Shown: one piece after another, positions 1 to 64,000 of the stretch
How the letters are laid out: each line of letters opens with the position of its first letter
Position numbering within the stretch: position 1 is the first letter of the stretch
Source of the DNA: Acidimicrobiales bacterium
Lineage (GTDB): Bacteria > Actinomycetota > Acidimicrobiia > Acidimicrobiales > Aldehydirespiratoraceae
DNA: 64,000 nucleotides
NCBI GenBank assembly: GCA_963422655.1
Contig: OY730440.1
Coordinates: forward strand, 2,233,442 to 2,297,441
Direction of reading: 5' to 3'
Program-made: the position numbers and the translations under genes
The notes under the pieces: generated by a model
Told to the model about the DNA's origin: nothing
The model's database searches: none
What the model saw: only the letters and a program-made list of their open reading frames with translations

Positions 1-65
1 ATTCGTACCAGCTCACGCCGACAAACGTCCAGGAAGAAATCGTCGCTCGCGTGCGAGGCGCGTGA
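1..65 (+). CDS. fusA: Elongation factor G, 3' end (partial, runs off window start)
   Basis: Reading from nt 3 gives ...SYQLTPTNVQEEIVARVRGA* with TGA at 63-65. This is an EF-G-like C-terminus in the canonical position directly upstream of tuf. Confidence 0.55.
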   Translation, partial: SYQLTPTNVQEEIVARVRGA

Positions 66-124
66 TTCGGCCCCGGTCCCCGAGCCGGAAACAGGTAAAA
101 AACCAGGAGTCAAGAAGGTAGGAA

Positions 125-1312
125 ATGGCCAAGGAGACGTTCGAGCGGAACAAGCCCCACGTCAATGTGGGAACGATGGGCCACATCGACCACGGCAAGA
201 CCACATTGACCGCAGCCATAACCCGGGTGCTGTCCGAACATGTCAAGGGCTCGCATTTCACCGAGTTCGACAAGATCGACAATGCCCCTGAGGAACGCGA
301 ACGCGGTATCACCATCAATGTCGCCCATGTCGAGTACGAGACAGAGAACCGGCACTACGCCCACGTCGACATGCCCGGTCACGCCGACTACATCAAGAAT
401 ATGATCACCGGAGCGGCCCAGGTGGACGGGGCGATCTTGGTGGTGTCGGCGGCCGACGGCCCCATGCCCCAGACCCGGGAGCACGTGCTGCTGGCTCGCC
501 AGGTGGGCGTGCCCAAGATCGTGGTCGCTCTCAACAAGGTCGATACGGTTGACGACCCCGAACTGCTCGAGATCGTGGACATGGAGGTACGCGATCTGCT
601 CAACGAGTACGGGTTCCCCGGGGACGACACGCCCATCGTCAACGTGTCGGCGCTGAAGGCCCTCGACGGCGACGCCGAGGCCTCACGAGCCGTTCTCGAG
701 CTCATGGACCGAGTCGACGATTACATCCCGACTCCCCAGCGTGATGTGGACAAGCCCTTCCTGATGCCGATCGAGGACGTGTTCTCCATCACCGGGCGAG
801 GAACGGTGGTGACCGGCCGGGTCGAGCAGGGGGTCGTCAACACCGGCAACGAGGTCGAGATCGTCGGTCTCAAGGAGACCCGCAAGACCACGTGCACCGG
901 GGTGGAGATGTTCCGTAAGATCCTCGACCGGGGCGAGGCTGGTGACAACATCGGCGCTCTGCTCCGAGGCGTGGACAAGAACGAGGTGCAGCGGGGCCAA
1001 GTGCTGGCCGCCCCCCGAAGCATCACTCCCCACACCGAGTTCGAGGCCCAAGTGTATGTCCTCAGCAAGGAAGAGGGCGGCCGTCACAGCCCCTTCTTCT
1101 CCAACTACCGACCCCAGTTCTACTTCCGTACCACGGATGTGACCGGGACGGTGGTGCTGCCCGAGGGCACCGAGATGTGCCTGCCCGGTGACAACACCGA
1201 GATGCGGGTCGAGCTCATCAGTCCGATCGCCATGGACGAAGGTCTGCGCTTCGCCATTCGCGAGGGGGGCCGTACCGTTGGCGCCGGTTCGGTCACCAGC
1301 ATCGTCAAGTAG
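125..1312 (+). CDS. tuf: Elongation factor Tu
   Basis: 395-aa ORF with GTPase motifs [17 protein letters not shown] and NKVD. AAGAAGG lies upstream of the ATG. Confidence 0.98.
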
Positions 1313-1322
1313 GCATCCGGCC

Positions 1323-1643
1323 ATGGCAGCAGGTCAGAGGATTCGGATTCGGCTCAAGGCGTACGACCACGAGATCATCGACCAGTCGACCAAGAAGATT
1401 GTCGAGACGGTCAAGCGCACCCAGGCCGAACTGCGGGGCCCCATACCGCTGCCGACCGAGAAACACCGCTATACTGTGGTCAGATCGCCGTTCAAGGACA
1501 AGGACTCTCGGGAGCACTTCGAGATGCGGATCCACAAGCGTCTGCTCGACATCCTCGAACCGTCCCCGAAAACGGTCGATTCCCTCCAACGCCTCGACCT
1601 GCCCGCCGGTGTCGATATCGAGCTGAAGATCCAGCAAACCTGA
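1323..1643 (+). CDS. rpsJ: 30S ribosomal protein S10
   Basis: ATG at 1323 inside the longer ORF 1188..1643. [22 protein letters not shown]... is a typical S10 N-terminus, and the gene follows tuf. Confidence 0.97.
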
Positions 1644-1646
1644 CTG

Positions 1647-1673
1647 GGGGCAGGGGTGCAGCCTCTCCGCCCC
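1647..1673. terminator. GC-rich hairpin between convergent rpsJ and the AI-2E gene (possible bidirectional terminator, no U-tract)
   Basis: GGGGC(a)GGGG at 1647-1656 pairs with CTCCGCCCC at 1665-1673 across an 8-nt loop. It lies 4 nt after the rpsJ stop. Confidence 0.3.
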
Positions 1674-1694
1674 ACCGCTGAGCCATGTACTGAT

Positions 1695-2846
1695 TCAGTC
1701 GGACCAAACCCTGTCCGGCTTGTCCGGCCGGGCTCGGGATCCGGTCTGACCGACCCGGTAGGTCGAGACGAACGACTGCACGGTGGCGGCGAAGGGTAGG
1801 GCCAGCAGCGCCCCCACCACACCCAGCAGCGCCGCTCCGGCTATCACTGCGCCGAAGGCTACGGCCACGTGGAGTTGCATGGTGTGGGCCGTGATCCGGG
1901 GGGAGAGGATGTAGTTCTCGAACTGCTGGTATGCGAAGATCGTGATCAGCACCCACAAGCCGGTGCGGGGCTCGTGGAGTAAGGCGATGAGCACGGGCAG
2001 GGCCCCGGCGATGTAGGTGCCGATCACCGGTATGAACTGGGATATGATTCCGATCCACAGAGCCAGGGGAAGCGGGAAGGGCACGTCGAGGATCGAGAGG
2101 GCGCCCCAGTGGACAAGGGCCGAGATGACGGCCAGGATCGAGCGGGAGTAGATGTACCCGCCCGTCTTTTCCATGGCTAGGTCCCAGATCTCCAGAACCA
2201 TCTTGCGCATTTGTTCGTCGAGGAACGAACATACGACGCGACGGACCTTGGGACCTTCGGCTACCAGGTAGAAGGTGAACAGAGCGACGGTGAAGATATG
2301 GAAGACGAGGCCGATGGCGGCGGCACTGAGGTTGACCACATCGTCGGCGAACCGGCCGGCCAGGTCTTCCACGCCGCCGCCGGCCACGAACTCTTGGCGC
2401 AGTTGTTCGAACTCGATGTCGGTTCCGAAGGTGTCGTTCGTCCAAGTCTCGATGTCGTCGAGATAGCGCGGCACTTCGTCCACGAAATCGTTGATCTGGG
2501 TGGCCAGGGCCGCGCCGATGGCGGTGGAGAAGCCGGCCACGGCTATGAGGACAACCACGAATATGATCCCGGTGCCGATGCCCCGCCGAAGCCCGGCTCG
2601 TTGTAGGCGGTTGACGGCCGGCTCGATTGCGAAGGACAGGAACAGCGAGATCACCAGCACCATGATCAAGGGCCGCAGGGCGCGCAAAGCCCCGATTCCG
2701 TAGTACAGGGCCAGGCCCCCCAGCCAGAACAGCAGGATCGAGCGTTTGATCCATACCGGCACCGACCTGAACCCTGAGACACTCGACCTAGGTTCCGACT
2801 CGGAGGGGAGCCCGCTCTTGGCGTCGCAGTCGGGAGTGGACGTCAC
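1695..2846 (-). CDS. AI-2E family (PerM/UPF0118) transporter
   Basis: 383-aa polytopic membrane ORF. The tail ...[49 protein letters not shown] is characteristic of AI-2E/UPF0118. Exact start uncertain. Confidence 0.85.
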
Positions 2847-2994
2847 CGGTCGAACGCTAACACCCGAAGCGCTGGTCGGCCCTGATCTGCCGAGAGAGGT
2901 CGTGAAGGGTCGAGGTTGGTGTTCGGAGTGCTCGGTGGGCGCCCGGCGCGCCGGGTGCCTATCAGCGCTGGATCGGGGGAGTGGATTACATCAT

Positions 2995-3010
2995 TGAGTA
3001 ATATTACTCA
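2995..3010. promoter_or_regulatory. Perfect 16-bp palindrome TGAGTAATATTACTCA (operator-like, contains a TAATAT -10-like hexamer)
   Basis: Read directly from the sequence. It ends 19 nt upstream of the ATG at 3029, in an AT-rich patch of an otherwise GC-rich spacer. Confidence 0.4.
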
Positions 3011-3028
3011 GCAATGTAAGGTACTGGT

Positions 3029-4309
3029 ATGGGTTCATTCCAACGATCGCATGTCGAGACCGTCGCTCTCCGTTTGGCTGAGCCTCCGAGCAGGATCGTT
3101 GCGGTGTTCGGACCTCGTCAGACTGGTAAGACCGAAATCGTAAGGCAAACGCTCGAACGGATCCCTCAGGGCAGCTGGTACATCTCGGTCGACGAACCCG
3201 ATACCCGCCGGCTCCGTGTCTCGGTCGAATCGATTGCGGTCGAATCCGTTCTGATGCCCCAGAGGCGCGACACCGAATGGCTGGTCGAGCAATGGGAACA
3301 AGCCCGGCGTCGAGCCGATCGGGCAGGACGTGACGGACGATGGTTCGTGCTGGTTCTCGACGAGATTCAGAAGGTTCCCAACTGGTCCGATGCCGTCAAA
3401 GGTCTCTGGGATGCGGACCGGGCCAGGGAGTGCCCTCTGCACGTGGTGATACTGGGTTCAGCTCCTTTGCTCATGCAATCAGGACTGCAGGAGAGCCTCG
3501 CCGGGCGTTTCGAACCTGTTCGCGTCGCCCACTGGTCGTTCCCGGAGATGGCGTCGGCGTTTGGCTTCGACTTACCCCGATATCTCTATTTCGGTGGTTA
3601 TCCGGGCGCGGCTCATCTCGTTCGGGATCCGGATCGATGGCGTGAATACGTGCTACACGCCTTGGTCGAGCCCAACATCGAGCGGGACATCCTCGCCATG
3701 ACGCGCGTGGACAAGCCGGCCCTGCTGAAACGGCTATTCGAGCTGGGGGCCCACTACTCGGGACAGATCCTTTCGTACACCAAGATGCTGGGACAGCTCC
3801 ACGATGCCGGAAACACCACCACATTGGCCCGTTACCTCGAGCTTCTCGGGCACGCGGGATTGATCGCAGGACTTCCCAAGCATGCCGATCGGCCGCTTAT
3901 CGGCAAAGGTTCGAGCCCCAAGCTCAACGTCTTGAACACCGCGATGATGACCGCCGGATCGGGGTATTCCTTCGATGAAGCCCAAGCAGACCGTACATTC
4001 TGGGGACGAGTCGTGGAGAGCGCGGTCGGAGCCCACCTGTTGAATACCGCAACGGCGAACATCGAACTTCGCTACTGGAGGGATAATCCACACGAGGTGG
4101 ACTTCGTACTGCGACGAGGATCGGCCCTGGTCGCCATCGAGGTCAAGAGCGGACCGACAAGCCCGAGCACCAGAGGCCCGAGCACCATAGGTATGACCAA
4201 GTTTCGGAATCGGTTCGAACCTCTTCGCTCGCTGCTCGTCGGTGGAGGTGGGGTGCCTCTCGAGGAGTTCCTGAGCGTGCCCGCTGAGGATTGGTTCGAA
4301 GAGTCATGA
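3029..4309 (+). CDS. AAA+ ATPase of COG1373 type (AAA_14 + DUF4143) with PD-(D/E)xK-like C-terminus
   Basis: Motifs are Walker A GPRQTGKT, Walker B VLVLDEIQ, LAGRF and wHTH-like TTTLARYLELLGHAGLI. The C-terminal HEVDFVLRRGSALVAIEVKSG has D at nt 4100 and E-V-K at 4139-4147. Confidence 0.85.
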   Translation: MGSFQRSHVETVALRLAEPPSRIVAVFGPRQTGKTEIVRQTLERIPQGSWYISVDEPDTRRLRVSVESIAVESVLMPQRRDTEWLVEQWEQARRRADRAGRDGRWFVLVLDEIQKVPNWSDAVKGLWDADRARECPLHVVILGSAPLLMQSGLQESLAGRFEPVRVAHWSFPEMASAFGFDLPRYLYFGGYPGAAHLVRDPDRWREYVLHALVEPNIERDILAMTRVDKPALLKRLFELGAHYSGQILSYTKMLGQLHDAGNTTTLARYLELLGHAGLIAGLPKHADRPLIGKGSSPKLNVLNTAMMTAGSGYSFDEAQADRTFWGRVVESAVGAHLLNTATANIELRYWRDNPHEVDFVLRRGSALVAIEVKSGPTSPSTRGPSTIGMTKFRNRFEPLRSLLVGGGGVPLEEFLSVPAEDWFEES

Positions 4310-7300
4310 ACGGCCAAGTTCTCGTATCTCGTACATGCACCGAAATTTTTCGAGATGACACAGCTCGGGACGTGGAGCATAGTTCCCTGACCCTGAGAGA
4401 GCTTCGGGCTTTATCGGTATATGTACTGCTCGGCGACCCGGGCTCCGGTAAGAGCACGGTATTTGAAGTCGAGTGCGATGAGTTGGGAGGAGAAGCTGAG
4501 CTGATCACAGCCGGTGATTTTCTCTCGTCGGACACGAACAGTCACCCCGAATGGCGAGATCGGACGCTCTTCATAGACGGACTCGATGAGATTCGAGCCG
4601 GCCAGAGAGACGCCCGTACACCTTTCGACAAGATATGGGGCCGGCTCGACTCTCTGGGACAGCCCCGCTTTCGGATATCGTGCCGCGAAGCCGACTGGTT
4701 GGGGGACAATGATCGGAAACGTCTGGCTCGGGTTTCTCCCGACTCCGAGGTGAAGATCTTCCGGCTCGACCCGTTGACGGATTCGGACATCGAAACCCTT
4801 TTGAACCATCATCTGGATGTCGACGATGCTGGGAACGTTATGGCTCAAGCCCGAGAACTAAGTTTGGAAAGACTGCTCGCCAACCCGCTGAGTTTAAAAC
4901 TGCTGGCTATTGCTTTCGCGGGTTCTGATACGGAAGTCGTGCCGACCAACCGGCTCGAGATCTTCGAGTTGGCCTGCCGACAATTGACCTCTGAGCACAA
5001 TGAAGATCACAATGAAAAGCACAATCTCGCAGGTCAACCGTTTGACCCTGATCAGATCCTGGACGGGGCGGGACGGCTGTGTGCCTTCCAACTGATCTCG
5101 GGTACCGACGGGTTCTCCATCGACCACGGCAAAACGACTACCAATTATATCCCTTCGAACCGCTGCGATGCCAAATCGCAGGAATTGTCACGACGGGCGG
5201 TCTGCACCAGGCTGTTCGAGGGGCAGGGTGGATACCGCCGTTTCGCACCCGTTCACCGACACATTGCCGAGTTCCTGGGCGCTCGCTATCTCGCTCGGGT
5301 CATCGATGATGGGCTTACAGCCCGGCGGGTCGTCTCTCTGATCGTCGGTGAGGACGGAGGCGTCGTAACCGAGTTCCGAGGCTTGTCGGCCTGGCTCGCC
5401 GTGCATAGTCGAGAGGCTCGCAGCGAGCTCATCGAACGAGACCCGATCGGAGTCGCAATATACGGTGATATCCGAGGATTCCTGACCGAAGATAAACAGG
5501 AGCTTCTGCAGTCGCTGCACCGCGAAGTCGCCAGGCTCGACTACTCGGTGAATCCGGCTTGCTTCGGACCCATTGCCTCACCCGATATGGAATCTATACT
5601 CCAGGACATTTTGACAGAGCCCAACCGTGATAGGGATCATCAGCTCACCGCCAAATTCATATTGCAGATTCTGCAATATAGTCCTCCCTTGCCCAGCCTG
5701 TCACAGACTTTGCTCGACATCATATACGATGACAGTAGATATCCTCAGGTATATAAGCATGCAATGCATGCTTATATCCATCACATGAAGGATGGCCTAG
5801 ATAGAGACGATAGTCTCGTAGGGCTCCTGGCTGACATTCGTAATAATAAAATCTCTGATCCCGACGATGAGCTAACCGAAACCCTGTTAGCACAACTCTA
5901 CCCCCAGGTGGTACCTCCATCGAAGGTGTGGGACCATTTGGTATATGGAGGAGTCGGGAACGCTTGGAAATACCACAAGTTCTGGATAAACGATCTTTTG
6001 GAACGATCATCAGAAGATGATATAGCCGAGCTCCTCGACGAGCTGTACCAACGCTTGCCCGACCTGAAGACGGCTTTGGAAGGTCATAACTTGGAGCGTC
6101 TTCCCCTCGAGCTCTTGGACCGCGGGCTGAGCGCAGTCGGAGATGATCTGGAACCAGCCCGTCTCTACAAATGGCTCAGTGCCGGTTCCATGCGAGACTG
6201 GAAGAGGTCGGGTAACCGGCTCGGCACCGCCAAGGAATTCGTCAATCGGATACGGGCTTGGTTGGAAGCGCGTCCTCAGGTTCAAAAGGCTGTCTTTCTG
6301 GAAGGACTGACCCGATGTCAGGAAGACGATTTAGGACTGTATTCGTTCGTGGCCAACCGTTTTTTGTATGGGAGCACCCTCCCGCCCGATTTTGGGCTAT
6401 GGAGCCTGGAGCATGCCGTCAGACTCTTGAAGAGCCACCCGCAAATTTCGGAATGTCTCCTCGCGGAAGCCTTTCGCTCGTACTCTCAACAGACTCATGA
6501 TGAGGGGCTGTTTCGTTCCACTCTCATCGAGCACACTCGTGGGCACGAAGTATTGGAAAGACAACTGGCAGATATGTTGGATCAATCTAGGAGCCCAACA
6601 CTTGTAAAACGAACTCAACAAGTCGAAACGTATCAAGAAGAAGATCAGCGTAGGCAAAGAGAATGGCTCGGATATGTTCGATCGAACATTGAGGCTCTAC
6701 GAGACAACCGAGCCGCTCCGGTCATTCTGCACCAATTGGGTGAGGTATATTTCAGATCCTTACCGGGCCAGGCCGACTATGACGAGCCCACACAAAGGAT
6801 CTCGGCATTGCTCGGTGATGGTGATTTGATCGAGGCCGCGCTCCGCGGTCTTCGCGGTACGGTATCCAGAGATGATATCCCAGAATTTGAGGAAATAATA
6901 CGCCTTTATTCAGAGTCCAAGTTTTCTTGCCTGACCCTCCCATTTCTAGCTGGTATGGATGAGATATCGAGGGTTACACCAGAACAGCTCGATTGTTTTA
7001 GTGTGCGTCAGATTCGGACAGCTCTAGCTTTCTACTTCTTTTATGGTCGTAATGATAAGGCGGAATGGTATCGGAGGTGGCTCGACTCACATCCCGATCT
7101 CCTGTCCGAGGTGCTGATCAAATGGGCCAAGTCAGCGATACACGGTGGCAAGGAGTCATCGCTAGGGTTGTGCAATCTTGCCTTCAGGACCGATCATGCA
7201 CATATTGCTCGTCGAGTTAGCTTGACCCTACTCAGAACTTTTCCGGTACGTTGTAAGCTGTCACAGATCCAGGCACTGGACTGTCTACTCTGGGCCGCTT

Positions 7301-8427
7301 TGCAGCATTGTGACAAACTATCGTTCGAGAAGTTGATCCAGGAAAAACTATCCCGCAAGACTATGCATGCTTCCCAGCGCGTTCATTGGCTGGCTGCGGG
7401 TACCGTTATCGATCCCGAGGTGTATGGGCCGACCCTGGGTGACTTCGTCGGCGACCGAGATGGCCGGATCAGACAACTGGTGGAATTCTTATGTCCTCCG
7501 ATTTTACCTCTTCAAGAACTGACACGGCTCATAGTCGATAAGCTTGAGATTTCGACTCTTGAACTATTCGTCAGGCTTGTCGGGCCCTCGTTCGGGCCTG
7601 TTCTGGATAGTTTTGGCATATACGAAATACAAGAATCGCAACTGGTGGGTCGTTTGATCGAACAACTCAGTTCTTTTCCTGGTAAGGATGCGGCCCAGGC
7701 CTTGGATCATCTGGGCTCGGATTCAGCGCTGGTCTCTTGGCGTGACACGCTCATCCGAGCCCGCAGTCGCCAGCGGGTCATCCACCGTGATTTCACCTAT
7801 CACTGTCCCGACATCGAACGGATCCACCGAACGTTATCGAATCAGTCTCCTGCCAATGCCACCGATCTGGCTGCTCTCGTGTCGGAGCGACTCGAAAAGA
7901 TTGCTGTTCGGATTCGTCGAGGTAACATCAATGACTGGCGACAATACTGGAACGTCGACTCATATGACAGGCCGCTGGATTCCAGGCCCGAGAATTCTTG
8001 TAGAGATATGCTGCTCTCGGACCTGCGGCAATGCCTTCCCAAGGGTGTGGATGCTCAACCCGAAGGGCAATACGCTGGCAACAAACGGGCCGATATCAGG
8101 GTCTCGTACCAGGATTTCAACGTGCCGGTAGAAATCAAGAAGAGCAATCATCGAGACCTCCGGAGCGCGCTACGGTGTCAGTTGATCAAGAAGTATACGA
8201 GCGATCCGGCCACAGGCGGATACGGGATCTACCTGGTGTTCTGGTTTGGTAACAATTCGCAGCCGACTCCCCACAACGATTATCCAGCCACCGCCTCAGA
8301 GCTGCGAGAGCAGCTAGAAGCTGAGCTGACCGCAGAAGAGGCACGCAAGATCTCGGTTCGTGTAATCGATGTGGAAGCCCCATCACAATCGGCGCCAACC
8401 TCGAAGAGCGCGTGCTGCAGGTTGTGA
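4306..8427 (+). CDS. Large NACHT/STAND-type P-loop NTPase with helical sensor region and C-terminal PD-(D/E)xK-like module
   Basis: The ATG at 4306 forms an ATGA overlap with the upstream stop; the ORF track opens at 4291. N-terminal motifs are GDPGSGKST (4432-4458), TLFIDGLDE (4564-4590), ANPLSLKLLA and FAPVHRHIAEFLGARYLA. The C-terminal RADIRVSYQDFNVPVEIKKS has D at 8092 and E-I-K at 8131-8139. Confidence 0.85.
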   Translation: MNGQVLVSRTCTEIFRDDTARDVEHSSLTLRELRALSVYVLLGDPGSGKSTVFEVECDELGGEAELITAGDFLSSDTNSHPEWRDRTLFIDGLDEIRAGQRDARTPFDKIWGRLDSLGQPRFRISCREADWLGDNDRKRLARVSPDSEVKIFRLDPLTDSDIETLLNHHLDVDDAGNVMAQARELSLERLLANPLSLKLLAIAFAGSDTEVVPTNRLEIFELACRQLTSEHNEDHNEKHNLAGQPFDPDQILDGAGRLCAFQLISGTDGFSIDHGKTTTNYIPSNRCDAKSQELSRRAVCTRLFEGQGGYRRFAPVHRHIAEFLGARYLARVIDDGLTARRVVSLIVGEDGGVVTEFRGLSAWLAVHSREARSELIERDPIGVAIYGDIRGFLTEDKQELLQSLHREVARLDYSVNPACFGPIASPDMESILQDILTEPNRDRDHQLTAKFILQILQYSPPLPSLSQTLLDIIYDDSRYPQVYKHAMHAYIHHMKDGLDRDDSLVGLLADIRNNKISDPDDELTETLLAQLYPQVVPPSKVWDHLVYGGVGNAWKYHKFWINDLLERSSEDDIAELLDELYQRLPDLKTALEGHNLERLPLELLDRGLSAVGDDLEPARLYKWLSAGSMRDWKRSGNRLGTAKEFVNRIRAWLEARPQVQKAVFLEGLTRCQEDDLGLYSFVANRFLYGSTLPPDFGLWSLEHAVRLLKSHPQISECLLAEAFRSYSQQTHDEGLFRSTLIEHTRGHEVLERQLADMLDQSRSPTLVKRTQQVETYQEEDQRRQREWLGYVRSNIEALRDNRAAPVILHQLGEVYFRSLPGQADYDEPTQRISALLGDGDLIEAALRGLRGTVSRDDIPEFEEIIRLYSESKFSCLTLPFLAGMDEISRVTPEQLDCFSVRQIRTALAFYFFYGRNDKAEWYRRWLDSHPDLLSEVLIKWAKSAIHGGKESSLGLCNLAFRTDHAHIARRVSLTLLRTFPVRCKLSQIQALDCLLWAALQHCDKLSFEKLIQEKLSRKTMHASQRVHWLAAGTVIDPEVYGPTLGDFVGDRDGRIRQLVEFLCPPILPLQELTRLIVDKLEISTLELFVRLVGPSFGPVLDSFGIYEIQESQLVGRLIEQLSSFPGKDAAQALDHLGSDSALVSWRDTLIRARSRQRVIHRDFTYHCPDIERIHRTLSNQSPANATDLAALVSERLEKIAVRIRRGNINDWRQYWNVDSYDRPLDSRPENSCRDMLLSDLRQCLPKGVDAQPEGQYAGNKRADIRVSYQDFNVPVEIKKSNHRDLRSALRCQLIKKYTSDPATGGYGIYLVFWFGNNSQPTPHNDYPATASELREQLEAELTAEEARKISVRVIDVEAPSQSAPTSKSACCRL

Positions 8428-8720
8428 TGGTTGCCGCGGTTGTCGGTGCGCAGCTCAGCGGAACGGGCGTTCGGGCTCAGACTGTCGAAGCCGGGTAGCT
8501 CTTCTCGTGGTGCCGTCCTCGACTTGGCGGGCAGGTTGGACTCGACCCAGACCTGAGCTACAGTACTCATGGCTACATTCGATGTCCGTGAAGGCCACCA
8601 GGAACCGCACGGCCCAACTGAGACTCACTCCGCCGGGCCTGCCCGAGCGGAGTGTTCGCGTGAGTGGACGCTCACGTTGGAACATCAGGTTCGCAAATTC
8701 AGGATCGACAAGGACGAGAC

Positions 8721-9362
8721 ATGGCCACCAAGGCGATCGTGGGTACCAAGATCGGTATGACCCAGATCTGGGACGACGACAACCGAGTCGTTCCTGTCAC
8801 AGTGCTTTCGGTCTTGCCGTGTCGGGTCGTTCAGATCAAGACACCCGGCAACGATGGCTACAGCGCCATCCAGGTGACCTTCGGGAACCAGGATCCGGCT
8901 CGGCTCAATCGACCTGAGGCCGGTCACTTCGCCAAGGTCGGAGTCGAACCGGGCCGCAAGATTCTCGAGCTTCGTCTCGACGACGTGAGCGACTACTCGA
9001 TCGGTCAGCAGATCGGCGCCGATCGGCTGACTTCGGGCGAAAGGGTCGATGTGACCGCGGTGTCCAAGGGCCGCGGGTTCACCGGCGTCATGAAACGTCA
9101 CGGCTTCAAGGGCCAGCCCGCCGGTCACGGCGCCCACAAGGTCCACCGCAAGCCCGGCGCGATCGGCCAGTGCGCCACCCCTTCCCGTGTCTTCAAAGGT
9201 AAGAAGCTCCCGGGCCGCTCCGGTGCGGTCAAGGTCACGACGCTCAATCTCGAGGTCGTCCGGGCCGACAGCAAGGCCGAAGTGGTGCTGGTCAGAGGAT
9301 CCGTCCCCGGACCGGCCGGTGGGACCGTCGTCGTCCGCGACGCGGTGAAAGCTCCGAGGTAG
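8721..9362 (+). CDS. rplC: 50S ribosomal protein L3
   Basis: ATG at 8721 inside ORF 8664..9362. The N-terminus is MATKAIVGTKIGMTQIWD... Confidence 0.96.
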   Translation: MATKAIVGTKIGMTQIWDDDNRVVPVTVLSVLPCRVVQIKTPGNDGYSAIQVTFGNQDPARLNRPEAGHFAKVGVEPGRKILELRLDDVSDYSIGQQIGADRLTSGERVDVTAVSKGRGFTGVMKRHGFKGQPAGHGAHKVHRKPGAIGQCATPSRVFKGKKLPGRSGAVKVTTLNLEVVRADSKAEVVLVRGSVPGPAGGTVVVRDAVKAPR

Positions 9363-9368
9363 CCGGAG

Positions 9369-10034
9369 ATGGGCTCGGTCGAAGTGCTGACCCAGGCCGG
9401 AGAGCCGGTGGGCGAAGTGACCCTGGCCGACTCGGTGTTCGGTGTCGAGCCCAACGTCGGCGTAATGCATCAGGTGGTGACGGCTCAACTGGCCGCCCGC
9501 CGGGCCGGCACCCACTCGACCAAGACCCGGACCGAGGTGGCCGGCGGCGGCGCCAAGCCGTGGAACCAGAAAGGCACTGGTCGGGCCCGTCACGGGTCGA
9601 TCCGTTCGCCTCAATGGCGAGGCGGAGGAGTGGCCCACGGTCCCAAGCCCCGCAGCTACCGTTCGCGCACCCCGAAGAAGATGAAGCGCTTGGCTTTGGC
9701 CTCGGCTCTTTCGGACCGGGCCGCAGCCGGCCGGGTGATCGTGGTGGACCGGTGGCGGTTCGAGGTCCCCCGGACCGCCGACGGCAAAGCCGCGCTGGCT
9801 GCTGTCGGTGCCGAGGGCAAGGTGCTGGTGGTGCTCGAGGACGTGGGTGGCACGGCTTGGAAGAGTTTCCGGAACCTGGCCTCGGTCCACTGCCTGCACC
9901 GCGATGAGCTGAACACCTACGACGTGCTCGACAGCGATGTCGTCGTGTTCACTCGTGATACCCTTCCGGGCCGGCATATTGTTCCGGTCTCCGGCTCCGT
10001 TGAAAGCCTCGACTCCGAGCCCACCGATGCGTGA
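9369..10034 (+). CDS. rplD: 50S ribosomal protein L4
   Basis: 221 aa containing [33 protein letters not shown]. Confidence 0.96.
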
Positions 10035-10317
10035 TCATCGCGACGTCGTCATCCGTCCAGTGGTGTCGGAGAAGTCCTATGGGCTGCTCGAGGACAACGT
10101 CTACACCTTCGTTGTGGCCCCGGATTCGACCAAGCCCGAGATCCGTGACGCCGTCGAGGCCGTCTTCGACGTAACCGTCGTGAAGGTCAACACGCTTCAC
10201 CGCAAGCCCAAGCGGCGGCGCGATCGACGCACTCAAAAATGGGGCCGGCGGCCCGGTCAGAAGCGGGCCATCATCACCCTGGCCGAGGGTGACTCGATCG
10301 ATCTGTTCGAGGTCTGA
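10027..10317 (+). CDS. rplW: 50S ribosomal protein L23
   Basis: ATG at 10027 with an 8-nt overlap onto rplD. The N-terminus is [18 protein letters not shown]... Confidence 0.95.
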
Positions 10318-10319
10318 TC

Positions 10320-11156
10320 ATGGCCGTGCGCAAACGCAATCCTTCGAGCCCCGGGCGCCGCTTCCAGACGGTGCCGGACTTCTCCGAGATAACCAAGTCG
10401 AAGCCAGAGCGAAGCCTGCTGGTCAAGCAGTCGTCCACGGGTGGCCGCAACGCCCAAGGCCGCAAGACCTCCCGCCATCGTGGCGGCGGCCACAAGCAGC
10501 GTTACCGTCGTGTGGACTTCACCCGCAAGAAGGACGGCGTGCCGGCCACGGTAGCCACGATCGAATACGACCCCAACCGAACCTGTCGCATTGCGCTGCT
10601 CCATTATCACGATGGGGAGAAGCGATACATCCTGGCCCCCAAGGGAGTGGTGCCCGGCGACGTCTTGATGTCGGGCCAGGGCAGTGAGATACGACCCGGT
10701 AACGCCATGGCGCTGCGCCATGTCCCGGTGGGTACGACCGTGCACAACGTGGAGCTGAAACCGGGAGCGGGAGGTCGCTTGGCTCGCAGCGCCGGCGCCA
10801 GCGTTCAGCTCGTGGCCAAGGAGGGCGAGTTCGCCACCCTGCGCCTCCCCAGCACGGAGATGCGCCGGGTGCCCATCGCCTGCCGGGCCACCATCGGTGA
10901 GGTCGGCAACGCCGAGCACGAGCTGGTCAAGATCGGCAAGGCCGGCCGCAACCGTTGGAAGGGCGTCAAACCCCAGACCAGGGGGGTGGCCATGAATCCC
11001 GTTGATCATCCCCTCGGCGGTGGTGAGGGCAAGTCTTCGGGCGGCCGCCATCCGGTATCGCCCTGGGGCCAGCCCGAAGGTCGTACCCGGGCCAAGAACA
11101 AGAACTCTGACAAGATGATCGTTCGACGGCGCCGCAAGCGCGGGTCCCGGAGGTAG
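10320..11156 (+). CDS. rplB: 50S ribosomal protein L2
   Basis: 278 aa containing [13 protein letters not shown] and [14 protein letters not shown]. Confidence 0.98.
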
Positions 11157-11160
11157 AGCC

Positions 11161-11439
11161 ATGCCCCGTAGCCTTAAAAAAGGTCCATTCGTCGACGAAC
11201 ATCTGTTGAAGAAGGTCGACGAGCTCAACGAGAAGAACGACAAGAAGGTGATCAAGACTTGGTCCAGGCGGTCCACGATCATCCCCGACATGGTCGGGCA
11301 CACGCTGGCCGTGCACGACGGTCGTAAGCACGTGCCGGTGTATGTCACCGAGACCATGGTCGGCCACAAGCTGGGTGAGTTCGCTCCCACCCGGACGTTC
11401 CGGTTCCATGCCGGCCAGGAGAGAGGGACCCGGCGTTGA
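11161..11439 (+). CDS. rpsS: 30S ribosomal protein S19
   Basis: 92 aa containing [11 protein letters not shown] and [17 protein letters not shown]. Confidence 0.98.
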
Positions 11440-12050
11440 CCAACGGTTCGAAGACCAACGAGCGGCCCGGCACCCGGGCCCGAGCCGGTTACGTGCGGAC
11501 CACCGCTTCCAAGGCCCGGGCCGTCCTTGATCTGATCCGGGGCAAGAGCTACGCCGATGCGGTGGAGATCCTGGCATTTTGCCAACGCGATGCTGCCCAC
11601 CCCATCCGCAAGGTCGTCGATTCGGCGGTGGCCAACGCCGAGCACAACGGCGGGGTCGGTGCCGAGGAACTCTACATCTCGGCCTGCTATGCCGACGAGG
11701 GCCCCACCCAGAAGCGGTGGCGCCCCCGGGCCCGGGGCCGGGCCACCCGGATCCGCAAACGGTCCTGTCACATCACCGTGATCGTCAGCCGTTACGATGA
11801 GGATACCTTGGCGGAGCTTCGGACCCGCCGGGACGGGGCCGGCCCCCGCCGCTCAGTTGCCGCGGCCGAGGCCCGGCGCCGCCGGGTGGCCCGCTCACGG
11901 AAGGCTTCCGAGCCTGCCGGTGAGCAAGCCGCTGCGGTTGGCGCCGACAAAGTGGAAGCTCAGGCCGCGGCCGTGGTCTCGGCTACCGCTGAAGCCTTGG
12001 CCGAGACCGACGCCGGCCCCGGCGCCGACCGCGAGACGAAGGAAGCCTGA
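11436..12050 (+). CDS. rplV: 50S ribosomal protein L22 with long Ala/Arg-rich C-terminal tail
   Basis: TTG start at 11436 overlaps the rpsS stop. The core is [23 protein letters not shown]..., followed by a tail of about 85 aa. Confidence 0.93.
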
Positions 12051-12949
12051 TGGGCCAGAAGGTCAACCCCTACGGATTCCGCCTCGGGGTCACCACCGAG
12101 TGGAAGAGCCGATGGTTCGCCAACCGGCATGATTATGCCAGCAACGTCATCGAGGACTGGAAGATCCGGCACTTCTTGATGACCGAGCTCCCTCACGCCG
12201 CCATAAGCCGGGTCGAAGTGGAGCGCACCCGGGACCGGCTCCGGGTCGACGTTCACACGGCCCGGCCCGGCATCGTCATCGGCCGCCGGGGCGTCGAGGC
12301 CGACCGGCTCCGGGCCGGCCTGACCGAGATCAGCGGCAATCCCAGGGTTCAACTCAACATCCAGGAGATCAAGCAGCCCGAGCTCGACGCGGCCCTCATC
12401 GCCCAAGGCGTGGCCGACCAGCTCACCGGTCGGATCGCCTTCCGCCGGGCTATGAAGCGGGCGGTGCAGAACGCTCAGAAGGCTGGGGCTCTGGGGATCC
12501 GGGTCCAGTGCTCGGGCCGCCTCGGCGGTTCCGAGATGGCTCGCACCGAGTGGTACCGAGAGGGTCGGGTCCCGTTGCACACCCTGCGAGCCGACGTCGA
12601 TTACGGTTTTCGGGAGGCTCGCACCACCTATGGCCGCATCGGGGTGAAAGTGTGGCTCTACAAGGGTGACATCCTGCCCTACAGGACGGTGTCGGGGGAC
12701 AAGGCCGAGAAGGAAGCGGCCATGGCAGTGGGCGAGACGTCTGGTCCCGGGGCTCGGCCCCGTAAGGTCGTGTCGTCCTCTGCGGCCCGCCGCCGCGACC
12801 AGGGCGACGACATGGCCGATGGGGAGCCGGCGCCGCTCATCAAGGAGGCCGATCCCGAGTTCGAGAAGCTGCTCGACGAGGAGGCTGCCATAGAGGCCTT
12901 TACCCGTGAGCATCACGAGACACCACACTTCCGACCCACCGACGAGTGA
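12050..12949 (+). CDS. rpsC: 30S ribosomal protein S3 with acidic C-terminal extension
   Basis: ATGA overlap with rplV. The N-terminus is [13 protein letters not shown]... At 299 aa the protein has an extended tail. Confidence 0.96.
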
Positions 12950-12954
12950 TTGCC

Positions 12955-13368
12955 ATGTTGATGCCGCGCAAGGTCATGCACCGAAAACACCATCGAGGCC
13001 GTACCAAGGGGATCTCGAAGGGGGGGACCGAAGTCGCCCACGGCGACTTCGGGATCCAGGCCCTGGAACCAGGGTGGATCACCTCCCGCCAGATCGAGGC
13101 GGCCCGGGTGGCCATGACTCGCCACATCAAGAGAGGCGGCAAGGTTTGGATCAACGTCTTCCCCGACAAACCTGTCACCCAGAAACCGGCTGAGACCCGA
13201 ATGGGTTCGGGCAAGGGTAACCCCGAGCACTGGGTGGCGGTGGTCCGGCCCGGGCGAGTCCTGTTCGAGCTCTCCTATCACGACGAGCAGGTAGCCCGGG
13301 GAGCTATCGACCGGGCTATCCAGAAGTTGCCGATAAAGGCCCGGTTCGTGAGCCGAGAGGATGTCTAG
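12955..13368 (+). CDS. rplP: 50S ribosomal protein L16
   Basis: [16 protein letters not shown]... ATG at 12955 is preferred over the GTG at 12946 that opens the ORF. Confidence 0.95.
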
Positions 13369-13587
13369 ATGGCCCGTGCCAAAGCCCTGACCGACCTCGG
13401 AACCGCCGACCTTGTGGAGAAGTTGTCCGACACCAAGACCGAACTGTTCAACCTGCGCTTCCAGCACGCCACCGGCCAACTCGACAACACCGCCCGGCTC
13501 AGGCAGTTGAAGAAGGAGGTGGCCCGGGTGATGACCGAGCTTCGGGCCCGCCAGATGGAACCGAGCGTCAGGAGTACCGATGACTGA
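13369..13587 (+). CDS. rpmC: 50S ribosomal protein L29
   Basis: 72 aa containing [30 protein letters not shown]. Confidence 0.95.
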
Positions 13588-13867
13588 GGACACCCCCCGA
13601 TCCGGTGGCGCCGGGGCGCGCAACTCCCCCAAGGTCCGTGAAGGGCTGGTGGTGTCGAACCGGATGGACAAGACCGTCATCGTCGCCTCGACCGCTCGGG
13701 TCCGGCACCGCCGCTACGGCAAGACCGTTCGCCGGACCACCAGCCTGGTCGTCCACGACGGCAACAACGAGCTCAACGTGGGCGACCGGGTGAGGGTTTG
13801 CGAGACACGGCCCCTGTCCAAGACCAAGCGCTGGCGTCTGGTGGAGATCCTGGAGCGGGCCAGATGA
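13580..13867 (+). CDS. rpsQ: 30S ribosomal protein S17
   Basis: 95 aa containing [18 protein letters not shown]...[10 protein letters not shown]. It overlaps rpmC by 8 nt. Confidence 0.95.
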
Positions 13868-14232
13868 TCCAGCAGGAGTCGCGGCTGCGTGTCGCTGACA
13901 ACTCGGGGGCCAAGGAGGTCTTGTGCATCAAGGTCTTGGGCGGTTCCAAGCGCCGCTACGCATCCATAGGCGATGTGTTCGTGGCCACCGTGAAGGATGC
14001 CATCCCGGGCGCCGGGGTCAAGAAGGGCGAGCTCGTCCGTTGCGTCGTGGTGCGCACCCGTAAGGAGCGGCGCCGCCCCGACGGCAGCTACATCCGCTTC
14101 GACGAGAACGCAGCCGTGCTCATCAACGACCAGCGCCAGCCCCGAGGCACTCGCATCTTCGGCCCGGTCGGCCGCGAGCTACGCGACAAGCAGTTCATGC
14201 GCATCGTTTCATTGGCCCCGGAGGTTCTCTGA
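13864..14232 (+). CDS. rplN: 50S ribosomal protein L14
   Basis: ATG at 13864 forms an ATGA overlap with rpsQ. The N-terminus is [18 protein letters not shown]... Confidence 0.97.
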
Positions 14233-14567
14233 TGGCTTCGAACCGCAAGCGCCGCTCGCTGAAGATCCTCGAGGGTGACCGGGTCGTGGTGTTGTCCGGC
14301 AAGGACAGGGGAGTCTCCGGCGTGGTCGAACGGTCCCTGCCCGAACAGGGAAAGGTGATCGTCGAGGGGGTCAACGTGGCCCGCAAGCACCAAGCCCCCA
14401 CCCGCCAGGCCCAGCAGGGCGGGATCATCGACAGGGCCATGCCCATCGATGTGTCGAACGTGGCTGTGGTGAGCCCCGCCGACGGCAGACCGACCCGAGT
14501 CGGCTACCGGTTCACCCCCGAGGGAGCCAAGGTCCGGATCTGCAAGCGCACCGGAGCCGATCTGTGA
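14232..14567 (+). CDS. rplX: 50S ribosomal protein L24
   Basis: 111 aa with a KOW-like [20 protein letters not shown]. Confidence 0.95.
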
Positions 14568-15139
14568 TGGCGACCGCTACCTATGTCCCGCGCCTGCGGT
14601 CCCGCTTCGACACCGAGATCAAACCGGCGCTGATGGCCGACATCGGTCTTTCCAATGTGATGATGGTGCCCAGGCTCGAGAAGATCGTTCTCAACGTGGG
14701 CGTCGGCGGTGCCATCAGCCAGGCCCGGCTCTTGGAGGGCGCGCTGGCCGACGTGGAGACCATCGCCGGCCAGAAGCCGGTGATCACCCGGGCCAAGCGG
14801 CCTCTGGCCAGCTTCAAGCTGCGAGCTGGCATGGCCATCGGATGCAAGGTCACCCTCCGGGGCGACCGGATGTACGAGTTCCTCGACCGGCTCATCACAC
14901 TGGCCATTCCCCGCATCCGCGACTTTCGGGGCCTGCCGCCCCGGTCCTTCGACGGCCACGGCAACTACACCTTCGGAGTGACCGAGCAGCTCATGTTTCC
15001 CGAGATCGACTACGACACCGTGGATACCACCCGAGGTATGGACATAACGATCGTCACCACGGCGAAGTCCGATGAAGCGGGCCGGGCCCTGCTGTCGGGT
15101 TTCGGTTTTCCGTTTCGTCCCGAACAGGGAGGGCAGTGA
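14564..15139 (+). CDS. rplE: 50S ribosomal protein L5
   Basis: 191 aa containing [14 protein letters not shown]. The start is GTG 14564 or ATG 14567. Confidence 0.96.
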
Positions 15140-15145
15140 AGGGAT

Positions 15146-15331
15146 ATGGCCAGGAAGGCTCTGAAAGAGAAGCAGCGCCGCACCCCCAAGTTCAAGGTGC
15201 GGGCCTACACTCGGTGCCGCCGGTGCGGCCGACCCCGCTCGGTGTACAGGAAGTTCGGCCTCTGCCGTATCTGCCTGCGCGATCTCGCCCATGCCGGCGA
15301 GCTGCCAGGAGTGAAGAAGGCGAGCTGGTGA
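15146..15331 (+). CDS. rpsN: 30S ribosomal protein S14, type Z (zinc-binding)
   Basis: 61 aa with [20 protein letters not shown]. Confidence 0.96.
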
Positions 15332-15343
15332 GGTGATGCAGAC

Positions 15344-15748
15344 ATGACGATGACAGATCCGATTGCCGACATGCTCACCCGCATTCGCAACGCCAACACA
15401 GCTATGCACGACGAGGTGTCGATGCCGTCCTCCAACCAGAAACGGGCTCTGGCCGAGGTACTTGAACGGGAGGGCTACATCGCCTCTTACATCGAAGAGC
15501 GCAACGGCAACCGGCCCGGCAAGAAGTTGACGATCGAGATGAAGTACTCGCCGGAGCGGAGCCGCGTCATTTCAGGGCTCCAGCGGGTGTCCAAGCCCGG
15601 CCTGCGCATTTACCGCAAGCGAAACGAGATCCCCAGGGTCCAGGGCGGTCTGGGCGTGGCAGTGGTGTCGACCAGCCGGGGGCTCATGAGCGACCGCGAG
15701 GCGAGGAGGAACCGCATGGGCGGCGAGATCCTCTGCTTCGTTTGGTGA
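15344..15748 (+). CDS. rpsH: 30S ribosomal protein S8
   Basis: 134 aa with MTMTDPIADMLTRIRNA... Confidence 0.96.
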   Translation: MTMTDPIADMLTRIRNANTAMHDEVSMPSSNQKRALAEVLEREGYIASYIEERNGNRPGKKLTIEMKYSPERSRVISGLQRVSKPGLRIYRKRNEIPRVQGGLGVAVVSTSRGLMSDREARRNRMGGEILCFVW

Positions 15749-15756
15749 GGAGAGAG

Positions 15757-16296
15757 ATGAGCCGGGTGGGCAAGGCCCCCATCACCGTCCCCAGCGGTGT
15801 GACCGCGACGATCGACGGGCGCACCGTTACGGTGGAAGGCGCCAAGGGCAAGCTCCAACGGGAGCTGCCCGGCTTCATCACCGCCAGCCTCCGAGACGGC
15901 ACCTTGCAACTGGAGCGATCCGACGACACCAAGCAGAGCAAGTCCTTGCACGGGCTGGCCCGCTCGCTGGTGCAGAACATGGTCACCGGTGTCAGCCAGG
16001 GGTTCATGAAGGAGCTACGGATCCAGGGAGTCGGGTATCGAGCCCAAGCCCAAGGCCCGAGTACCATCGAGCTGGCTCTCGGTTTCAGCCATCCGGTGCG
16101 GATCGAGGCCCCCGACGGGGTGGAGTTCGAGGTGCCCACCCAGACTCGCATCTTGGTGAAGGGGATCGACAAGCAACTGGTGGGCCAAGTAGCCGCCGAC
16201 ATCCGCAAGTGGCGCAAACCCGAACCCTACAAGGGTAAGGGGATCCGCTACGCCGACGAGCGAGTCGTTCGCAAAGCCGGGAAGGCGGCCAAGTGA
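15757..16296 (+). CDS. rplF: 50S ribosomal protein L6
   Basis: ATG at 15757 inside ORF 15742. The N-terminus is MSRVGKAPITVPSGV... Confidence 0.96.
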   Translation: MSRVGKAPITVPSGVTATIDGRTVTVEGAKGKLQRELPGFITASLRDGTLQLERSDDTKQSKSLHGLARSLVQNMVTGVSQGFMKELRIQGVGYRAQAQGPSTIELALGFSHPVRIEAPDGVEFEVPTQTRILVKGIDKQLVGQVAADIRKWRKPEPYKGKGIRYADERVVRKAGKAAK

Positions 16297-16329
16297 CGGC
16301 CGTACCGGCACCGGCGACCCGGCGCAACC

Positions 16330-16704
16330 ATGGCTGATCGAGCCCGAAACCGTCGAGAGGGCCGGCTCCGTCGACATCGGAGGGTGCGCAAGACCGTACA
16401 GGGCACCCCGCAACGCCCCCGTCTGTCGGTGTTTCGTTCCAGCCGCCACATTGTGGCCCAGGTGATCGATGACACCAACGGCGTGACCCTGGTATCGGCC
16501 TCCACTCTCGAGCCCGATCTGAGGACCGCCACTGCCGACCAAGGCGGAAACGTAGCTGCCGCCACCACGGTGGGTGCCTTGGTGGCGCAGCGGGCCATGC
16601 AGGCCGGTATCTCGACGGTGGTATTCGACCGAGGCGGCTACCGCTACCACGGCCGAGTGGCAGCACTGGCCGACGCCGCCCGTGAAGCAGGATTGGAGTT
16701 CTAG
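16330..16704 (+). CDS. rplR: 50S ribosomal protein L18
   Basis: 124 aa containing [18 protein letters not shown]. Confidence 0.95.
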
Positions 16705-17289
16705 ATGGCCGAGGCATCCCCCACCCCCGAGGGGCAACTGCGCGAATCGCGCGTCATCCATATCAACCGGGTGGCCAAGGTGGTGAAGGGCGGCCGCCGA
16801 TTCTCATTCACCGCGCTGGTGGTGATCGGCGACGGCGCCGGCCGGGTCGGGCTGGGTTACGGCAAGGCCAAGGAGGTGCCGCTGGCCATCCAGAAGGGCA
16901 CCGAGGAGGCCAGACGCAACGTGTTCTCGGTGCCTATGGCGGGCAGCACCATCATTCATCCCGTGATCGGGACCATGGGCGCAGGCCGAGTGCTGCTCAA
17001 GCCGGCTGCGCCCGGCACCGGTGTGATCGCCGGCGGCGCGGCCCGAGCCATTCTCGAGGAGGCCGGCGTCAGCGACGTGCTCTGCAAGTCGCTGGGTTCG
17101 TCCAATCACATCAACGTGGCCCGGGCCACCATCGTCGGGCTCCAGAGCCTGCGGCGACCCGACGAAGTGGCTCGCCTCAGGGGCTTGGATCCCGAGGAGT
17201 TCCTTCCCGCCAGCCTGTGGGCCGCCTATACCCGAACCGAACGGTCTCTGTCCGGCTCGGCCCCGACCGCCTCTGCTGAAGCCGTGTGA
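16705..17289 (+). CDS. rpsE: 30S ribosomal protein S5
   Basis: 194 aa containing [28 protein letters not shown]. Confidence 0.96.
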
Positions 17290-17468
17290 TGAAACTGGTC
17301 GTCACGCAGATCCGCTCGGCCACGGGGGCCAAGCCCAAGCAGCGCGGTACGCTGCGGGCACTGGGCCTGGGCCGTATCGGCAAGCAGAATAGGTTGCCTG
17401 ACCGGCCCGAGATACGGGGCATGATCGGGCGGGTTCCCCATCTCGTCCGGGTCGAGGAGGTCGATTGA
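17289..17468 (+). CDS. rpmD: 50S ribosomal protein L30
   Basis: [30 protein letters not shown] at 17289 overlaps the rpsE stop; the ORF track opens at GTG 17286. Confidence 0.93.
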   Translation: MKLVVTQIRSATGAKPKQRGTLRALGLGRIGKQNRLPDRPEIRGMIGRVPHLVRVEEVD

Positions 17469-17963
17469 ATGATCAAGCTTCACGATCTGCGCCCCGTACC
17501 CGGGTCTCACCGGCCCGCCAGGAGGGTGGGCCGAGGCATCGGAGGCAAGGGCGGCAAGACCGCGGGCCGAGGCACCAAAGGCCAGCGGGCCCGCAGCAAG
17601 GTCCCGGCCGGCTTCGAGGGCGGCCAGATGCCACTGCTCCAGCGAGTGCCCAAGTGGCGGGGCTTCACCAACCCGTTCCGGGTCGAGTACCAAGCCGTCA
17701 ATCTGGACACTATCGACGCGACCGGCCTCGACGAGATCTCACCTGAGATCCTGTTCTCGAGAGGTTTGGTGTCGAAGGGGGCCCTGGTGAAGGTGTTGGC
17801 CCGGGGCCGGATCGATCGAGCGGTCGAGGTGAGGGCCCATGCCGTGTCGGGCCGGGCCGAAGCTGCCATAATCTCCGCCGGCGGCAGGGTGGAGATCCTG
17901 GCGCTGCCGTGGGGCGACCGCCGCCCGCCGCACGGCAGCTACAACCAGCACACCAACCGCTGA
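17469..17963 (+). CDS. rplO: 50S ribosomal protein L15
   Basis: 164 aa containing RRVGRGIGGKGGKTAGRGTKGQ. Confidence 0.96.
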   Translation: MIKLHDLRPVPGSHRPARRVGRGIGGKGGKTAGRGTKGQRARSKVPAGFEGGQMPLLQRVPKWRGFTNPFRVEYQAVNLDTIDATGLDEISPEILFSRGLVSKGALVKVLARGRIDRAVEVRAHAVSGRAEAAIISAGGRVEILALPWGDRRPPHGSYNQHTNR

Positions 17964-17978
17964 GAACCGGAGCTGGCC

Positions 17979-19307
17979 GTGCTGTCTCGAGTGCTCAACA
18001 TGTTCCGCATACCGGACCTGCGGAACAAGATCGTGTTCACGCTGGCCGTGATCGGCGTCTACCGGCTCGGTGCCTTCATACCCGCGCCCGGGGTCGATAT
18101 AGACGCTGTGCAACTGATGCGTGATCAAGCCAACTCGGTGGGGGGCATCCTCGGCTTCGTCCAGTTGTTCTCGGGAGGGGCGTTGACCCAGTTCGCCATC
18201 TTCGCCTTGGGCATCATGCCCTACATCACGGCTTCGATCATCATGCAGGTTCTCGGCGTTGTCATCCCCCGCATAGAGCAGTGGCAGCAGCAAGGAGCCA
18301 TCGGCCAGCGCAAGATCACCCAGTGGACCCGCTACCTCACTATCGGCATCGCATTGGTTCAATCCACCAGCTTCGCTTTCCTGTTCCACAACGGAGCCTT
18401 GGTGGGCGGGATCGACTTGCTTCCCAACTTCACGGTGTGGACGGTGTTCATCGTGGTGCTCACCCTCACGACCGGCACCGCCCTTTTGATGTGGATGGGC
18501 GAGCTGATCACTCAGCGAGGCATCGGAAACGGCATGTCGTTGCTGATTTTCACCAGCGTGGTGTCGTCATTGCCGGCCCAGTTGTCGGCCGTGCACGCCG
18601 ACAACGGCCGCACGGCGCTCGCCGGCTTCGTGGCGGTGGCGGTGGCGTTGCTGGTGGCCATCGTCTTCGTCGAGCAGGGTCAGCGCCGCATTCCCGTGCA
18701 GTTCGCCAAGCGGGTGGTCGGTCGCCGCATGTATGGCGGTCAGAGCACTTACATACCGCTGAAGGTCAACCAGTCGGGTGTGATTCCCATCATCTTCGCC
18801 AGCTCGGTGCTGTACCTGCCCACCCTGATCGGGGCGGCCATGCCCTCGGGCGGTATCGGCGGTTCCGTCCAGGGGTTCGTCCAGAATCACCTGACCAGAA
18901 CGACCAGCCCGGTGTACCTCTTCTTCTTCGGGTTGATGATCATCGGCTTCGCCTATTTCTACACCGCTATCACCTTCGACCCGGCCAAACAGGCCGATAC
19001 CATCCGCAAGCAGGGTGGTTTCATCCCCGGAATCCGGCCCGGCCCTCAGACGGAGCGTTATCTGGCCCGGATCCTGTCCCGTATCACCTTTCCCGGCGCG
19101 CTGTTCATCGCCGCGGTGGCGTTGATCCCCTCGATCCTGATTGCCGCCACCATCGGCACCGACGTGGGCGCAGGCGCGGGCGGGGGCGCCGGTTCGTTCG
19201 CTTTCGGTGGTATCTCGCTACTGATCGCGTCCGGGGTGGCGCTGGAGACGATGAAGCAGATCGACAGCCAACTCATGATGCGCAACTACGAGGGCTTTCT
19301 GAAGTAG
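17979..19307 (+). CDS. secY: Preprotein translocase subunit SecY
   Basis: 442-aa polytopic ORF with a GTG start. It contains GALTQFAIFALGIMPYITASIIMQ and follows rplO. Confidence 0.97.
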   Translation: MLSRVLNMFRIPDLRNKIVFTLAVIGVYRLGAFIPAPGVDIDAVQLMRDQANSVGGILGFVQLFSGGALTQFAIFALGIMPYITASIIMQVLGVVIPRIEQWQQQGAIGQRKITQWTRYLTIGIALVQSTSFAFLFHNGALVGGIDLLPNFTVWTVFIVVLTLTTGTALLMWMGELITQRGIGNGMSLLIFTSVVSSLPAQLSAVHADNGRTALAGFVAVAVALLVAIVFVEQGQRRIPVQFAKRVVGRRMYGGQSTYIPLKVNQSGVIPIIFASSVLYLPTLIGAAMPSGGIGGSVQGFVQNHLTRTTSPVYLFFFGLMIIGFAYFYTAITFDPAKQADTIRKQGGFIPGIRPGPQTERYLARILSRITFPGALFIAAVALIPSILIAATIGTDVGAGAGGGAGSFAFGGISLLIASGVALETMKQIDSQLMMRNYEGFLK

Positions 19308-19880
19308 ATGGCGCCGGTGCGCATGGTCATCTTGGGTCGTCAGGGCTCGGGAAAGGGAACGCAGTCGTCTCGGCTCGTCGAGTCCTACGGATGCGTGCAC
19401 GTGTCCACCGGCGACATGTTGCGGGCCGCAGTTCGAGCGGGCACCGAGTTCGGCCGCCAGGCCGAGGCAGTCATGCAGGCAGGGGGCCTCGTCGGCGACG
19501 AGATCATGAACGAGATCGTTCGGGAGCGATTGGGCCGCCACGACATCATGACCGGCGGGGTGCTGCTCGACGGCTTTCCCCGGACCGCCGACCAAGCCGA
19601 CGCCTTGGAGTCGATCCTGGCCGAGCGTGGCCAGAGCCTGATCGTGGCCGTCAACCTGGATGTGCCCATCGACGAGGTGAAGGACCGGATGATGCAGCGG
19701 GGCCGTTCCGACGATACCTCCGATGCGATTTCTCGCCGCTTGGCCCTCTATGAGGAGCAGACCGCCCCGTTGCTGGATTGGTTTCGCCGCCGTGACTTGC
19801 TGGTGACCGTGGACGGGCTGGGAACCCCCGACCAAGTGTTCGACCGGCTGGTGGAGGTAGTGGAAGATCGGATTCGATGA
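19308..19880 (+). CDS. adk: Adenylate kinase
   Basis: 190 aa with P-loop [10 protein letters not shown] and LLDGFPRT. It directly follows secY. Confidence 0.96.
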
Positions 19881-19954
19881 CTTGCTCTTGCTTACTCGTC
19901 GAGGGTGGTGCAAGTCACCGGCTGGACAGCCTGGGGGGTGGGGGCGGCGCAGGG

Positions 19955-19982
19955 TTGGACCGGCTCCGGGCCGTGGTAGTAT
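19955..19982 (+). promoter_or_regulatory. Putative sigma-70-type promoter for infA-rpmJ-rpsM...
   Basis: TTGGAC (19955-19960), a 16-nt spacer, then TAGTAT (19977-19982), about 60 nt upstream of the infA start. Confidence 0.25.
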
Positions 19983-20041
19983 CATCGACTGGTCTCGGGC
20001 CGGTGGCACTGGCAACGGGACCACCCAAAGGAGGATCTACA

Positions 20042-20266
20042 CTGCCGAAGCCCAAAGAAGACGCGATCGTATTGGAGGGGACCGTAACGGAGTCTCTCCC
20101 CAACGCAATGTTCCGGGTCGAGTTCGAGAACGGCCACGAAGTGCTGGCTCACATCTCGGGCAAGATGCGAATGCACTACATCCGGATCCTGCCGGGCGAT
20201 CGTGTCCAGGTTGAACTGACGCCGTATGACCTTCAGCGGGGGCGTATCACCTACCGCTACAAGTGA
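20042..20266 (+). CDS. infA: Translation initiation factor IF-1 (probable CTG start)
   Basis: [78 protein letters not shown] at 20027-20034 lies 7 nt before the in-frame CTG at 20042. Confidence 0.85.
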
Positions 20267-20328
20267 GCGTTCTGGCCCCTTGGGGATGGAGCGCCTTGAC
20301 TATTGATGGCCGCAAGGCCGGGAGAGCT

Positions 20329-20442
20329 GTGAAGGTCCGACCCAGTGTCAAGAGGATCTGTGACAAGTGCAAGGTCATCCGACGGCACGGTCGCGTCAGG
20401 GTGATCTGCGACAACCCTCGTCACAAGCAGAGGCAGGGCTGA
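20329..20442 (+). CDS. rpmJ: 50S ribosomal protein L36 (Cys-rich form)
   Basis: Below the ORF-track size cutoff. GTG at 20329 preceded by GGGAGAG reads [37 protein letters not shown]. The stop abuts the rpsM ATG. Confidence 0.93.
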
Positions 20443-20820
20443 ATGGCACGCATCTCCGGAGTCGACATCCCCCGGGAGAAACGGGTGGAAGTGTCCCTTA
20501 CCTACATCTACGGCATCGGGCGCACCATCTCTCGTCAGGTGTGCGAAATGACCGGTATCAACCCTGAAACCCGGGTACGCAACCTGACCGATGACGAAGT
20601 GGCCAAGATGCGCAGCTATATCGACGCCAACCTCAGGGTGGAGGGTGATCTGCGCCGTGAGGTGTCTCAAGACATCAAGCGCAAGATGGAGATCGGTTGC
20701 TACCAGGGCCTGCGCCACCGGCGAGGTTTGCCCGTCCGGGGCCAGCGAACCCATACCAATGCCCGCACCCGCAAGGGCCCCAAGAAGACGGTGGCCGGGA
20801 AGAAGAAGGTCAATAAGTGA
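20443..20820 (+). CDS. rpsM: 30S ribosomal protein S13
   Basis: 125 aa with [26 protein letters not shown]. Confidence 0.97.
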
Positions 20821-20873
20821 GTGTCGGCGATCGGTTCGACCCCGGTATCAAGTCAGAGACGTAAGGCAGGGCC

Positions 20874-21272
20874 ATGGCCAAGCAAACCGTGCGGGGTCGT
20901 CGTCCCCGCAAACGCGAACGCAAGAACGTCACCCACGGGGTGGCCCACATCAAGAGTTCGTTCAACAACACCGTCGTCACCATCACCGACCTGAAAGGGA
21001 ACGTGATCTCGTGGGCGTCGGCCGGCAATGTGGGTTTCAAAGGATCGCGAAAGTCCACGCCGTTCGCAGCTCAGATGACGGCTGAGCAGGTGGCTCGCAA
21101 GGCGATGGAGCACGGAGTGCGCAAGGTCGATGTTCAGGTCAAGGGCCCTGGTTCGGGCCGTGAGACAGCGATCCGGTCGCTTCAGAGTATGGGCATCGAG
21201 GTCACCGGCATCAAGGATGTCACCCCGGTACCCCACAACGGATGCCGCCCGCCCAAGCGGAGAAGGGTCTGA
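20874..21272 (+). CDS. rpsK: 30S ribosomal protein S11
   Basis: 132 aa containing [18 protein letters not shown]. Confidence 0.97.
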
Positions 21273-21273
21273 G

Positions 21274-21891
21274 ATGTCGCGCTACACCGGTCCCCGAGCC
21301 CGGATATCTCGCCGCCTCAACACCAATATCTGGGGCACGAAGGGCGAGACCATTGCTCTGGACAGGCGCCCTTACCCGCCGGGTGAGCACGGCCGCTCTC
21401 GGCGCCGGGGCTCGGTTTCGGAGTACTTGGTGCAGCTTCAGGAGAAGCAGAAGGCGCGCTACGCCTATGGGCTCACGGAGCGCCAGTTTCGCAACCTCTT
21501 CGCCGAGGCCGGCCGGAGCCAGGGCGTCACCGGTGAGAACATGCTCCGGTTCTTGGAGCTGCGGCTCGACAACACCGTCTACCGGGCCGGCTGGGGGGCC
21601 ACCCGGCCCCAGGCGCGACAGCTCGTCAACCATGGCCACCTCAACGTCAACGGCCGGCGAGTGACGATCCCGAGTTACCGGCTCCGCAAGGGTGACGTGA
21701 TCGAGCTCCGCCCCAAGATCCGCGAGTCGACCACCATCCAGTGGAACCTGGACGTGCTCGATCGCACCCCCCCGGCCTGGCTCGACCCGGGCGAAGGCAA
21801 GCTGCAGATAACTGTGCGCGAGCTGCCCCTCCGTGAGCAGATCGACGTGCCCGTCCGCGAGCACCTCATAGTCGAGCTGTACTCGAAGTAG
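21274..21891 (+). CDS. rpsD: 30S ribosomal protein S4
   Basis: ATG at 21274 inside ORF 21130. The N-terminus is MSRYTGPRARISRRL... Confidence 0.96.
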   Translation: MSRYTGPRARISRRLNTNIWGTKGETIALDRRPYPPGEHGRSRRRGSVSEYLVQLQEKQKARYAYGLTERQFRNLFAEAGRSQGVTGENMLRFLELRLDNTVYRAGWGATRPQARQLVNHGHLNVNGRRVTIPSYRLRKGDVIELRPKIRESTTIQWNLDVLDRTPPAWLDPGEGKLQITVRELPLREQIDVPVREHLIVELYSK

Positions 21892-21923
21892 CAGGTTTCT
21901 ACCCGCCCAGTGGAGGAGCGTTC

Positions 21924-22898
21924 ATGCTCGTCATTCAGCGTCCGACCGTCGATGTGATCGACGCCGCCGACGGCAACCGCCAGAGATTCGCCATCGGTCC
22001 GCTCGAACCCGGATTCGGTCACACCATCGGCAACTCGCTGCGCCGAGCCCTGCTGTCGTCGATCCCGGGTGCAGCCGTCACTCAGGTTCGCTTCGATGAT
22101 GCTCTCCACGAGTTCGCCACTATTGCGGGGGTAACCGAAGACGTCACCGACATCCTCTTGAACCTCAAGGACCTCATCGTGGTGATGCACAGCAACAAAC
22201 CGGTGACACTGCGGCTCGATGCTCAGGGCCCGGCCGATGTCACCGCCGCCGACATCCGGATCACTTCTGACATCGAGATCAAGAACCCTGATCTGCATAT
22301 CGCTACCCTCAACCACAAAGGTTCGCTGAAGGCCGAGATCACTGTCGACCGGGGCCGCGGTTACGTGTCGGCCGAGCGCAACAAGACCAGCACCGATATC
22401 GGTGTGATTCCGGTCGACTCGATCTACTCGCCGGTACGCCGGGTTTCCTTCTCGGTCGAGGACACCCGGGTCGAGCAGTCAACCGATTACGACCGTCTCC
22501 TGCTCGATGTGGAGACGGACGGCTCCATCACTCCGTTGGAGGCCTTGGCCTCAGCCGGGGCCACCCTGCGGGCTCTGCTCCAGTTGGTCGAGGAGCTGAG
22601 CGGCGACCCCCAGGGTCTGGAACTGGGCGAGGCGGGCAATGCTGCGATAGAGGGCCCCGACCTGAACCGCTCCATCGACGATCTCGGGTTGGCGACACGT
22701 ACTGTCCATTGCCTGCACCAAGTTGGGATCGAGACCCTCGAGGATCTCTTGGGCGAGACTCGGGATGAAGGCAAGACTCGGGATGAACTTTTGAACATCC
22801 CAAACTTCGGTCAGAAAAGCTCCGAAGATGTCGAAGCCGCGCTGGCCAGGCTGAGTGAGCAGGACGGCTTCGACTATTCGTTGCGGAGAGAGATCTGA
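21924..22898 (+). CDS. rpoA: DNA-directed RNA polymerase subunit alpha
   Basis: 324 aa containing GPLEPGFGHTIGNSLRRALLSSIPGAAV. Confidence 0.97.
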   Translation: MLVIQRPTVDVIDAADGNRQRFAIGPLEPGFGHTIGNSLRRALLSSIPGAAVTQVRFDDALHEFATIAGVTEDVTDILLNLKDLIVVMHSNKPVTLRLDAQGPADVTAADIRITSDIEIKNPDLHIATLNHKGSLKAEITVDRGRGYVSAERNKTSTDIGVIPVDSIYSPVRRVSFSVEDTRVEQSTDYDRLLLDVETDGSITPLEALASAGATLRALLQLVEELSGDPQGLELGEAGNAAIEGPDLNRSIDDLGLATRTVHCLHQVGIETLEDLLGETRDEGKTRDELLNIPNFGQKSSEDVEAALARLSEQDGFDYSLRREI

Positions 22899-22899
22899 A

Positions 22900-23250
22900 A
22901 TGCCTCGGCCTCGCAAGGGCCGCCGTTTCGGCGGCAGTAGCCAGCACCAGAAGCTGATGATGGCCAATCTGGTGGCCTCGCTGATCGCGGCCGAGGCCAT
23001 CACCACCACCGAGGCCAAAGCCAAGGCCATGCGGCCCATCGCCGAGAAGATGATCACCAAGGCCAAGCGAGGTGGGGTTCACAACCACCGCCAGGTTGTG
23101 AGCTTCCTCGGTGACCGGGAGATGGCGTCCAAGCTCTTCGATGAGGTCGGACCCCGCTACGGCGACCGTCCCGGCGGGTATACCCGGATTATCAGGCTCG
23201 GCCCCCGCCACGGCGACAACGCGCCGATGGCTCGTATCGAACTGGTGTAA
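22900..23250 (+). CDS. rplQ: 50S ribosomal protein L17
   Basis: ATG at 22900 inside ORF 22855. The N-terminus is MPRPRKGRRFGGSSQHQKLMMANL... Confidence 0.96.
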   Translation: MPRPRKGRRFGGSSQHQKLMMANLVASLIAAEAITTTEAKAKAMRPIAEKMITKAKRGGVHNHRQVVSFLGDREMASKLFDEVGPRYGDRPGGYTRIIRLGPRHGDNAPMARIELV

Positions 23251-23260
23251 CCGCGTCGGC

Positions 23261-24055
23261 ATGGGTCCGATCCGCCGGCCCGATCCGCCGTCGGGTGGGC
23301 GGGTCCGGATGCGGATGACCGTGGCTTACAACGGAGCGCCCTTTTGTGGCTTCGCTCGCAACGAGGGCGTCCCCACCGTGGCCGGCGTTCTCTCCGGCGC
23401 CTTGGGACGGGTGTTGGGTCATGAGGTGGAGCTGGCCTGTGCGGGCCGTACCGATCGGGGGGTGCACGCCCGGGCTCAGGTGATCTCATTCGACACGGTT
23501 GAGCAACGGGCTGATCCGGCTCGGCTGGTGCGGGCTGTGAACCGTATCTGCGGGCCAGAGGTGGCTGCTCTCAGTGCCCAAGTCGTCGGTGATGACTTCG
23601 ATGCCCGGCTGTCGTGCACGAGCCGGGTGTATCGCTACCGGGTGCTGAGCTCGCCGGTTCCCGACCCGCTGGCGGCGGCGCTGTCTTGGCATGTCGAGCG
23701 CCCCTTGGACCTCAGGGCCATGCACACCGCCTCGGATCGCCTCTTGGGCACCCATGACTTCACGTCGTTTTGCCGCCGGAACCGGTCCCGGCCCGAAGAG
23801 GTGCTGATCCGTACCGTCTACCGGGCCGGATGGTGCCAGCAGGGGGATCTGATGGTCTTCGAGATCGAGGCCCGATCCTTCTGCCACCAGATGGTCCGCT
23901 CATTGGTGGGCGCCTTGGTGGCCGCGGGTTCGGGCCGTCTGCGAGCGGCCGACATGGGAGCGATCATCCGGGCCCGGGATCGCAACGCCGCTCCCTCACC
24001 GGCGCCGCCGCACGGTCTGGTGCTGTGGGCGGCCCGCTACCAGCGAGACCGATAG
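23261..24055 (+). CDS. truA: tRNA pseudouridine(38-40) synthase
   Basis: RMTVAYNGAPFCGFARNEG and AGRTDRGVHARAQV. The start may be ATG 23261 or ATG 23309. Confidence 0.9.
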   Translation: MGPIRRPDPPSGGRVRMRMTVAYNGAPFCGFARNEGVPTVAGVLSGALGRVLGHEVELACAGRTDRGVHARAQVISFDTVEQRADPARLVRAVNRICGPEVAALSAQVVGDDFDARLSCTSRVYRYRVLSSPVPDPLAAALSWHVERPLDLRAMHTASDRLLGTHDFTSFCRRNRSRPEEVLIRTVYRAGWCQQGDLMVFEIEARSFCHQMVRSLVGALVAAGSGRLRAADMGAIIRARDRNAAPSPAPPHGLVLWAARYQRDR

Positions 24056-24128
24056 ATGCCCTGATCACACGGCCTGCTCTGTTCGCTCGCGGGTCACACT
24101 GGTAGCGGCTTGTAATATTCGTGGTCTC

Positions 24129-24923
24129 ATGGGTCTCGATAACACGGCTGCTGCCCGCTGGGCCCGAGATCTGGTGGATTGGGCCGTTCCCAGCGAGATC
24201 CTCGACGCGGCGCCGCGCCGTCCTTATGTCTTCGTCCCGGAGATGTTCACCGCCCCCGAACCCGGGACCTTCGAGCTGTCGGTGTCCAACCGGCGAGCAG
24301 CCGAGGCTCTCGACGACTCGGGTTCCGTCCTCGATGTCGGCTGCGGTGGGGGAGCCGCCGGCTTTGCTCTGGCGCCGCCGGCCACCGAGGTGATCGGCAC
24401 CGACCGCCAGTCCGATATGGCGGACCTGTTCTTGGCCACGGCCCAGCAGCGGGAGATCACCGCTTCGGCCCATGTCGGGTCGTGGCCGTCCATCGCCGAC
24501 GAAGTGCCAGCCGCCGACGTGGTGGTGTGTCACAACGTCTTGTACAACGTGGCCGACATCACCGGGTTCGTCGCCGCCCTCGACACCCATGCCCGGCGTC
24601 GGGTCGTGATCGAGATGACCCCCAAACACCCCCAAGACCTTCGCCGGCCGCTGTGGCGGCACTTCTGGAATCTGGAGCGACCCTTCGAGCCCACCGCCTC
24701 GGTGGCGGCCGAAGCGATAGGCGAGACCGGCATCGACGTCAACGTCGAGGAATCGATCCTGCCCGCGGACCGTTTCGCCTCCCGGTCCCGATCTCTGGAA
24801 GCGGCCTACTGGTGTCGGCAACTGTGCCTTCCTCCCGAGCGGGAACCCGAATGCACGGCGCTGATGGCTGGGCTGGCATTTCCCCGGGAACGGGTGACCA
24901 TGTGGTGGGACGTGAACCGGTAG
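24129..24923 (+). CDS. Class I SAM-dependent methyltransferase
   Basis: 264 aa with motif [13 protein letters not shown]. No further assignment is possible by eye. Confidence 0.75.
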   Translation: MGLDNTAAARWARDLVDWAVPSEILDAAPRRPYVFVPEMFTAPEPGTFELSVSNRRAAEALDDSGSVLDVGCGGGAAGFALAPPATEVIGTDRQSDMADLFLATAQQREITASAHVGSWPSIADEVPAADVVVCHNVLYNVADITGFVAALDTHARRRVVIEMTPKHPQDLRRPLWRHFWNLERPFEPTASVAAEAIGETGIDVNVEESILPADRFASRSRSLEAAYWCRQLCLPPEREPECTALMAGLAFPRERVTMWWDVNR

Positions 24924-25049
24924 CAGGCCCCTGCGGGCACTGTGCACGGTGAAGTGAAGATGGTACGTTCGAGCGTTGGTCCGATTGTCGTTGCGATGTT
25001 ATGGCTCTAGCCTGGTTCGACAGTCCCCCGCCCTGCCCATGGAGCTGTC

Positions 25050-25502
25050 TTGTCCACTTACAGCCCGAAAGCCAGTGAGATCGAACGAGCCTGGCACCTC
25101 GTCGACGCCGACGGCTTGGTGCTGGGCCGGCTGGCTACCGAGGTGTCCACCCTGCTGCGGGGTAAGCACAAGCCGATCTACGCCCCCCATATCGACACCG
25201 GGGACCATGTGGTGATCGTCAACGCCGCCAAGGTCACCCTCACCGCGGGCAAAGCCAAGAAGAAGATGGTGCACCGCCACTCCGGCTACCCTGGTGGTCT
25301 GCACAGCCAGACCTACGCAACCAAGCTGGCTCGGCAACCGGAGCAAGCCCTGCGTGACACCATCAAAGGCATGTTGCCCAAGACCCGGCTGGGCCGGGCC
25401 CAGATCAAGAAGCTGAAGGTGTACGCCGGTCCCGCCCATCCCCACCAAGCCCAGAACCCACAGCCTTACGCCATCGCTCACGCCCGAGCGGGTCGGTCCT
25501 GA
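25050..25502 (+). CDS. rplM: 50S ribosomal protein L13
   Basis: TTG start. The N-terminus reads [28 protein letters not shown]... Confidence 0.95.
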
Positions 25503-25514
25503 GGTTCTGAGGAC

Positions 25515-25907
25515 ATGGCCGCCCCCCTCGTGCAGTCCACCGGCCGGCGCAAGCGGTCTGTGGCCCGAGTCCGGATCCGGACAGGATCCGGGTCCGTGAC
25601 CGTCAACGGGCGACCCGTCGAAAACTACTTCCCGTCGCACACCCGACGACTGCTGTTGCTGGAGCCGCTCGGGATGGCCGATGCCGACCAGCGCTACGAC
25701 GTCGACGCCACCATCCACGGCGGTGGCCCCAGCGGCCAAGCCGGCGCCTTGCGGCTGGGCATCGCCCGGGGTCTGGTCGAGATCGAGCCCGAGCTGCGTG
25801 ACGCCTTGAAGAAGGGCGGGTTCTTGACCCGCGATCCTCGCAAGAAGGAATCCAAGAAGTACGGACTCAAGAAGGCCCGCAAGGCTCCGCAGTACAGCAA
25901 GCGTTGA
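25515..25907 (+). CDS. rpsI: 30S ribosomal protein S9
   Basis: 130 aa containing [19 protein letters not shown] and ending [12 protein letters not shown]. Confidence 0.96.
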
Positions 25908-25943
25908 GAACGAGGCCGGTGCGGGTCGGCCGACGGTGACCGC

Positions 25944-27269
25944 GTGGAACTGAGGTTCGGGACCGACGGGGTGCGCGGCGATGCTCGCACCGAACTCAGC
26001 GCTCCCGCAGTCGAGAGACTGGGCCGGGCCGCGGCCGAGGTACTCGTCACGGACCGGTTCGCGGTAGGCCGAGACACTCGGGCTTCGGGGCCGGCTCTGG
26101 TCGAGGCAATCCATCGGGGGGTGACAGCCGCGGGCGGTTCGCCTGTCGACCTGGGAGTGGTGCCCACCCCGGCCGTGGCCCGCTGGTGCGCTTTGGAGAA
26201 CATGGCCGGAGCGGTGGTGTCGGCTTCGCACAATCCCTGGCACGACAACGGCGTGAAGTTCTTCGGCCCGGGCGGCGTCAAGCTCGACGACGTCGCTCAG
26301 AGCCGGATCCAGGCCCGTTTCGAGGCTGTCGAAGCGAGCCTGAGTCCCGGCGCCGGCCCGGTGAGGGTCAGATCACAAGCTGATACGGCCCGTCGCCTGC
26401 ATCTCGACGCGGTGGTGGACAGCATCGAGGGCCGGAATCTGGCCGGTTTGAACGTGGTGGTGGACGGGGCCAACGGGGCGGCGTCGGTGATCGGGCCCCA
26501 GTGCTTGCGCCAGTTGGGTGTATCCGTTCAGGAGTTGAGCACCGCCCCCGACGGGCGAAACATCAACGAGGGGTGCGGCTCCACCCATCCCGAGAGCCTT
26601 CAGGCCGCGGTGAGAGAGCTGGGGGCCGATGCCGGTGTGGCCTTCGACGGTGACGCCGACCGGTTTCTGGCCGTCGATCACACCGGGGAACTGGTGGACG
26701 GCGACCAGATAATCGCCATGTGTGCGATCGACCGCAAGCAACGGGGGACACTGCGGGGTCTCGGTGTGGTGGTGACGGTGATGGCCAACGGCGGGTTGCG
26801 ACGATCCATGGCGGCCGAAGGCATCGAAGTGGTCGACACCGCCGTCGGTGACCGCCACGTGCTGGAGATGCTCGACCGGAGAGGCCTGGTCTTGGGTGGA
26901 GAGCAGTCGGGGCATCTGATCTTCAGGGATCTGGCCACCACTGGCGACGGGTTACTCAGCGCCGTGCAGTTACTGGATGTGGTCAAGCGGTCGGGGCGGC
27001 GTCTGGCCGAACTGGCGGCCGGGGCCATGACACGGTTCCCTCAAGTCCTCACCGGCGTCCCCATCCGGGAGCGGGGCGGCGATCTCGAGGCCCGTCTGGC
27101 TCCGATCGCCGCCGTCGCCGCTCAGCGTCTGGGCGAATCGGGTCGGGTGCTGGTCCGACCGTCAGGGACCGAGCCGCTGGTGCGGGTCATGGTGGAGGCC
27201 GCCGACCATTCCCGGGCCCGAACCGAAGCCGACCGGCTGTCGGCCGAGATCAGCGCTGCCCTTTCCTGA
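25944..27269 (+). CDS. glmM: Phosphoglucosamine mutase
   Basis: GTG start. It contains FGTDGVRG and the active-site SASHNPWHDNGVKFF, in the conserved rplM-rpsI-glmM order. Confidence 0.94.
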   Translation: MELRFGTDGVRGDARTELSAPAVERLGRAAAEVLVTDRFAVGRDTRASGPALVEAIHRGVTAAGGSPVDLGVVPTPAVARWCALENMAGAVVSASHNPWHDNGVKFFGPGGVKLDDVAQSRIQARFEAVEASLSPGAGPVRVRSQADTARRLHLDAVVDSIEGRNLAGLNVVVDGANGAASVIGPQCLRQLGVSVQELSTAPDGRNINEGCGSTHPESLQAAVRELGADAGVAFDGDADRFLAVDHTGELVDGDQIIAMCAIDRKQRGTLRGLGVVVTVMANGGLRRSMAAEGIEVVDTAVGDRHVLEMLDRRGLVLGGEQSGHLIFRDLATTGDGLLSAVQLLDVVKRSGRRLAELAAGAMTRFPQVLTGVPIRERGGDLEARLAPIAAVAAQRLGESGRVLVRPSGTEPLVRVMVEAADHSRARTEADRLSAEISAALS

Positions 27270-28257
27270 GGCCGGTCGGGGGTGTAGCCCGCTCGGCCCA
27301 GCGGGACCAAGCCAGCACTACCACGAAGCCAGCTACGGCCAAGGCCGTAGGCCCGAACCACTCGCTGGCCGTCGGCCATCCCAGACCGGTGCCGGTGACC
27401 ACCTCATCGGCGTCGCTGCTCATGACGCCGACCCCGTCGGGCCAAGGCCACAGTACTCGCAGCGATCCGATCATCAGACCGACCATGACGGCCATGACCC
27501 AGTCGTGAGCCCGTTCCAGCAGCCGGCCCAGAAGCGACGAGAACAACGCCACCCCCACCAAGGCCCCCAAGGCCAGGGCGGCCCCGTCGCCGTAGCGGCG
27601 TTCGTGGACGATGGTGATCGCAGCGCCGTACAGGCCCATCATCAACAGCAGGAACGACCCGCTGATGCCGGGCAGGATCATGGCACAGACCGTGATCATC
27701 CCCGCGGCTACCAAGACCACCGGTGAGGGATCCGGCACCGGCCCGGCCCTGAGTCCGAGCCCGGCGAAAACGGCGACGGCAACGGCGGCCACGACCGCCA
27801 GGTGGACGAGGCGGCGGGTGCGGATCATCGAGGCCGCCACAATTGTCGAAGCCACCACCAGCCCGGCAAACAAACCGGCCATCTCGGTCGGGTGGGTGCG
27901 CAGCCGGGTCTCGATCACCGAAGCCAACGCCACGACGGCTACGACGATCCCTGCTGCCAATGGCATCAAGAACTGCCAGTCGATAGCCCGGACCCGGTCC
28001 CGGAAACGGCGCCAGTCCCCGGTGACGAGCGCAGCCGGAGTTCGGGCCACGGACCGGATCGCCTCTACCAAGCGTTCGTAGATGCCCAGCACCAAAGCGA
28101 CGGTTCCGCCCGAAACGCCGGGCACCACATCGGCCGCGCCCATCACCAACCCCCGCAGGATCTGAGCTGTGGCTTGAGCCGTTGCAGTTCGTGGCGGTGT
28201 CACGCGGTTGTCAGGGCTGTCGAGATGTGGCTGTCGAGGTCGATCGGACTCGGTCAA
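27250..28257 (-). CDS. DUF368 family membrane protein (family recently linked to polyprenyl-phosphate translocation)
   Basis: 335-aa polytopic ORF with GAADVVPGVSGGTVALVLGIYERL and a second PGISGSFLLL motif. Confidence 0.8.
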   Translation of the reverse strand: MTESDRPRQPHLDSPDNRVTPPRTATAQATAQILRGLVMGAADVVPGVSGGTVALVLGIYERLVEAIRSVARTPAALVTGDWRRFRDRVRAIDWQFLMPLAAGIVVAVVALASVIETRLRTHPTEMAGLFAGLVVASTIVAASMIRTRRLVHLAVVAAVAVAVFAGLGLRAGPVPDPSPVVLVAAGMITVCAMILPGISGSFLLLMMGLYGAAITIVHERRYGDGAALALGALVGVALFSSLLGRLLERAHDWVMAVMVGLMIGSLRVLWPWPDGVGVMSSDADEVVTGTGLGWPTASEWFGPTALAVAGFVVVLAWSRWAERATPPTGLRKGQR

Positions 28258-28862
28258 GGGGCACTCGGAATCGAATGAACCTTGAGCGACAGGAAACGGA
28301 TGGGTAACTCGATCAGGTCCACCGGGCCGTGGGCTATCTCTCCGTGGATCTGCATGGTGTCACCAGGTCTGAGCACGTACCGCTTGGCGCCGTAGCCGTA
28401 TTCGATCACGCCTTCGACGATGTAGAGGTATTCTACGCCCCCGTGCTGGAACACCGGAAAGATCTCGTCGGCTTCGGTGAGAGTCACCAGTATCGGTTCG
28501 ATGACGCGAAGCGGCCCTCTCAGCGAGCCGAGGTCCTGGTAGCGACGGCCTTCCCCCGATCCTTGATGGGCGATGTCGAGACCTTCGCCGGCAGGCACGA
28601 TCACGGCGTCGTGCTCCTCGTCGAGCCCGCGGAAGAAGGCGGTGAGAGGTACTCCGGCTGCGTTGGCCAGGCTGGTCAGCGTGTTCAAGCTCGGTGACGT
28701 CTGACCGTTCTCGATCTTCGACAGCATTCCCAGCGACAGGCCGGCAGCTTCCGCGAATCGCTCCATCGTGAGGCCGAGCCCCACCCGCAGATCTTTGACC
28801 CGTACGCCCACCACCCGGCAGACGTCATCGACATCGAGTTGCTCGCTGCGGTCAGAAGGCAC
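28254..28862 (-). CDS. XRE-family HTH transcriptional regulator with C-terminal cupin domain
   Basis: The HTH is LGLTMERFAEAAGLSLGMLSKIENGQTSPSLNTLTSLANAAGV and the cupin-like part is GVEYLYIVEGVIEY...GDTMQIHGEIAHGP. It overlaps the DUF368 gene by 4 nt. Confidence 0.85.
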   Translation of the reverse strand: MPSDRSEQLDVDDVCRVVGVRVKDLRVGLGLTMERFAEAAGLSLGMLSKIENGQTSPSLNTLTSLANAAGVPLTAFFRGLDEEHDAVIVPAGEGLDIAHQGSGEGRRYQDLGSLRGPLRVIEPILVTLTEADEIFPVFQHGGVEYLYIVEGVIEYGYGAKRYVLRPGDTMQIHGEIAHGPVDLIELPIRFLSLKVHSIPSAP

Positions 28863-28883
28863 CTGATCAGAGGAAACTTCGGA

Positions 28884-30242
28884 TCACACGAGCGACAGGT
28901 ACTGCTCCACCTCCGACGGAGTGACCTGATGGTGATGAGTGAGGAACTCTTGTCTCTTCACCGTCGCGAAGTAGTCGCGGTACGCGCCGTCGGCCGTCAT
29001 CCCCAAGCCCTCCCGGAACACGTCGTTGGCGGCCAGGCTGTCGGCCGCGTGCAGCAGCGTGGGCGGCAGGGTCTTGATGCCCCGGGCCGCGACCTCCTCG
29101 GCCGGCAAGGTGAAGAGATTGGCGGTGTTCGGCACGCCCGGGTCCATCTCGTTGTCGATGCCGTCGAGCCCGCAGGCCAGCATTGCGGCCAGCATGAGGT
29201 AGGGGTTGGCGGCGCCGTCGGCCAAGCGCACCTCGATGCGGTCCGGCTCGGGGACGCGAATCATCTGCGTGCGGTTGTTACCGCCGTAGACGGCGTAGGC
29301 CGGGGCCCAAGTGGCGCCGGACGTTGGTGCGCCCACCCCCATGCGTTTGTAGGAGTTGACGGTCGGGCACAAGATGGCGACCAGCGCCTCGGCGTGGGCT
29401 ATGAGGCCGGCTGTGAATCGGTAAGCGAGGTCGCTGAGCCCGAGTCCCTTGCTGTCGGTCTCGCCGGCCGGGAAGAGGGGCTCGTCGTTGTCCGCGCTCC
29501 ACAGGCTGAGATGGGCGTGGAGCCCGTTGCCGGTCTTGTCGGCAAAAGGCTTGGGCATGAACGTGGCGTACCGCCCGTCCCGCTGGGCCAGGGTGTGGAT
29601 CATCAACCGGAACAGGATCAGCCGGTCGGCGGTGGTCAGGGCGTCGGAGTACTGCCAGTTCTGTTCGTACTGGCCGTTGGCGTCCTCATGATCGTTGGCG
29701 TAGTTGGCCCAGCCCATGGTGTCGAGGTGCTTGGAAACCGTGGTGAGGTGGGGCAGCATCCGGGTCAGTCCCCGGGCGTCGTAGCAAGGGCGGGGGTCGA
29801 TATCGCGATCGTCAGCAACGCTGATCCTGCCGTTTTCGTCCCGTACCACCAGCGAGTACTCGGCCTCGAAGCCGGCCTTGAGCACGAGGTTGCGGGCCGC
29901 CAGCGACTCCAGAGCCCGGCGGAGGATCACCCTGGGGGCGTAAGGCCACAGCTCGCCCTCCACCGTGGGGTCGCACTGCATGGCGGCCACGTTGGGCTGC
30001 CACGGCAACTGCATGTACGACGCCGGATCGGGTCGCGCCGCAATGTCGGGGCTCGAGGGGTCCTGGCCTATGGGTCCGGCCGCGAAACCAGCGAACCCGG
30101 CCCCGTCGGCCATCAGCGTGTCGAGCGCCTCCACCGGTACGAGCTTGGCGCACGGTTTGCCGTGCATTTCGACGAACATGGCGTAGATGAACTCCACGCC
30201 ATCGGCTCGAATCCGTGACCGGATGTCTTCTACTGGGCTCAC
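28884..30242 (-). CDS. gmaS: Glutamine synthetase family protein, context-assigned gamma-glutamylmethylamide synthetase
   Basis: The sequence is GS-like throughout. The preferred start is GTG 30242, with AGGAGG 6 nt upstream; the ORF opens at 30305. It is divergent from mgsABC. Confidence 0.75.
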   Translation of the reverse strand: MSPVEDIRSRIRADGVEFIYAMFVEMHGKPCAKLVPVEALDTLMADGAGFAGFAAGPIGQDPSSPDIAARPDPASYMQLPWQPNVAAMQCDPTVEGELWPYAPRVILRRALESLAARNLVLKAGFEAEYSLVVRDENGRISVADDRDIDPRPCYDARGLTRMLPHLTTVSKHLDTMGWANYANDHEDANGQYEQNWQYSDALTTADRLILFRLMIHTLAQRDGRYATFMPKPFADKTGNGLHAHLSLWSADNDEPLFPAGETDSKGLGLSDLAYRFTAGLIAHAEALVAILCPTVNSYKRMGVGAPTSGATWAPAYAVYGGNNRTQMIRVPEPDRIEVRLADGAANPYLMLAAMLACGLDGIDNEMDPGVPNTANLFTLPAEEVAARGIKTLPPTLLHAADSLAANDVFREGLGMTADGAYRDYFATVKRQEFLTHHHQVTPSEVEQYLSLV

Positions 30243-30402
30243 AGCGATCCTCCTTACACAGTTCCACCGCTGAACAGGCTCCCAGAATAATCGGCCTCGG
30301 GGCAATTACTGTTGAGAAAGAGCCTTCACCAGTGTTAAAGGGACGTTAGCATCCCTGTGGTCCGAGGGCGACCCGACCGGGAGAACACACCGGGGAGAGA
30401 AC

Positions 30403-31302
30403 ATGTGTGGAATCGTCGGCCTCTTTTTCAAGACGGAAAGGTTCGAGTCCCGGCTCGGTGAGCTGACGTCTCGCATGCTGCACGAGATGCGAGACCGCGG
30501 TCCCGACAGTGCCGGGTTCGCCGTCTACGATCGGGGCCGTCCCGGCGTCACCCGGATCACGGTGCTGGCCGAGGGCGGCCATGTCGACTGGACGCCCACC
30601 GCGTCTGGTCTCGAGTCGATTCTCGGGGCGGCGGTATCGGTCCGGCTCGTCGAAGACCATGCCGTGCTCGAGACCACCGGCGACGGCCGGCGAGCCCGTC
30701 AATGGCTGATCGGCAACGTCGGCGGCATCGATGTGTTGAGTTACGGATCCCAGATCGAGATATACAAGTCGGTCGGCGACCCCGATCTGGTCGCGGTCGA
30801 CTACGACCTCGGGTCGCGTACCGGAACCCACGCCATTGCCCATACCCGGATGGCAACCGAATCGGCGGTCACCACCAACGGCTCGCACCCTTTCGCCACC
30901 GGTGCCGACACCTGCCTGGTGCACAACGGCTCTTTGTCGAACCACAATCAGCTCAGAGCCCGGCTCGAACGCCAGGGCGAGACCTTCCAGACCGAGAACG
31001 ACTCCGAGGTGGCGGCCGGGTTACTGTCTTGGCGCCTGCGTGAAGGCGACAGCATCGAAGAGGCCTTGGGGCGGGCCCTGACCGAACTCGACGGGTTCTT
31101 CACGTTCGCCGTCGGCATCGAAAATGGGTTCGCCATCCTGCGCGACCCCATCGCCTGCAAACCGGCGGTGGTGGCCGAGACCGACGACTGGGTGGCGATG
31201 TCGTCGGAGTATCGGGCCATCGCCCAGTTGCCCGAGGCCGGCCACGCCACAGTGTGGGAGCCGGAGCCGGGCCGCATCTACGCCTGGGATCGGGCTGCAT
31301 GA
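30403..31302 (+). CDS. mgsA: Class-II glutamine amidotransferase-like subunit (N-methylglutamate synthase A)
   Basis: MCGIVG N-terminal nucleophile. 299 aa, GltB N-domain-like. Confidence 0.75.
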   Translation: MCGIVGLFFKTERFESRLGELTSRMLHEMRDRGPDSAGFAVYDRGRPGVTRITVLAEGGHVDWTPTASGLESILGAAVSVRLVEDHAVLETTGDGRRARQWLIGNVGGIDVLSYGSQIEIYKSVGDPDLVAVDYDLGSRTGTHAIAHTRMATESAVTTNGSHPFATGADTCLVHNGSLSNHNQLRARLERQGETFQTENDSEVAAGLLSWRLREGDSIEEALGRALTELDGFFTFAVGIENGFAILRDPIACKPAVVAETDDWVAMSSEYRAIAQLPEAGHATVWEPEPGRIYAWDRAA

Positions 31303-31997
31303 GCTCCCTGGATCCGGTGGTGACCATCGACTTGGGCGAGGTGTCGCGACGTGAGCTCAACCGAGCTCTCCACGAGGCCGAGCAGGGCTCGTTCCGAGTA
31401 CTGAACCCGCGGGGGGCTCATGGCCTGGCCTGCGGTATCGACAGCGACGTCACTGTTGAGATCGACGGCTCGGTGGGCTACTACTGCGCGGGCATGAACC
31501 AGCGAGGGTCGGTTCACGTAGACGGGAACGCCGGTACCGGCCTGGCCGAGAACATAATGTCGGGAACGGTGAGAATCACCGGCAGCGCCACCATGTCGGC
31601 TGGTGCCACCGGCCACGGGGGCTTGGTGGTGATAGAGGGAAATGCCGGTGCTCGGTGCGCTATCTCGATGAAAGGGGTCGACATCGTGGTGGGAGGCAAC
31701 GTCGGCCACATGAGCGCCTTCATGGCCCAGGCCGGCAACCTGGTCGTCCTCGGTGACGCCGGGGCTGATCTGGGTGACTCCATCTACGAGGCCAATCTGT
31801 TCGTGCGCGGTGGAGTGAAGAGCCTCGGCTCCGATGCCGTCGAGAAGGATCTGCGGCCCGAACACGTCCGTAACCTGTCCCGGCTCCTCGGCGCGGCGGG
31901 CATGAATGCCGATCCGAACGAGTTCCGCCGGTACGGGTCGGCTCGTGATCTCTACAACTTTCACGTCGATGACATCGACGCCGAGATCGAGACATGA
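31299..31997 (+). CDS. mgsB: GXGXG-motif (GltB C-domain-like) subunit (N-methylglutamate synthase B)
   Basis: ATG at 31299 forms an ATGA overlap with mgsA. The sequence has repeated G-x-G beta-helix-like segments such as DGSVGYYCAGMN and GNAGARCAISM. Confidence 0.72.
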   Translation: MSSLDPVVTIDLGEVSRRELNRALHEAEQGSFRVLNPRGAHGLACGIDSDVTVEIDGSVGYYCAGMNQRGSVHVDGNAGTGLAENIMSGTVRITGSATMSAGATGHGGLVVIEGNAGARCAISMKGVDIVVGGNVGHMSAFMAQAGNLVVLGDAGADLGDSIYEANLFVRGGVKSLGSDAVEKDLRPEHVRNLSRLLGAAGMNADPNEFRRYGSARDLYNFHVDDIDAEIET

Positions 31998-33319
31998 CCT
32001 CAACCGGCGGTGACAGGTGGCACATGCGGGAGTCCTACTCCTTCGACCGCAACGTGATCGCCGAGATCCGGCGAGCGGCCAACACCGGCATCTACCGCAT
32101 CCGGGGCTGGGGGGCCAAGCGCGAGCTTCCCACCCTCGACGACTTGGTGTTCCTGGGTGCGTCCATGTCGCGTTACCCCTTGGAGGGGTACCGCGAGTCG
32201 TGCGGGACCGATGTGGTGATCGGCGCCGACCGAACTGCCCGACCCGTGCGGCTCGACATTCCCGTGACCATCGCCGGGATGAGCTTCGGCTCGTTGTCGC
32301 ATCAGGCCAAGGAAGCCCTGGGTCGAGGGGCCAGCGCCATGGGCACATCGACCACCACCGGTGACGGCGGCATGACCTCCGAGGAGCGGGAGCATTCCTC
32401 GAAATTGGTGTACCAGTGCCTGCCGTCTCGGTACGGCATGAACCCCTCCGATCTGCGCCGAGCCGACGCCATAGAGGTGGTGGTGGGCCAAGGGGCCAAG
32501 CCGGGCGGGGGCGGGATGTTGCTGGGCCAGAAGATCACCGAGCGGGTGGGGGAGATGCGCACCCTGCCTGTCGGCATCGACCAGCGATCGGCATGCCGCC
32601 ATCCCGACTGGACCGGACCCGACGACCTCCAGATCAAGATCCAGGAGCTACGCGAGATCGTCGACTGGCAGGTCCCGATCTACGTCAAGGTGGGCGCGGC
32701 CCGGCCCTTCTACGACACGGCGCTGGCGGTCAAGGCCGGTGCCGACGCGGTGGTGGTCGACGGCATGCAGGGCGGCACCGCCGCCACCCAGGAAGTATTC
32801 ATCGAGCACGTAGGAATCCCGACCATCGCGGCGATACCGGAAGCGGTTCGAGCCCTTCGGGATCTCGATGTCCACCGCGGGCCGGTCAAGCTCATCGCCG
32901 CCGGCGGCATCCGGTCCGGTGCCGACGTGGCCAAGGCACTGGCGCTGGGCGCCGACGCCGTCTCGATAGGCACTGCCGCCCTCATCGCCATCGGCGACAA
33001 CGACCCCGGCTACGACGACGAGTACCGGAGCCTGGGCTCGGCCGCCGGTTTCTGGGATGACTTCCAGGACGGGACCGACCCGGCCGGCATTACCACCCAG
33101 AACCCGGAGCTGTCGGCGCGCCTGGACCCGGTGATCGGGGGTCGCCGTCTGGCCAATTATCTGCAGGTCCTGACCCTGGAGACCCAGACCATCGCCCGGG
33201 CCTGCGGGAAGTCCCATGTTGCCAATCTCGAACCCGAGGACTTGGCCGCCCTCACGGTGGAGGCGGCCGCCATGGCCCGGGTGCCACTGGCCGGCACCGG
33301 CTGGATTCCTGGAGCGTGA
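31994..33319 (+). CDS. mgsC: FMN-binding glutamate-synthase-domain-2-like subunit (N-methylglutamate synthase C)
   Basis: ATGA overlap with mgsB. It contains VVGQGAKPGGGGMLLG and AAGGIRSGADVAKALALGADAV. Confidence 0.75.
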   Translation: MTSTGGDRWHMRESYSFDRNVIAEIRRAANTGIYRIRGWGAKRELPTLDDLVFLGASMSRYPLEGYRESCGTDVVIGADRTARPVRLDIPVTIAGMSFGSLSHQAKEALGRGASAMGTSTTTGDGGMTSEEREHSSKLVYQCLPSRYGMNPSDLRRADAIEVVVGQGAKPGGGGMLLGQKITERVGEMRTLPVGIDQRSACRHPDWTGPDDLQIKIQELREIVDWQVPIYVKVGAARPFYDTALAVKAGADAVVVDGMQGGTAATQEVFIEHVGIPTIAAIPEAVRALRDLDVHRGPVKLIAAGGIRSGADVAKALALGADAVSIGTAALIAIGDNDPGYDDEYRSLGSAAGFWDDFQDGTDPAGITTQNPELSARLDPVIGGRRLANYLQVLTLETQTIARACGKSHVANLEPEDLAALTVEAAAMARVPLAGTGWIPGA

Positions 33320-33899
33320 CCGGGGTTATGCCGAACTCCTCTCCTGCGTCGAGGATGGCGTCGAAGAGGTACTGGCCGAAGGACCGGTCACAAGCGATGA
33401 GATAGGAGCGAATGCCGGCCCGGTCGGCGCGGATGATGTCGCAGGTGACCTTGGCCACCGATGCCGATGCCGTCGCGCCGTCGGGTGTCATGGTGTCGCT
33501 CCAGTCGAGGCTGCACACCTTCTCCAGCACCGAGGCGGCGTCGGCCCCCGTAAGCCGGAACAGGGCCCGGCTGTGGGTGTGGTCGATCACGCTCACGAAC
33601 CCGGACAGATCGAGACCGTCGATGACGGCCCGGTTGGCGGCGGCCGACCCGAGCAGGATCCACTCGCCCGGTCGCTGGCCGGCTATCAGCACGTCCGGTT
33701 CTGTGCGGCTGGTGCCGAACCCCACCCCGATTCGGCTCGCGACGCCGGTCTCGGGGCCGGCCCGCAGGATGGTCTTTGCTGTCGAGGAGCTGTCGCTCAG
33801 CGTCAGCGAGCCGTCATGGCGGTCGGCACCATGGCGGGTACCGTCAGGGGCGGGGTAGGTCTTGATGACGGGACTCTCGAAGGTGACGTCGTCAGCCAC
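33252..33899 (-). CDS. mgdD: Sarcosine oxidase gamma-subunit family (N-methylglutamate dehydrogenase D)
   Basis: 215 aa, last gene of a soxBDAG-ordered operon. Its 3' end overlaps the mgsC 3' end by 68 nt. Confidence 0.65.
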   Translation of the reverse strand: MADDVTFESPVIKTYPAPDGTRHGADRHDGSLTLSDSSSTAKTILRAGPETGVASRIGVGFGTSRTEPDVLIAGQRPGEWILLGSAAANRAVIDGLDLSGFVSVIDHTHSRALFRLTGADAASVLEKVCSLDWSDTMTPDGATASASVAKVTCDIIRADRAGIRSYLIACDRSFGQYLFDAILDAGEEFGITPVTLQESSRCRPVAPGPWRPPPP

Positions 33900-36738
33900 G
33901 GAGCCGCTCTCCGTCCGGATCGAAGTGGGCGTGGTGCTGCATCACCCGGGCCGTGACCCGGCGCCCGTCGACTAGCACCACCGTGAGCTCGGACCCCGGA
34001 GCTGCCGCCTCCGGCAGTACCTGACCGAGGCAGATCGACCGGTTCAGCGTCGGCGACAGGCGCGACGAGGTGATACGGCCGATTATCTCGTCGGTGTGTT
34101 CTCTCACGATCTGAGCGGCTTCATCGGGAACTATCCGAGGGTCCGAAGGCTGGATGGCGACGATGACGGGGGCACCGGCGTCTTCGAGGGCCCAGGCCAG
34201 TTCGGGCTTGCCCGCGAAATCGTCCTTGTCCAGCTTGACGAGCTGTCCCATGCCGGTGGCCGGCGCCTTGGTGAGGCCGTCGGTGTCTTGACCTACGATG
34301 AAATGGCCCTTCTCCAAGCGCATGATGCGCTGGGCTTCGAGGCCGAAGGGCTTGATGCCAAGGTCGTCGCCGACCGCCAGCAGGGCTTCCCACACGTGCC
34401 GACCATGGCCAGCGGGAACGTGGAGCTCGAAGGAGAGCTCCCCGGTGAAACCGATGCGCCACATGAAACAGCCCCCGATGTCGGCGATGGTGCCGGTGCG
34501 TACCTGCATGTACGCGAAGGCTTCGGGGTCGAGGTCGATGCCGTCCACCAAGCGGGTCATCAAAGTCCTTGACTTGGGGCCGGCGACGTTGATGCTGGTG
34601 AACCCGGTGGTGACCGGGGTGACGTGGACCTGCCAATTGGGATGCTCGGTCTGGAGCCAGTTCTCGGCCCACTCCCACACCGACCCGGCTCCCGAGCTGG
34701 TGGTGGTCATGAGGTAGTGCTGATCACCGAGCCGCCCGGTGACGCCGTCGTCGAGAACCACGCCGTCCTCGGCGCACATGAGGCCGTACCGCACCGAGCC
34801 GACAGCCAGCTTCGACCACTTGTTGACGTAGAGCTGGTTCAGCAGCTTGGCCACGTCGGGCCCCCGCAAGTCGAGCTTGCCCAGCGGGGTGACGTCGATG
34901 ATGCCGACGTTGCGGCGGGTGTTACGGACCTCGGCGGCCGGGTCGCCATAGTGGTCGGGGCGGATCCACTGGCCGGCCAGGATTCCGGTGGCGCCGTTGG
35001 CTTCGTGCCAGGGCTGGATGGAGGAAACCCGCACCGGCTCGAACACCCGACCGCCCAAGGCGCCCAGGGTGATGGGCGCGTAGGGCGGGCGCCACACGGT
35101 GGTACCGACCTCAGAGATGGTCTCGCCCCGGGCCTCGGCCAGCACTGCCACCGCGTTGACCGTCTCCAGCTTGCCCTGGGCCGGGCCCATGGTGACCGTG
35201 GTGTAGCGCTTGAGGAGCTCGACGGAGTCGTAACCTTCCTGGGCTGCGGCCACCAAGTCCTTGGAACCGACGTCCTCGGAGAAGTCGACGATCCCGTGGG
35301 TGCTGGAGCGGAACAACCCCGGGTGCGGGTGGCGGGGCAGCGGAGCCCGGGTGTCGGCCAGCCCGTCGGGCTCGGGGCCGTCGACCGCCACCGCTCGCGG
35401 TGTTGCCGCCTGTAAGCGCTGCGCGGCCGCTCCGGCTCGGGCCGCGGCCAAACGACCGGTGGCCCGGGCGTGCTCGACGAGCTGATCGGCGCTGCCGTCA
35501 CCGGCGATGCCACCGGTGGCGAGCACGGTGCCGATCGGTCGTGAGGGGAAGAACCGGGCCGAGCTCTCGTCGTAGGCAGGGCGATCCCCGGCCATGTTCA
35601 GCAGCGTGGTGGGCGCGGTCCAGCCGGTGGCGGTGACCAGCAGGTCGCAGCTCACCTTGACGCCGTCGGCCAGTTCCACAGAGCTGATCGAGCGGGCTCC
35701 GCCGTGGGCTCGGACGATGTTCTCGCCCTGGCGGGCGTCGACGACCCGGGCCACCTCCACCCCGACCCGGTCCAGATCCTCGGCAGCGGCGTCACCGTCG
35801 GCGTTGGCCGTGAACACCACCGCGGTGGTGCCGGGGCGGACCGCGTACATGTTGACGAACCGGCGCACCGCCCCCGACATCATGACGCCGGGCTTGTCGT
35901 TGCCAGCGAACACGTAGGGGCGTTCGATGAGGCCGGGCGCGACGATCATCACCTTGGCCCGGGCCTTGACGAGCCGTTCGACGGCAACGGGATGGTTACG
36001 CTGGACGATGGCGGTCCAGTTGTCGTCGTAGCGGCCGGTGACAGTGGAATCGGTCAACACCTCCACACCCGCGGCCGCTACATCGGCGGCGAGATGGCGG
36101 GCCAAGGCCCGGTCGTCGGCGCTTCCCCACAGAAGGTGGCCGCCGAGGTGGTGGTGATGCTCGACCAGCAGCACCCGGGCCCCGGCTTCGGCGGCGGCCG
36201 CCGCCGAAGCCATCCCGGCCGGCCCGCCGCCGGCCACCACCACGTCGGGATGGGTGTATCGCTTGTCGTGATAATGGTGGGGAGAGTCGAGGTCGACTTT
36301 GCCTCCGGGCGCGAAGGTGGCCAGTACCTTCTCGTAGGCGGGCCACAGCTTTCGCGGCCTCATGAAGGTCTTGTAGTAGAAGCCGGCGGTGAGGAATCGC
36401 GACACCAGCCCGTTGACGGCCTTCAGGTCGTGGTCGAGCGAGGGCCACACGTTCTGGGCGTCGATGATCATGCCCGGCTCGACGAGACGATGAGCCGAGC
36501 GCACGTTGGGGTCGTCGCCGACCTGGACGAACCCGTTGGGATCCCAGTAATCGTTGGTGACGTAGCCGCGGGGTCGATGGTATTTCATCGACCGGGACAC
36601 GATCCGAACCCCGTTGGCAGTCAGGGCCGAGGCGATGGTGTCACCCTCGAAACCCCGTATGGCCTTGCTGTTCCAAGTGAGACCGACCGGGCGGGAGCGA
36701 TCTATCACCTCACCCGGTTGATAGAGGAGGCGGCTCAC
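33892..36738 (-). CDS. mgdC: Sarcosine oxidase alpha-subunit family (N-methylglutamate dehydrogenase C)
   Basis: 948 aa with dinucleotide-binding VVVAGGGPAGMASA and a C-terminal GcvT-like folate domain. Confidence 0.8.
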   Translation of the reverse strand: MSRLLYQPGEVIDRSRPVGLTWNSKAIRGFEGDTIASALTANGVRIVSRSMKYHRPRGYVTNDYWDPNGFVQVGDDPNVRSAHRLVEPGMIIDAQNVWPSLDHDLKAVNGLVSRFLTAGFYYKTFMRPRKLWPAYEKVLATFAPGGKVDLDSPHHYHDKRYTHPDVVVAGGGPAGMASAAAAAEAGARVLLVEHHHHLGGHLLWGSADDRALARHLAADVAAAGVEVLTDSTVTGRYDDNWTAIVQRNHPVAVERLVKARAKVMIVAPGLIERPYVFAGNDKPGVMMSGAVRRFVNMYAVRPGTTAVVFTANADGDAAAEDLDRVGVEVARVVDARQGENIVRAHGGARSISSVELADGVKVSCDLLVTATGWTAPTTLLNMAGDRPAYDESSARFFPSRPIGTVLATGGIAGDGSADQLVEHARATGRLAAARAGAAAQRLQAATPRAVAVDGPEPDGLADTRAPLPRHPHPGLFRSSTHGIVDFSEDVGSKDLVAAAQEGYDSVELLKRYTTVTMGPAQGKLETVNAVAVLAEARGETISEVGTTVWRPPYAPITLGALGGRVFEPVRVSSIQPWHEANGATGILAGQWIRPDHYGDPAAEVRNTRRNVGIIDVTPLGKLDLRGPDVAKLLNQLYVNKWSKLAVGSVRYGLMCAEDGVVLDDGVTGRLGDQHYLMTTTSSGAGSVWEWAENWLQTEHPNWQVHVTPVTTGFTSINVAGPKSRTLMTRLVDGIDLDPEAFAYMQVRTGTIADIGGCFMWRIGFTGELSFELHVPAGHGRHVWEALLAVGDDLGIKPFGLEAQRIMRLEKGHFIVGQDTDGLTKAPATGMGQLVKLDKDDFAGKPELAWALEDAGAPVIVAIQPSDPRIVPDEAAQIVREHTDEIIGRITSSRLSPTLNRSICLGQVLPEAAAPGSELTVVLVDGRRVTARVMQHHAHFDPDGERLRG

Positions 36739-37010
36739 GTCTTGCCCTCGATCTCAGGGCCGGGCAACGGTGGGTCGGCGAATTGGTTGGTGGTGGTGTC
36801 TCGTTCGAGAACAAAGTACCGACGACAGCCGGAACGGCAATACCAGGTCTCACGGAGCAACCCAGCCCGGTTGCCTTTCAGGTACAGGTAGTGGCGCCAC
36901 TCCTCGGGGGTTGCGGTGCCGGGATCAGGTCTTGCGCCGGTCTCACCGACGTAGTGCAGGTCGGCGGCGTTTCGCGGACCGCAGTTGGGGCAGGGGACCA
37001 ACAACACCAC
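36735..37010 (-). CDS. mgdB: Sarcosine oxidase delta-subunit family (N-methylglutamate dehydrogenase B)
   Basis: 91 aa with CPNCGPRN...YCRSGC zinc-ribbon-like Cys pairs. It overlaps mgdC by 4 nt. Confidence 0.75.
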   Translation of the reverse strand: MVLLVPCPNCGPRNAADLHYVGETGARPDPGTATPEEWRHYLYLKGNRAGLLRETWYCRSGCRRYFVLERDTTTNQFADPPLPGPEIEGKT

Positions 37011-37016
37011 AGCCTC

Positions 37017-38306
37017 CTAATGGCCCACCGCGGCTGCGCCCTTCTCGCCGACCAGCGAGCCGGTTTCGAAACGGGACAGGGCGAAGGGTTCGATCATCTC
37101 GGGAGTGGTTCCGGTGGCGATGGCCTCGGCCATCGTCTCGCCCGACACCGGACCGGCCTTGAAGCCATAGGTGCCCCACCCCACGTCGCACAGGAATCCT
37201 TCGACACCGGTGAACCCCATCACCGGCGAGTAGTCGGGGGTCATGTCGCACAAGCCCGCCCACTGTCGCAGCAAACGCATTCGAGAGATGCCGGGCATGA
37301 GCTCGAGAACGTGTCCGGCCAGTTCTTCGGTGAACTCCAGCGAACCGGAGATGTTGTAGTTGTTGTAGGGGTCCACGGACGCTCCGAACACCAGCTCGCC
37401 CCGGTCGGTCTGGCTCACGTAGACGTGCAGCGACCCCGATACCACCACGGTGGGCAGGAAGACCTTGACCGGCTCGGTGACCGCGGCCTGCAGCGGACGG
37501 GTGCTGATCGGCAGCTTCACCCCGGCCATGTCGGCGATGAGCGTGGCCCAACCGGCGGTGCAGTTGACCACGGTGGGTGTGGAGATGTCGCCCCGGTTGG
37601 TGCGAACGCCGGTGACCCTGCCACCGGACCCCTTGCCATCGGGATCGTCACCGCCTTCGACCTCGATGTCGGTGACCTCGGTGTTCTGGTGCATCTCGAC
37701 GCCTCGATGATCGGCGCCGCGGGCATAGCCCCACACCACCGCGTCATGGCGTATGACACCTCCGGGGGGATGATGTAGAGCGCCGAGAATCGGGTAGCGG
37801 GGCCGGTCGGAAGTATCGAGGCTGGGGGCCAGCTTCTTGATCTCATCGGGGCCGATCACGCTGGAGTCGATGTTCTGAAGCTTGTTCACCTCGGCCCGCC
37901 AGTGCATGGTCCGCAGCGCCGAGTCGGTGTGGGCCAGGGTCAGGTGACCCCGCTCGGAGAACATCACGTTGATGTTCAGATCGGTGGCCATGGTGTTGTA
38001 GAGCTGCAACGAGCGGTCGTAGAAGGCAACGCCTTCGGGGGTGAGGTAGTTCGACCGCACAATGGCGGTGTTGCGACCCGAGCCCCCGCTTCCCAGGTAG
38101 GCCTTGTCGAGCACGGCCACGTCGGTGATGCCGTGATTAGTGGCGAGGTAGTAGGCGGTGGCCAACCCGTGAACACCGCCGCCGATGACCACCACGTCGT
38201 AAGAGCTTCGCAGCGGCGCCTCCCGCCACACCCGGGGCCAAGGCTTGTTGCGGGTGCCCCGGGCTATCAGCCCGGCCGCAGAGTATCGGGTGGGTCGCTG
38301 CCTCAT
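37017..38306 (-). CDS. mgdA: Sarcosine oxidase beta-subunit family FAD oxidoreductase (N-methylglutamate dehydrogenase A)
   Basis: 429 aa with YDVVVIGGGVHGLATAYYLA. First gene of the operon. Confidence 0.8.
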   Translation of the reverse strand: MRQRPTRYSAAGLIARGTRNKPWPRVWREAPLRSSYDVVVIGGGVHGLATAYYLATNHGITDVAVLDKAYLGSGGSGRNTAIVRSNYLTPEGVAFYDRSLQLYNTMATDLNINVMFSERGHLTLAHTDSALRTMHWRAEVNKLQNIDSSVIGPDEIKKLAPSLDTSDRPRYPILGALHHPPGGVIRHDAVVWGYARGADHRGVEMHQNTEVTDIEVEGGDDPDGKGSGGRVTGVRTNRGDISTPTVVNCTAGWATLIADMAGVKLPISTRPLQAAVTEPVKVFLPTVVVSGSLHVYVSQTDRGELVFGASVDPYNNYNISGSLEFTEELAGHVLELMPGISRMRLLRQWAGLCDMTPDYSPVMGFTGVEGFLCDVGWGTYGFKAGPVSGETMAEAIATGTTPEMIEPFALSRFETGSLVGEKGAAAVGH

Positions 38307-38448
38307 GGGTCGGCATTGTATGCCGTTTCTGCGATACGACGAATCAACCTTGATTTGCCGATTCGATCGGGACGGTGGCTACTGCGTCGTGGGCTTGCAG
38401 CCGGTTGTCCCAGCCCGATGTTAATGTCGCGGTGACAATCGATCATCG

Positions 38449-38510
38449 AGCGAGCACTGATTGGATACTGACTGATTGGACAGCGAGCACTGATTGGACA
38501 CTGATTGGGC
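38449..38510. repeat. Imperfect tandem duplication carrying four ACTGATTGG motifs
   Basis: The 17-mer AGCGAGCACTGATTGGA occurs at 38449-38465 and 38482-38498. ACTGATTGG starts at 38456, 38471, 38489 and 38500. The array sits in the divergent mgdA/helicase intergenic region. Confidence 0.8.
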
Positions 38511-38599
38511 ATCGAAGCGGTTATCACTATGGGAGCTCGACTCGGCACCGGCCCGTCCGGGCCTGAACTGTCTTCGACCTGAGGCTGGGAGAGGCGATC

Positions 38600-40786
38600 G
38601 TGCCAACGGAAACCACCATTGACCCACAGTTCCTTTCATCGATATTGGCATTGGACCCCAGTGACGCTCAGCGGGTCTTGAAAGCGGTGGAACAGTACAC
38701 AACGGACCCGGCCACCCCGTCGTTGAATCTGGAGCGACTGGGTGGGCGGGCGGGCAACAACCGACTGTGGTCCATCCGGGCGTCGCTGGAGTTGCGGGTG
38801 CTCCTGGCTCGCCAAGGCCCGGTGTCGGTGCTGCTCCGAGCCGGCCATCACGACGCCATCTACGAGTTGGCGGACCGGACCGCCTTCGTTACTCCGGTTT
38901 CCGGTAGGCCGGGTCTGATCGGCTTACGACGCGAAGCTATGGACCTGAGCGGGCCCATGGCGGTGAGTGTGTCGCCCGCGGCTGCGGTCCCAGCCGACGA
39001 TCGTGCCCCGTCGATCCTGGAGCATTGGTCTACCGGCGAGCTGGCCGAGGCCGGTTTCGACAACGCCGACATCGACATCCTCCGAGAGGTTACGATCGAT
39101 ACCCTGCTCGACCGGTGGACCGACATCGACGAGGAGACCTTTTCGAAGGTGGTCGAGCTCAGCGAGCTCTCCCCCGAGGAGTGGCGGCAACGCCAGCTCG
39201 TGGAGGACGAGGGCGCAGCCGACGAGCGTTTCCGCCGAGCCATCGTCGAGCGAGGGGCCCTGGCCGGCTTGTCGTCGGTGCTGACACCTGACGAGGTTCG
39301 TCGCCTTGCGGCCGCGCCCATCGAAGACTGGATGATCTTCCTTCACCCCGATCAGCGGGCGTTGGTCGATCGTCGTTTCAACGGACCGGCCCGGGTCCGA
39401 GGTCCGGCCGGTACGGGCAAGACGGTGGTGGCGCTGCACCGGGCTGCGGTGCTGACCAAGCGCTTTGCCACCGAAGGCGCCGGCTCCCCGAGCCCCATTC
39501 TGTTCACGACTTTCGTCAAGACCCTTATACCTGTGTTCGAGAACCTCTACCGGAGGCTTCCGGCCGCAGAGGAGGGAGCGGTTGAGTTCGTCAATGTCGA
39601 CAAGCTCGCTTATCGCATTTGCAGGGAGCTCGACCAGCAGCCGGTTCTCGACTTCAGGAAGGTCGACTCGACGTTTGCCAAGGCCCACAAAGCGGTAGTC
39701 GGAGTTGGTACACCTCTGCACCGGGCGCAATTGACTCGTAGTTACCTTCGAGACGAGATAACGGCGGTGATGAAGGGTCGCGGCATCGACTCTCTCGATG
39801 AGTATCTGGACATGGAGCGAACCGGGCGTCGGACCCCGTTCTCGGCTGCCATGCGGGAGCAGGCTTGGGAGTTGCGAGAGGAGTGGGACCGCCGTCTCGC
39901 CGAAGCCGGGGTCGTCGACTTTCCCGATGTCATCCGGCAGGCCCGGGATCTGGCCCGGAGCCAGCCGGCGCCCATGTATTCGGCCGCCATCGTCGACGAG
40001 TCCCAGGATTTCACCTCGGTGGGCTTGCAACTGGTTCAAGCTTTGGTGAACGGCCCGACCGGCACCGATCGACCCGACGGGCTGTTCATCGTCGGTGACG
40101 GGGCCCAGAAAATCTACCCGGGCGGTTTCACCCTGGCCCAGGCCGGTGTGGACGTGCGGGGCAACAGCTCGGTGCTGCGGGTGAACTACCGGAACACGCA
40201 CCAGATCATCGACGCCGCCTTGGCCTGCACCGGCCGCGAGGCCGTCGACGACCTCGGTGACGAATATGCCCGTGGTGATGCCGAGGTGGAATCCCGACGA
40301 GAGGGGGCGAAGCCTTTCTTGGTCCAAGTGGACGACTTCGATGAACAGCTGGCTTTCGTTGCTCACCAAGTCGAGCAACTGTGCGGGGACCGAGCTCTGA
40401 GCCCGGGTGATGTCGCGGTCTTCGTATCCACCAACAAGCTGGTCAAACAGGCTGTGGCTGGTTTGGAAGCGGACGGGCTCCGTTGTCAGGAATTGACCGA
40501 CTTCAGGGGACTCACCAAACCGCTGGTGAAGGTCGGTACCTTCCATCGGGCCAAGGGCCTGGAGTTCAAAGTGGTCTTCGTGCTGGACCTGTCGGCGGAC
40601 TCCTTCCCGTCACCGAGATTTACGGGTCAGTCCGAAGCCGAGTACGCCGATAGCAGGCAGCTTCAGATCAGCTCGTTGTTCGTGGCCATGACCCGGGCTC
40701 GGGACGGCCTTTTCGTTCTCTGCACCGGCGAACCCAGTGACATCGTCTACGGGGCGCTGGATTCCTTCGAGATCGTAGAGGGGTGA
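38600..40786 (+). CDS. UvrD/Rep-type superfamily-1 helicase with RelE/ParE-like N-terminal region
   Basis: GTG start. Helicase motifs are Walker A GPAGTGKTVVALHRA, Walker B AAIVDESQDF and UvrD_C-like GTFHRAKGLEFKVVFVLD...LFVAMTRARD. The N-terminal NRLWSIRASLELRVLLARQGPVSVLLRAGHHDAIYE resembles a RelE-fold core. Confidence 0.85.
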   Translation: MPTETTIDPQFLSSILALDPSDAQRVLKAVEQYTTDPATPSLNLERLGGRAGNNRLWSIRASLELRVLLARQGPVSVLLRAGHHDAIYELADRTAFVTPVSGRPGLIGLRREAMDLSGPMAVSVSPAAAVPADDRAPSILEHWSTGELAEAGFDNADIDILREVTIDTLLDRWTDIDEETFSKVVELSELSPEEWRQRQLVEDEGAADERFRRAIVERGALAGLSSVLTPDEVRRLAAAPIEDWMIFLHPDQRALVDRRFNGPARVRGPAGTGKTVVALHRAAVLTKRFATEGAGSPSPILFTTFVKTLIPVFENLYRRLPAAEEGAVEFVNVDKLAYRICRELDQQPVLDFRKVDSTFAKAHKAVVGVGTPLHRAQLTRSYLRDEITAVMKGRGIDSLDEYLDMERTGRRTPFSAAMREQAWELREEWDRRLAEAGVVDFPDVIRQARDLARSQPAPMYSAAIVDESQDFTSVGLQLVQALVNGPTGTDRPDGLFIVGDGAQKIYPGGFTLAQAGVDVRGNSSVLRVNYRNTHQIIDAALACTGREAVDDLGDEYARGDAEVESRREGAKPFLVQVDDFDEQLAFVAHQVEQLCGDRALSPGDVAVFVSTNKLVKQAVAGLEADGLRCQELTDFRGLTKPLVKVGTFHRAKGLEFKVVFVLDLSADSFPSPRFTGQSEAEYADSRQLQISSLFVAMTRARDGLFVLCTGEPSDIVYGALDSFEIVEG

Positions 40787-40822
40787 TGCCGTCCGTTTCG
40801 TCGAGCCGATCCTCTCGATGTC

Positions 40823-41572
40823 CTAGGCGCCGGCTCGTGCAACCGGCATCTCGTCGTGTAGCGCGCCGTCGAGTGAGCGTCCCCCGGCTTTGGGTGTACG
40901 TCCGCCCCATTGCTTGAAGAAGAACGCTACCCCGGCTGCACCGCACTGATCCCGCAGGTCCCGGACCCACGCCTGCTCCATTGGGCGAGCCCCCGGACCG
41001 CTCTCGCCTCCCGCGATCAGCCAATCGATCGATGAGAGATCGAGGTCGGGGAGTGGACCGAGCAGAGGTTCGGCGCTGACGAACCGCACGGCTGCATCGA
41101 CGGAACGCAAGTGATCGATGCGAAACCCGTAGGGGCTGCTCTCGATGCTGACACCCATCCAGACGTTTGACGGCCAGACGAGCTGGTCAGCGACCAAGGC
41201 CAGGCGCCGGCTTCGCTTGGTGAGGATCTGGTAGGTGTGGTGGGCAGTATCAGCCATGACGGCGAACACTTTGCGGATGAAATCCAGTGGCACGCCGGGG
41301 TGAAAGAGGTCGCTCATCGAGTTGACGAAGATGACCCGGCCGGTTCGCCAGCGATGGGGGATCTCCAGAGCGTCGTGGTGGACTTGCAACCCGAACCCGG
41401 GGCCACTGGTGCGTGGATGACCATCGAGTTGATATCTCTGCGATCCCATCGCTTTGAGTCGTTTGGCCAGTGTCAGCGCGTAGCAGTTGTCGCAACCCGG
41501 TGACGTGCGATCGCAACCTGTCGTGGGGTTCCAAGTCGCCTCGGTCCACTCGATGGTGCTTCGACCGGCCAT
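40823..41572 (-). CDS. DUF5131 / phage Gp37-Gp68 family protein (three-Cys motif)
   Basis: MAGRSTIEWTEATWNPTTGCDRTSPGCDNCYAL... is the hallmark N-terminus. It is convergent with the helicase, with a 36-nt gap between the stops. Confidence 0.85.
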   Translation of the reverse strand: MAGRSTIEWTEATWNPTTGCDRTSPGCDNCYALTLAKRLKAMGSQRYQLDGHPRTSGPGFGLQVHHDALEIPHRWRTGRVIFVNSMSDLFHPGVPLDFIRKVFAVMADTAHHTYQILTKRSRRLALVADQLVWPSNVWMGVSIESSPYGFRIDHLRSVDAAVRFVSAEPLLGPLPDLDLSSIDWLIAGGESGPGARPMEQAWVRDLRDQCGAAGVAFFFKQWGGRTPKAGGRSLDGALHDEMPVARAGA

Positions 41573-41760
41573 GGGCCGATTTTATGGCCGAGGTAGGACA
41601 GCGAGGGTCGCTGCGAACGCGCCACCTTTCGCCCAACGCATGCCTCGCAGGGGTGAGATGCCGACGTCGGGTTTGGTAACTGGCAGTTTGCTCGACATCC
41701 GGTACGTTTCCTGTTGGACAAGGTGTATCCGGCAAGCGAGCAGCGAAAGGGGATGACGCC

Positions 41761-41970
41761 ATGGGCCTGCTGATTCTGGCTGGCGACGCCAGGCGAAGCG
41801 TCATGCTGTGGGTTTTTTTGGTCGCAGTGATGGCGCTCACGCTCTGGGAGTGCCGCGAACGCGGTTACCGGGCCAAGATCACACTGTGGTGGATGACTTT
41901 CGTGGCCATCACCCATGTGGTCGGCTACGTCATCCTTCGCTTCTTCGTGCGCCCGCCGCACCGGGCCTGA
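41761..41970 (+). CDS. Small two-helix membrane protein (hypothetical)
   Basis: 69 aa with two hydrophobic spans, VMLWVFLVAVMALTLW and LWWMTFVAITHVVGYVIL. No recognised family. Confidence 0.35.
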   Translation: MGLLILAGDARRSVMLWVFLVAVMALTLWECRERGYRAKITLWWMTFVAITHVVGYVILRFFVRPPHRA

Positions 41971-42015
41971 CGGTGGCTACCCCACGGCGAACACGCGAAC
42001 ACACGAACACAGGAC

Positions 42016-42390
42016 GTGACGATGCCTGAAACCGAGTCTCGAAACCTGTACGACCGGCTCAGAACCATGCCGGGGCGAACGAAGTTGTTCCTGGCCACCG
42101 GAGTGGTGCTGCTGGTCTTGGTGTTCGTCTTCAAGGGCTGCTCCGGTGTGGAGATCGAAGAAGAAGAGGCTGTGGCCGCGGCCCGGGCCGAGATCGACTT
42201 CGAGCCCGAACGGACCGAGGCCCGGGTGCTGCGCCAAGGGATCGGGGCCCAGCCGGTCTGGATGGTGGTTTTCACTGTCAGGGACCCCGAAGGTGGGCGC
42301 GAAGACTTCCTGCACCATGCCGCAGTCGAGGTGGACGTCCGCACCGGCGAAGTGCTCGAGGTGAACGTCATCAAATCCGACCGCGGCTAG
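42016..42390 (+). CDS. Membrane-anchored PepSY-like domain protein (hypothetical)
   Basis: N-terminal anchor LFLATGVVLLVLVFVF. The PepSY-like part is AARAEIDFEP...VWMVVFTV...AAVEVDVRTGEVLEVNV. The start is GTG 42016 or ATG 42022. Confidence 0.5.
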   Translation: MTMPETESRNLYDRLRTMPGRTKLFLATGVVLLVLVFVFKGCSGVEIEEEEAVAAARAEIDFEPERTEARVLRQGIGAQPVWMVVFTVRDPEGGREDFLHHAAVEVDVRTGEVLEVNVIKSDRG

Positions 42391-42452
42391 CCGTACTGGG
42401 CAGTCGCGGGGAGGCTCATGACGACTCGCAGGCGCACCGATGGGGGGACAAC

Positions 42453-42791
42453 CTACGAGCTCGGGCAGTCGGGCACCGTCGCGGCCCAGGCCGGGTCCAG
42501 CATGTTCAAGGCCACCAGCGCCTCGCCCGTGGCTGGGGTCAGACCCCGCAAGAGTTTGGGGGTCCACTCGGCGGTAGCGGTCACCCGCAGCACCGTGTCC
42601 GACAGACAGATCTCGGCCCCTGGCGGTAGGGCGCAGTCGGTGACGCAACTCTCGACGAGATGGTGACTGGCCCGTTCGGCCCGGTCTGTGGCCAAGTCGG
42701 AGTACGAGACCCACTGGGTGTGATCGAACAACGCTGCCGTCAACAGCGCAGCGGCACCGATGGCGCCCAGTGCCAGCAGGGCAGTGCTCAC
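42453..42791 (-). CDS. TadE-like / pilus-associated small membrane-anchored protein 3
   Basis: GTG at 42791 forms a GTGA overlap with the upstream stop. The N-terminus VSTALLALGAIGAAALLTAALF is followed by a Cys-containing globular part. Confidence 0.5.
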   Translation of the reverse strand: MSTALLALGAIGAAALLTAALFDHTQWVSYSDLATDRAERASHHLVESCVTDCALPPGAEICLSDTVLRVTATAEWTPKLLRGLTPATGEALVALNMLDPAWAATVPDCPSS

Positions 42792-43192
42792 GGTACCGGT
42801 CCCTCGGCTGCGGTGACGGTGACCGAATCGGCAAAGAACCCGGCGGTGCGGACCGGGCAGGTGACGGTGACCACGACACCGGCGAGCTCGTCGGTGCCGT
42901 GGTCGGTCACCACGGCCAGATCCATGTCCCAGGCCGGGTCGCTGTGTACACAAGCTCCGATGGTGGTTGCTACCGCTGCTCTGGAGGCGATGCCGTCCAA
43001 GGCGGGGAGGTCATTCATCAGGCCGGGGTCAGCGGTGACGGCGTCTATCACACTGGTGGCGGCTCGTTCTGCCCCGACCCGGGCCCGGCCCGCCCCCAGA
43101 CCGACCGTGCCGGCGAAGTCGACCATCCACACCGCAACCGTCATCACCAGAAGCGTCATCAGCGCGGCTACGGCCTCACTCATGGCCGGCAT
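42788..43192 (-). CDS. TadE-like protein 2 (Rv3654c-like pattern)
   Basis: 134 aa with the N-terminal helix AVAALMTLLVMTVAVWMVDFAG. It overlaps the upstream gene by 13 nt. Confidence 0.55.
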   Translation of the reverse strand: MPAMSEAVAALMTLLVMTVAVWMVDFAGTVGLGAGRARVGAERAATSVIDAVTADPGLMNDLPALDGIASRAAVATTIGACVHSDPAWDMDLAVVTDHGTDELAGVVVTVTCPVRTAGFFADSVTVTAAEGPVP

Positions 43193-43599
43193 CCGCCGGT
43201 CACGTCCCAGCCCAGCGCCGCGGTGGCGGTCACCGGGGCACAGGTCACCGCGGTCACGTCCAACGCCGACCAGGACCCGGCGGCTGAAGTGGTGACCGAT
43301 GTCGCCAGCAGGCAGTCCCGGTCGGCGTTGAGAGTCATCGCCACTGGTGACACCGACGCCAACCGGTCGGTGCGGGCTACCACCGACCGAGCGGCTGCGG
43401 CGGAGGCTCGAGCGAAGTCGGGGCCGGTCTCGGTGCAGTCCCAGTCATGGGGTAGGACCGTCGAGGCGGCTTCGGTGCCGGCGGCAGCGGCAGCCAGCGC
43501 GCCGGCAGCCGCCAGATGACGTAGGTACAGCCCGAACACCGTGCTCAGCGCCACCACCCAGAACCCGATGTAGCGGATGACGGCAATCGACGATCCCAC
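43180..43599 (-). CDS. TadE-like protein 1
   Basis: 139 aa with the N-terminal helix IRYIGFWVVALSTVFGLYL. Confidence 0.5.
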   Translation of the reverse strand: MGSSIAVIRYIGFWVVALSTVFGLYLRHLAAAGALAAAAAGTEAASTVLPHDWDCTETGPDFARASAAAARSVVARTDRLASVSPVAMTLNADRDCLLATSVTTSAAGSWSALDVTAVTCAPVTATAALGWDVTGGCRP

Positions 43600-43628
43600 T
43601 GCGACAACCTCCGGTTATCCGACCTGCT

Positions 43629-43838
43629 CTAGGCTTTGCACCTCTTGGAGCTACTGGTCCAGGTTCCGCCCGCGGCATCACACAAGACCTCGGTCTTGAT
43701 CCGCGAGTAGTAGTCGTCGCCGGGGTCTCCGATCGGCGGGGCGTTGTCGGTGAACAGGGTGAAGGCCAAGGCTCCCACCGCCACTGCTAGCGCTACCGCT
43801 ACGCCGATCTTGATGATCAAAGCTACAGCTTCTGACAT
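43629..43838 (-). CDS. Small membrane-anchored protein, pilin candidate (no Flp G/XXXXEY motif)
   Basis: 69 aa with MSEAVALIIKIGVAVALAVAVGALAFTLF followed by a short Cys-pair tail. It occupies the position of the Flp gene in Tad operons. Confidence 0.4.
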   Translation of the reverse strand: MSEAVALIIKIGVAVALAVAVGALAFTLFTDNAPPIGDPGDDYYSRIKTEVLCDAAGGTWTSSSKRCKA

Positions 43839-43944
43839 GTTCCGTCCTTTGTCGGGGCACTGAGTCCCCGGTTGTGTTGTGCATTCGGTTCCAGCCGGTT
43901 CGGTCCTGGAACCTGCGTTGGGAGGACTCTTTTCGGTGATGAGG

Positions 43945-44667
43945 TCACAAACCGGTGGGCAGCGATGACGACACAGCCGCCATCACCAGCACTACGGTCA
44001 TGATCACCACCACCGTGGCCGAGGTGACCACCGACCGGCCCAGCCGGTCGATTCGGAGTCGCCGAGCATCCTCGAGGGCGGCGACGGCCCGGCCCACCAG
44101 CCCGTCGATCAAGTCGACGGCGGCGGCTCCGGTGCGATCAGCGGCGACAACAGTGGCGACCAGGGTCTCGGCCGGGGTGCCGGCCAGGTGGTCGGCTGCA
44201 GCCGCCAGGGGGTCTCTACCATCGGCCAGCGCGTGGTTGACGGCCGTGGCGGTGGGGGCGAACCCCGGGTCGGCGACCCGGGCCGCGGCCCATACTGCCG
44301 CCTCGGAGAGCGGGCTACCCGACGCCGCGTAGAGGCGGATGCGGCGCAGCCACGCCACCATGGCGGTATCGCGGCGGGTCCGGTAGATGCCCAGCAGTGC
44401 AGCCCGCAGCAGCCGCGGCATCACCTGTGGCAACCATGTCGCCGTCACTGTTGCTGCCGCTACCCCTGTGCGGGCATCCACGATCATCGACGTCATCACC
44501 AGCACCGACAGGGCCGTCATCGTGGTGGCTGTCCATGTCGCCGCCGTAACTGCAGTGGGCGACCACCCGATCGCGGTCAGTTCCCTGGCCGTTGCCGGTG
44601 GACGGGAGGCAGAAAACAGCAGCGACACCGAAGCCGCCACCGCGGAGATCACCAGCAGCACCGTCAT
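43945..44667 (-). CDS. TadC-like (T2SS F-domain) membrane protein
   Basis: Only the last 240 codons of ORF 43945..45363 are accepted, from MTVLLVISAVAASVSLLF... The start forms an ATGA overlap with the upstream gene. Confidence 0.6.
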   Translation of the reverse strand: MTVLLVISAVAASVSLLFSASRPPATARELTAIGWSPTAVTAATWTATTMTALSVLVMTSMIVDARTGVAAATVTATWLPQVMPRLLRAALLGIYRTRRDTAMVAWLRRIRLYAASGSPLSEAAVWAAARVADPGFAPTATAVNHALADGRDPLAAAADHLAGTPAETLVATVVAADRTGAAAVDLIDGLVGRAVAALEDARRLRIDRLGRSVVTSATVVVIMTVVLVMAAVSSSLPTGL

Positions 44668-45479
44668 CTGGACCTCGCGAAGTTCCGGGCCGGTAGCAGG
44701 GCTCCCGCGCACCATCCCGCGGCCAGCCCCGATGTGACCACCAGCACCGCGGCCCCGGTTCCGTCGAGGAGCCAACGCCCGGCATCGGCGCTGGCCCAGC
44801 CCACTCCCGCAACGATCACAGCCGCCAACATGACCACGACCACCAGCGACGGCATCAGTGCCGCCACCTGCGAATGGAACCGTCGGGCAGTAACGGCAGC
44901 TTCGTTGACCTCGGCTTCGAGGGCTTTCATCGGGCCGGCCCAACCCGATCCGCTGTCGTCGGCCACTGTGATGATGTCGGCCAGCCAGGACGCCGGGGCG
45001 GCGTCTACCCGTTGCGCGAACCGGCGAGCGGCCTCTTCCAGGCCGATCTCCTCGGCGTCGTTGACCAGCAACGTTGCCGCCGTTCCCACCGGTCCCGACA
45101 CCGGCACCGCGGCTTGAGCCAGCGCGTCGATGACCGTGTCGGCGGCGCTGACCTGGTTGGCCAACGCTCCCGTGAACCGGGCCATTGCCTCGGTGTTGGC
45201 CATCTGCCCGCGGCTGGCCACCAGCACCTGCACCGCGGTCGCACAAACGGCCATCGGTGCGACCACCGCTATTCCTAACACCACCCGGCCCGACCACATC
45301 GCCACCACCAAGCCCGTGCCGGCCGCCGCAACCCCGGCGACAGGCATCCTCGGGCTCCACCATTTACCAGCGTCGGCGGTGACCGGGACCCGCAGTGGTC
45401 TCAGCCCCGCCGACGGCCACAACATGATCACTAACGCCCCGGCTCCACCGGCCGCCATCAGCCAGCCCGCCGAGTTCAC
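44664..45479 (-). CDS. TadB-like (T2SS F-domain) membrane protein
   Basis: 271-aa polytopic ORF with a 4-nt overlap onto the ATPase gene stop. Confidence 0.6.
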   Translation of the reverse strand: MNSAGWLMAAGGAGALVIMLWPSAGLRPLRVPVTADAGKWWSPRMPVAGVAAAGTGLVVAMWSGRVVLGIAVVAPMAVCATAVQVLVASRGQMANTEAMARFTGALANQVSAADTVIDALAQAAVPVSGPVGTAATLLVNDAEEIGLEEAARRFAQRVDAAPASWLADIITVADDSGSGWAGPMKALEAEVNEAAVTARRFHSQVAALMPSLVVVVMLAAVIVAGVGWASADAGRWLLDGTGAAVLVVTSGLAAGWCAGALLPARNFARSR

Positions 45480-47134
45480 CGGGCCACCATGTCGCGGCCT
45501 GACTCGTCGTCACCGAGGGTGTCGGGATCTTCGAAGTCGTCCACGATCCGCAACTCCGTCGGCGGTAACAGCTCGGGCTCTTGCGTCTCTACCGGGCCGT
45601 GGATACCGGCAGAGCGGTACATGTTCGCCACGTACCCCGTCGGCGGCGACACCGGTGACGCCCAGCAGTCGCCGGGCCGCAACGCCCACAGGCACCGGGT
45701 CTGTATCGCCCCGGTGCTCTCGTCGATCCCCTCCAATTGGGAAACGTCGGCTATAACCCGCTTCCCTTCGTCGTTGCGGCCCAGCCACACCAGCAGATGC
45801 ACAGCCCCAGCGATCTGGCGACGGGCTTCGAGCGGTTCGGCCCCTTCCGAACGGGCATATTCGACCAGTTTCTCCAACACACCTCGGCCGGGCTGGCTGT
45901 GCAACGTCACCAGACAACCCGACAACCCCAGCGACATTGCGTCGAGCAACGCGCCGGTGCCCTCGCCGCGGATCTCTCCCACCACCAATTTGGAGGTGTT
46001 GCAGCGTTTGGCGTCCCGGACATGGTCCGACATCGTGAGCTGGCCCCGGCCCTCGGCATTGGGGTCGGTAGTCAATCGTTCACAGGTCAACTTGTGGAAC
46101 CCTTTCGCGGCCAAGCGCAGCTCAGGGGTGTCCTCGATGGTGTCGATGCGCTCGTGAGCGTCGACGGTGGCCAGCATCCGCTGAGCCAGCGTGGTCTTTC
46201 CGCCCGACATCGGGGCTGCCAGCACGCAGTTGGCCCGAACCTGGCCCGACATCGCCTCTATCAGCAGGGCGCACAGGTCCTCGTCGGCCACTCCCAAGTC
46301 GCCCAAGCTGGGGGCCTCGGCCAGGTTCGACCGCAGCACCATGATCGCCGGGTTCGCCACCCAGGCCTCCGCGTGCACCCGCCAATCCCCAACCATGACG
46401 TCGAGCCGCGGCGAGAGCCGGTCGAACCGCTGGGACCGCTCCGCTGCGTAAGAGGCCATGAACCTTGCCGCCGCGATCAGTTCCTCCTCGGAACCGAACG
46501 GCGAAGCGCGCCTGGTCACCGTCCCATCCTCATGGGACACCTGCATGAGCTCCCCGCCCCAGATCTGGAACTCCTCGACTCCGGTCTCACCCATCAACTC
46601 TCGGACCACCCGAGCGGCCGCCTCCTTTGCCGTACCCCGGCGCACCTCACCATCGGCTGCATCGAACCGGTGCGAAGCCGCCGCTGCGTCCCCCAACCGA
46701 CGGCCCAGCCACCGCAATTTCCGCCGAGCCCCGCCGGTAGGCGCCGCTGCCACCGACTTCACCACCTGCATCCCGGCCCGAGCCCGTACCGCTTCGGTAT
46801 CGATCCTGTCGTAAGACACGAGCACCATGGCCACCGGCACCTTCCAACCCGCACCCGAATCCAGCCCCAACCGGCCTCTCATGCCCTCAGCCACACTCGC
46901 CGTAACCCAAACCACTGCCGTCGCTGCCGCCGCCCCCGCACGCAGCCCTTCGTCGCCCGCGTCCTCGTCGAGTACCAGCACGGTGCCCGGTGCCGCCGAG
47001 ATCAGCGCCTCGTCGTCCAACGACGTCGCTACTGCCACCCCTCCACATCGGGCGCCCACCCCGCCGACCAGAGCGTCGGTCACCCACCTTGCCATCTCGG
47101 TTCCCAAACACCGATCCAATGCCACCAACAACAT
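45476..47134 (-). CDS. CpaF/TadA-type secretion ATPase with about 170-aa receiver-like N-terminal extension
   Basis: Motifs are Walker A PMSGGKTTLAQRM, Asp box TIEDTPEL, Walker B LVVGEIRGEG and His box VTLHSQ. The N-terminus VLVLDEDAGDEGL...VVWVT resembles the N-domain of actinobacterial CpaE/SsD-like proteins. Confidence 0.85.
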   Translation of the reverse strand: MLLVALDRCLGTEMARWVTDALVGGVGARCGGVAVATSLDDEALISAAPGTVLVLDEDAGDEGLRAGAAAATAVVWVTASVAEGMRGRLGLDSGAGWKVPVAMVLVSYDRIDTEAVRARAGMQVVKSVAAAPTGGARRKLRWLGRRLGDAAAASHRFDAADGEVRRGTAKEAAARVVRELMGETGVEEFQIWGGELMQVSHEDGTVTRRASPFGSEEELIAAARFMASYAAERSQRFDRLSPRLDVMVGDWRVHAEAWVANPAIMVLRSNLAEAPSLGDLGVADEDLCALLIEAMSGQVRANCVLAAPMSGGKTTLAQRMLATVDAHERIDTIEDTPELRLAAKGFHKLTCERLTTDPNAEGRGQLTMSDHVRDAKRCNTSKLVVGEIRGEGTGALLDAMSLGLSGCLVTLHSQPGRGVLEKLVEYARSEGAEPLEARRQIAGAVHLLVWLGRNDEGKRVIADVSQLEGIDESTGAIQTRCLWALRPGDCWASPVSPPTGYVANMYRSAGIHGPVETQEPELLPPTELRIVDDFEDPDTLGDDESGRDMVAR

Positions 47135-47788
47135 TTAGTGATCCTCCTGCTTCATACCGGCATCCTCCGGACATGCGGGCCAGCCCGAGCCTGGGGCCCG
47201 CCACACGGACAGTGACTCCACCCCGAGCCTCACGGCTGTGCCGGGCTCGATCTCCACCACCACCTCGGTATCGGTGTCGTCGGTTTGGACGGCGTCGATC
47301 ACTTCCAGAACCGCCAGCGCGCAGCCGCCCCGCTGCGCCGACAGCACCGCCATGTCCCCCGGCCTCGGCCCCGGCTCGGACCACCAGCTTGCATCGACCT
47401 CCAGGCGGATTCTCGTCGTGGCCGGATCCGACACGACCGGCCTCGGCCTCAACAACCCTGCGGGCACCAAGGTCTCCTCCGGCACGTCCGACACCGGCAC
47501 CCGGCCCTCCAGATCGGCCGGCGCCACGAACCACGGCGCCAGCGACGCCGGGACCTCTACTACTACGAACTCCCCCGGGTTCTGTCCTGTCGGCCACCGC
47601 TCTGTCGTTGCGGCCACCCCCACCATTGGTGGCTCGGATTCGGGCCGACCCCAGAACCACACCGCGGTAACCGTGGTCAGCATCACCAGCCCGACCGCTA
47701 CGAACTGCTTTCTGGCCACGTCCATCGGTCCATCGCCGAGCTTGAGCCTGGACCACGGCGCCATCGCCGAACCGGGTCTAACGGCCAT
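47135..47788 (-). CDS. CpaB-like (SAF-domain) pilus assembly protein
   Basis: 217 aa with the anchor FVAVGLVMLTTVTAVWFW followed by a beta-rich domain. Its stop TAA abuts the ATPase ATG. Confidence 0.6.
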   Translation of the reverse strand: MAVRPGSAMAPWSRLKLGDGPMDVARKQFVAVGLVMLTTVTAVWFWGRPESEPPMVGVAATTERWPTGQNPGEFVVVEVPASLAPWFVAPADLEGRVPVSDVPEETLVPAGLLRPRPVVSDPATTRIRLEVDASWWSEPGPRPGDMAVLSAQRGGCALAVLEVIDAVQTDDTDTEVVVEIEPGTAVRLGVESLSVWRAPGSGWPACPEDAGMKQEDH

Positions 47789-49556
47789 CGGTCGACCTCA
47801 GTGCTACGTCGGCGTAGTCGATCAACTGCAGGAACCAAGTCGTGCCCGACGACACCGTAAGATCCCCGGTCTCGCCCGCCGCATTGGCATACCTCACCCG
47901 CAGCCACCATGACCACACCCCCTGCTTCGCCAACCGCCACCGGCATCCCGACATGTCGGCGGTGATGGGGCACACCGACACCAGGTCACCCGGCACGTGA
48001 GCAGCCCGGATCTCGGCTCGACGACCCGGGGGCAGTTCCTTCCAACGGGTCTCGACTACCGGAAAGCGATCCGCTAGCACCGCGGCGTCGGTGGCCGACC
48101 ACGGCACCCGCTCCCGTAGCTCCGACACCACGTCGGTCGCTGTCCACGCACACCCCGATCCCTCCTCGATCACATTCAGATTCCCGGACAGCACCGGCCA
48201 TACCTCGCTACCACGCACGATCAGATATTCGTCCCCGCCAGGAACCTCCGGTAAGGGCGTAGATCCCGGTGGTGGTTCGTAATCTGGGTTCAGCGCCAGA
48301 TTCGTCGCCCACCTCAGCCGGTCCGCTACTGCTGGCACTGCCGAGCGAGGCGGCGCCGGATCACATTCCGGGACGGTGTCAAGGTCGATGTAGGCCACCT
48401 TCTCGGACAGAAACGTCTCGTCGGGTTCGCCTGTCGACTCGTACGGACGGACCTCGGTTTCCCAATAGGCGGTGACCACGAACCGGGCGTCGAGGCCGGT
48501 AGGAGCGCCGAACCGGAACTTCATCGGGCCTGTACAGCGACTGAAGCCGCTGCTTCTGGTGCAGTGGCGGTCACCGAAATCGGTGATCTCGCGACCTGCT
48601 TCGATGACGGTCGGGTTCCCTGCCTCACCCTCGAACCCCCATTCGAGCTTGATCAACCGATTCGTGAGAGTCCCGCACTTTCGCGGCCGGCCGTCGTCGA
48701 ACTCGATCCCGCCGAAAACGGGTGTTGCTCGATGCCCGTCCAAGTCCGGCTTGCGGATCGACACGTCGACCGTTTTGCCCGCCCGGACCTCGACTGCCGC
48801 CGGCCGGATACGAGCGAACCACCCGGTGTTGTTCACCTCTGACGCAGGAACATCGCCGCCGCGGTTCGCTGCCTCGCTGTAAATCATGGAAGCGTCGTAC
48901 CCCAGGCACGGATGATCCCGCCTAACCGGCGGCGTGTACGGCTGACTGCACGACGCTCCCGGTGACTGGTAGCTACCAGTCCAGGTGCACCACACTTTGC
49001 ACACGCCGCCTATCAGGCTCTGACCAGCCGAGCACGACGGCTCCGCCGGAGGCTGTGTCTTTGTCGGATGATCCCACCTCGCCGGTGACGTCGGTGTGAT
49101 CGTCGTCGGTGGTGTGGTCGTCGTTGTCGTCGTTGTCGTCGTTGTCCGTGGTGTGGTGGTCGTGGTCGGTGGTGTTGTCGTTGTCGTCGTTGTTGTCGTT
49201 GTCGTCGTTGTGGTTGTCGGCGGTGGGACGTGTCTGTGGCAGACCCACCCGTAGTGATGGCCACCGCCGCGGCAATCAGCGTGCGAGTAAGAGTCGTAGT
49301 GGTGCTTGAAACCAGGGCCGTGTTCTCCGCAAGAACCGCCCTGGTGATCTCGCATACACCAGGTATCTTCTCTTGATATCCATTCGTTGACATGTGTCCA
49401 CCAGTGGGTTCCGTCGGTCCACACGTCGGTCCATCCCTGCGGGGGCTCGTCGGCTGACACCGGCCGGTTGGATGCTTCGACAACCACCGAAACAACTACC
49501 GCAACCAGGGCTGCCAGCACCAGAAGCCACCGCCTCGACACCTGGGGGGCAGTCAT
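47778..49556 (-). CDS. Secreted protein with W/H/C-rich N-domain, poly-Thr linker and large C-terminal domain (unknown function)
   Basis: 592 aa. The signal-like N-terminus is RRWLLVLAALVAVVVSVVVEA and the linker is PPPTTTTTTTTTTTTTTTPPTTTTTPRTTTTTTTTTTTPPTTITP. Its start forms an ATGA overlap with the upstream lipoprotein gene. Confidence 0.7.
   Translation of the reverse strand: MTAPQVSRRWLLVLAALVAVVVSVVVEASNRPVSADEPPQGWTDVWTDGTHWWTHVNEWISREDTWCMRDHQGGSCGEHGPGFKHHYDSYSHADCRGGGHHYGWVCHRHVPPPTTTTTTTTTTTTTTTPPTTTTTPRTTTTTTTTTTTPPTTITPTSPARWDHPTKTQPPAEPSCSAGQSLIGGVCKVWCTWTGSYQSPGASCSQPYTPPVRRDHPCLGYDASMIYSEAANRGGDVPASEVNNTGWFARIRPAAVEVRAGKTVDVSIRKPDLDGHRATPVFGGIEFDDGRPRKCGTLTNRLIKLEWGFEGEAGNPTVIEAGREITDFGDRHCTRSSGFSRCTGPMKFRFGAPTGLDARFVVTAYWETEVRPYESTGEPDETFLSEKVAYIDLDTVPECDPAPPRSAVPAVADRLRWATNLALNPDYEPPPGSTPLPEVPGGDEYLIVRGSEVWPVLSGNLNVIEEGSGCAWTATDVVSELRERVPWSATDAAVLADRFPVVETRWKELPPGRRAEIRAAHVPGDLVSVCPITADMSGCRWRLAKQGVWSWWLRVRYANAAGETGDLTVSSGTTWFLQLIDYADVALRSTDGR
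49100..49225. repeat. Low-complexity GTC/GTT/GTG tract (encodes poly-Thr on the minus strand)
   Basis: Runs of gtcgtcgttgtcgtcgttgtc... are read directly from the sequence, entirely within CDS 47778..49556. Confidence 0.9.
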
Positions 49557-50791
49557 TCCGCGACCTCATCGCATGGAGGCAAAGTGATTGACGGGGGTGC
49601 CCACCTCGCGCACTCGATCGGGGCCGAACGGGCGAGCTCATCACACAGAGGCGGATTTGGTAGCGGCTGCCTCCCCCCCAACTCATATCCAACAACAGTG
49701 CCTGGGCCGCCACATGAAGCGAAGGAGTTTTCCTTGTCCGGCACCGGCACCAATATGTTTGCCTCCCAGACACTCAGGCCCACGAGGTCGGGATGACAGG
49801 CAACCACGCCTTTACGTCCCATCTGATCGGCCAGTTCGGCTTCGGCTGACTCCAACGACGCGCCAGGAAAGAAGGCAATAACCTCGTTACGGAATCCGAA
49901 ATGAGTCCGGGCCGCGCCTCGTTGGCATCCCCACTCCCACCAGTTCACGGCCCAGGCACAGTCGGTGTAAGGCTCACGCAGTTCACGGTGCGACACGAAC
50001 AAGATCCGGTCATAAGCCGCCAGTTTCAGGTTTGCGCACAGTTCTTCGGCGGTGCCAGCAAAATCTCCCGGCGTCGAGGCTACGCCGTCGAAGATCACCG
50101 GCGGTGAGGGGATACCCGACGGGAACACCTGTTCGACCGGGATGCCGTTGGGATGGTCGCCACCGACCACGGTCAGCTTCTCGACCGCGTCCCGAGACTC
50201 GTCGGTGCCCGCATCGTGCTCATCAGCGTGTGGAGCCTTAGCAGGCGCCTCGGGCTCAGGATCCGGTTCGGGCTCTGTGCGATCGCTGTGGCCGTCGGTG
50301 GGTTCGGGTACTGTCACCGGACCGGCCACCGGTTCGGGCTCTGTGCGATCGTTGTGGCCGTCGGTGGGTTCGGGTACTGTCACCGGACCGGCCACCGGTT
50401 CGGGCTCTGTGCGATCGTTGTGGCCGTCGGTGGGCTCGGGTTCAGTCGCTGGCTCGGGTTCAGGCGCTGGTTCGGGTTCAGGCGCTGGTTCGGGTTTGGG
50501 TTTGGGTTCAGGCTCAGATGCTATGACAATGGGGTCGTCGAGGTTGGTGGTGACTACGGGTTCGGGTTCTTTGACCGGTATGTCATCGTTTACTACTGGT
50601 TCTTTCTCGACCGGTTTTTGTATCGGTGCCGGAGGGTCGGTCTCGACCGGTGGTTGCACTGACGTCGGGGCTGGTTCTGCAGTACCTATGGTCTCTTCGG
50701 TGGTACTACCGCAGGCAGTGACTATGGCTAGGCATAGCATTATTGCGGCAGCTCTGATTGCAGATAAGCGGGCAAATGGTCGGTCAGTCAT
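49553..50791 (-). CDS. Putative lipoprotein with PE/PK-rich region and 22-aa tandem repeats
   Basis: ATG at 50791 is preferred. MTDRPFARLSAIRAAAIMLCLAIVTACGS has a lipobox-like VTAC. The repeats are PEPTDGHNDRTEPEPVAGPVTV, in about three copies. Confidence 0.7.
   Translation of the reverse strand: MTDRPFARLSAIRAAAIMLCLAIVTACGSTTEETIGTAEPAPTSVQPPVETDPPAPIQKPVEKEPVVNDDIPVKEPEPVVTTNLDDPIVIASEPEPKPKPEPAPEPEPAPEPEPATEPEPTDGHNDRTEPEPVAGPVTVPEPTDGHNDRTEPEPVAGPVTVPEPTDGHSDRTEPEPDPEPEAPAKAPHADEHDAGTDESRDAVEKLTVVGGDHPNGIPVEQVFPSGIPSPPVIFDGVASTPGDFAGTAEELCANLKLAAYDRILFVSHRELREPYTDCAWAVNWWEWGCQRGAARTHFGFRNEVIAFFPGASLESAEAELADQMGRKGVVACHPDLVGLSVWEANILVPVPDKENSFASCGGPGTVVGYELGGRQPLPNPPLCDELARSAPIECARWAPPSITLPPCDEVAE
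50263..50440. repeat. 66-bp tandem repeat, 2 full copies plus 1 partial (coding)
   Basis: ccggttcgggctctgtgcgatcg... starts at 50263, 50329 and 50395, giving an exact 66-nt period. Confidence 0.95.
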
Positions 50792-51113
50792 GGTGGGTTC
50801 CTTTCCGTTGACGGTGGGTGCGGGGAGCTTCAGCGGCGTCCCTTTTTTTACGTCGGATGCGATTGATAATGAATAAGAGGAGCCAGACCACAACGATCAA
50901 GCCGATGGATACATACCCCCCATTGGTGGGTTCTTCGGACCTGAGTCTGCTCAACCTTCGGCTAGGTAAAAAAGATTGGGGGTCGATTAAAATGCCGATC
51001 AACAGGGCCACAATCAAGATCACGTTCAGGACCCAGCCCATCGCCCGCCGAGGTCGACGAGCTGAGCTGTGGATGGGGTTGGTCGAGTTCATGTGGTTGT
51101 CCTCATTGTCCAT
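50784..51113 (-). CDS. Small two-helix membrane protein (hypothetical), first ORF of the minus-strand operon
   Basis: 109 aa with the spans WVLNVILIVALLIGILI and IGLIVVVWLLLFII, followed by RRKKRD. It has AT-rich codon usage and an 8-nt overlap with the lipoprotein start. Confidence 0.4.
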   Translation of the reverse strand: MDNEDNHMNSTNPIHSSARRPRRAMGWVLNVILIVALLIGILIDPQSFLPSRRLSRLRSEEPTNGGYVSIGLIVVVWLLLFIINRIRRKKRDAAEAPRTHRQRKGTHHD

Positions 51114-51166
51114 TTACGGCATCGCTGGCCACCTCGACCCTGGGCTGCGCAAAGGCAACCGGATCG

Positions 51167-51250
51167 GGGTGAGAGGGGTCGAGGTGACCCGATAAGGACG
51201 TTCGGGCCGGGTGAGGCCCAAAACGGGGTGAGATCGTTCGCTCGGGTGAG
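51167..51250. repeat. Four dispersed GGGTGAG motifs upstream of the minus-strand operon
   Basis: GGGTGAG occurs at 51167-51173, 51209-51215, 51226-51232 and 51244-51250. Confidence 0.6.
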
Positions 51251-51401
51251 GGGAAAGTGGAAGCTGTAGAAACCGGGGCCCCGTCAAAGACGTTGCACCA
51301 AGCTAAGCTAGAAGACATCTAATCCCTGAGAAATAGATGTAATATCAGGAAACTCTACAAAACCAAGGCGCGTTCGTCAACCAGATATTTGAAAATCTTC
51401 C

Positions 51402-51425
51402 CAGCCCGAGAAATTTCTCGGGCTG
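51402..51425. promoter_or_regulatory. Perfect 24-bp palindrome CAGCCCGAGAAATTTCTCGGGCTG
   Basis: Read directly from the sequence. It lies in the 508-nt divergent intergenic region, about 200 nt upstream of the amt ATG. That is not a terminator position for either flanking gene. Confidence 0.45.
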
Positions 51426-51621
51426 CTCGCAGGAATCTGGTCCGGCTGGCGGCCCGACCTGGCCTGCTGGCGTGCCGGATCCGTTTCCGGCCAACCGGGC
51501 TCGACGGAGCGCTCCGTGGGGCTGTCGCGACCGTGGTCGTGCACCACCGCGTCATCTGTGCTATGGTCTTCGGCATCTGGGCCAAAGGGCCAGAACGAAC
51601 AAGAAGAATGGAGGTGAGCCG

Positions 51622-53007
51622 ATGGACACTTCAGTAGTGTTCACCGAGTCTTACTATTTCTTCACCGTCGCTATCATGTGGCTGCTGCACGTCGGGTTCA
51701 TGACCTACGAAGCCGGTGTCAGCCGCCGCAAGAACATTATGTCGACGGCGATGAAGAACATAATGACGATAGCCGTGGTGACGCCGACGTTTTACTACCT
51801 CGGCTGGTGGGTGTACTTCTGCATGGAGGAAGGCCTGAAGTTCACCACGTCAGCCGATGGTGCCGGGAACGCCGGCGAGGGCGCCTATTTCTGCGGCGAC
51901 GGCTACGGCGTTCCGTGGGACGGCTCGATGGGGCCGAACCTTGGTGACAACATCAGCGGCGTGTTCTGGGCTGCCTTTGTTCTGTTCTCTTGGACGACCG
52001 GGTCGATCATGTCCGGGGCGGTGCTGGAGCGCATCCGCATCTCGGCCTACCTGTGGCTGACCGCCTTGATGGGCGGCTTGGTCTGGGTGATCGCCGCGGC
52101 TTGGGGATGGAGCTACGGCGGCTGGCTGACAATCCACTTCGGGTACCACGACTTCGCCGCCTCCGGCGTGGTACACGGCATCGCCGGCATCTTCGCTCTG
52201 GGGGTGCTGTTCAACTTGGGCCCGAGAATCGGCAAGTACGACAGGAACGGAGGCACGCGGGTATTCAAGCCCCACAACCTGCATCTCACATTGATGGGGC
52301 TGATGATCATCTTCACCGGCTTCTACGCGTTCTACGCTGCCTGCCTGGCCATCACAGCCGACACCGCGCCGGGCTGGGCCAACATCTACTTCTCCCCGGC
52401 CACGCTGTCAGCCATCACCTTCACCATCACGATGGGCTTCGCGGGCGGTTTCGCCGGCGGCTACATCTTCGCCAAGGGCGACCCGTTCTGGACCCTGTCG
52501 GGCGGGCTGGCCGGCGTGGTGGCGGTCTCAGCCGGCGCCGACATCTACAGTCCGTCTTTGGTGCTGATCCTCGCCTTCTTCTCAGCCGGGCTCGCCTACC
52601 ATGCGGGCAACTGGATCGAGCGCAAGGCCCGAATCGACGATGCGGTCGGAGCCGTATCGGTTCACGGCGTGATGGGCATGTGGGGCGTCCTACTGGTGGG
52701 CGTCTTCGCGGCTGGCTATCCCACTGGAGCAGCCGGGGTCGAGACTTCACTTCTCGGGCAGCTCGTGGGCATCGCTACCTTGTTCCCGCTGGCGTTCCTC
52801 ACCGGCTACATCGCCTCGGGGATTCTCAAGAAGATGAACTTGCTGAGAGTTCCACCCGTGGTGGAGATCGAAGGTCTAGACATGGCTGAGTTCGAGACCG
52901 ACTTCTACCCCGAGTTCGGTCGGGCCGACGAGCCCATCGTCCACGCCGACGGTTCGGAGGAAAGTGCCTCCGCCACCCTGCGATCGGCCTACGCCGACAC
53001 CCGCTAG
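51622..53007 (+). CDS. amt: Ammonium (possibly methylammonium) transporter, Amt family
   Basis: ATG at 51622 is preceded by GGAGGTGAG. The polytopic protein contains VVHGIAGIFALGVLFNLGPRIG and SVHGVMGMWGVLLVGVFA. Confidence 0.9.
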   Translation: MDTSVVFTESYYFFTVAIMWLLHVGFMTYEAGVSRRKNIMSTAMKNIMTIAVVTPTFYYLGWWVYFCMEEGLKFTTSADGAGNAGEGAYFCGDGYGVPWDGSMGPNLGDNISGVFWAAFVLFSWTTGSIMSGAVLERIRISAYLWLTALMGGLVWVIAAAWGWSYGGWLTIHFGYHDFAASGVVHGIAGIFALGVLFNLGPRIGKYDRNGGTRVFKPHNLHLTLMGLMIIFTGFYAFYAACLAITADTAPGWANIYFSPATLSAITFTITMGFAGGFAGGYIFAKGDPFWTLSGGLAGVVAVSAGADIYSPSLVLILAFFSAGLAYHAGNWIERKARIDDAVGAVSVHGVMGMWGVLLVGVFAAGYPTGAAGVETSLLGQLVGIATLFPLAFLTGYIASGILKKMNLLRVPPVVEIEGLDMAEFETDFYPEFGRADEPIVHADGSEESASATLRSAYADTR

Positions 53008-53011
53008 CCGA

Positions 53012-53173
53012 GTGTCCGGCTCATGGTTTCAGTTTGCGGTCGCGATCGTCCTCATGTACTCGGTGGTCGCGGCCGCCGGGTACTGGGGACAGCGACGGCG
53101 GGCCCGCCAGAGGCGCGACGACAACACGACAACGACAACATTTGACAAGCATCACCTGCGGAGGACTGAATGA
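53012..53173 (+). CDS. Mini membrane protein 1 (hypothetical)
   Basis: GTG at 53012 lies just after the amt stop. One helix, WFQFAVAIVLMYSVVAAAGYW, is followed by a basic tail. Its stop forms an ATGA overlap with the next ORF. Confidence 0.3.
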   Translation: MSGSWFQFAVAIVLMYSVVAAAGYWGQRRRARQRRDDNTTTTTFDKHHLRRTE

Positions 53174-53394
53174 ACACTTTTCCATATGACAGTTGGGAGG
53201 CGGCTTTCGAAGCTGCCAACGGCACGAACGGCTACTTCACTTGGGGCCCGGGCGGCAACACTGCCTCGGTCGTCCTCGCCATTCTCGGTATCGCCATCTC
53301 GGTGGCGATGGCGGTAATGGTGACCAGGCGTGAGAACGACCTGCTCAACGAGGCAGCCGATCGTCTCGCCCACAAGTACAGCTCGGAGGGCTGA
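53170..53394 (+). CDS. Mini membrane protein 2 (hypothetical)
   Basis: 74 aa with a single helix, ASVVLAILGIAISVAMAVMV. Confidence 0.45.
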   Translation: MNTFPYDSWEAAFEAANGTNGYFTWGPGGNTASVVLAILGIAISVAMAVMVTRRENDLLNEAADRLAHKYSSEG

Positions 53395-53395
53395 C

Positions 53396-53536
53396 ATGAC
53401 TGGCAAGCAAATCGAGTTCCAAGGCAACCAGGGCCACGACAAGAACGTGGAGTGGGCGGTGGTGGGTTTCTCCCTCGTCTGCATCGTCTTCACGATCATC
53501 TGCATCGTGGCTGTCGGCGGCGGCAGCGTCGGCTGA
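53396..53536 (+). CDS. Mini membrane protein 3 (hypothetical)
   Basis: ATG at 53396 lies 1 nt after the previous stop. 46 aa with the helix WAVVGFSLVCIVFTIICIVAV. Confidence 0.35.
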   Translation: MTGKQIEFQGNQGHDKNVEWAVVGFSLVCIVFTIICIVAVGGGSVG

Positions 53537-53567
53537 CACCCGACCCGACTCGACTGCGGCCGGTGCC

Positions 53568-53984
53568 GTGTCGCCATTGGTGCGGCGCGGCGCCGGCCCG
53601 GCATCGGGTTCGTATGGCGTTGTGGTGACCACCGGCAGGCGTGTGGCTCAGGCGGGCATGGCCGTCGTCGTCTTCGCCACCTTCCTCACATGGGAGGCGG
53701 AGGAATCGGTAGCCGGCACGGACAGCAACGAAGGCCAGTTGGCTTTCATCGTTGGCCTCATCACCATCGGGTTGATCCAGATCGGATGGCGCCCGGCCTG
53801 GATCGGGGCCGGTTTCGTCTCGGCCGTTGCCGGTCGGCAGTTGCTCGACACTTTGGGTGACGACTCGGCCGAGCCCGGGGTCGGGTTGTGGATCGCCACC
53901 GTCGCAGCTTTGGTGGCCGCGGTCGTGCTGGTTGTCGCCATGTTCTCGACCATCAACCGCAACCCACCCCCATCGGAGCGGTGA
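53568..53984 (+). CDS. Membrane protein (hypothetical, 3-4 helices)
   Basis: 138 aa. Its stop overlaps the GTG start of tdm (GTGA). Start uncertain. Confidence 0.45.
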   Translation: MSPLVRRGAGPASGSYGVVVTTGRRVAQAGMAVVVFATFLTWEAEESVAGTDSNEGQLAFIVGLITIGLIQIGWRPAWIGAGFVSAVAGRQLLDTLGDDSAEPGVGLWIATVAALVAAVVLVVAMFSTINRNPPPSER

Positions 53985-56359
53985 CGACCGGCGCTGCATC
54001 CACCGACCGGCCCCGCCTGCTCCAGCCCGGCCTCGGGCGGGGTGATCCGGGCACAGAGCGATACCGGGTGACCGGGGGAGGCGCCACGGTGCTGGCCCTC
54101 GAACCCGGCGACCGGATCGAGATAGTCGACCCCGAAGGCCGCCAGCCGTGTGAGCTGATCGCTTTCGATGCAGCGGGCGTGAGTGATCCCGGCCTGTTGG
54201 GAGCGGCTCGAGCGACCGGCTCGGGCCTTCGAACCCGGACCATCCTGTCGGCGCCGGTCACCGATGCTCGCCGGGTTCGCGTCGGCCTGCACCGGCGGGG
54301 CATCGACCTCACCGATGCCCGTCCGGCTTACGTGTTCGAGGCAGATTCGGCGGCAGGGTCCGAGGCGTCGTTCACCGCTCAGGTGCCGGTCTCGGTGGTG
54401 GTGGCCGCTCCCGGTGGGCCGATGAACATCGAAGGCGGCAACCCGCCCACCGATCTCATCGTCCACGTCCACCGGTCGTTCGTGCCTGAACCCGGCGAGA
54501 CCAACGAGGCGGGCCTGCCCGCTCCGCTGGCCGACCCGACTCAGGACTTCACCATCCGGCGAGCTACCGCCGCGGCTTACGAGGTGGCCAAGGGGGACTA
54601 CTTCCAAGTGGTTGATATCGAAGGCCGGGAGTGCTCCGACTTCCAGTGCTTCGTCGTCGGCGATCTGGATTCGGCCCCCCCGGGCTGTCTCGACCCGACC
54701 GTCACCCGAACCCTGATGGGCTCGGTCTACCCGGCTCCCGGCCTGTATGCCCGCTTCTACAACGCCGAGATGCAACCCTTGGTCGAGGTGGTGCAAGACA
54801 CCGTCGGCCGCCATGACACGTTCAACACCGCCTGCAACGCCCGCTACTACGAAGAGATGGGATTTCCGGGCCACGCCAACTGCACCGACAACATCAACGC
54901 GGCTTGGGCACCTTACGGGGTGGCGGCCCGGCGGGGCTGGGAAGCTGTCAACTTCTTCTACAACACCCACATAGACGACACCAACCAGATCTATTTCGAC
55001 GAGCCTTGGTCACGTCCGGGCGACTACGTGCTGCTGCGGGCCCTCGAAGATCTGGTGTGCGTGTCGACGGCCTGTCCCAGTGACATCGACCCGGCCAACG
55101 GGTGGAACCCGACCGACATCGGTATTCGCGTCTACCCCGGTGCCAACATGTTCAAGAAAGCGACCGCGTTCCGTATGACCGCCGACTCAGAGGCCGAGCT
55201 CACCAAAGAGACCGGCTTTCACTCTCGCACCTCGGATCACACCCGCAACTTCATCGAGTACAACGGCTACTGGCTGGCCAATTCCTACACCAGCCACGGC
55301 GCCGTCGAGGAGTACTGGGCCTGTCGGCAGGCGGCGGTGGTCATCGATCTATCCCCGTTGCGTAAGTACGAGGTTTCGGGCCCCGATGCCGAGTTGTTGC
55401 TACAGACCTGCGTGACCCGCGACATCCGGAGGCTGTCCGATGGCGGTGTCGCCTACACCGCCATGTGTTACGACACCGGCGGGATGATCGACGACGGCAC
55501 CGTCTTCCGGCTGGGCCGTGACAACCTCCGTTGGATCGGCGGCAGTGACATCAGCGGGCTCTGGCTTCGTCGGCAGGCCCGGGCGCGGGGGCTGCGGGTC
55601 TGGGTGAAGGACTCCACCGACCAGCTCCACAACCTTCAGGTCCAGGGTCCGGCCAGCCGTGAGATCCTCGAACAGATCGTCTGGACCCGCCCCGATCAGC
55701 CCACCGTCAGCGAGCTGGGATGGTTCCGGTTCACCATCGCCCGTATCGGCGATCACAACGGGGTGGCCCTGATCGTGTCCCGGACCGGCTACACCGGCGA
55801 GCTGGGGTTCGAGGTGTTCTGCCACCCCGGCGACGGGCCCGCGGTGTGGGACGCCATCTTCGAAGCCGGGGGAGATCACGGGCTGGTGCCGATGGGTCTG
55901 GAGGCGCTGGACATGGTCCGGATCGAGGCCGGCCTCATCATGTCCGGACAGGAGTTCTGCGACCAGACCGATCCTTTCGAGGCCGGTATCGGCTTCACCG
56001 TCCCCTTGGCCACCAAGCAGGACGACTTCATCGGCCGTGACGCACTGCTGAAACGCAAACAGAGCCCGCAGCGCCGACTGGTCGGCCTCGAGTTGCAAGG
56101 AGGCGAGCCGGGCGTCTTCGACGACGGGGTCTACGACGGTCGGGCCCGGGTGGGTTCGGTCACCAGCGGTACGATCTCCCCGGCGCGGGGCCAAAACATC
56201 GCGCTCTGCCGAATGGCGGTGGAGTACGCCGAGATCGGTACCGAGGTCGAGGTCGGCAAGATCGATGGACACCAGAAGCGCATCCCGGCCACCGTCGTCG
56301 GATTCCCGTTCTACGATCCCGGCAAGACCCGCGTTCGTGGCACAGCCGCCCAGAGCTGA
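53981..56359 (+). CDS. tdm: DUF1989 + GcvT-type folate-binding fusion: trimethylamine-N-oxide demethylase-like
   Basis: GTG at 53981. DUF1989-like segments are [24 protein letters not shown] and [19 protein letters not shown]. The C-terminal GcvT-like part is [17 protein letters not shown]...[10 protein letters not shown]. It lies adjacent to tmm. Confidence 0.75.
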
Positions 56360-56418
56360 GCGCGACCGCCAAGAGAGGAACCATCCTCATCAGGACGAAC
56401 ATCGAAAAGAGAACCATC

Positions 56419-57768
56419 ATGCGGGTAGCGATCATCGGAGCCGGACCGTGCGGAATGGCACAATTGCACGCCTTTGCCAGTGACCGGGCCGCGTCGGCGA
56501 CCAAGGCCGCGGTCCCCGAGTTGGTCTGCTACGAGAAGCAGAGCGACTGGGGCGGACTGTGGAACTACACCTGGCGCGTCGGCCTCGACGAGCACGGCGA
56601 GCCCTGCCACGGCAGCATGTACCGCTACCTGTGGTCGAACGGCCCCAAGGAGTGCCTGGAATTCGCCGACTACGGCTTCGAAGAGCACTTCGGCAAACCG
56701 GTGGGCTCGTTCCCGCCCCGGGCAGTTCTATACGACTACATAGCGGGCCGGGCCGACCGCAGCGGAATCCGCGACCGCATCCGCTTCAACCACGCCGTAC
56801 GTAACGTGAGCCGTTCCACCGATACGGGCCGATTCACGGTGACGGCTCACGACTACGGCACCGATTCCACCAGCAGCGAGGACTTCGACTACGTGGTGGT
56901 GGCCAGCGGACACTTCTCCACCCCGAACATGCCCCACTACCTTGGCTACGAGACCTTCGGGGGCACGCTGCTGCACGCCCACGACTTCCGCGACGCGGTG
57001 GCGTTCAACAACCGCGACGTGTTGGTGATCGGGTCGAGCTATTCAGCCGAGGACATCGCCTCACAGTGCTGGAAGTACGGGGCCCGGTCGGTCATCTGCT
57101 CGTCGCGCCACGGCCCGATGGGGTTCGACTGGCCCGACGGGATCACCGAGAAGCCCATCCTCACCCGGGTGCAGGGCCGCACCGTGTATTTCATCGACGG
57201 CACCTCCACCGAGGTGGATGCCATCATCTCCTGCACCGGCTACCAGCACCACTTCCCGTTCATGGATGACGATCTACGACTGGTGACCACCAACCGGCTG
57301 GCCACTTCCATGCTGTACCGGGGTGTGGTGTTCCAGCCCGACAACCGGGTGATGTACCTGGGGATGCAGGACCAGTGGTACACGTTCAACATGTTCGATG
57401 CCCAGGCCTGGTATGCCCGGGACGTGATCCTGGGCCGCATCGCTTTACCCGGCGCCGATGAGCAGGCCGGCTGGATCGCTGAGCAGCAGGCGGCCGAGGA
57501 CGCCCTCGAAGACGACTATCAGGCCATCGACTTCCAGGGCGCCTACACCCAGGACCTGGTGGACCGCACCGACTACCCCGATTTCGACACGGCGCTGATC
57601 AACCGGATGTTCAAGGACTGGAAGAAGCACAAGAAGCTGTCGATCGTCGCTTACCGAGACCACGGCCACACATCGCCGCTCACCGGCACGATGGCGCCGG
57701 TGCACCACACGCCGTGGGCCGAAGCCATGGACGACTCGCTGGAGTCCTACCTGGCCGAGTCGGGCTGA
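56419..57768 (+). CDS. tmm: Flavin-containing monooxygenase, trimethylamine monooxygenase-like
   Basis: 449 aa with GAGPCG (FAD), the FMO motif [11 protein letters not shown] and [10 protein letters not shown] (NADPH). Confidence 0.8.
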
Positions 57769-57805
57769 TCGGCCGAGCCGAGCAAAGCGCAGCGCTGCGC
57801 AGGCG

Positions 57806-60262
57806 GTGGACATGGACGACGTGATCATCGTCGGGGGCGGCATCGGCGGCCTCACCTTGGCGCTGATGTTGCACCAGCGGGGCATCGGTGCCCGCGTCTA
57901 CGAGTCCGCTCCCGAGATCGAACCGGTCGGCGTGGGTATCAGCCTCCTGCCCCATGCCAGCAAGGAGTTGGGTTTGCTGGGTCTGGAAGATGCTCTGAGC
58001 ACGGTAGCGGTCACCACCACGGCGTCCCGCTTCTTCAACCGTTTCGGGCAGCTCGTCTACTCTGAGCCGGTCGGGCGCTTCGCTGGCTACGACTGGCCCC
58101 AGTTCCAGATCCACCGGGGCGACCTGCAACAGGTGCTTTACGAGGCCTACGTCGCCCGGGTCCCCGATGGGGCCGAACGGGTGGTCACCGGCCATCGTTG
58201 CGTGGGCGTGGAACAGGACGGCCACGGCGCCGTCGCCCGTTTCGTCGATCCCTCCACGGGCCGGGATCGGGGTGCGGCCCGGGGTGCGGCGGTGATAGGC
58301 TGCGACGGGATCGGTTCAGCGGTACGCCGCCAGTTCTTCCCCGACGAGGGCCCGCCCATCTACTCCGGTGTGAACATGTGGCGGGGCGTGACCGTTTGGG
58401 AGCCCTTCCTCGGTGGGTCCACCTACCTGCGGGCGGGCTGGCTCACTTGCGGCAAGATGGTGATCTATCCGATCCGTCACAACGTCGACGGCGAGGGTCG
58501 CCAGCTCGTCAACTGGGTGGCGGAGGTGCAGACCGACGAATACAACGAGCAGGACTGGAACCGGATCGGTCGCTTGGAGGATTTCTACGATGTGTTCGCG
58601 GATTGGACCTTCGACTGGCTCGACGTGGCCGGGCTCATCCGCAGCACCGCCGAGATCCTCGAGTACCCGATGGTCGACCGCGATCCTCTGCCCCGGTGGA
58701 GCCACGGCCGGGTGACACTGCTGGGTGACGCCGCCCATCCCATGTATCCCCGTGGCTCCAACGGCGCAGGTCAGGCCGTCCTCGACGCCTACGCCTTGGC
58801 CGAATGCCTGCAGTCGTCGGCTACGGTGGCCGAAGGGTTGAAGGCTTACGAGGACCGCCGTCTCGGTGCCACCGCGGCTGTGGTCCGGGCCAGTCGGGCC
58901 GCTCCCCCTGACGTGATCCTGCAGGAAGTCCACGAGCGCACCGGCGACCGGCCCTTCGAGCGCATCGAGGACGTGATCACGCCCCAAGAGATGGCTGCCC
59001 TGTCCGACGGATACAAGCGGGTGGCCGGCTACGACCGCGAATCCCTGACAACTACGCCTCGCCCGAAATCCGAGAGAAAACCGGCACCCTCCGACGCCGA
59101 CGTGATCGTCGTCGGCGCCGGCATCATGGGAGCGAGCATCGCCTTCGGTTTGGCGGTGCGGTCCGACGCCCGGGTGCTGGTCATCGACGAACGCCCGCCT
59201 GTGGGCGGGATCTCGGGAAGGACTTTCGGCCAAGTCCGTCAGCACTATTCCAACCGGCTGCTGGTGAAGATGGCCATGCGGGGCTTCGAGGTGATCGGGA
59301 ACTGGCGAGAAGAGGTCGGGGTCGGTGACCCGGGTTATGCCCGGCTCGGCTACCTCCTGCTGGTTGCCGAGGATCAACTCGACGCTTTGCGCCGCAACGT
59401 CGAGCTCGGGCAGAGTTGCGGTGTAGACACCCGTTTCGTGAGCCCCGGCGAGATCGCCGCCATCGAGCCGCTGCTGATCACCGACGACTTGGCCGGCGGA
59501 GCCTACGAACCCGACGGCGGCTACGTCGATGTCACCAAGATGGTGCTGAGCTGGTTGATGGCAGCCCGGATGCACGGCGCCGAGATCTTGGCTGGAGTGG
59601 AAGTGACCGCGCTCAGAACCAGCGGTGACGATCTGGTCGGGGTGTCGACCTCGATCGGCGACATAGATGCCCCGGTAGTGGTGACGGCAACCGGGGCATG
59701 GGGAGGCGAGCTCCTCGATCCGTTGGGCGTATCGGTGCCGCTACAGCGACGCCGGTTGGACATGGCCGTGCTCGAGATCGAACCGGGCCGACCCCAGTTG
59801 CACGCTTGCGTCACCGACGGTAACTCCAATATCGTGGTGCGCCCCGATATGGGCCGTCACATCCTGGCCGTTGCCTACCCCGACGACATGGCGACCGTGG
59901 ATGACCCACTGGCTCCCGGTCCCGATAACGACCTCCGAGCCCACTTGGATCGGCTCGATCGAGCCTTCGCGGCCCGGATGCCGACCATGCGAGGCGCGAC
60001 GGTGGTCCGCCACGTGAGCGGGGCGTATGACGTCACCCCGGACTACCACCCCGTGATCGGCTGGGCCCCCGAGATCGGCGGCCTCTTCTTGGCCCTGGGA
60101 TTTTCGGGCCACGGGCTGAAACTGTCACCGGCGGTCGGGGAGATCGTGGCCGCGGCCGTGCTCGGTCACGAGCCGCCCTTCGACATCGGCGCCCTGCGGC
60201 TGGGCCGCTTCGACGACGGCGACCACATGTTCTGCGCCTACGGGCCGGGCGCCCGAGCCTGA
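57806..60262 (+). CDS. Fusion of a group-A-type FAD monooxygenase and a DAO/sarcosine-oxidase-beta-like FAD oxidoreductase
   Basis: The N-half has VIIVGGGIGGLTLA, GCDGIGSAVR and LLGDAAHPMYPRGSNGAGQA. The linker is TTTPRPKSERKPAPS. The C-half has VIVVGAGIMGASIAFGLA and GFSGHGLKLSPAVGE. Confidence 0.8.
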   Translation: MDMDDVIIVGGGIGGLTLALMLHQRGIGARVYESAPEIEPVGVGISLLPHASKELGLLGLEDALSTVAVTTTASRFFNRFGQLVYSEPVGRFAGYDWPQFQIHRGDLQQVLYEAYVARVPDGAERVVTGHRCVGVEQDGHGAVARFVDPSTGRDRGAARGAAVIGCDGIGSAVRRQFFPDEGPPIYSGVNMWRGVTVWEPFLGGSTYLRAGWLTCGKMVIYPIRHNVDGEGRQLVNWVAEVQTDEYNEQDWNRIGRLEDFYDVFADWTFDWLDVAGLIRSTAEILEYPMVDRDPLPRWSHGRVTLLGDAAHPMYPRGSNGAGQAVLDAYALAECLQSSATVAEGLKAYEDRRLGATAAVVRASRAAPPDVILQEVHERTGDRPFERIEDVITPQEMAALSDGYKRVAGYDRESLTTTPRPKSERKPAPSDADVIVVGAGIMGASIAFGLAVRSDARVLVIDERPPVGGISGRTFGQVRQHYSNRLLVKMAMRGFEVIGNWREEVGVGDPGYARLGYLLLVAEDQLDALRRNVELGQSCGVDTRFVSPGEIAAIEPLLITDDLAGGAYEPDGGYVDVTKMVLSWLMAARMHGAEILAGVEVTALRTSGDDLVGVSTSIGDIDAPVVVTATGAWGGELLDPLGVSVPLQRRRLDMAVLEIEPGRPQLHACVTDGNSNIVVRPDMGRHILAVAYPDDMATVDDPLAPGPDNDLRAHLDRLDRAFAARMPTMRGATVVRHVSGAYDVTPDYHPVIGWAPEIGGLFLALGFSGHGLKLSPAVGEIVAAAVLGHEPPFDIGALRLGRFDDGDHMFCAYGPGARA

Positions 60263-60645
60263 CCGGGTAGGTCGGGGTCGAGGCGGTGGTAATCACTGGC
60301 CTCGGCCCCGAACACCGCTGCGTTGGTGGTGAGACCGGTGGGGGAATCCAGCGTTCCGGCGGCAATGGAAATGGCTTCGGGTCGGTCGGTGCACCGCCAG
60401 AACAGGCTGCTGCCACAGTGCGAACAGAACCCGTAGGCCACGGCCGGCTCCTCGGCCGGGGTCCACCACCTGAGGGTGTTACCGGTGTCGTCGAGGGCGA
60501 GGTCGCTCACGGCGGTTCTGGTGGCGGCCATGAAATGGCCCGTCCAGTGCCGACACCGGTGGCAATGGCAGTTGATCACCGGGCGGAGCGGGCCCGTGAG
60601 CGTGAAGCGCACCGAGGCACATGAGCATCGGCCGGTAAGAGCCAC
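60238..60645 (-). CDS. GFA (glutathione-dependent formaldehyde-activating / CENP-V) family protein
   Basis: 135 aa with the Cys clusters CSCASVRF, CHCHRCRHWTG and FCSHCGSSLFW. Confidence 0.75.
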   Translation of the reverse strand: MALTGRCSCASVRFTLTGPLRPVINCHCHRCRHWTGHFMAATRTAVSDLALDDTGNTLRWWTPAEEPAVAYGFCSHCGSSLFWRCTDRPEAISIAAGTLDSPTGLTTNAAVFGAEASDYHRLDPDLPGQARAPGP

Positions 60646-60651
60646 GGGCCG

Positions 60652-61983
60652 TCAGCTCCAGGGGAACGGGCTGTTGGAGACCGGGTGGAGCCGGCCTTGG
60701 GCGTACCGGCTGTAGCGGAACGGTTCCAGCAACCCCTGGGGCTGGCCCATGATCTCCTTGGCCACCAAGGCCCCGACGCCGATCATCTTGTAGCCGTGGT
60801 TGGAGTCGGCGATGAAGTAGACGTTGTCGGCGAACACGTCGAACACCGGGAAGCTGTCGGGGGTGAAGCTGCCGATGCCGCCCGAGGGTTCCTTGCTGAT
60901 CAGGTGGCTCTTACCCTCGAAGCGCTTCTGACAGAAAGCCAGAGCCGCGGTCCAGGTGCGGTGGAACTCGGCGCCCACCACGAAGTCGGGAGACTCGGGC
61001 CCGTAAGGGTCGACCGCCACCTCCGAGCCGGGCTTGTCCACCCGGTAGGGCATGTAACCGCCCTGTACCCCTCCGAAATTGAAGTCCGGTTTGTAGTAGA
61101 CGCCCCACGGGTGCTCGGTCACCAGCCCGTGCTCGTCGTAAAGAGCGGCGTCGGTGTCGATGTGCACCACCGGCCCCATGTTGCCGTCGTTGTCGACCAG
61201 GTAGCCGGGATCAACTTGAAGGGTTCCTTCCTGCAACGCCCAGTAGGTCCACGTCGCCATGTCATGAAGGTCGCCATCGGACCCCAGCACCCCGGTGACG
61301 GTGGGGAGGTCGAGCATGGCCCACTGGCTCTGGACCCAGGGCCCGGTGGCGACGATCACCTGATCACAGGCTATGGAGCCCTGATCGGTGACGACGGCGG
61401 TTACCGCCCCCGAGGCGTCACGATCGAAGCCCTCGTGGGTGACCCCGGCGATGAGGGTGACCCCTTCGGCCTCGGCTCTGGCCCACAAACCCTTGAGCGA
61501 CGCCATGTTGTTGGCGTAGCCGCCCCGGTGCTCGTGCAGCACGCTGGTGATTCCTCGGGCCTGCCAGTCCTCAAAGATACCCCGCATGTAAGCCATGGAC
61601 GCATCGGCACCCTCGACGAACGTCGAGTCATAGCCGATGGCTCGTTGCTGTTCGTGGATCGAGGCGACATCGTCGTGCATGGCTTCGTGGCTGATCTGAA
61701 GGTACCCCACCGGGTGGTAGGAGAACCCTTCGGGGTCACTGTCCCAAACGCTCACCGAATGGGCCATCAGCTCCCGCATGGCGGGCTGGAAGTAGTTGTT
61801 GCGGATGACGCCGCAGGCGATGCCCGACGCGCCCGCCCCGATGCCGGTCTTGTCGACGATGACGATGTCGGAGCCCGGGCCCCGCCCGGCCGCTTCGAGC
61901 TCTCTGGCCAGGTGCCAGGCCGTGGAGAGGCCGTGGATGCCGGCACCGACGATCACGTACTTGGCAGTGGCCAGGGATGCCAT
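60652..61983 (-). CDS. FAD-dependent oxidoreductase (DAO family, sarcosine-oxidase-beta-like)
   Basis: 443 aa with KYVIVGAGIHGLSTAWHLA. Confidence 0.8.
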   Translation of the reverse strand: MASLATAKYVIVGAGIHGLSTAWHLARELEAAGRGPGSDIVIVDKTGIGAGASGIACGVIRNNYFQPAMRELMAHSVSVWDSDPEGFSYHPVGYLQISHEAMHDDVASIHEQQRAIGYDSTFVEGADASMAYMRGIFEDWQARGITSVLHEHRGGYANNMASLKGLWARAEAEGVTLIAGVTHEGFDRDASGAVTAVVTDQGSIACDQVIVATGPWVQSQWAMLDLPTVTGVLGSDGDLHDMATWTYWALQEGTLQVDPGYLVDNDGNMGPVVHIDTDAALYDEHGLVTEHPWGVYYKPDFNFGGVQGGYMPYRVDKPGSEVAVDPYGPESPDFVVGAEFHRTWTAALAFCQKRFEGKSHLISKEPSGGIGSFTPDSFPVFDVFADNVYFIADSNHGYKMIGVGALVAKEIMGQPQGLLEPFRYSRYAQGRLHPVSNSPFPWS

Positions 61984-62012
61984 GTCCTTGCTCCTGAACG
62001 AATAGTTTTCGA

Positions 62013-62456
62013 CTAGTGGGCGGCGGGGGGCTCCCAGCCTTCGAGCACGGGCGGGCGCCAGTCGGTTCCGACCGTTCGCGACTTCTCCTGCCAGGGGCCC
62101 AGTTGAACCTGCGGAAACTTGCAGTGGACGGCTTTGAGAGCGATGCCGTAGGAGTTGCCCTCCATGAGATGTTTGATGAGCACCTTGCGGGCCATCTCGT
62201 TTTCACGTCCGGCCGGGATCTCGAAGTAGATCTTGATGAAAGAGTTCGAGTACCGGTCGAAGACGGCGGGTACGCCGTCCTCGGTGAGCAGTTCGATGTC
62301 CTCGAGCCAGTTGATGTCGGAGCCCGGCGTAACTGCCAGCAGGTCGATGTCTTCTACCACCGACATGTCACTCTGGTAGGCGAACCGCTTGCCGGCCAAC
62401 TGCTCGGCGTCGATGGCAACGGTCCGGGCGCCGGTGTCGGATCTGGGTGCGCCCAT
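62013..62456 (-). CDS. Hypothetical protein (147 aa) between the FMN subunit and the DAO oxidoreductase
   Basis: Compact ORF starting 1 nt after the upstream stop. It has native codon usage and no motif I can name. Confidence 0.55.
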   Translation of the reverse strand: MGAPRSDTGARTVAIDAEQLAGKRFAYQSDMSVVEDIDLLAVTPGSDINWLEDIELLTEDGVPAVFDRYSNSFIKIYFEIPAGRENEMARKVLIKHLMEGNSYGIALKAVHCKFPQVQLGPWQEKSRTVGTDWRPPVLEGWEPPAAH

Positions 62457-62457
62457 C

Positions 62458-63894
62458 TCAGATACCTCCGTTCGAGGCCTGCTTGGCGATCAGGTCGCGC
62501 ATCTCGGTCAGCGCCTTCTCCTCGGTGATCCCGGGGATGTAGCTGCTGCCGGCCAAAGGGACCTTGGCCATGGCCGACGCCTCGTAGGTGAGCGCAGCCA
62601 AGTCCTCGGGTTCCAGGGAGTGCACGTCGGTCTTGCCGCAGGCCCGGGCCAGCATCTGCACTTCCATGGTGAGGGTGATCAAGAAGTTGTAGACCCGCAG
62701 TGCGGCCTCGTCCACGTCGAGGCGCTTGCGCAGCTCCACATCTTGAGTGGCCACCCCCACCGGGCAACGGCCGGTGTGGCAGTGGTAGCACTGGCCGGCG
62801 GGTACTCCGACGGTGCCCTCGTAATCGGTGACGCCTACGATCTCCTTGTTGCAGTTGAGAGCCATGAGCGCGGCAGTGCCGATGGCGACGGCGTTGGCCC
62901 CCAAGGCCAGACACTTGGCGACGTCGCCGCCGTTGCGGATGCCGCCGGCCACGACCAGATCGATGTCGTCGGCCAAGCCGACGTCTTCGAGGGCGCGCCG
63001 AGCTTCGGGGATGGCCGCCATGAGCGGGATCCCGGTCTCTTCGGTGGCCAAGTGGGGGCCAGCGCCGGTGCTGCCTTCGGCACCGTCGAGATAGATGGTG
63101 TCGGGGCCACATTTGGCGGCCATGCGGACATCGTCGTAGACCCGGGACGCTCCCAGTTTGAGCTGGATCGGTATCTGGTAGTCGGTGGCTTCTCTCGTTT
63201 CCTGGATCTTGAGGGAGAGATCGTCAGGTCCGAGCCAGTCCGGATGCCGAGCCGGGGACCGCTGATCGATCCCGGCCGGCAGAGACCGCATCTCCGCGAC
63301 CTGTTCGGTCACTTTCTGCCCCATGAGATGACCGCCCAAACCGACCTTGCAGCCCTGACCGATGAAGAACTCGGCCGCGTCGGCCAGCATCAGGTGGTGG
63401 GGGTTGAAGCCGTAACGGCTCTGGATGATCTGGTAGAACCACTTCGTGGACAGGTCGCGCTCGGGTGGGATCATGCCCCCCTCACCCGAGCAGGTGGCGG
63501 TGCCGGCCATCGAGGCTCCCTTGGCCAAGGCCATCTTGGCCTCGATCGACAGCGCCCCGAAGCTCATGCCGGTGATGTAGACGGGGATGTCGAGCTCGAG
63601 GGGCTTCTTGGCGAACCGGGCCCCCAACACGGTTTTGGTCTCGCACTTCTCCCGGTAACCCTCGATCACGAACCGGGTGAGGGTTCCGGGTAGAAACACC
63701 AGCTCGTCCCAGTGGGGGATCTTCTTGAACAGCGAGAAGCCTCGCATGCGGTAACGGCCCAGCTCGGCCTTCACGTGGATGTCGTTGATGACCGTGGGGG
63801 TGAAGATCCGGCTCTGGCCCAAGAGATCGGTGTTGGCGTTGACCAGTGCCGCATCCGGTTCGGCTCGGTTATCGGCATTTTTTGGTTGTTGCAC
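62458..63894 (-). CDS. FMN-binding glutamate-synthase-domain-2-like protein (MgsC paralogue)
   Basis: It contains FFIGQGCKVGLGGHLMG and VAGGIRNGGDVAKCLALGANAV. The preferred start is GTG 63894, with GGGAGG 8 nt upstream; the ORF opens at 63972. Confidence 0.8.
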   Translation of the reverse strand: MQQPKNADNRAEPDAALVNANTDLLGQSRIFTPTVINDIHVKAELGRYRMRGFSLFKKIPHWDELVFLPGTLTRFVIEGYREKCETKTVLGARFAKKPLELDIPVYITGMSFGALSIEAKMALAKGASMAGTATCSGEGGMIPPERDLSTKWFYQIIQSRYGFNPHHLMLADAAEFFIGQGCKVGLGGHLMGQKVTEQVAEMRSLPAGIDQRSPARHPDWLGPDDLSLKIQETREATDYQIPIQLKLGASRVYDDVRMAAKCGPDTIYLDGAEGSTGAGPHLATEETGIPLMAAIPEARRALEDVGLADDIDLVVAGGIRNGGDVAKCLALGANAVAIGTAALMALNCNKEIVGVTDYEGTVGVPAGQCYHCHTGRCPVGVATQDVELRKRLDVDEAALRVYNFLITLTMEVQMLARACGKTDVHSLEPEDLAALTYEASAMAKVPLAGSSYIPGITEEKALTEMRDLIAKQASNGGI

Positions 63895-63908
63895 CCTCTC
63901 GACCTCCC

Positions 63909-64000
63909 TCAGATCACGAGTTTGCGTTCGGACGGCTCGAGGTTGTCGTAGTTGTAGAGTTGCTTGCCGCACACGAACTTCTGGAGCTCGGGCGGCGTTC
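63909..64000 (-). CDS. 3' end of an upstream gene (partial), tail resembles the GXGXG/MgsB subunit C-terminus
   Basis: The minus strand reads ...TPPELQKFVCGKQLYNYDNLEPSERKLVI* with TGA at 63911-63909. Compare the MgsB tail ...RYGSARDLYNFHVDDIDAEIET in this window. Confidence 0.35.
   Translation of the reverse strand, partial: TPPELQKFVCGKQLYNYDNLEPSERKLVI

Follow-up and report, generated by a model that had tools for sequence, protein, structure and literature searches.

The rpsJ-rplC interval of Acidimicrobiia as a probable inter-operon spacer, with a conserved leader before rplC and a candidate anti-phage gene pair

Gene content of the rpsJ-rplC junction

The ribosomal protein genes rpsJ and rplC are separated by 7077 nt (1644-8720) in the window, i.e. 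the whole 64-kb stretch of DNA analysed, which comes from a genome of the Acidimicrobiales (Table 1). The original prediction, which placed the end of rpsJ at 1643 and the start of rplC at 8721, was correct in both coordinates, and a recount of its hand-made G+C values per 60 nt (23, 28 and 45) was exact. The gap is occupied, as had been described, by an AI-2E transporter gene and a two-gene cassette, and the spacer in front of rplC measures the 293 nt claimed. The AI-2E gene, said to be oppositely oriented and native-looking, lies on the minus strand with a GC content of 0.635 and a GC3 of 0.84, similar to the GC3 of tuf (0.85) and rplC (0.80). The GC-rich hairpin expected right after rpsJ is also present; its predicted fold is no more stable than that of shuffles (z -0.26) and has no U tail, and the terminator scan found no terminator-like site at this position. 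The hairpin may, on weak support, be a bidirectional terminator.

Table 1. Features of the rpsJ-rplC junction (window positions)
Feature	Position	Strand	Remarks
tuf	125-1312	+	10-nt spacer to rpsJ
rpsJ	1323-1643	+	Pfam Ribosomal_S10, E 2.9e-36
GC-rich hairpin	1647-1673	none	within the 51 nt that separate the convergent rpsJ and AI-2E genes
AI-2E family transporter gene	1695-2846	-	PF01594, E 8.6e-64
Low-GC block	2847-8535	+	from AI-2E start codon to rplC promoter-like site
Palindrome (repeat I6), ~34 bp	2986-3019	none	TTACATCATTGAGTAATATTACTCAGCAATGTAA; 10 nt before ATPase start codon
AAA_14 + DUF4143 ATPase, 426 aa	3029-4309	+	Pfam DUF4143 E 3.3e-25, AAA_14 E 2e-21
EruA-like NACHT/STAND protein, 1373 aa	4306-8427	+	NCBIfam NF058535 antiphage_EruA
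rplC promoter-like site	8536-8564	+	-35 TTGGAC 8536-8541, 17-nt spacer, -10 TACAGT 8559-8564
Conserved structured 5' leader of the rplC operon, ~100 nt	8572-8671	+	alignment A1, covariance model R1
Leader P1	8584-8590		pairs with 8608-8613
Leader P2	8593-8596		pairs with 8601-8606
Leader P3	8627-8634		pairs with 8647-8654; inner stem 8635-8637/8642-8644
Leader invariant box	8649-8663		GGAGYGTTCGCGTGA
rplC	8721-9362	+	Ribosomal_L3; heads rplC-rplD-rplW-rplB-... unit

The low-GC block and its two genes

The low-GC block has a GC content of 0.556 as compared with 0.653 in the remainder of the window, and the GC3 of its genes is 0.68 (ATPase) and 0.58 (large ORF), against 0.79-0.85 for native genes. 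The predicted low-GC cassette is thus compositionally foreign, and it is missing from relatives: the block, ~5.7 of the 7.1 kb of the gap, was found in none of 80 genome and 120 metagenome loci except contig L001 (ENA ERZ21742368), and is specific to the lineage of the window strain. Both cassette ORFs are intact in these two strains, with dS matching that of the flanks and dN/dS of 0.15 and 0.44. A search of the block flanks revealed no integrase, transposase, tRNA, flanking or terminal repeats or target-site duplication. Apart from the near-identical L001, no relative above 81% L3 identity was found, and therefore there was no empty-site genome by which to date or delimit the insertion. On sequence grounds, the block is a horizontally acquired mobile two-gene module.

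The conserved module is bounded on the left by the palindrome, which occurs at the same position in six other contexts (L082, L083, L084, L208, L209 and L210). The ATPase matched the PADLOC model PDLC04791 (PDC-S01) over its full length (E 9.9e-158), and its residues 319-392 gave a weak YraN-like match of the PD-(D/E)xK type. The large protein aligned with NF058535 at E 2.6e-257 over model positions 13-1317 of 1318, its score of 857.5 bits lying below the equivalog cutoff of 1000 bits. In this protein a NACHT NTPase at the N-terminus is followed by a long helical stretch and, at the C-terminus, by a PD-(D/E)xK-like domain. The model of the N-terminal part matched NLRC4, NOD2 and NLRP3 (E 3e-8), and the best matches of the C-terminal model were weak, yet they were PD-(D/E)xK nucleases; the D...ExK motif is unchanged across 41 homologues. 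More than 3275 homologues of the large protein were found, the closest beyond L001 being 55% identical.

Since the two genes overlap by ATGA (the same start is called in L001), the sequence suggests one two-gene unit rather than a lone PDC-S01 gene. The pair with the same upstream palindrome was found in five unrelated genomic contexts, where restriction-modification, toxin-antitoxin and AAA_15/21 genes are neighbours. Distant plasmid homologues of the large protein (25-30% identity) have neither the ATPase partner nor the palindrome. A preprint (PMC12803255) treats Erebus, Hypnos and bNACHT64 as equivalent to Avs10, a family of STAND proteins that the phage major capsid protein triggers. The pair from the window may work differently from the tested Erebus proteins, because the distant plasmid homologues lack the ATPase.

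The cassette is accordingly regarded as a candidate anti-phage pair. A rather unlikely alternative is that it has no role in defence: it may be a mobile module of the selfish kind, or its NTPase and nuclease may serve DNA repair, plasmid control or similar. Such a role would agree with PDC-S01 being only a candidate system, with the sub-cutoff score of the large protein, with a faint match of the ATPase to a PHROG DNA transposition protein (E 1.2e-4), and with the recurrence of unrelated DUF4143 ATPases in the rpsJ-rplC gap of three other loci (L003, L018 and L020). However, the alignment spans the full EruA model, the large protein combines a NACHT fold with a nuclease-like C-terminus, the neighbours elsewhere are the restriction-modification, toxin-antitoxin and AAA_15/21 genes named above, and neither transposase, integrase nor terminal repeats were found at the block.

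A structured RNA leader and a promoter-like site before rplC

Between the block and rplC lies a conserved leader, for which RNAalifold predicted 19 base pairs from alignment A1, 11 of them with compensatory double changes. In the alignment 97.4% of the cells are paired, a value attained by none of 500 shuffles, against 33-45% when the partners are slid, and hairpins of variable length are inserted exactly at the helix tips. The covariance model R1 scored 91.7 bits on the window leader, its sole match within the 64 kb. It gave one match per Acidimicrobiia locus, directly upstream of rplC and always 12-105 nt before it regardless of the sequence further upstream; of the matched loci, 8 from genomes and 66 from metagenomes were outside the seed alignment. 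Four low-GC Acidimicrobiia-like loci (L021, L026, L037 and L040) had no match, and nothing above ~15 bits was obtained on non-Acidimicrobiia loci. Plus-strand scores were 65-108 bits and minus-strand scores at most 23, the latter because hairpin P3 is palindromic. The leader contains no intrinsic terminator by the terminator scan, and no similarity to rRNA was found, the best match to E. coli 23S being a 9-mer (E 0.73).

Upstream of the leader, the promoter-like site was read from the sequence, and a stricter promoter scan missed it. Of 56 loci, 40 (2.3 expected) have a site of the form TTGnnn, 16-19 nt, TAnnnT in the 120 nt before the leader, and these sites sit at a near-fixed distance from the leader across loci. 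These equivalents favour the predicted promoter of rplC's own, and the site at 8536-8564 would presumably fire; no terminator was detected by the scan after the large ORF.

It is improbable that the conserved element acts as DNA, for instance as an extended promoter or a region to which a transcription factor binds, and not as folded RNA. Its location next to the promoter-like site, the palindromic P3 with some score on the minus strand as well, and the lack of an identified protein partner or rRNA mimicry would fit such a function. In contrast, the element is downstream of the -10 box and strand-specific, and the compensatory changes, the drop in pairing on sliding and the placement of the variable hairpins at helix tips point to an RNA. 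We infer that a ribosomal protein encoded by the operon binds the RNA leader for autoregulation; analogy suggests L4 as this ligand, but it could also be L3 or a different protein. Before rpsJ, an L4 leader of the E. coli type is not expected, since that leader is confined to Gammaproteobacteria (PMC3616713) and the tuf-rpsJ spacer is only 10 nt. The view that leader control, if any, is uncoupled from rpsJ appears supported by the sequence.

Separation of rpsJ and rplC across the Acidimicrobiia

The original prediction saw ~7 kb wedged into a normally contiguous junction; read as a recent insertion, this would have split a co-transcribed rpsJ-rplC pair, forcing rplC to a new promoter and separating rpsJ from leader control. 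Most bacteria have the two genes contiguous, the spacer is ~0-90 nt in 13 loci from other Actinomycetota, and the foreign composition of the cassette would also be in keeping with an insertion. However, among 87 Acidimicrobiia loci having both genes the spacer was never shorter than 188 nt (median 1526, maximum 9649), the promoter-like site and leader before rplC are conserved class-wide, the AI-2E gene is common to all close relatives, and the lineage-specific part is smaller than the gap. A wedge into a formerly contiguous operon is largely refuted by these comparisons and seems very improbable. The tuf-rpsJ spacer, on the other side, has a median of 13 nt in Acidimicrobiia, and 51 of 68 loci have 40 nt or less; rpsJ belongs with the tuf/str unit and not with rplC. 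Because of the class-wide spacer of at least 188 nt together with the conserved promoter-like site and RNA leader, the split is, as far as sequence comparison can tell, ancient in Acidimicrobiia.

Orthologues of the AI-2E gene (47-64% identity) were found between rpsJ and rplC in every relative whose L3 identity is 73% or higher, and also in several below this level. The remaining cargo in relatives includes Type IIG-like restriction-modification genes, DUF222/HNH and DUF4143 ATPases as well as IGPS, P450, ERG4/24 and a BTAD-STAND regulator. By gene content, the gap is a variable hotspot around the AI-2E gene. The comparison with relatives therefore divides the prediction: the split and the AI-2E gene, being shared, appear to be an old and fixed arrangement, contrary to its reading, whereas the cassette is lineage-specific, in agreement with it. 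That a chimeric metagenomic contig had fused unrelated fragments at the ribosomal cluster is hardly conceivable in spite of the metagenome source and the sharp GC drop in the cassette, and the arrangement is genuine, because the independently assembled L001 keeps the same gene order (98.1% nucleotide identity, with evenly distributed differences), and, further, dS of the cassette genes matches that of the flanks and more than 30 relatives, closed chromosomes included, have occupied gaps at this junction.

Proposed origin of the arrangement

We consider it quite probable that the interval is an inter-operon gap, with rpsJ kept with tuf, rplC opening a unit that has its own promoter and leader, and the cassette acquired by horizontal transfer. 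The boundary between the str/tuf and 'S10' units would lie one gene later in Acidimicrobiia than in E. coli, rpsJ being appended straight to tuf and rplC starting a separate transcription unit from a putative sigma-A-type promoter and the structured leader, so that the interval would be an ordinary, insertion-tolerant spacer. The Ca. Aldehydirespiratoraceae-like lineage would have fixed the antisense AI-2E gene at this place, with variable cargo gained and lost on either side of it. In the genomes of the window and L001, horizontal transfer would have put a self-contained module of palindrome, DUF4143 AAA ATPase and EruA-like protein into the stretch from the AI-2E start to the rplC promoter. 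The cassette could act as an abortive-infection-type phage sensor, in which recognition of a phage protein by the STAND protein activates the nuclease domain.

Comparison with known systems

Linkage of rps10 to the str operon has been reported in the older literature for cyanobacteria, plastids and archaea. As in these systems, S10 in Acidimicrobiia directly follows EF-Tu and the large ribosomal-protein cluster begins at L3. Unlike them, Acidimicrobiia are a class of actinobacteria, with sister lineages that have retained an abutting rpsJ-rplC pair, the interval has turned into a variable insertion hotspot, and tuf-rpsJ co-transcription is read only from the 10-nt spacer.

The E. coli S10 leader, acting by L4-mediated attenuation and translational repression, is likewise the 5' leader of an operon encoding L3, L4, L23, L2 and others, and serves as the model for feedback by such a leader on its operon. 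The E. coli element precedes rpsJ, whereas the Acidimicrobiia leader follows it and lacks both an intrinsic terminator and detectable similarity to E. coli 23S rRNA. Closer in position is the Archaeoglobi L4 r-leader candidate upstream of rplC-rplD-rplW-rplB (Eckert & Weinberg 2020, PMC7247131), a structured RNA just before an rplC that is first in its unit, its ligand also deduced from operon content; it belongs, however, to another domain of life. The two leaders appear structurally unrelated, because a search of Rfam 15, which may not cover the Archaeoglobi motif, gave no leader match for the window and six related loci.

The large protein resembles the EruA/Avs10 family in being alignable over the full EruA model and in its NACHT NTPase, long helical region and effector-like nuclease domain. 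It differs from EruA in its score (857 against 1000 bits) and in the distance of its nearest homologues, and the window subfamily, known here from sequence, always has the DUF4143 ATPase and palindrome in front. The ATPase matches full-length PDC-S01, a candidate defence gene, but is overlapped with a NACHT gene, in contrast to a lone PDC-S01. The gap as a whole resembles defence islands and integration hotspots between core genes, having fixed flanks, a content varying among relatives, and an enrichment in restriction-modification, HNH, ATPase and STAND genes. It differs from typical defence islands in that neither an integrase nor att-like repeats were found, in that metabolic genes make up much of what relatives carry there, and in that its anchors are ribosomal protein genes.

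Gene content and composition of the rpsJ-rplC interval

The interval between rpsJ and rplC in the window was found to contain three genes, as originally predicted from the sequence, and the predicted gene boundaries were reproduced. The near-identical ENA contig L001, which was assembled independently, carries the genes in identical order at 98.1% identity, and a chimeric assembly was therefore ruled out.

Features of the rpsJ-rplC region, in window positions
Feature	Position	Strand	Remarks
tuf	125-1312	+	start of window
tuf-rpsJ spacer	1313-1322		10 nt, GCATCCGGCC
rpsJ	1323-1643	+	start codon ATG at 1323
rpsJ-rplC interval	1644-8720		7077 nt
hairpin 3' of rpsJ	1647-1673		
AI-2E family transporter gene	1695-2846	-	PF01594, E 8.6e-64
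low-GC block	2847-8535		GC 0.556 (remainder of window 0.653)
palindrome	2986-3019		about 34 bp, TTACnnnATTGAGTA-n4-TACTCAATnnnGTAA
AAA_14 + DUF4143 ATPase gene	3029-4309	+	Pfam
large ORF	4306-8427	+	ATGA overlap with ATPase stop
spacer before rplC	8428-8720		293 nt
promoter-like site	8536-8564		TTGGAC-17-TACAGT
candidate leader	8572-8671		
rplC	from 8721	+	

The composition of the three genes was also as described. GC3 was between 0.79 and 0.85 for tuf, rpsJ, the AI-2E gene, rplC, rplD and rplB, which agrees with a native composition of the AI-2E gene, and was lower in the two genes described as a low-GC cassette, at 0.68 (ATPase) and 0.58 (large ORF). The hand counts of 23, 28 and 45 G+C per 60 nt were identical on recounting. 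The GC-rich hairpin reported after rpsJ does exist; its stability did not exceed that of shuffled sequence, and a U tail was lacking. An obvious Shine-Dalgarno sequence was absent from the spacer between tuf and rpsJ, suggesting that translation of rpsJ is coupled to that of tuf or is initiated in an unusual way.

Separation of rpsJ from rplC across the Acidimicrobiia

The best matches of the window L3 protein came from Acidimicrobiales genomes, at identities of up to 81%, and many of these are labelled Ca. Aldehydirespirator(aceae). The tuf, S10, AI-2E, cassette, L3 and L4 proteins were located in 80 genome loci and in 120 metagenome loci, the latter retrieved with a 17-mer taken from the region upstream of rplC. 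About 40 of the 120 metagenome matches were chance occurrences of the 17-mer without rplC, and in some Acidimicrobiia loci rpsJ lay outside the fetched 10 kb. The 13 loci from other Actinomycetota (Gordonia, Klenkia, Williamsia, Yinghuangia and several MAGs) had rpsJ and rplC about 0-90 nt apart, with 15-457 nt between tuf and rpsJ. Both rpsJ and rplC were present in 87 Acidimicrobiia loci, and there the shortest rpsJ-rplC spacer was 188 nt. The spacer was free of genes and in the 150-499 nt class in 31 of these loci, measured 1.3-1.8 kb and typically held the AI-2E gene alone in 22, and had other sizes in the remaining 34 (4 at 0.5-1.3 kb, 30 above 1.8 kb, maximum 9.6 kb). The tuf-rpsJ spacer in the class was short (median 13 nt); in 51 of 68 loci it did not exceed 40 nt. 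In three Microthrixaceae-like loci (L032, L052, L162) a further 1.9-4.4 kb lay between tuf and rpsJ, which stands there alone between two gaps.

Since a spacer of at least 188 nt is found in all 87 loci, the split is a trait of the class and not a recent event, and the assumption that the junction had been contiguous before an insertion fails. The gap is a property of the lineage rather than an accident, and operon prediction and synteny annotation in Acidimicrobiia should take rplC as an operon start.

A conserved structured candidate leader upstream of rplC

In all loci read, the 100 nt upstream of rplC contained a shared box, GGAGCGTTCGCGTGA, with a hairpin 5' of it. In about 140 loci, irrespective of which genes lay upstream, the box ended 12-105 nt before the rplC ATG. 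A MAFFT alignment of 56 distinct leader sequences gave a consensus fold of 19 pairs, 11 of which showed compensatory double changes. Standard pairs occupied 97.4% of the cells, compared with 33-45% when the 3' partners were slid by 1-3 columns, and the covariation score was 0.30 compared with at most 0.078 in controls; none of 500 shuffles reached the observed values. The tips of helices P2 and P3 were the exact insertion points of hairpins of variable length. Pairing of the 5' box AATCGACGT with the 3' box TTCGCGTGA was also considered by eye and rejected because the two boxes are not complementary.

A covariance model built for the leader found a single plus-strand match per Acidimicrobiia locus, always immediately upstream of rplC, including 8 genome and 66 metagenome loci outside the seed. 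The rest of the 64-kb window gave no second match, and no score exceeded about 15 bits in loci from outside the Acidimicrobiia; of the chance 17-mer loci without rplC that were searched, L182 alone scored, at a weak 21 bits. Four low-GC, Acidimicrobiia-like loci (L021, L026, L037, L040) had an rpsJ-rplC gap of 220-1850 nt with no match to the model; any leader there may have diverged or be of another kind. Rfam 15 returned no match in window positions 1-12000 (E up to 1), no relevant match in six related loci (E up to 5) and no match at gathering level in the whole window.

The leader is preceded by a promoter-like site. The pattern TTGnnn, 16-19 nt, TAnnnT was found upstream of the leader in 40 of 56 loci, against 2.3 expected, and in the relatives it usually lay 33-47 nt before the leader. 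Between the -10 box and the leader's AATCGA box, the majority of relatives carry an additional hairpin (for example at 9820-9865 in locus L008). The window has no such hairpin (8565-8575), and its -10 box is consequently 11 nt away from the leader, not 33-47. The promoter and terminator scanner missed the site because its -35 box is weak. We read the region upstream of rplC as a promoter-like site followed by a structured 5' leader of the rplC operon, whose transcription is predicted. The original prediction that rplC would need a promoter of its own, uncoupled from rpsJ, is supported in silico.

The leader could have been ancestral, with rpsJ hopping over it. Both a regular expression and the covariance model showed the leader to be absent upstream of rpsJ in other Actinomycetota, and this explanation is therefore not supported. 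A different motif, GACACGCCCGACCGCGGG, was common to the Gordonia, Yinghuangia and Williamsia loci (L070, L076, L081), about 100-250 nt upstream of rpsJ within a long tuf-rpsJ spacer, and may be a separate actinobacterial leader before rpsJ.

Because of its position, the leader is a candidate autoregulatory site and would most likely be bound by a ribosomal protein. The chances seem evenly balanced that the element is an undescribed, class-wide autoregulatory RNA which would have a product of the rplC operon as its ligand, L4 or L3 being the likeliest, and which would have arisen when the operon start shifted from rpsJ to rplC. The conserved leader, present in no library searched here, is the most useful new item of the analysis, as it provides a well-supported candidate r-protein leader for a poorly studied and mostly uncultured class, together with some 140 examples and a covariance model.

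Residents and turnover of the gap

The AI-2E gene was found antisense between rpsJ and rplC in every relative having an L3 at least 73% identical to that of the window, as well as in several more distant ones, and is an ancient resident of the junction. The block between this gene and the promoter-like site, in contrast, was missing from all 80 genome and 120 metagenome loci except L001. Within the gap, only this block is a recent acquisition. Comparison of the interval among relatives therefore upheld the original prediction of an insertion for the cassette, which is absent except in L001, and not for the AI-2E gene or the split itself. Overall, the original observation was confirmed and its interpretation partly supported. 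An empty-site relative was sought by a metagenome scan, which apart from L001 yielded nothing above 80% identity in L3. In L002 and L004 the AI-2E start adjoins the rplC promoter-like site directly.

The cargo of the gap in the relatives was diverse: type IIG-like restriction-modification genes (L003, L015), indole-3-glycerol-phosphate synthase, DUF222/HNH endonucleases, a beta-propeller protein, polysaccharide deacetylase, cytochrome P450, ERG4/24 and a BTAD-STAND regulator. The restriction-modification genes encode large proteins with HSDR_N, N6_Mtase and Eco57I-type domains and adjoin rpsJ (L003 3558-6119, L015 376-2958). Unrelated AAA_14 + DUF4143 ATPases without an EruA-like partner were also present in the gap (L003 8479-9735, L018 4262-5620, L020 2464-3801), the one in L003 being about 28% identical to the window ATPase. 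Cargo occupied one of two places: the stretch from rpsJ to the 3' end of the AI-2E gene, or that from the AI-2E start to the rplC promoter-like site. As rpsJ and the leader flank it, this hotspot is easy to locate, and such a core-gene-anchored site can be used to follow the turnover of defence genes in metagenome-assembled genomes.

Between the window and L001, dS of the cassette was 0.035-0.046, similar to that of the flanks, and dN/dS was 0.15 (ATPase) and 0.44 (large protein). These values indicate that the cassette is older than the split of the window strain and L001 and that it has been maintained. The large proteins (window 4306-8427, L001 13006-17115) differed at about 5% of residues and by a 12-nt indel, with the ribosomal genes nearly identical, and dN/dS rose up to 0.8-0.9 in the final 400 codons.

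The EruA-like protein and its ATPase partner

The large protein matched NCBIfam NF058535 ("NACHT domain-containing antiphage protein EruA") with E 2.6e-257 over model positions 13-1317 of 1318, scoring 857.5 bits against an equivalog cutoff of 1000. By this match it appears as a clear homologue of EruA, short of a certified equivalog. Pfam assigned it to no family, and the NACHT model gave no match. A NACHT/STAND NTPase module with Walker A was nevertheless found: the motif GDPGSGKS is invariant in 41 homologues, and a model of the first 520 residues (pLDDT 75.7) matched NLRC4, NOD2, NLRP3 and NAIP5 with E 3e-8 to 4e-4 and probability 1.00. A model of the last 293 residues (pLDDT 80) gave weak best matches (E 2e-3 to 0.5), to the PD-(D/E)xK nucleases BstEII, Can2, EndoMS, Hjc and Mus81, and a C-terminal D...ExK motif is invariant in the 41 homologues. 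More than 3275 proteins belong to the family; outside L001, the nearest of them is 55% identical.

The ATPase matched the PADLOC PDC-S01 profile PDLC04791 over its full length (residues 4-423, E 9.9e-158) and has the AAA_14 + DUF4143 architecture of PDC-S01. A DUF4143 ATPase gene also lies directly 5' of a large-protein homologue (48-53% identical to the window protein) in five other genomic contexts, with a 4-nt overlap or at most 2 nt between them, and the neighbours there include restriction-modification, toxin-antitoxin and AAA_15/21 genes. The palindrome lies some 10 nt 5' of the start of the ATPase gene, in the window as in every other context of the pair (L082, L083, L084, L208, L209, L210), and might serve as an operator or fold as an RNA hairpin. 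More distant plasmid homologues of the large protein (25-30% identity) stand alone. Sequence searches of the cassette proteins against PDB and PHROG were uninformative, and little literature was found on EruA/HyoA or on DUF4143 in defence.

Comparison with known systems

In its deviant composition and patchy presence the acquired block resembles an integrative genomic island. It differs from one in that no integrase or recombinase ORF was found in the gap, no tRNA gene in the window, and, when both block ends were searched for direct and inverted repeats, only short matches at chance level.

A 2026 preprint unites Erebus, Hypnos and bNACHT64 under the name Avs10, a STAND family for which the phage major capsid protein is the trigger (PMC12803255). 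Phage protection and the capsid trigger are reported there for Avs10 representatives. The cassette appears to be a new member of this known anti-phage STAND family, its own function being predicted, and possibly a two-gene variant of it. The ATPase, the palindrome and the EruA-like NACHT protein might even form an obligate two-component variant of Erebus/Avs10. An Erebus/Avs10-like NACHT subfamily always paired with a DUF4143 ATPase and a palindrome would be a possible new defence architecture, and this ATPase-coupled arrangement may be one not yet examined experimentally.

The S10 (L4) leader of the E. coli type is located upstream of rpsJ and has an L4-responsive terminator hairpin. It is restricted to Gammaproteobacteria (PMC3616713). 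The Acidimicrobiia element, in contrast, sits after rpsJ, tuf and rpsJ being only 10 nt apart in the window, and the scanner found no terminator in positions 1-9500. An L4 r-leader candidate upstream of rplC was listed in a 2020 survey for Archaeoglobi only (PMC7247131). Leaders of ribosomal proteins often mimic the rRNA site of the protein; a comparison of the element with 23S rRNA of E. coli, rather than of Acidimicrobiia, gave nothing significant (best match a 9-mer, E 0.73). In its position and covaried structure the rplC element is like known r-protein leaders, and it makes it possible to test, in a concrete case, how r-protein feedback is re-established after an operon boundary has moved.

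Follow-up and report, generated by a model that had tools for sequence, protein, structure and literature searches.

An EruA-like NACHT gene coupled to a PDC-S01 gene within a ribosomal-protein operon: a candidate two-gene anti-phage cassette

Avs and bNACHT proteins, with which the locus described here shares a general design, join a STAND NTPase to a nuclease effector, usually N-terminal, and to a large sensor made of repeats or helices. NCBIfam names one related family, NF058535, 'NACHT domain-containing antiphage protein EruA', and a more distant one, NF058534, 'NACHT domain-containing antiphage protein HyoA'. PADLOC catalogues PDC-S01 as a single-gene candidate and, with ~39,000 occurrences, it is the fourth commonest prokaryotic defence candidate (PMC12988326). 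PDCs are defined by their embedding within other systems, and the candidates that proved protective for E. coli against T4, T5 or T7 did not include the stand-alone representative of PDC-S01 (bioRxiv 10.1101/2024.09.26.614923). The two genes analysed here, ORF A and ORF B, had been put forward as an undescribed system. Both families prove to be catalogued already, A as PDC-S01 and B as the EruA family, whereas the tight pairing of the two and the conserved palindrome preceding A appear not to have been described previously.

The pair lies near the beginning of the 64-kb stretch of DNA that was analysed (the window):

3029-4309, + strand: ORF A, 426 aa
4306-4309, + strand: stop/start overlap of A and B (ATGA), read directly
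4306-8427, + strand: ORF B, 1373 aa counted from ATG

These coordinates, the ATGA overlap and all the motifs quoted in the preliminary description were found where it had placed them. A TTG at 4291 would be a possible earlier start for ORF B; homologues align from the ATG, which we adopted. Homologue counts, aligned lengths and identities show that the two ORFs are genuine genes: for ORF B there are more than 3,270 homologues, with 96-100% of its length aligned among the matches listed, and homologues of ORF A are 50-72% identical. The housekeeping operon in which the cassette had been noted to sit is a ribosomal-protein operon, with tuf, rpsJ and then a minus-strand AI-2E transporter gene upstream and rplC, rplD, rplW, rplB and further genes downstream. 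The low GC content reported earlier was also borne out, since the 0.52-0.55 measured across 4-8 kb is the lowest in the window, against 0.59-0.69 elsewhere. Together with a spread over at least 12 phyla, this dip fits a horizontally acquired, mobile cassette, in line with the original suggestion.

ORF A contains the following features:

3110-3133, + strand: Walker A GPRQTGKT, residues 28-35 (G33 and T35 invariant, K34 nearly so, in alignment A4)
3197-3262, + strand: insert of ~20 aa, residues 57-78, specific to A proteins paired with B
3347-3370, + strand: Walker B VLVLDEIQ, residues 107-114 (read directly and in alignment A4)
3767-3874, + strand: predicted winged-helix DNA-binding segment, residues 247-282 (sequence pattern inside DUF4143)
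4094-4153, + strand: PD-(D/E)xK core E356-x-D358 ... E371-x-K373, invariant in alignment A4

The expected AAA_14 plus DUF4143 architecture was recovered by Pfam at 2e-21 and 3.3e-25, respectively. By its profile match, ORF A is a member of PDC-S01: it aligns over its full length with the PADLOC sub-model PDLC04791 (9.9e-158, residues 4-423 on model positions 2-394 of 395), shares the PDC-S01 layout of ATPase, DUF4143 and PD-(D/E)xK module, and matches six more PDC-S01 sub-models. It differs from that unvalidated single-gene candidate in its coupling to an NLR-like gene, here and likewise in 81 other loci, and in the insert specific to paired proteins. The DUF4143/COG1373 family is listed within the PD-(D/E)xK superfamily (PMC3424549), and E356, D358, E371 and K373, which fall in EVDFVL (residues 356-361) and AIEVKSG (residues 369-375), are invariant in alignment A4, a distant partner protein from Rhodobacterales included. 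Family listing and kept catalytic motif together place the C-terminus of ORF A, on sequence grounds, among the PD-(D/E)xK nucleases, and residues 319-392 give weak YraN/UPF0102 matches. Residues 247-282 probably form a DNA-binding winged helix, and the equivalent segment of the Rhodobacterales partner has a weak GntR-HTH match.

ORF B could be aligned from end to end with the EruA model in a single stretch (residues 26-1356 on model positions 13-1317 of 1318), at a score of 857.5 bits that lies below the curated cutoff of 1000; for comparison, the Paracoccus protein, the Bradyrhizobium CW1 protein and P0005 score 1321, 1190 and 952. The likeness extends to the length (~1,330-1,370 aa) and to the order of the parts, namely a P-loop-first NACHT module, then a long stretch of helices and finally a C-terminal module. 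However, ORF B is only ~26% identical to the bona fide member from Paracoccus. HyoA is a more distant relative, matching residues 137-1040 with 157 bits, far under its cutoff of 1200 and with both termini of ORF B outside the match. None of the PADLOC models of known or candidate systems matches ORF B, and a precomputed Pfam hit assigns its homologues to PF28130 (DUF8371). The parts of the protein are:

4306-5500, + strand: NACHT NTPase module, ~residues 1-400 (motifs, invariance, predicted fold)
4432-4458, + strand: Walker A GDPGSGKST, residues 43-51
4564-4590, + strand: Walker B TLFIDGLDE, residues 87-95
4669-4698, + strand: sensor-1-like FRISCREADW
4879-4908, + strand: NPLSL motif in ANPLSLKLLA, residues 192-201
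5242-5295, + strand: winged-helix motif FAPVHRHIAEFLGARYLA, residues 313-330
5501-7990, + strand: helical region, ~residues 400-1228 (all-helical in the model to residue 700)
7990-8373, + strand: PD-(D/E)xK-like module, ~residues 1229-1356 (E1253, D1263, E1276, K1278)

The assignment of ORF B as a P-loop-first NACHT-type STAND protein was upheld both by motifs and by predicted fold. NACHT proteins were reportedly defined by Koonin and Aravind in 2000 through a Walker A of the form GxxxxGK[ST] and an hhhhDGhDE-type Walker B with two acidic residues, and the NACHT winged helix carries a histidine motif of the form FxHxxhxEFhAA. Among 29 sequences, G43, G46, G48, K49 and D91-E95 of Walker A and Walker B are invariant, and so are H317, R318, H319, E322, F323 and L324 of the winged-helix histidine motif F313-APVHRHIAEFLGARYLA. 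In a Foldseek search with the N-terminal model (mca41c035f7a5, pLDDT 75.6), all 14 hits at E <= 1e-3 were NLRC4, NAIP/NLRC4, 8h93_A or 9sfp chains with probability 1.00, including NLRC4 4kxf at 3.4e-6; we take the mouse-oocyte complex chains among the hits to be NLRP5. The Pfam NACHT profile (PF05729) gave no hit on ORF B, for which there was a faint NPHP3_N match alone (E = 0.065); on the Paracoccus EruA protein the same NACHT profile scores a sub-threshold 19.9 bits (cutoff 26.7). Avs4 was hit as well, at E = 0.02, but the best fold matches are to animal NLRC4/NAIP rather than to Avs. We considered an assignment of ORF B to the Avs/bNACHT proteins themselves and rejected it, because the P-loop begins at residue 43, the nuclease-like module is C-terminal and no PADLOC family matches. 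The helical region, which is less conserved than either end and contains an RRF-like motif at 6673-6753, is presumed, from the example of Avs and NLR proteins, to be the sensor.

The C-terminal model (m8cbc4a1043b0, pLDDT 74.9) has an alpha-beta-beta-beta-alpha-beta core, which DSSP delimits, in fragment numbering, as H100-114, E120-123, E135-139, E142-150, H156-170 and E178-184. Fragment D134, at the start of beta-2, is D1263, and fragment E147/K149, the ExK of beta-3, is E1276/K1278; these three residues correspond to nucleotides 8092, 8131 and 8137, as previously given, and with E1253 they are invariant in 29 sequences. The RADIRVSYQDFNVPVEIKKS stretch lies within residues 1252-1280 and GYGIYLVFWFG at residues 1305-1315. 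The best fold hits, nearly all of them PD-(D/E)xK enzymes, were Can1, Can2, Nt.BspD6I, PaqCI, SfsA, EndoMS, Bax1, Mus81 and Hjc; individually they are weak, Can1 reaching 6e-3 (probability 0.95), none E <= 1e-3, and Hjc superposing with a TM of 0.43 and an rmsd of 4.0. In every one of the best 150 of 2,778 clusters the nuclease-like module is C-terminal. The proposal that ORF B ends in a PD-(D/E)xK-like fold is borne out by core topology, invariant residues and the nucleases among the top fold hits, and this putative nuclease module would presumably cut DNA. The further idea that it mirrors the end of ORF A found no support, as the two have only a generic D-x12-E-x-K core in common and their profile-profile probability of 0.8% is not significant.

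We next consider how A and B occur across genomes. In the 80 genome loci most similar to the query, 74 of the 79 that are informative have A immediately upstream of B; they come from at least 12 phyla and confirm the anticipated synteny. Among the other six of the 80, one (L076) is truncated at the 5' end and is uninformative. No third conserved gene was found beside the pair among the loci compared. The 4-nt stop/start overlap, implying translational coupling of the two genes, is present in 75 of 81 paired loci (ATGA in 65, GTGA in 9, TTGA in 1) and is kept across at least 12 phyla although B is only 39-52% identical. Pairing is nevertheless not obligate, since each gene is frequent alone: B occurs without A in five Dehalococcoidia loci and on plasmids of Vibrio, Pantoea, Bradyrhizobium, Agrobacterium and Ralstonia, and of 58 informative metagenome loci with a close homologue of A, 51 lack B and seven have it.

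These solitary occurrences, with the single-gene status of PDC-S01 in PADLOC, would suit two independent single-gene systems, PDC-S01 and an EruA-like NLR, that share a transcript without cooperating, A simply donating a portable promoter. The overlap, kept despite the divergence of B, argues against such an arrangement, as does the insert in A, which tracks pairing (82/82 paired against 3/51 unpaired informative loci) but could merely mark one clade. So does a second, reversed pairing: bona fide Rhodobacterales EruA genes (such as that for the Paracoccus protein of 1321 bits) are followed after 2-5 nt by a PDC-S01 gene of a different subfamily, PDLC04790, in at least two genomic contexts, so that the pairing exists in both gene orders. 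In this DUF4143 partner, for which no NCBIfam partner model was matched, a point in favour of independence, the ATPase motifs are degenerate and the nuclease motif is kept. A PDC-S01-type neighbour is thus present in one or more clades of bona fide EruA, whereas some bona fide EruA genes, in Bradyrhizobium, have none; and the present locus differs from EruA in that the partner gene precedes B, shares 4 nt with it, falls under another PDC-S01 sub-model and has a predicted palindromic promoter. On balance, we regard independence of the two genes as unlikely.

The palindrome had been described as an upstream element of the pair:

2986-3022, + strand: predicted palindromic promoter/operator, read directly

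It is real, but it is tied to gene A and not to the A-B pair. Its consensus upstream of A genes is TTGAGTAA-NN-TTACTCAA, and here it consists of imperfect 18-nt arms (2986-3003 and 3002-3019) around the core TTGAGTAATATTACTCAG at 2994-3011, with one match within the window against none expected in shuffles. It precedes 140 of 146 A genes at a fixed distance, B present or absent, spanning the -35/-10 interval, and in 62 of 102 A homologues its centre lies 26-27 nt ahead of the start codon; A is the sole gene common to all palindrome-bearing A loci, and orphan palindromes without A also occur. In the present locus a -35-like TTGAGT (2994-2999) is separated by a 17-nt spacer from a -10-like TAAGGT (3017-3022), a hexamer too weak to be found by a consensus promoter scan of the window. 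The -10-like element ends 6 nt ahead of the ATG of ORF A, suggesting a leaderless mRNA, and from this layout we infer that the palindrome is a promoter-overlapping operator.

A palindrome that travels with A into diverse hosts and neighbourhoods, the rpsJ/rplC operon among them, raises the question of whether A is chiefly a mobile module of a selfish or regulatory kind, an autoregulated DNA-binding ATPase-nuclease that inserts into operons with B as cargo, the main effect being maintenance or spread (addiction, homing) rather than defence. The definition of PDCs by embedding in other systems, the orphan palindromes, the one test in which PDC-S01 alone was unprotective, and weak matches to TniB (E = 0.074) and a 'DNA transposition protein' family of phages (1.2e-4) are all compatible with that idea. 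However, we found no terminal repeats, conserved 3' end, integrase or transposase accompanying the cassette in its neighbourhoods and no relatives of B on viral contigs, and the family of B is curated as antiphage. We consider such a mainly selfish or regulatory role quite improbable.

The expected association with defence islands was seen only in part. Around the cassette itself it is mixed, with numerous housekeeping genes, whereas distant B homologues on plasmids adjoin Ppl, Abi, TIR, SIR2, RES, AbiE and toxin-antitoxin genes and integrases, and in soil and plant bacteria distant homologues lie in defence islands. MAGs with names such as Entotheonella, Poriferisocius, Porisulfidus and Latescibacterota, which we take to indicate sponge symbionts, supply many of the 80 most similar genome loci, and the cassette might then be an NLR-like signalling pair that serves, instead of phage defence, the interaction of symbiont and host or of microbes with one another in sponge microbiomes. 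We give this very little credence: the 80 loci were chosen by similarity to a query whose own origin is probably a habitat of this kind, so that the enrichment reflects sampling; further paired loci are known from other metagenomes, and distant homologues from the soil and plant islands; and a predicted intracellular nuclease effector better suits immunity than signalling.

We therefore favour, with a probability of roughly 0.6, a compact mobile two-gene anti-phage cassette built of two modules that each also exist alone. In favour of this reading, in which the clade would have an anti-phage function, we counted the family assignments of A (PDC-S01) and B (EruA), the NACHT and PD-(D/E)xK folds, the pairing, the palindrome, the defence context of distant homologues and the signs of horizontal transfer; the shortfall of B against the curated cutoff, the negative result for stand-alone PDC-S01, the frequency of each gene alone, the mixed neighbourhoods, the weak C-terminal fold matches, the poor -10 hexamer and the chance that the insert marks a single clade were counted against it. 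In such a cassette, gene A, an AAA+ ATPase with winged helix and PD-(D/E)xK nuclease, would supply its own promoter over the palindromic operator, and the probably leaderless transcript would allow expression in many phyla. Most likely A itself would bind the operator and repress the operon, with B translated in coupling to A through the ATGA. The ~800-aa helical region of B would, by analogy with Avs and bNACHT, sense a cue derived from the phage, whereupon the NACHT module would form oligomers in an ATP-dependent step; the C-terminal PD-(D/E)xK domains, now clustered, would cleave DNA and stop the infection, possibly at the cell's cost. A would be more than a neighbour of B and may interact with it, physically or functionally, either in a regulatory or guarding role or by providing a second nuclease.

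A bolder proposal, possible but rather unlikely, is that PDC-S01 is a sequence-specific DNA-binding ATPase-nuclease that acts on its own operator and, in this cassette, regulates or guards an NLR executioner, the pairing having been assembled at least twice, once per gene order. If true, A and B would be a two-tier sensor/executor pair, the failure of PDC-S01 to protect on its own would be accounted for, and PDC-S01 function could be tested directly through the operator. The coupling to an NLR-like nuclease, the nearly universal palindromic operator and the partner-specific insert offer concrete handles on PDC-S01. The cassette also adds a well-populated bacterial NLR architecture, with a C-terminal effector and an accessory ATPase, and would be a defence cassette that, through its leaderless transcript and translational coupling, is apparently expressible in many phyla and has settled in a ribosomal-protein operon.

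The cassette consists of ORF A (hereafter A), which encodes an AAA_14 and DUF4143 protein, and ORF B (hereafter B), which encodes an EruA-like NACHT STAND protein. It lies among the following genes:

1323-1643: rpsJ, the part of the S10 operon upstream of the cassette
1695-2846, minus strand: AI-2E transporter gene, between rpsJ and the cassette
3029-4309, plus strand: ORF A, 426 aa
4306-8427, plus strand: ORF B, 1373 aa counted from its ATG
8721-9362: rplC, the part of the S10 operon downstream of the cassette

The ORF listing and the sequence itself place both genes, and the ATGA at 4306-4309 that forms the stop of A and the start of B, where the preliminary description had them. The motifs it quoted were all found in their positions, including B residues D1263, E1276, and K1278 (nt 8092, 8131, and 8137). 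Upstream of the cassette lie tuf, rpsJ, and then the transporter gene; downstream lie rplC, rplD, rplW, rplB, rpsS, and further genes. With rpsJ on one side and rplC onward on the other, the canonical S10 operon is split here, in keeping with the proposed insertion into a housekeeping operon. The low GC content that had been claimed is also real: 0.52-0.55 over 4-8 kb, the minimum of the window, versus 0.59-0.69 in the rest of the 64 kb. A relative with a 95%-identical B (ENA ERZ21742368, contig_32) has an identical gene layout, including the split S10 operon, and exact-protein look-ups with rpsJ and rplC, made for an empty site, returned only this 153-kb relative with its insertion. Downstream of B there is no terminator-like site; rplC and later genes may thus receive read-through transcription; their transcription may start at the cassette promoter or at an unseen promoter in 8428-8720. 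Within ORF B, the most AT-rich part holds a perfect 13-nt inverted repeat at 5751-5777 (ATATAAGCATGCA / TGCATGCTTATAT, arms 1 nt apart), with promoter-like hexamers nearby (5573-5640 and 5704-5675).

The protein encoded by ORF A contains AAA_14 (2e-21) and DUF4143 (3.3e-25) domains by Pfam, and matches over its whole length PADLOC model PDLC04791 (9.9e-158), which belongs to the phage-defence candidate PDC-S01. DUF4143/COG1373 is a catalogued member of the PD-(D/E)xK superfamily (PMC3424549), and residues E356, D358, E371, and K373 of A are invariant in an alignment of its relatives. Sequence searches gave no close solved structure, the profile comparison with the PDB was uninformative, and PHROGs returned a single weak match, to a transposition protein. 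In one test of candidates in E. coli, the stand-alone PDC-S01 representative did not appear among the protective ones (bioRxiv 10.1101/2024.09.26.614923), a result that fits, without proving, a requirement of this family for a partner or a particular host.

ORF B gave nothing significant in the local Pfam copy, no PADLOC match, and nothing in PHROGs. Its end-to-end alignment with NCBIfam NF058535 ("NACHT domain-containing antiphage protein EruA") scores 857.5 bits, where the curated cutoff is 1000 bits; a more distant match is the HyoA family. Thus, B shares the EruA architecture yet misses the equivalog cutoff, and for that reason we do not file it as EruA proper; judged by its sequence, it is a divergent subfamily with the architecture of EruA. 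Homologues of B bear a precomputed Pfam match to PF28130 (DUF8371). No relevant paper turned up in literature searches that combined EruA, HyoA, Eru, or Hyo with phage, NACHT, or defence.

At E <= 1e-3, an AlphaFold model of B residues 1-700 (pLDDT 75.6) matched only NACHT-clade NLRs, namely NLRC4, NAIP/NLRC4, and the mouse oocyte complex chains 8h93_A and 9sfp, which we take to be NLRP5; Avs4 ranked 23rd among the fold matches. The classical NACHT motifs, comprising Walker A, DGLDE, the SCR sensor-1, and the winged-helix FxHxxxxEF, are all invariant. Together, the NLR matches of the model and these motifs argue for the NACHT fold suggested earlier. Sequence-profile comparison of B with the PDB yielded no informative solved relative; the sole matches of the B-family profile were ribosome recycling factors (RRFs), led by the chloroplast RRF 5mlc_9 (E = 1.7e-5) and including 6eri, 1eh1, and 1is1. 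The stretch concerned, residues 790-816 (window 6673-6753, YVRSNIEALRDNRAAPVILHQLGEVYF), matches the N-terminal helix of RRF and the start of RRF domain II, and R792, N794, N801, L808, and Y815 within it show no or almost no variation across the family. This likeness could be due to chance or reflect a genuine RRF-like element.

The structure model of B residues 1130-1373 (pLDDT 74.9) has an alpha-beta-beta-beta-alpha-beta core in which D1263 opens beta-2 and E1276-x-K1278 lies in beta-3. Its best fold matches are nearly all PD-(D/E)xK nucleases (Can1, Can2, Nt.BspD6I, PaqCI, SfsA, EndoMS, Bax1, Mus81, and Hjc); none of the matches reached E <= 1e-3. Thus, the nuclease fold proposed for this end is supported by the predicted topology and the invariant catalytic residues, with no single match to a solved nuclease being decisive. 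The further claim that this C-terminus mirrors that of A did not hold up: the generic D-x12-E-x-K spacing is the sole common trait, and the profile-profile comparison was not significant. A duplication of the nuclease of A was likewise rejected (hhalign probability 0.8%). Clustering at 50% identity places the C-terminal module of B in 2,778 clusters; the top 150 of these all have it at the C-terminal end, in proteins of ~1,340-1,470 aa or apparent fragments thereof.

Homologues of the two genes are syntenic across genomes. The comparison covered 80 genome loci with a B 39-52% identical to ours, whose record titles place them in at least 12 phyla. In 74 of them the gene immediately preceding B is a homologue of A (53-72% identical); the other six comprise one 5'-truncated locus and five with B alone, all from Dehalococcoidia. 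The junction was scored in 81 paired loci, counting the window and seven metagenome loci, and is ATGA in 65, GTGA in 9, and TTGA in 1, the others being few-base gaps. No third conserved gene accompanies the pair. Approached from the other side, through 80 metagenome loci with an A 50-67% identical, B was present in 7 of the 58 that were informative, and nothing was conserved downstream of A in the rest. The A-B pairing is real and conserved, and it is not obligatory. An insert of ~20 aa between Walker A and Walker B of A (window residues 57-78) is found in 82/82 paired versus 3/51 unpaired loci, which fits co-adaptation with B, or could simply mark a clade. Set beside both the many stand-alone A genes and this insert and shared junction, a reading of A and B as independent systems that happen to be co-transcribed seems to us unlikely.

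Distant B homologues on proteobacterial plasmids mostly stand without a partner, next to Ppl, Abi, TIR, SIR2, RES, AbiE, and toxin-antitoxin genes and integrases. Two plasmid homologues exceed the EruA cutoff: one from Bradyrhizobium CW1 (1190 bits), which lacks a DUF4143 neighbour, and one from Paracoccus (1321 bits), which is immediately followed by a DUF4143 gene. In the Rhodobacterales EruA clade, a DUF4143 protein of 406-407 aa is encoded 2-5 nt after EruA in at least two genomic contexts, including these loci:

L172, 9008-10231: DUF4143 partner of a bona fide EruA
L083, 10008-11129: DUF4143 partner of a bona fide EruA

This partner is also PDC-S01, of a different sub-model (PDLC04790, 1e-46), and is only ~25% identical to A. 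Its Walker A (ALPRAGRT) and Walker B (VDAID) are degenerate and its E-x-D...E-x-K nuclease motif is intact; it may be a pseudo-ATPase. Together with the order in the window, these downstream partners mean that EruA-type NLRs and PDC-S01 are joined in both gene orders, which use different PDC-S01 subfamilies. At two of the Dehalococcoidia loci with B alone, an intact or fragmented serine-recombinase-like ORF lies directly upstream of B, an arrangement that points to replacement or loss of A by recombination:

L035, 7260-7826: serine-recombinase-like ORF
L036, 7300-7827: serine-recombinase-like ORF

The most conserved non-coding feature is a palindrome upstream of A, mentioned in the preliminary description and confirmed here (core 2994-3011; chance expectation, 0 matches). 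A search of the 100 nt upstream of A, tolerating 3 mismatches at most, found TGAGTAA-N(1-4)-TTACTCA in front of 140 of the 146 A genes with enough upstream sequence, with B present or absent alike. Its spacer measures 2 nt in 131/140, its centre lies 26-27 nt ahead of the start codon in 62 of the 102 loci scored for distance, the arms often reach 17-22 nt (ATTACGCTATTGAGTAA..TTACTCAATAGCGTAAT), and a third TGAGTAA half-site is frequent at stand-alone A loci. A -35 hexamer (TTGAGT or TTGACT) can be read in the left inner arm, and 17 nt further on comes a TAAnnT -10-like hexamer, ending ~6 nt ahead of the ATG; a Shine-Dalgarno sequence is not apparent, and the -10 of the window (TAAGGT) is too weak for a consensus promoter scan. 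We infer that an operator overlaps the core of a putative promoter and that transcription would give a leaderless mRNA.

Conservation of the palindrome extends across phyla, and the loci concerned share no gene other than A, which makes A the sole cassette-encoded candidate for its binding protein; A might bind through a probable winged helix (residues 247-282). A DNA or RNA hairpin is a possible alternative role. Neither B-alone genes nor the Rhodobacterales operon are preceded by a TGAGTAA-type palindrome. Two Rhodothermales loci carry orphan copies that no A gene follows (L028, ~6135-6152; L030, ~17372-17389), and at two Nitrospirales loci A is preceded by a tandem pair spaced 82-83 bp apart:

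L068, 6613-6630 and 6695-6712: tandem palindromes
L071, 6612-6629 and 6695-6712: tandem palindromes

These extra copies may be what is left of lost cassettes, or may serve as further operators.

Homology between loci runs from ~50 nt before the ATG of A to the stop codon of B. The cassette ends show no direct or inverted flanking repeats that define an element, no terminal repeats, and no integrase, and no conserved 3' motif follows B. No Rfam family was found in 2600-8800. The window has no tRNA, which rules out a tRNA-targeted island. No relative of B was found in viral contigs, and complete E. coli genomes gave no counterpart to the DNA of the Pantoea B homologue. A selfish or regulatory module with cargo, to be weighed with the portable unit and recurrent palindrome on one side and these bare ends on the other, we consider improbable. 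An uncontrolled sample of 140 flanking ORFs held defence genes (AbiEi, REase/MTase, IetA, PLD-helicase, PDC-S11, a second PDC-S01, and RT), IS genes (IstB and a Mutator-family transposase), and many housekeeping genes too (Pup ligase, PFK, and SAICAR synthetase), a mixed picture as regards defence-island association of this clade. Just downstream of the cassette, six loci (L003, 13404-17423, and five other genome loci) have a ~1,360-aa gene beginning MPGQLFTHYFLTDG, whose N-terminus presumably resembles that of methyltransferase-restriction enzymes of the type IIG or BREX kind; downstream of a stand-alone A there is a similar N-terminus (L099, 2042-2716). This neighbour fits an origin of PDC candidates 'embedded in RM-like systems'.

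We favor, with a probability of roughly 0.6, a portable operon that joins a PDC-S01 ATPase-nuclease to an EruA-family NLR. A would repress the operon and serve as partner or regulator; the helical region of B would sense a phage cue, its NACHT module would oligomerise, and its C-terminal nuclease would then become active. The anti-phage role is suggested by the homology of B to a family named antiphage by NCBI curators and by the context of its distant homologues; a function in symbiosis we regard as very improbable. Because both gene families are already catalogued, as PDC-S01 and the EruA family, this is not the categorically new, undescribed system first supposed. What appears new, by the searchable literature, is that PDC-S01 and EruA genes recur as translationally coupled pairs, whichever of the two comes first; the insert specific to paired A proteins and the near-universal, putative palindromic promoter-operator of this PDC-S01 subfamily also appear to be new.
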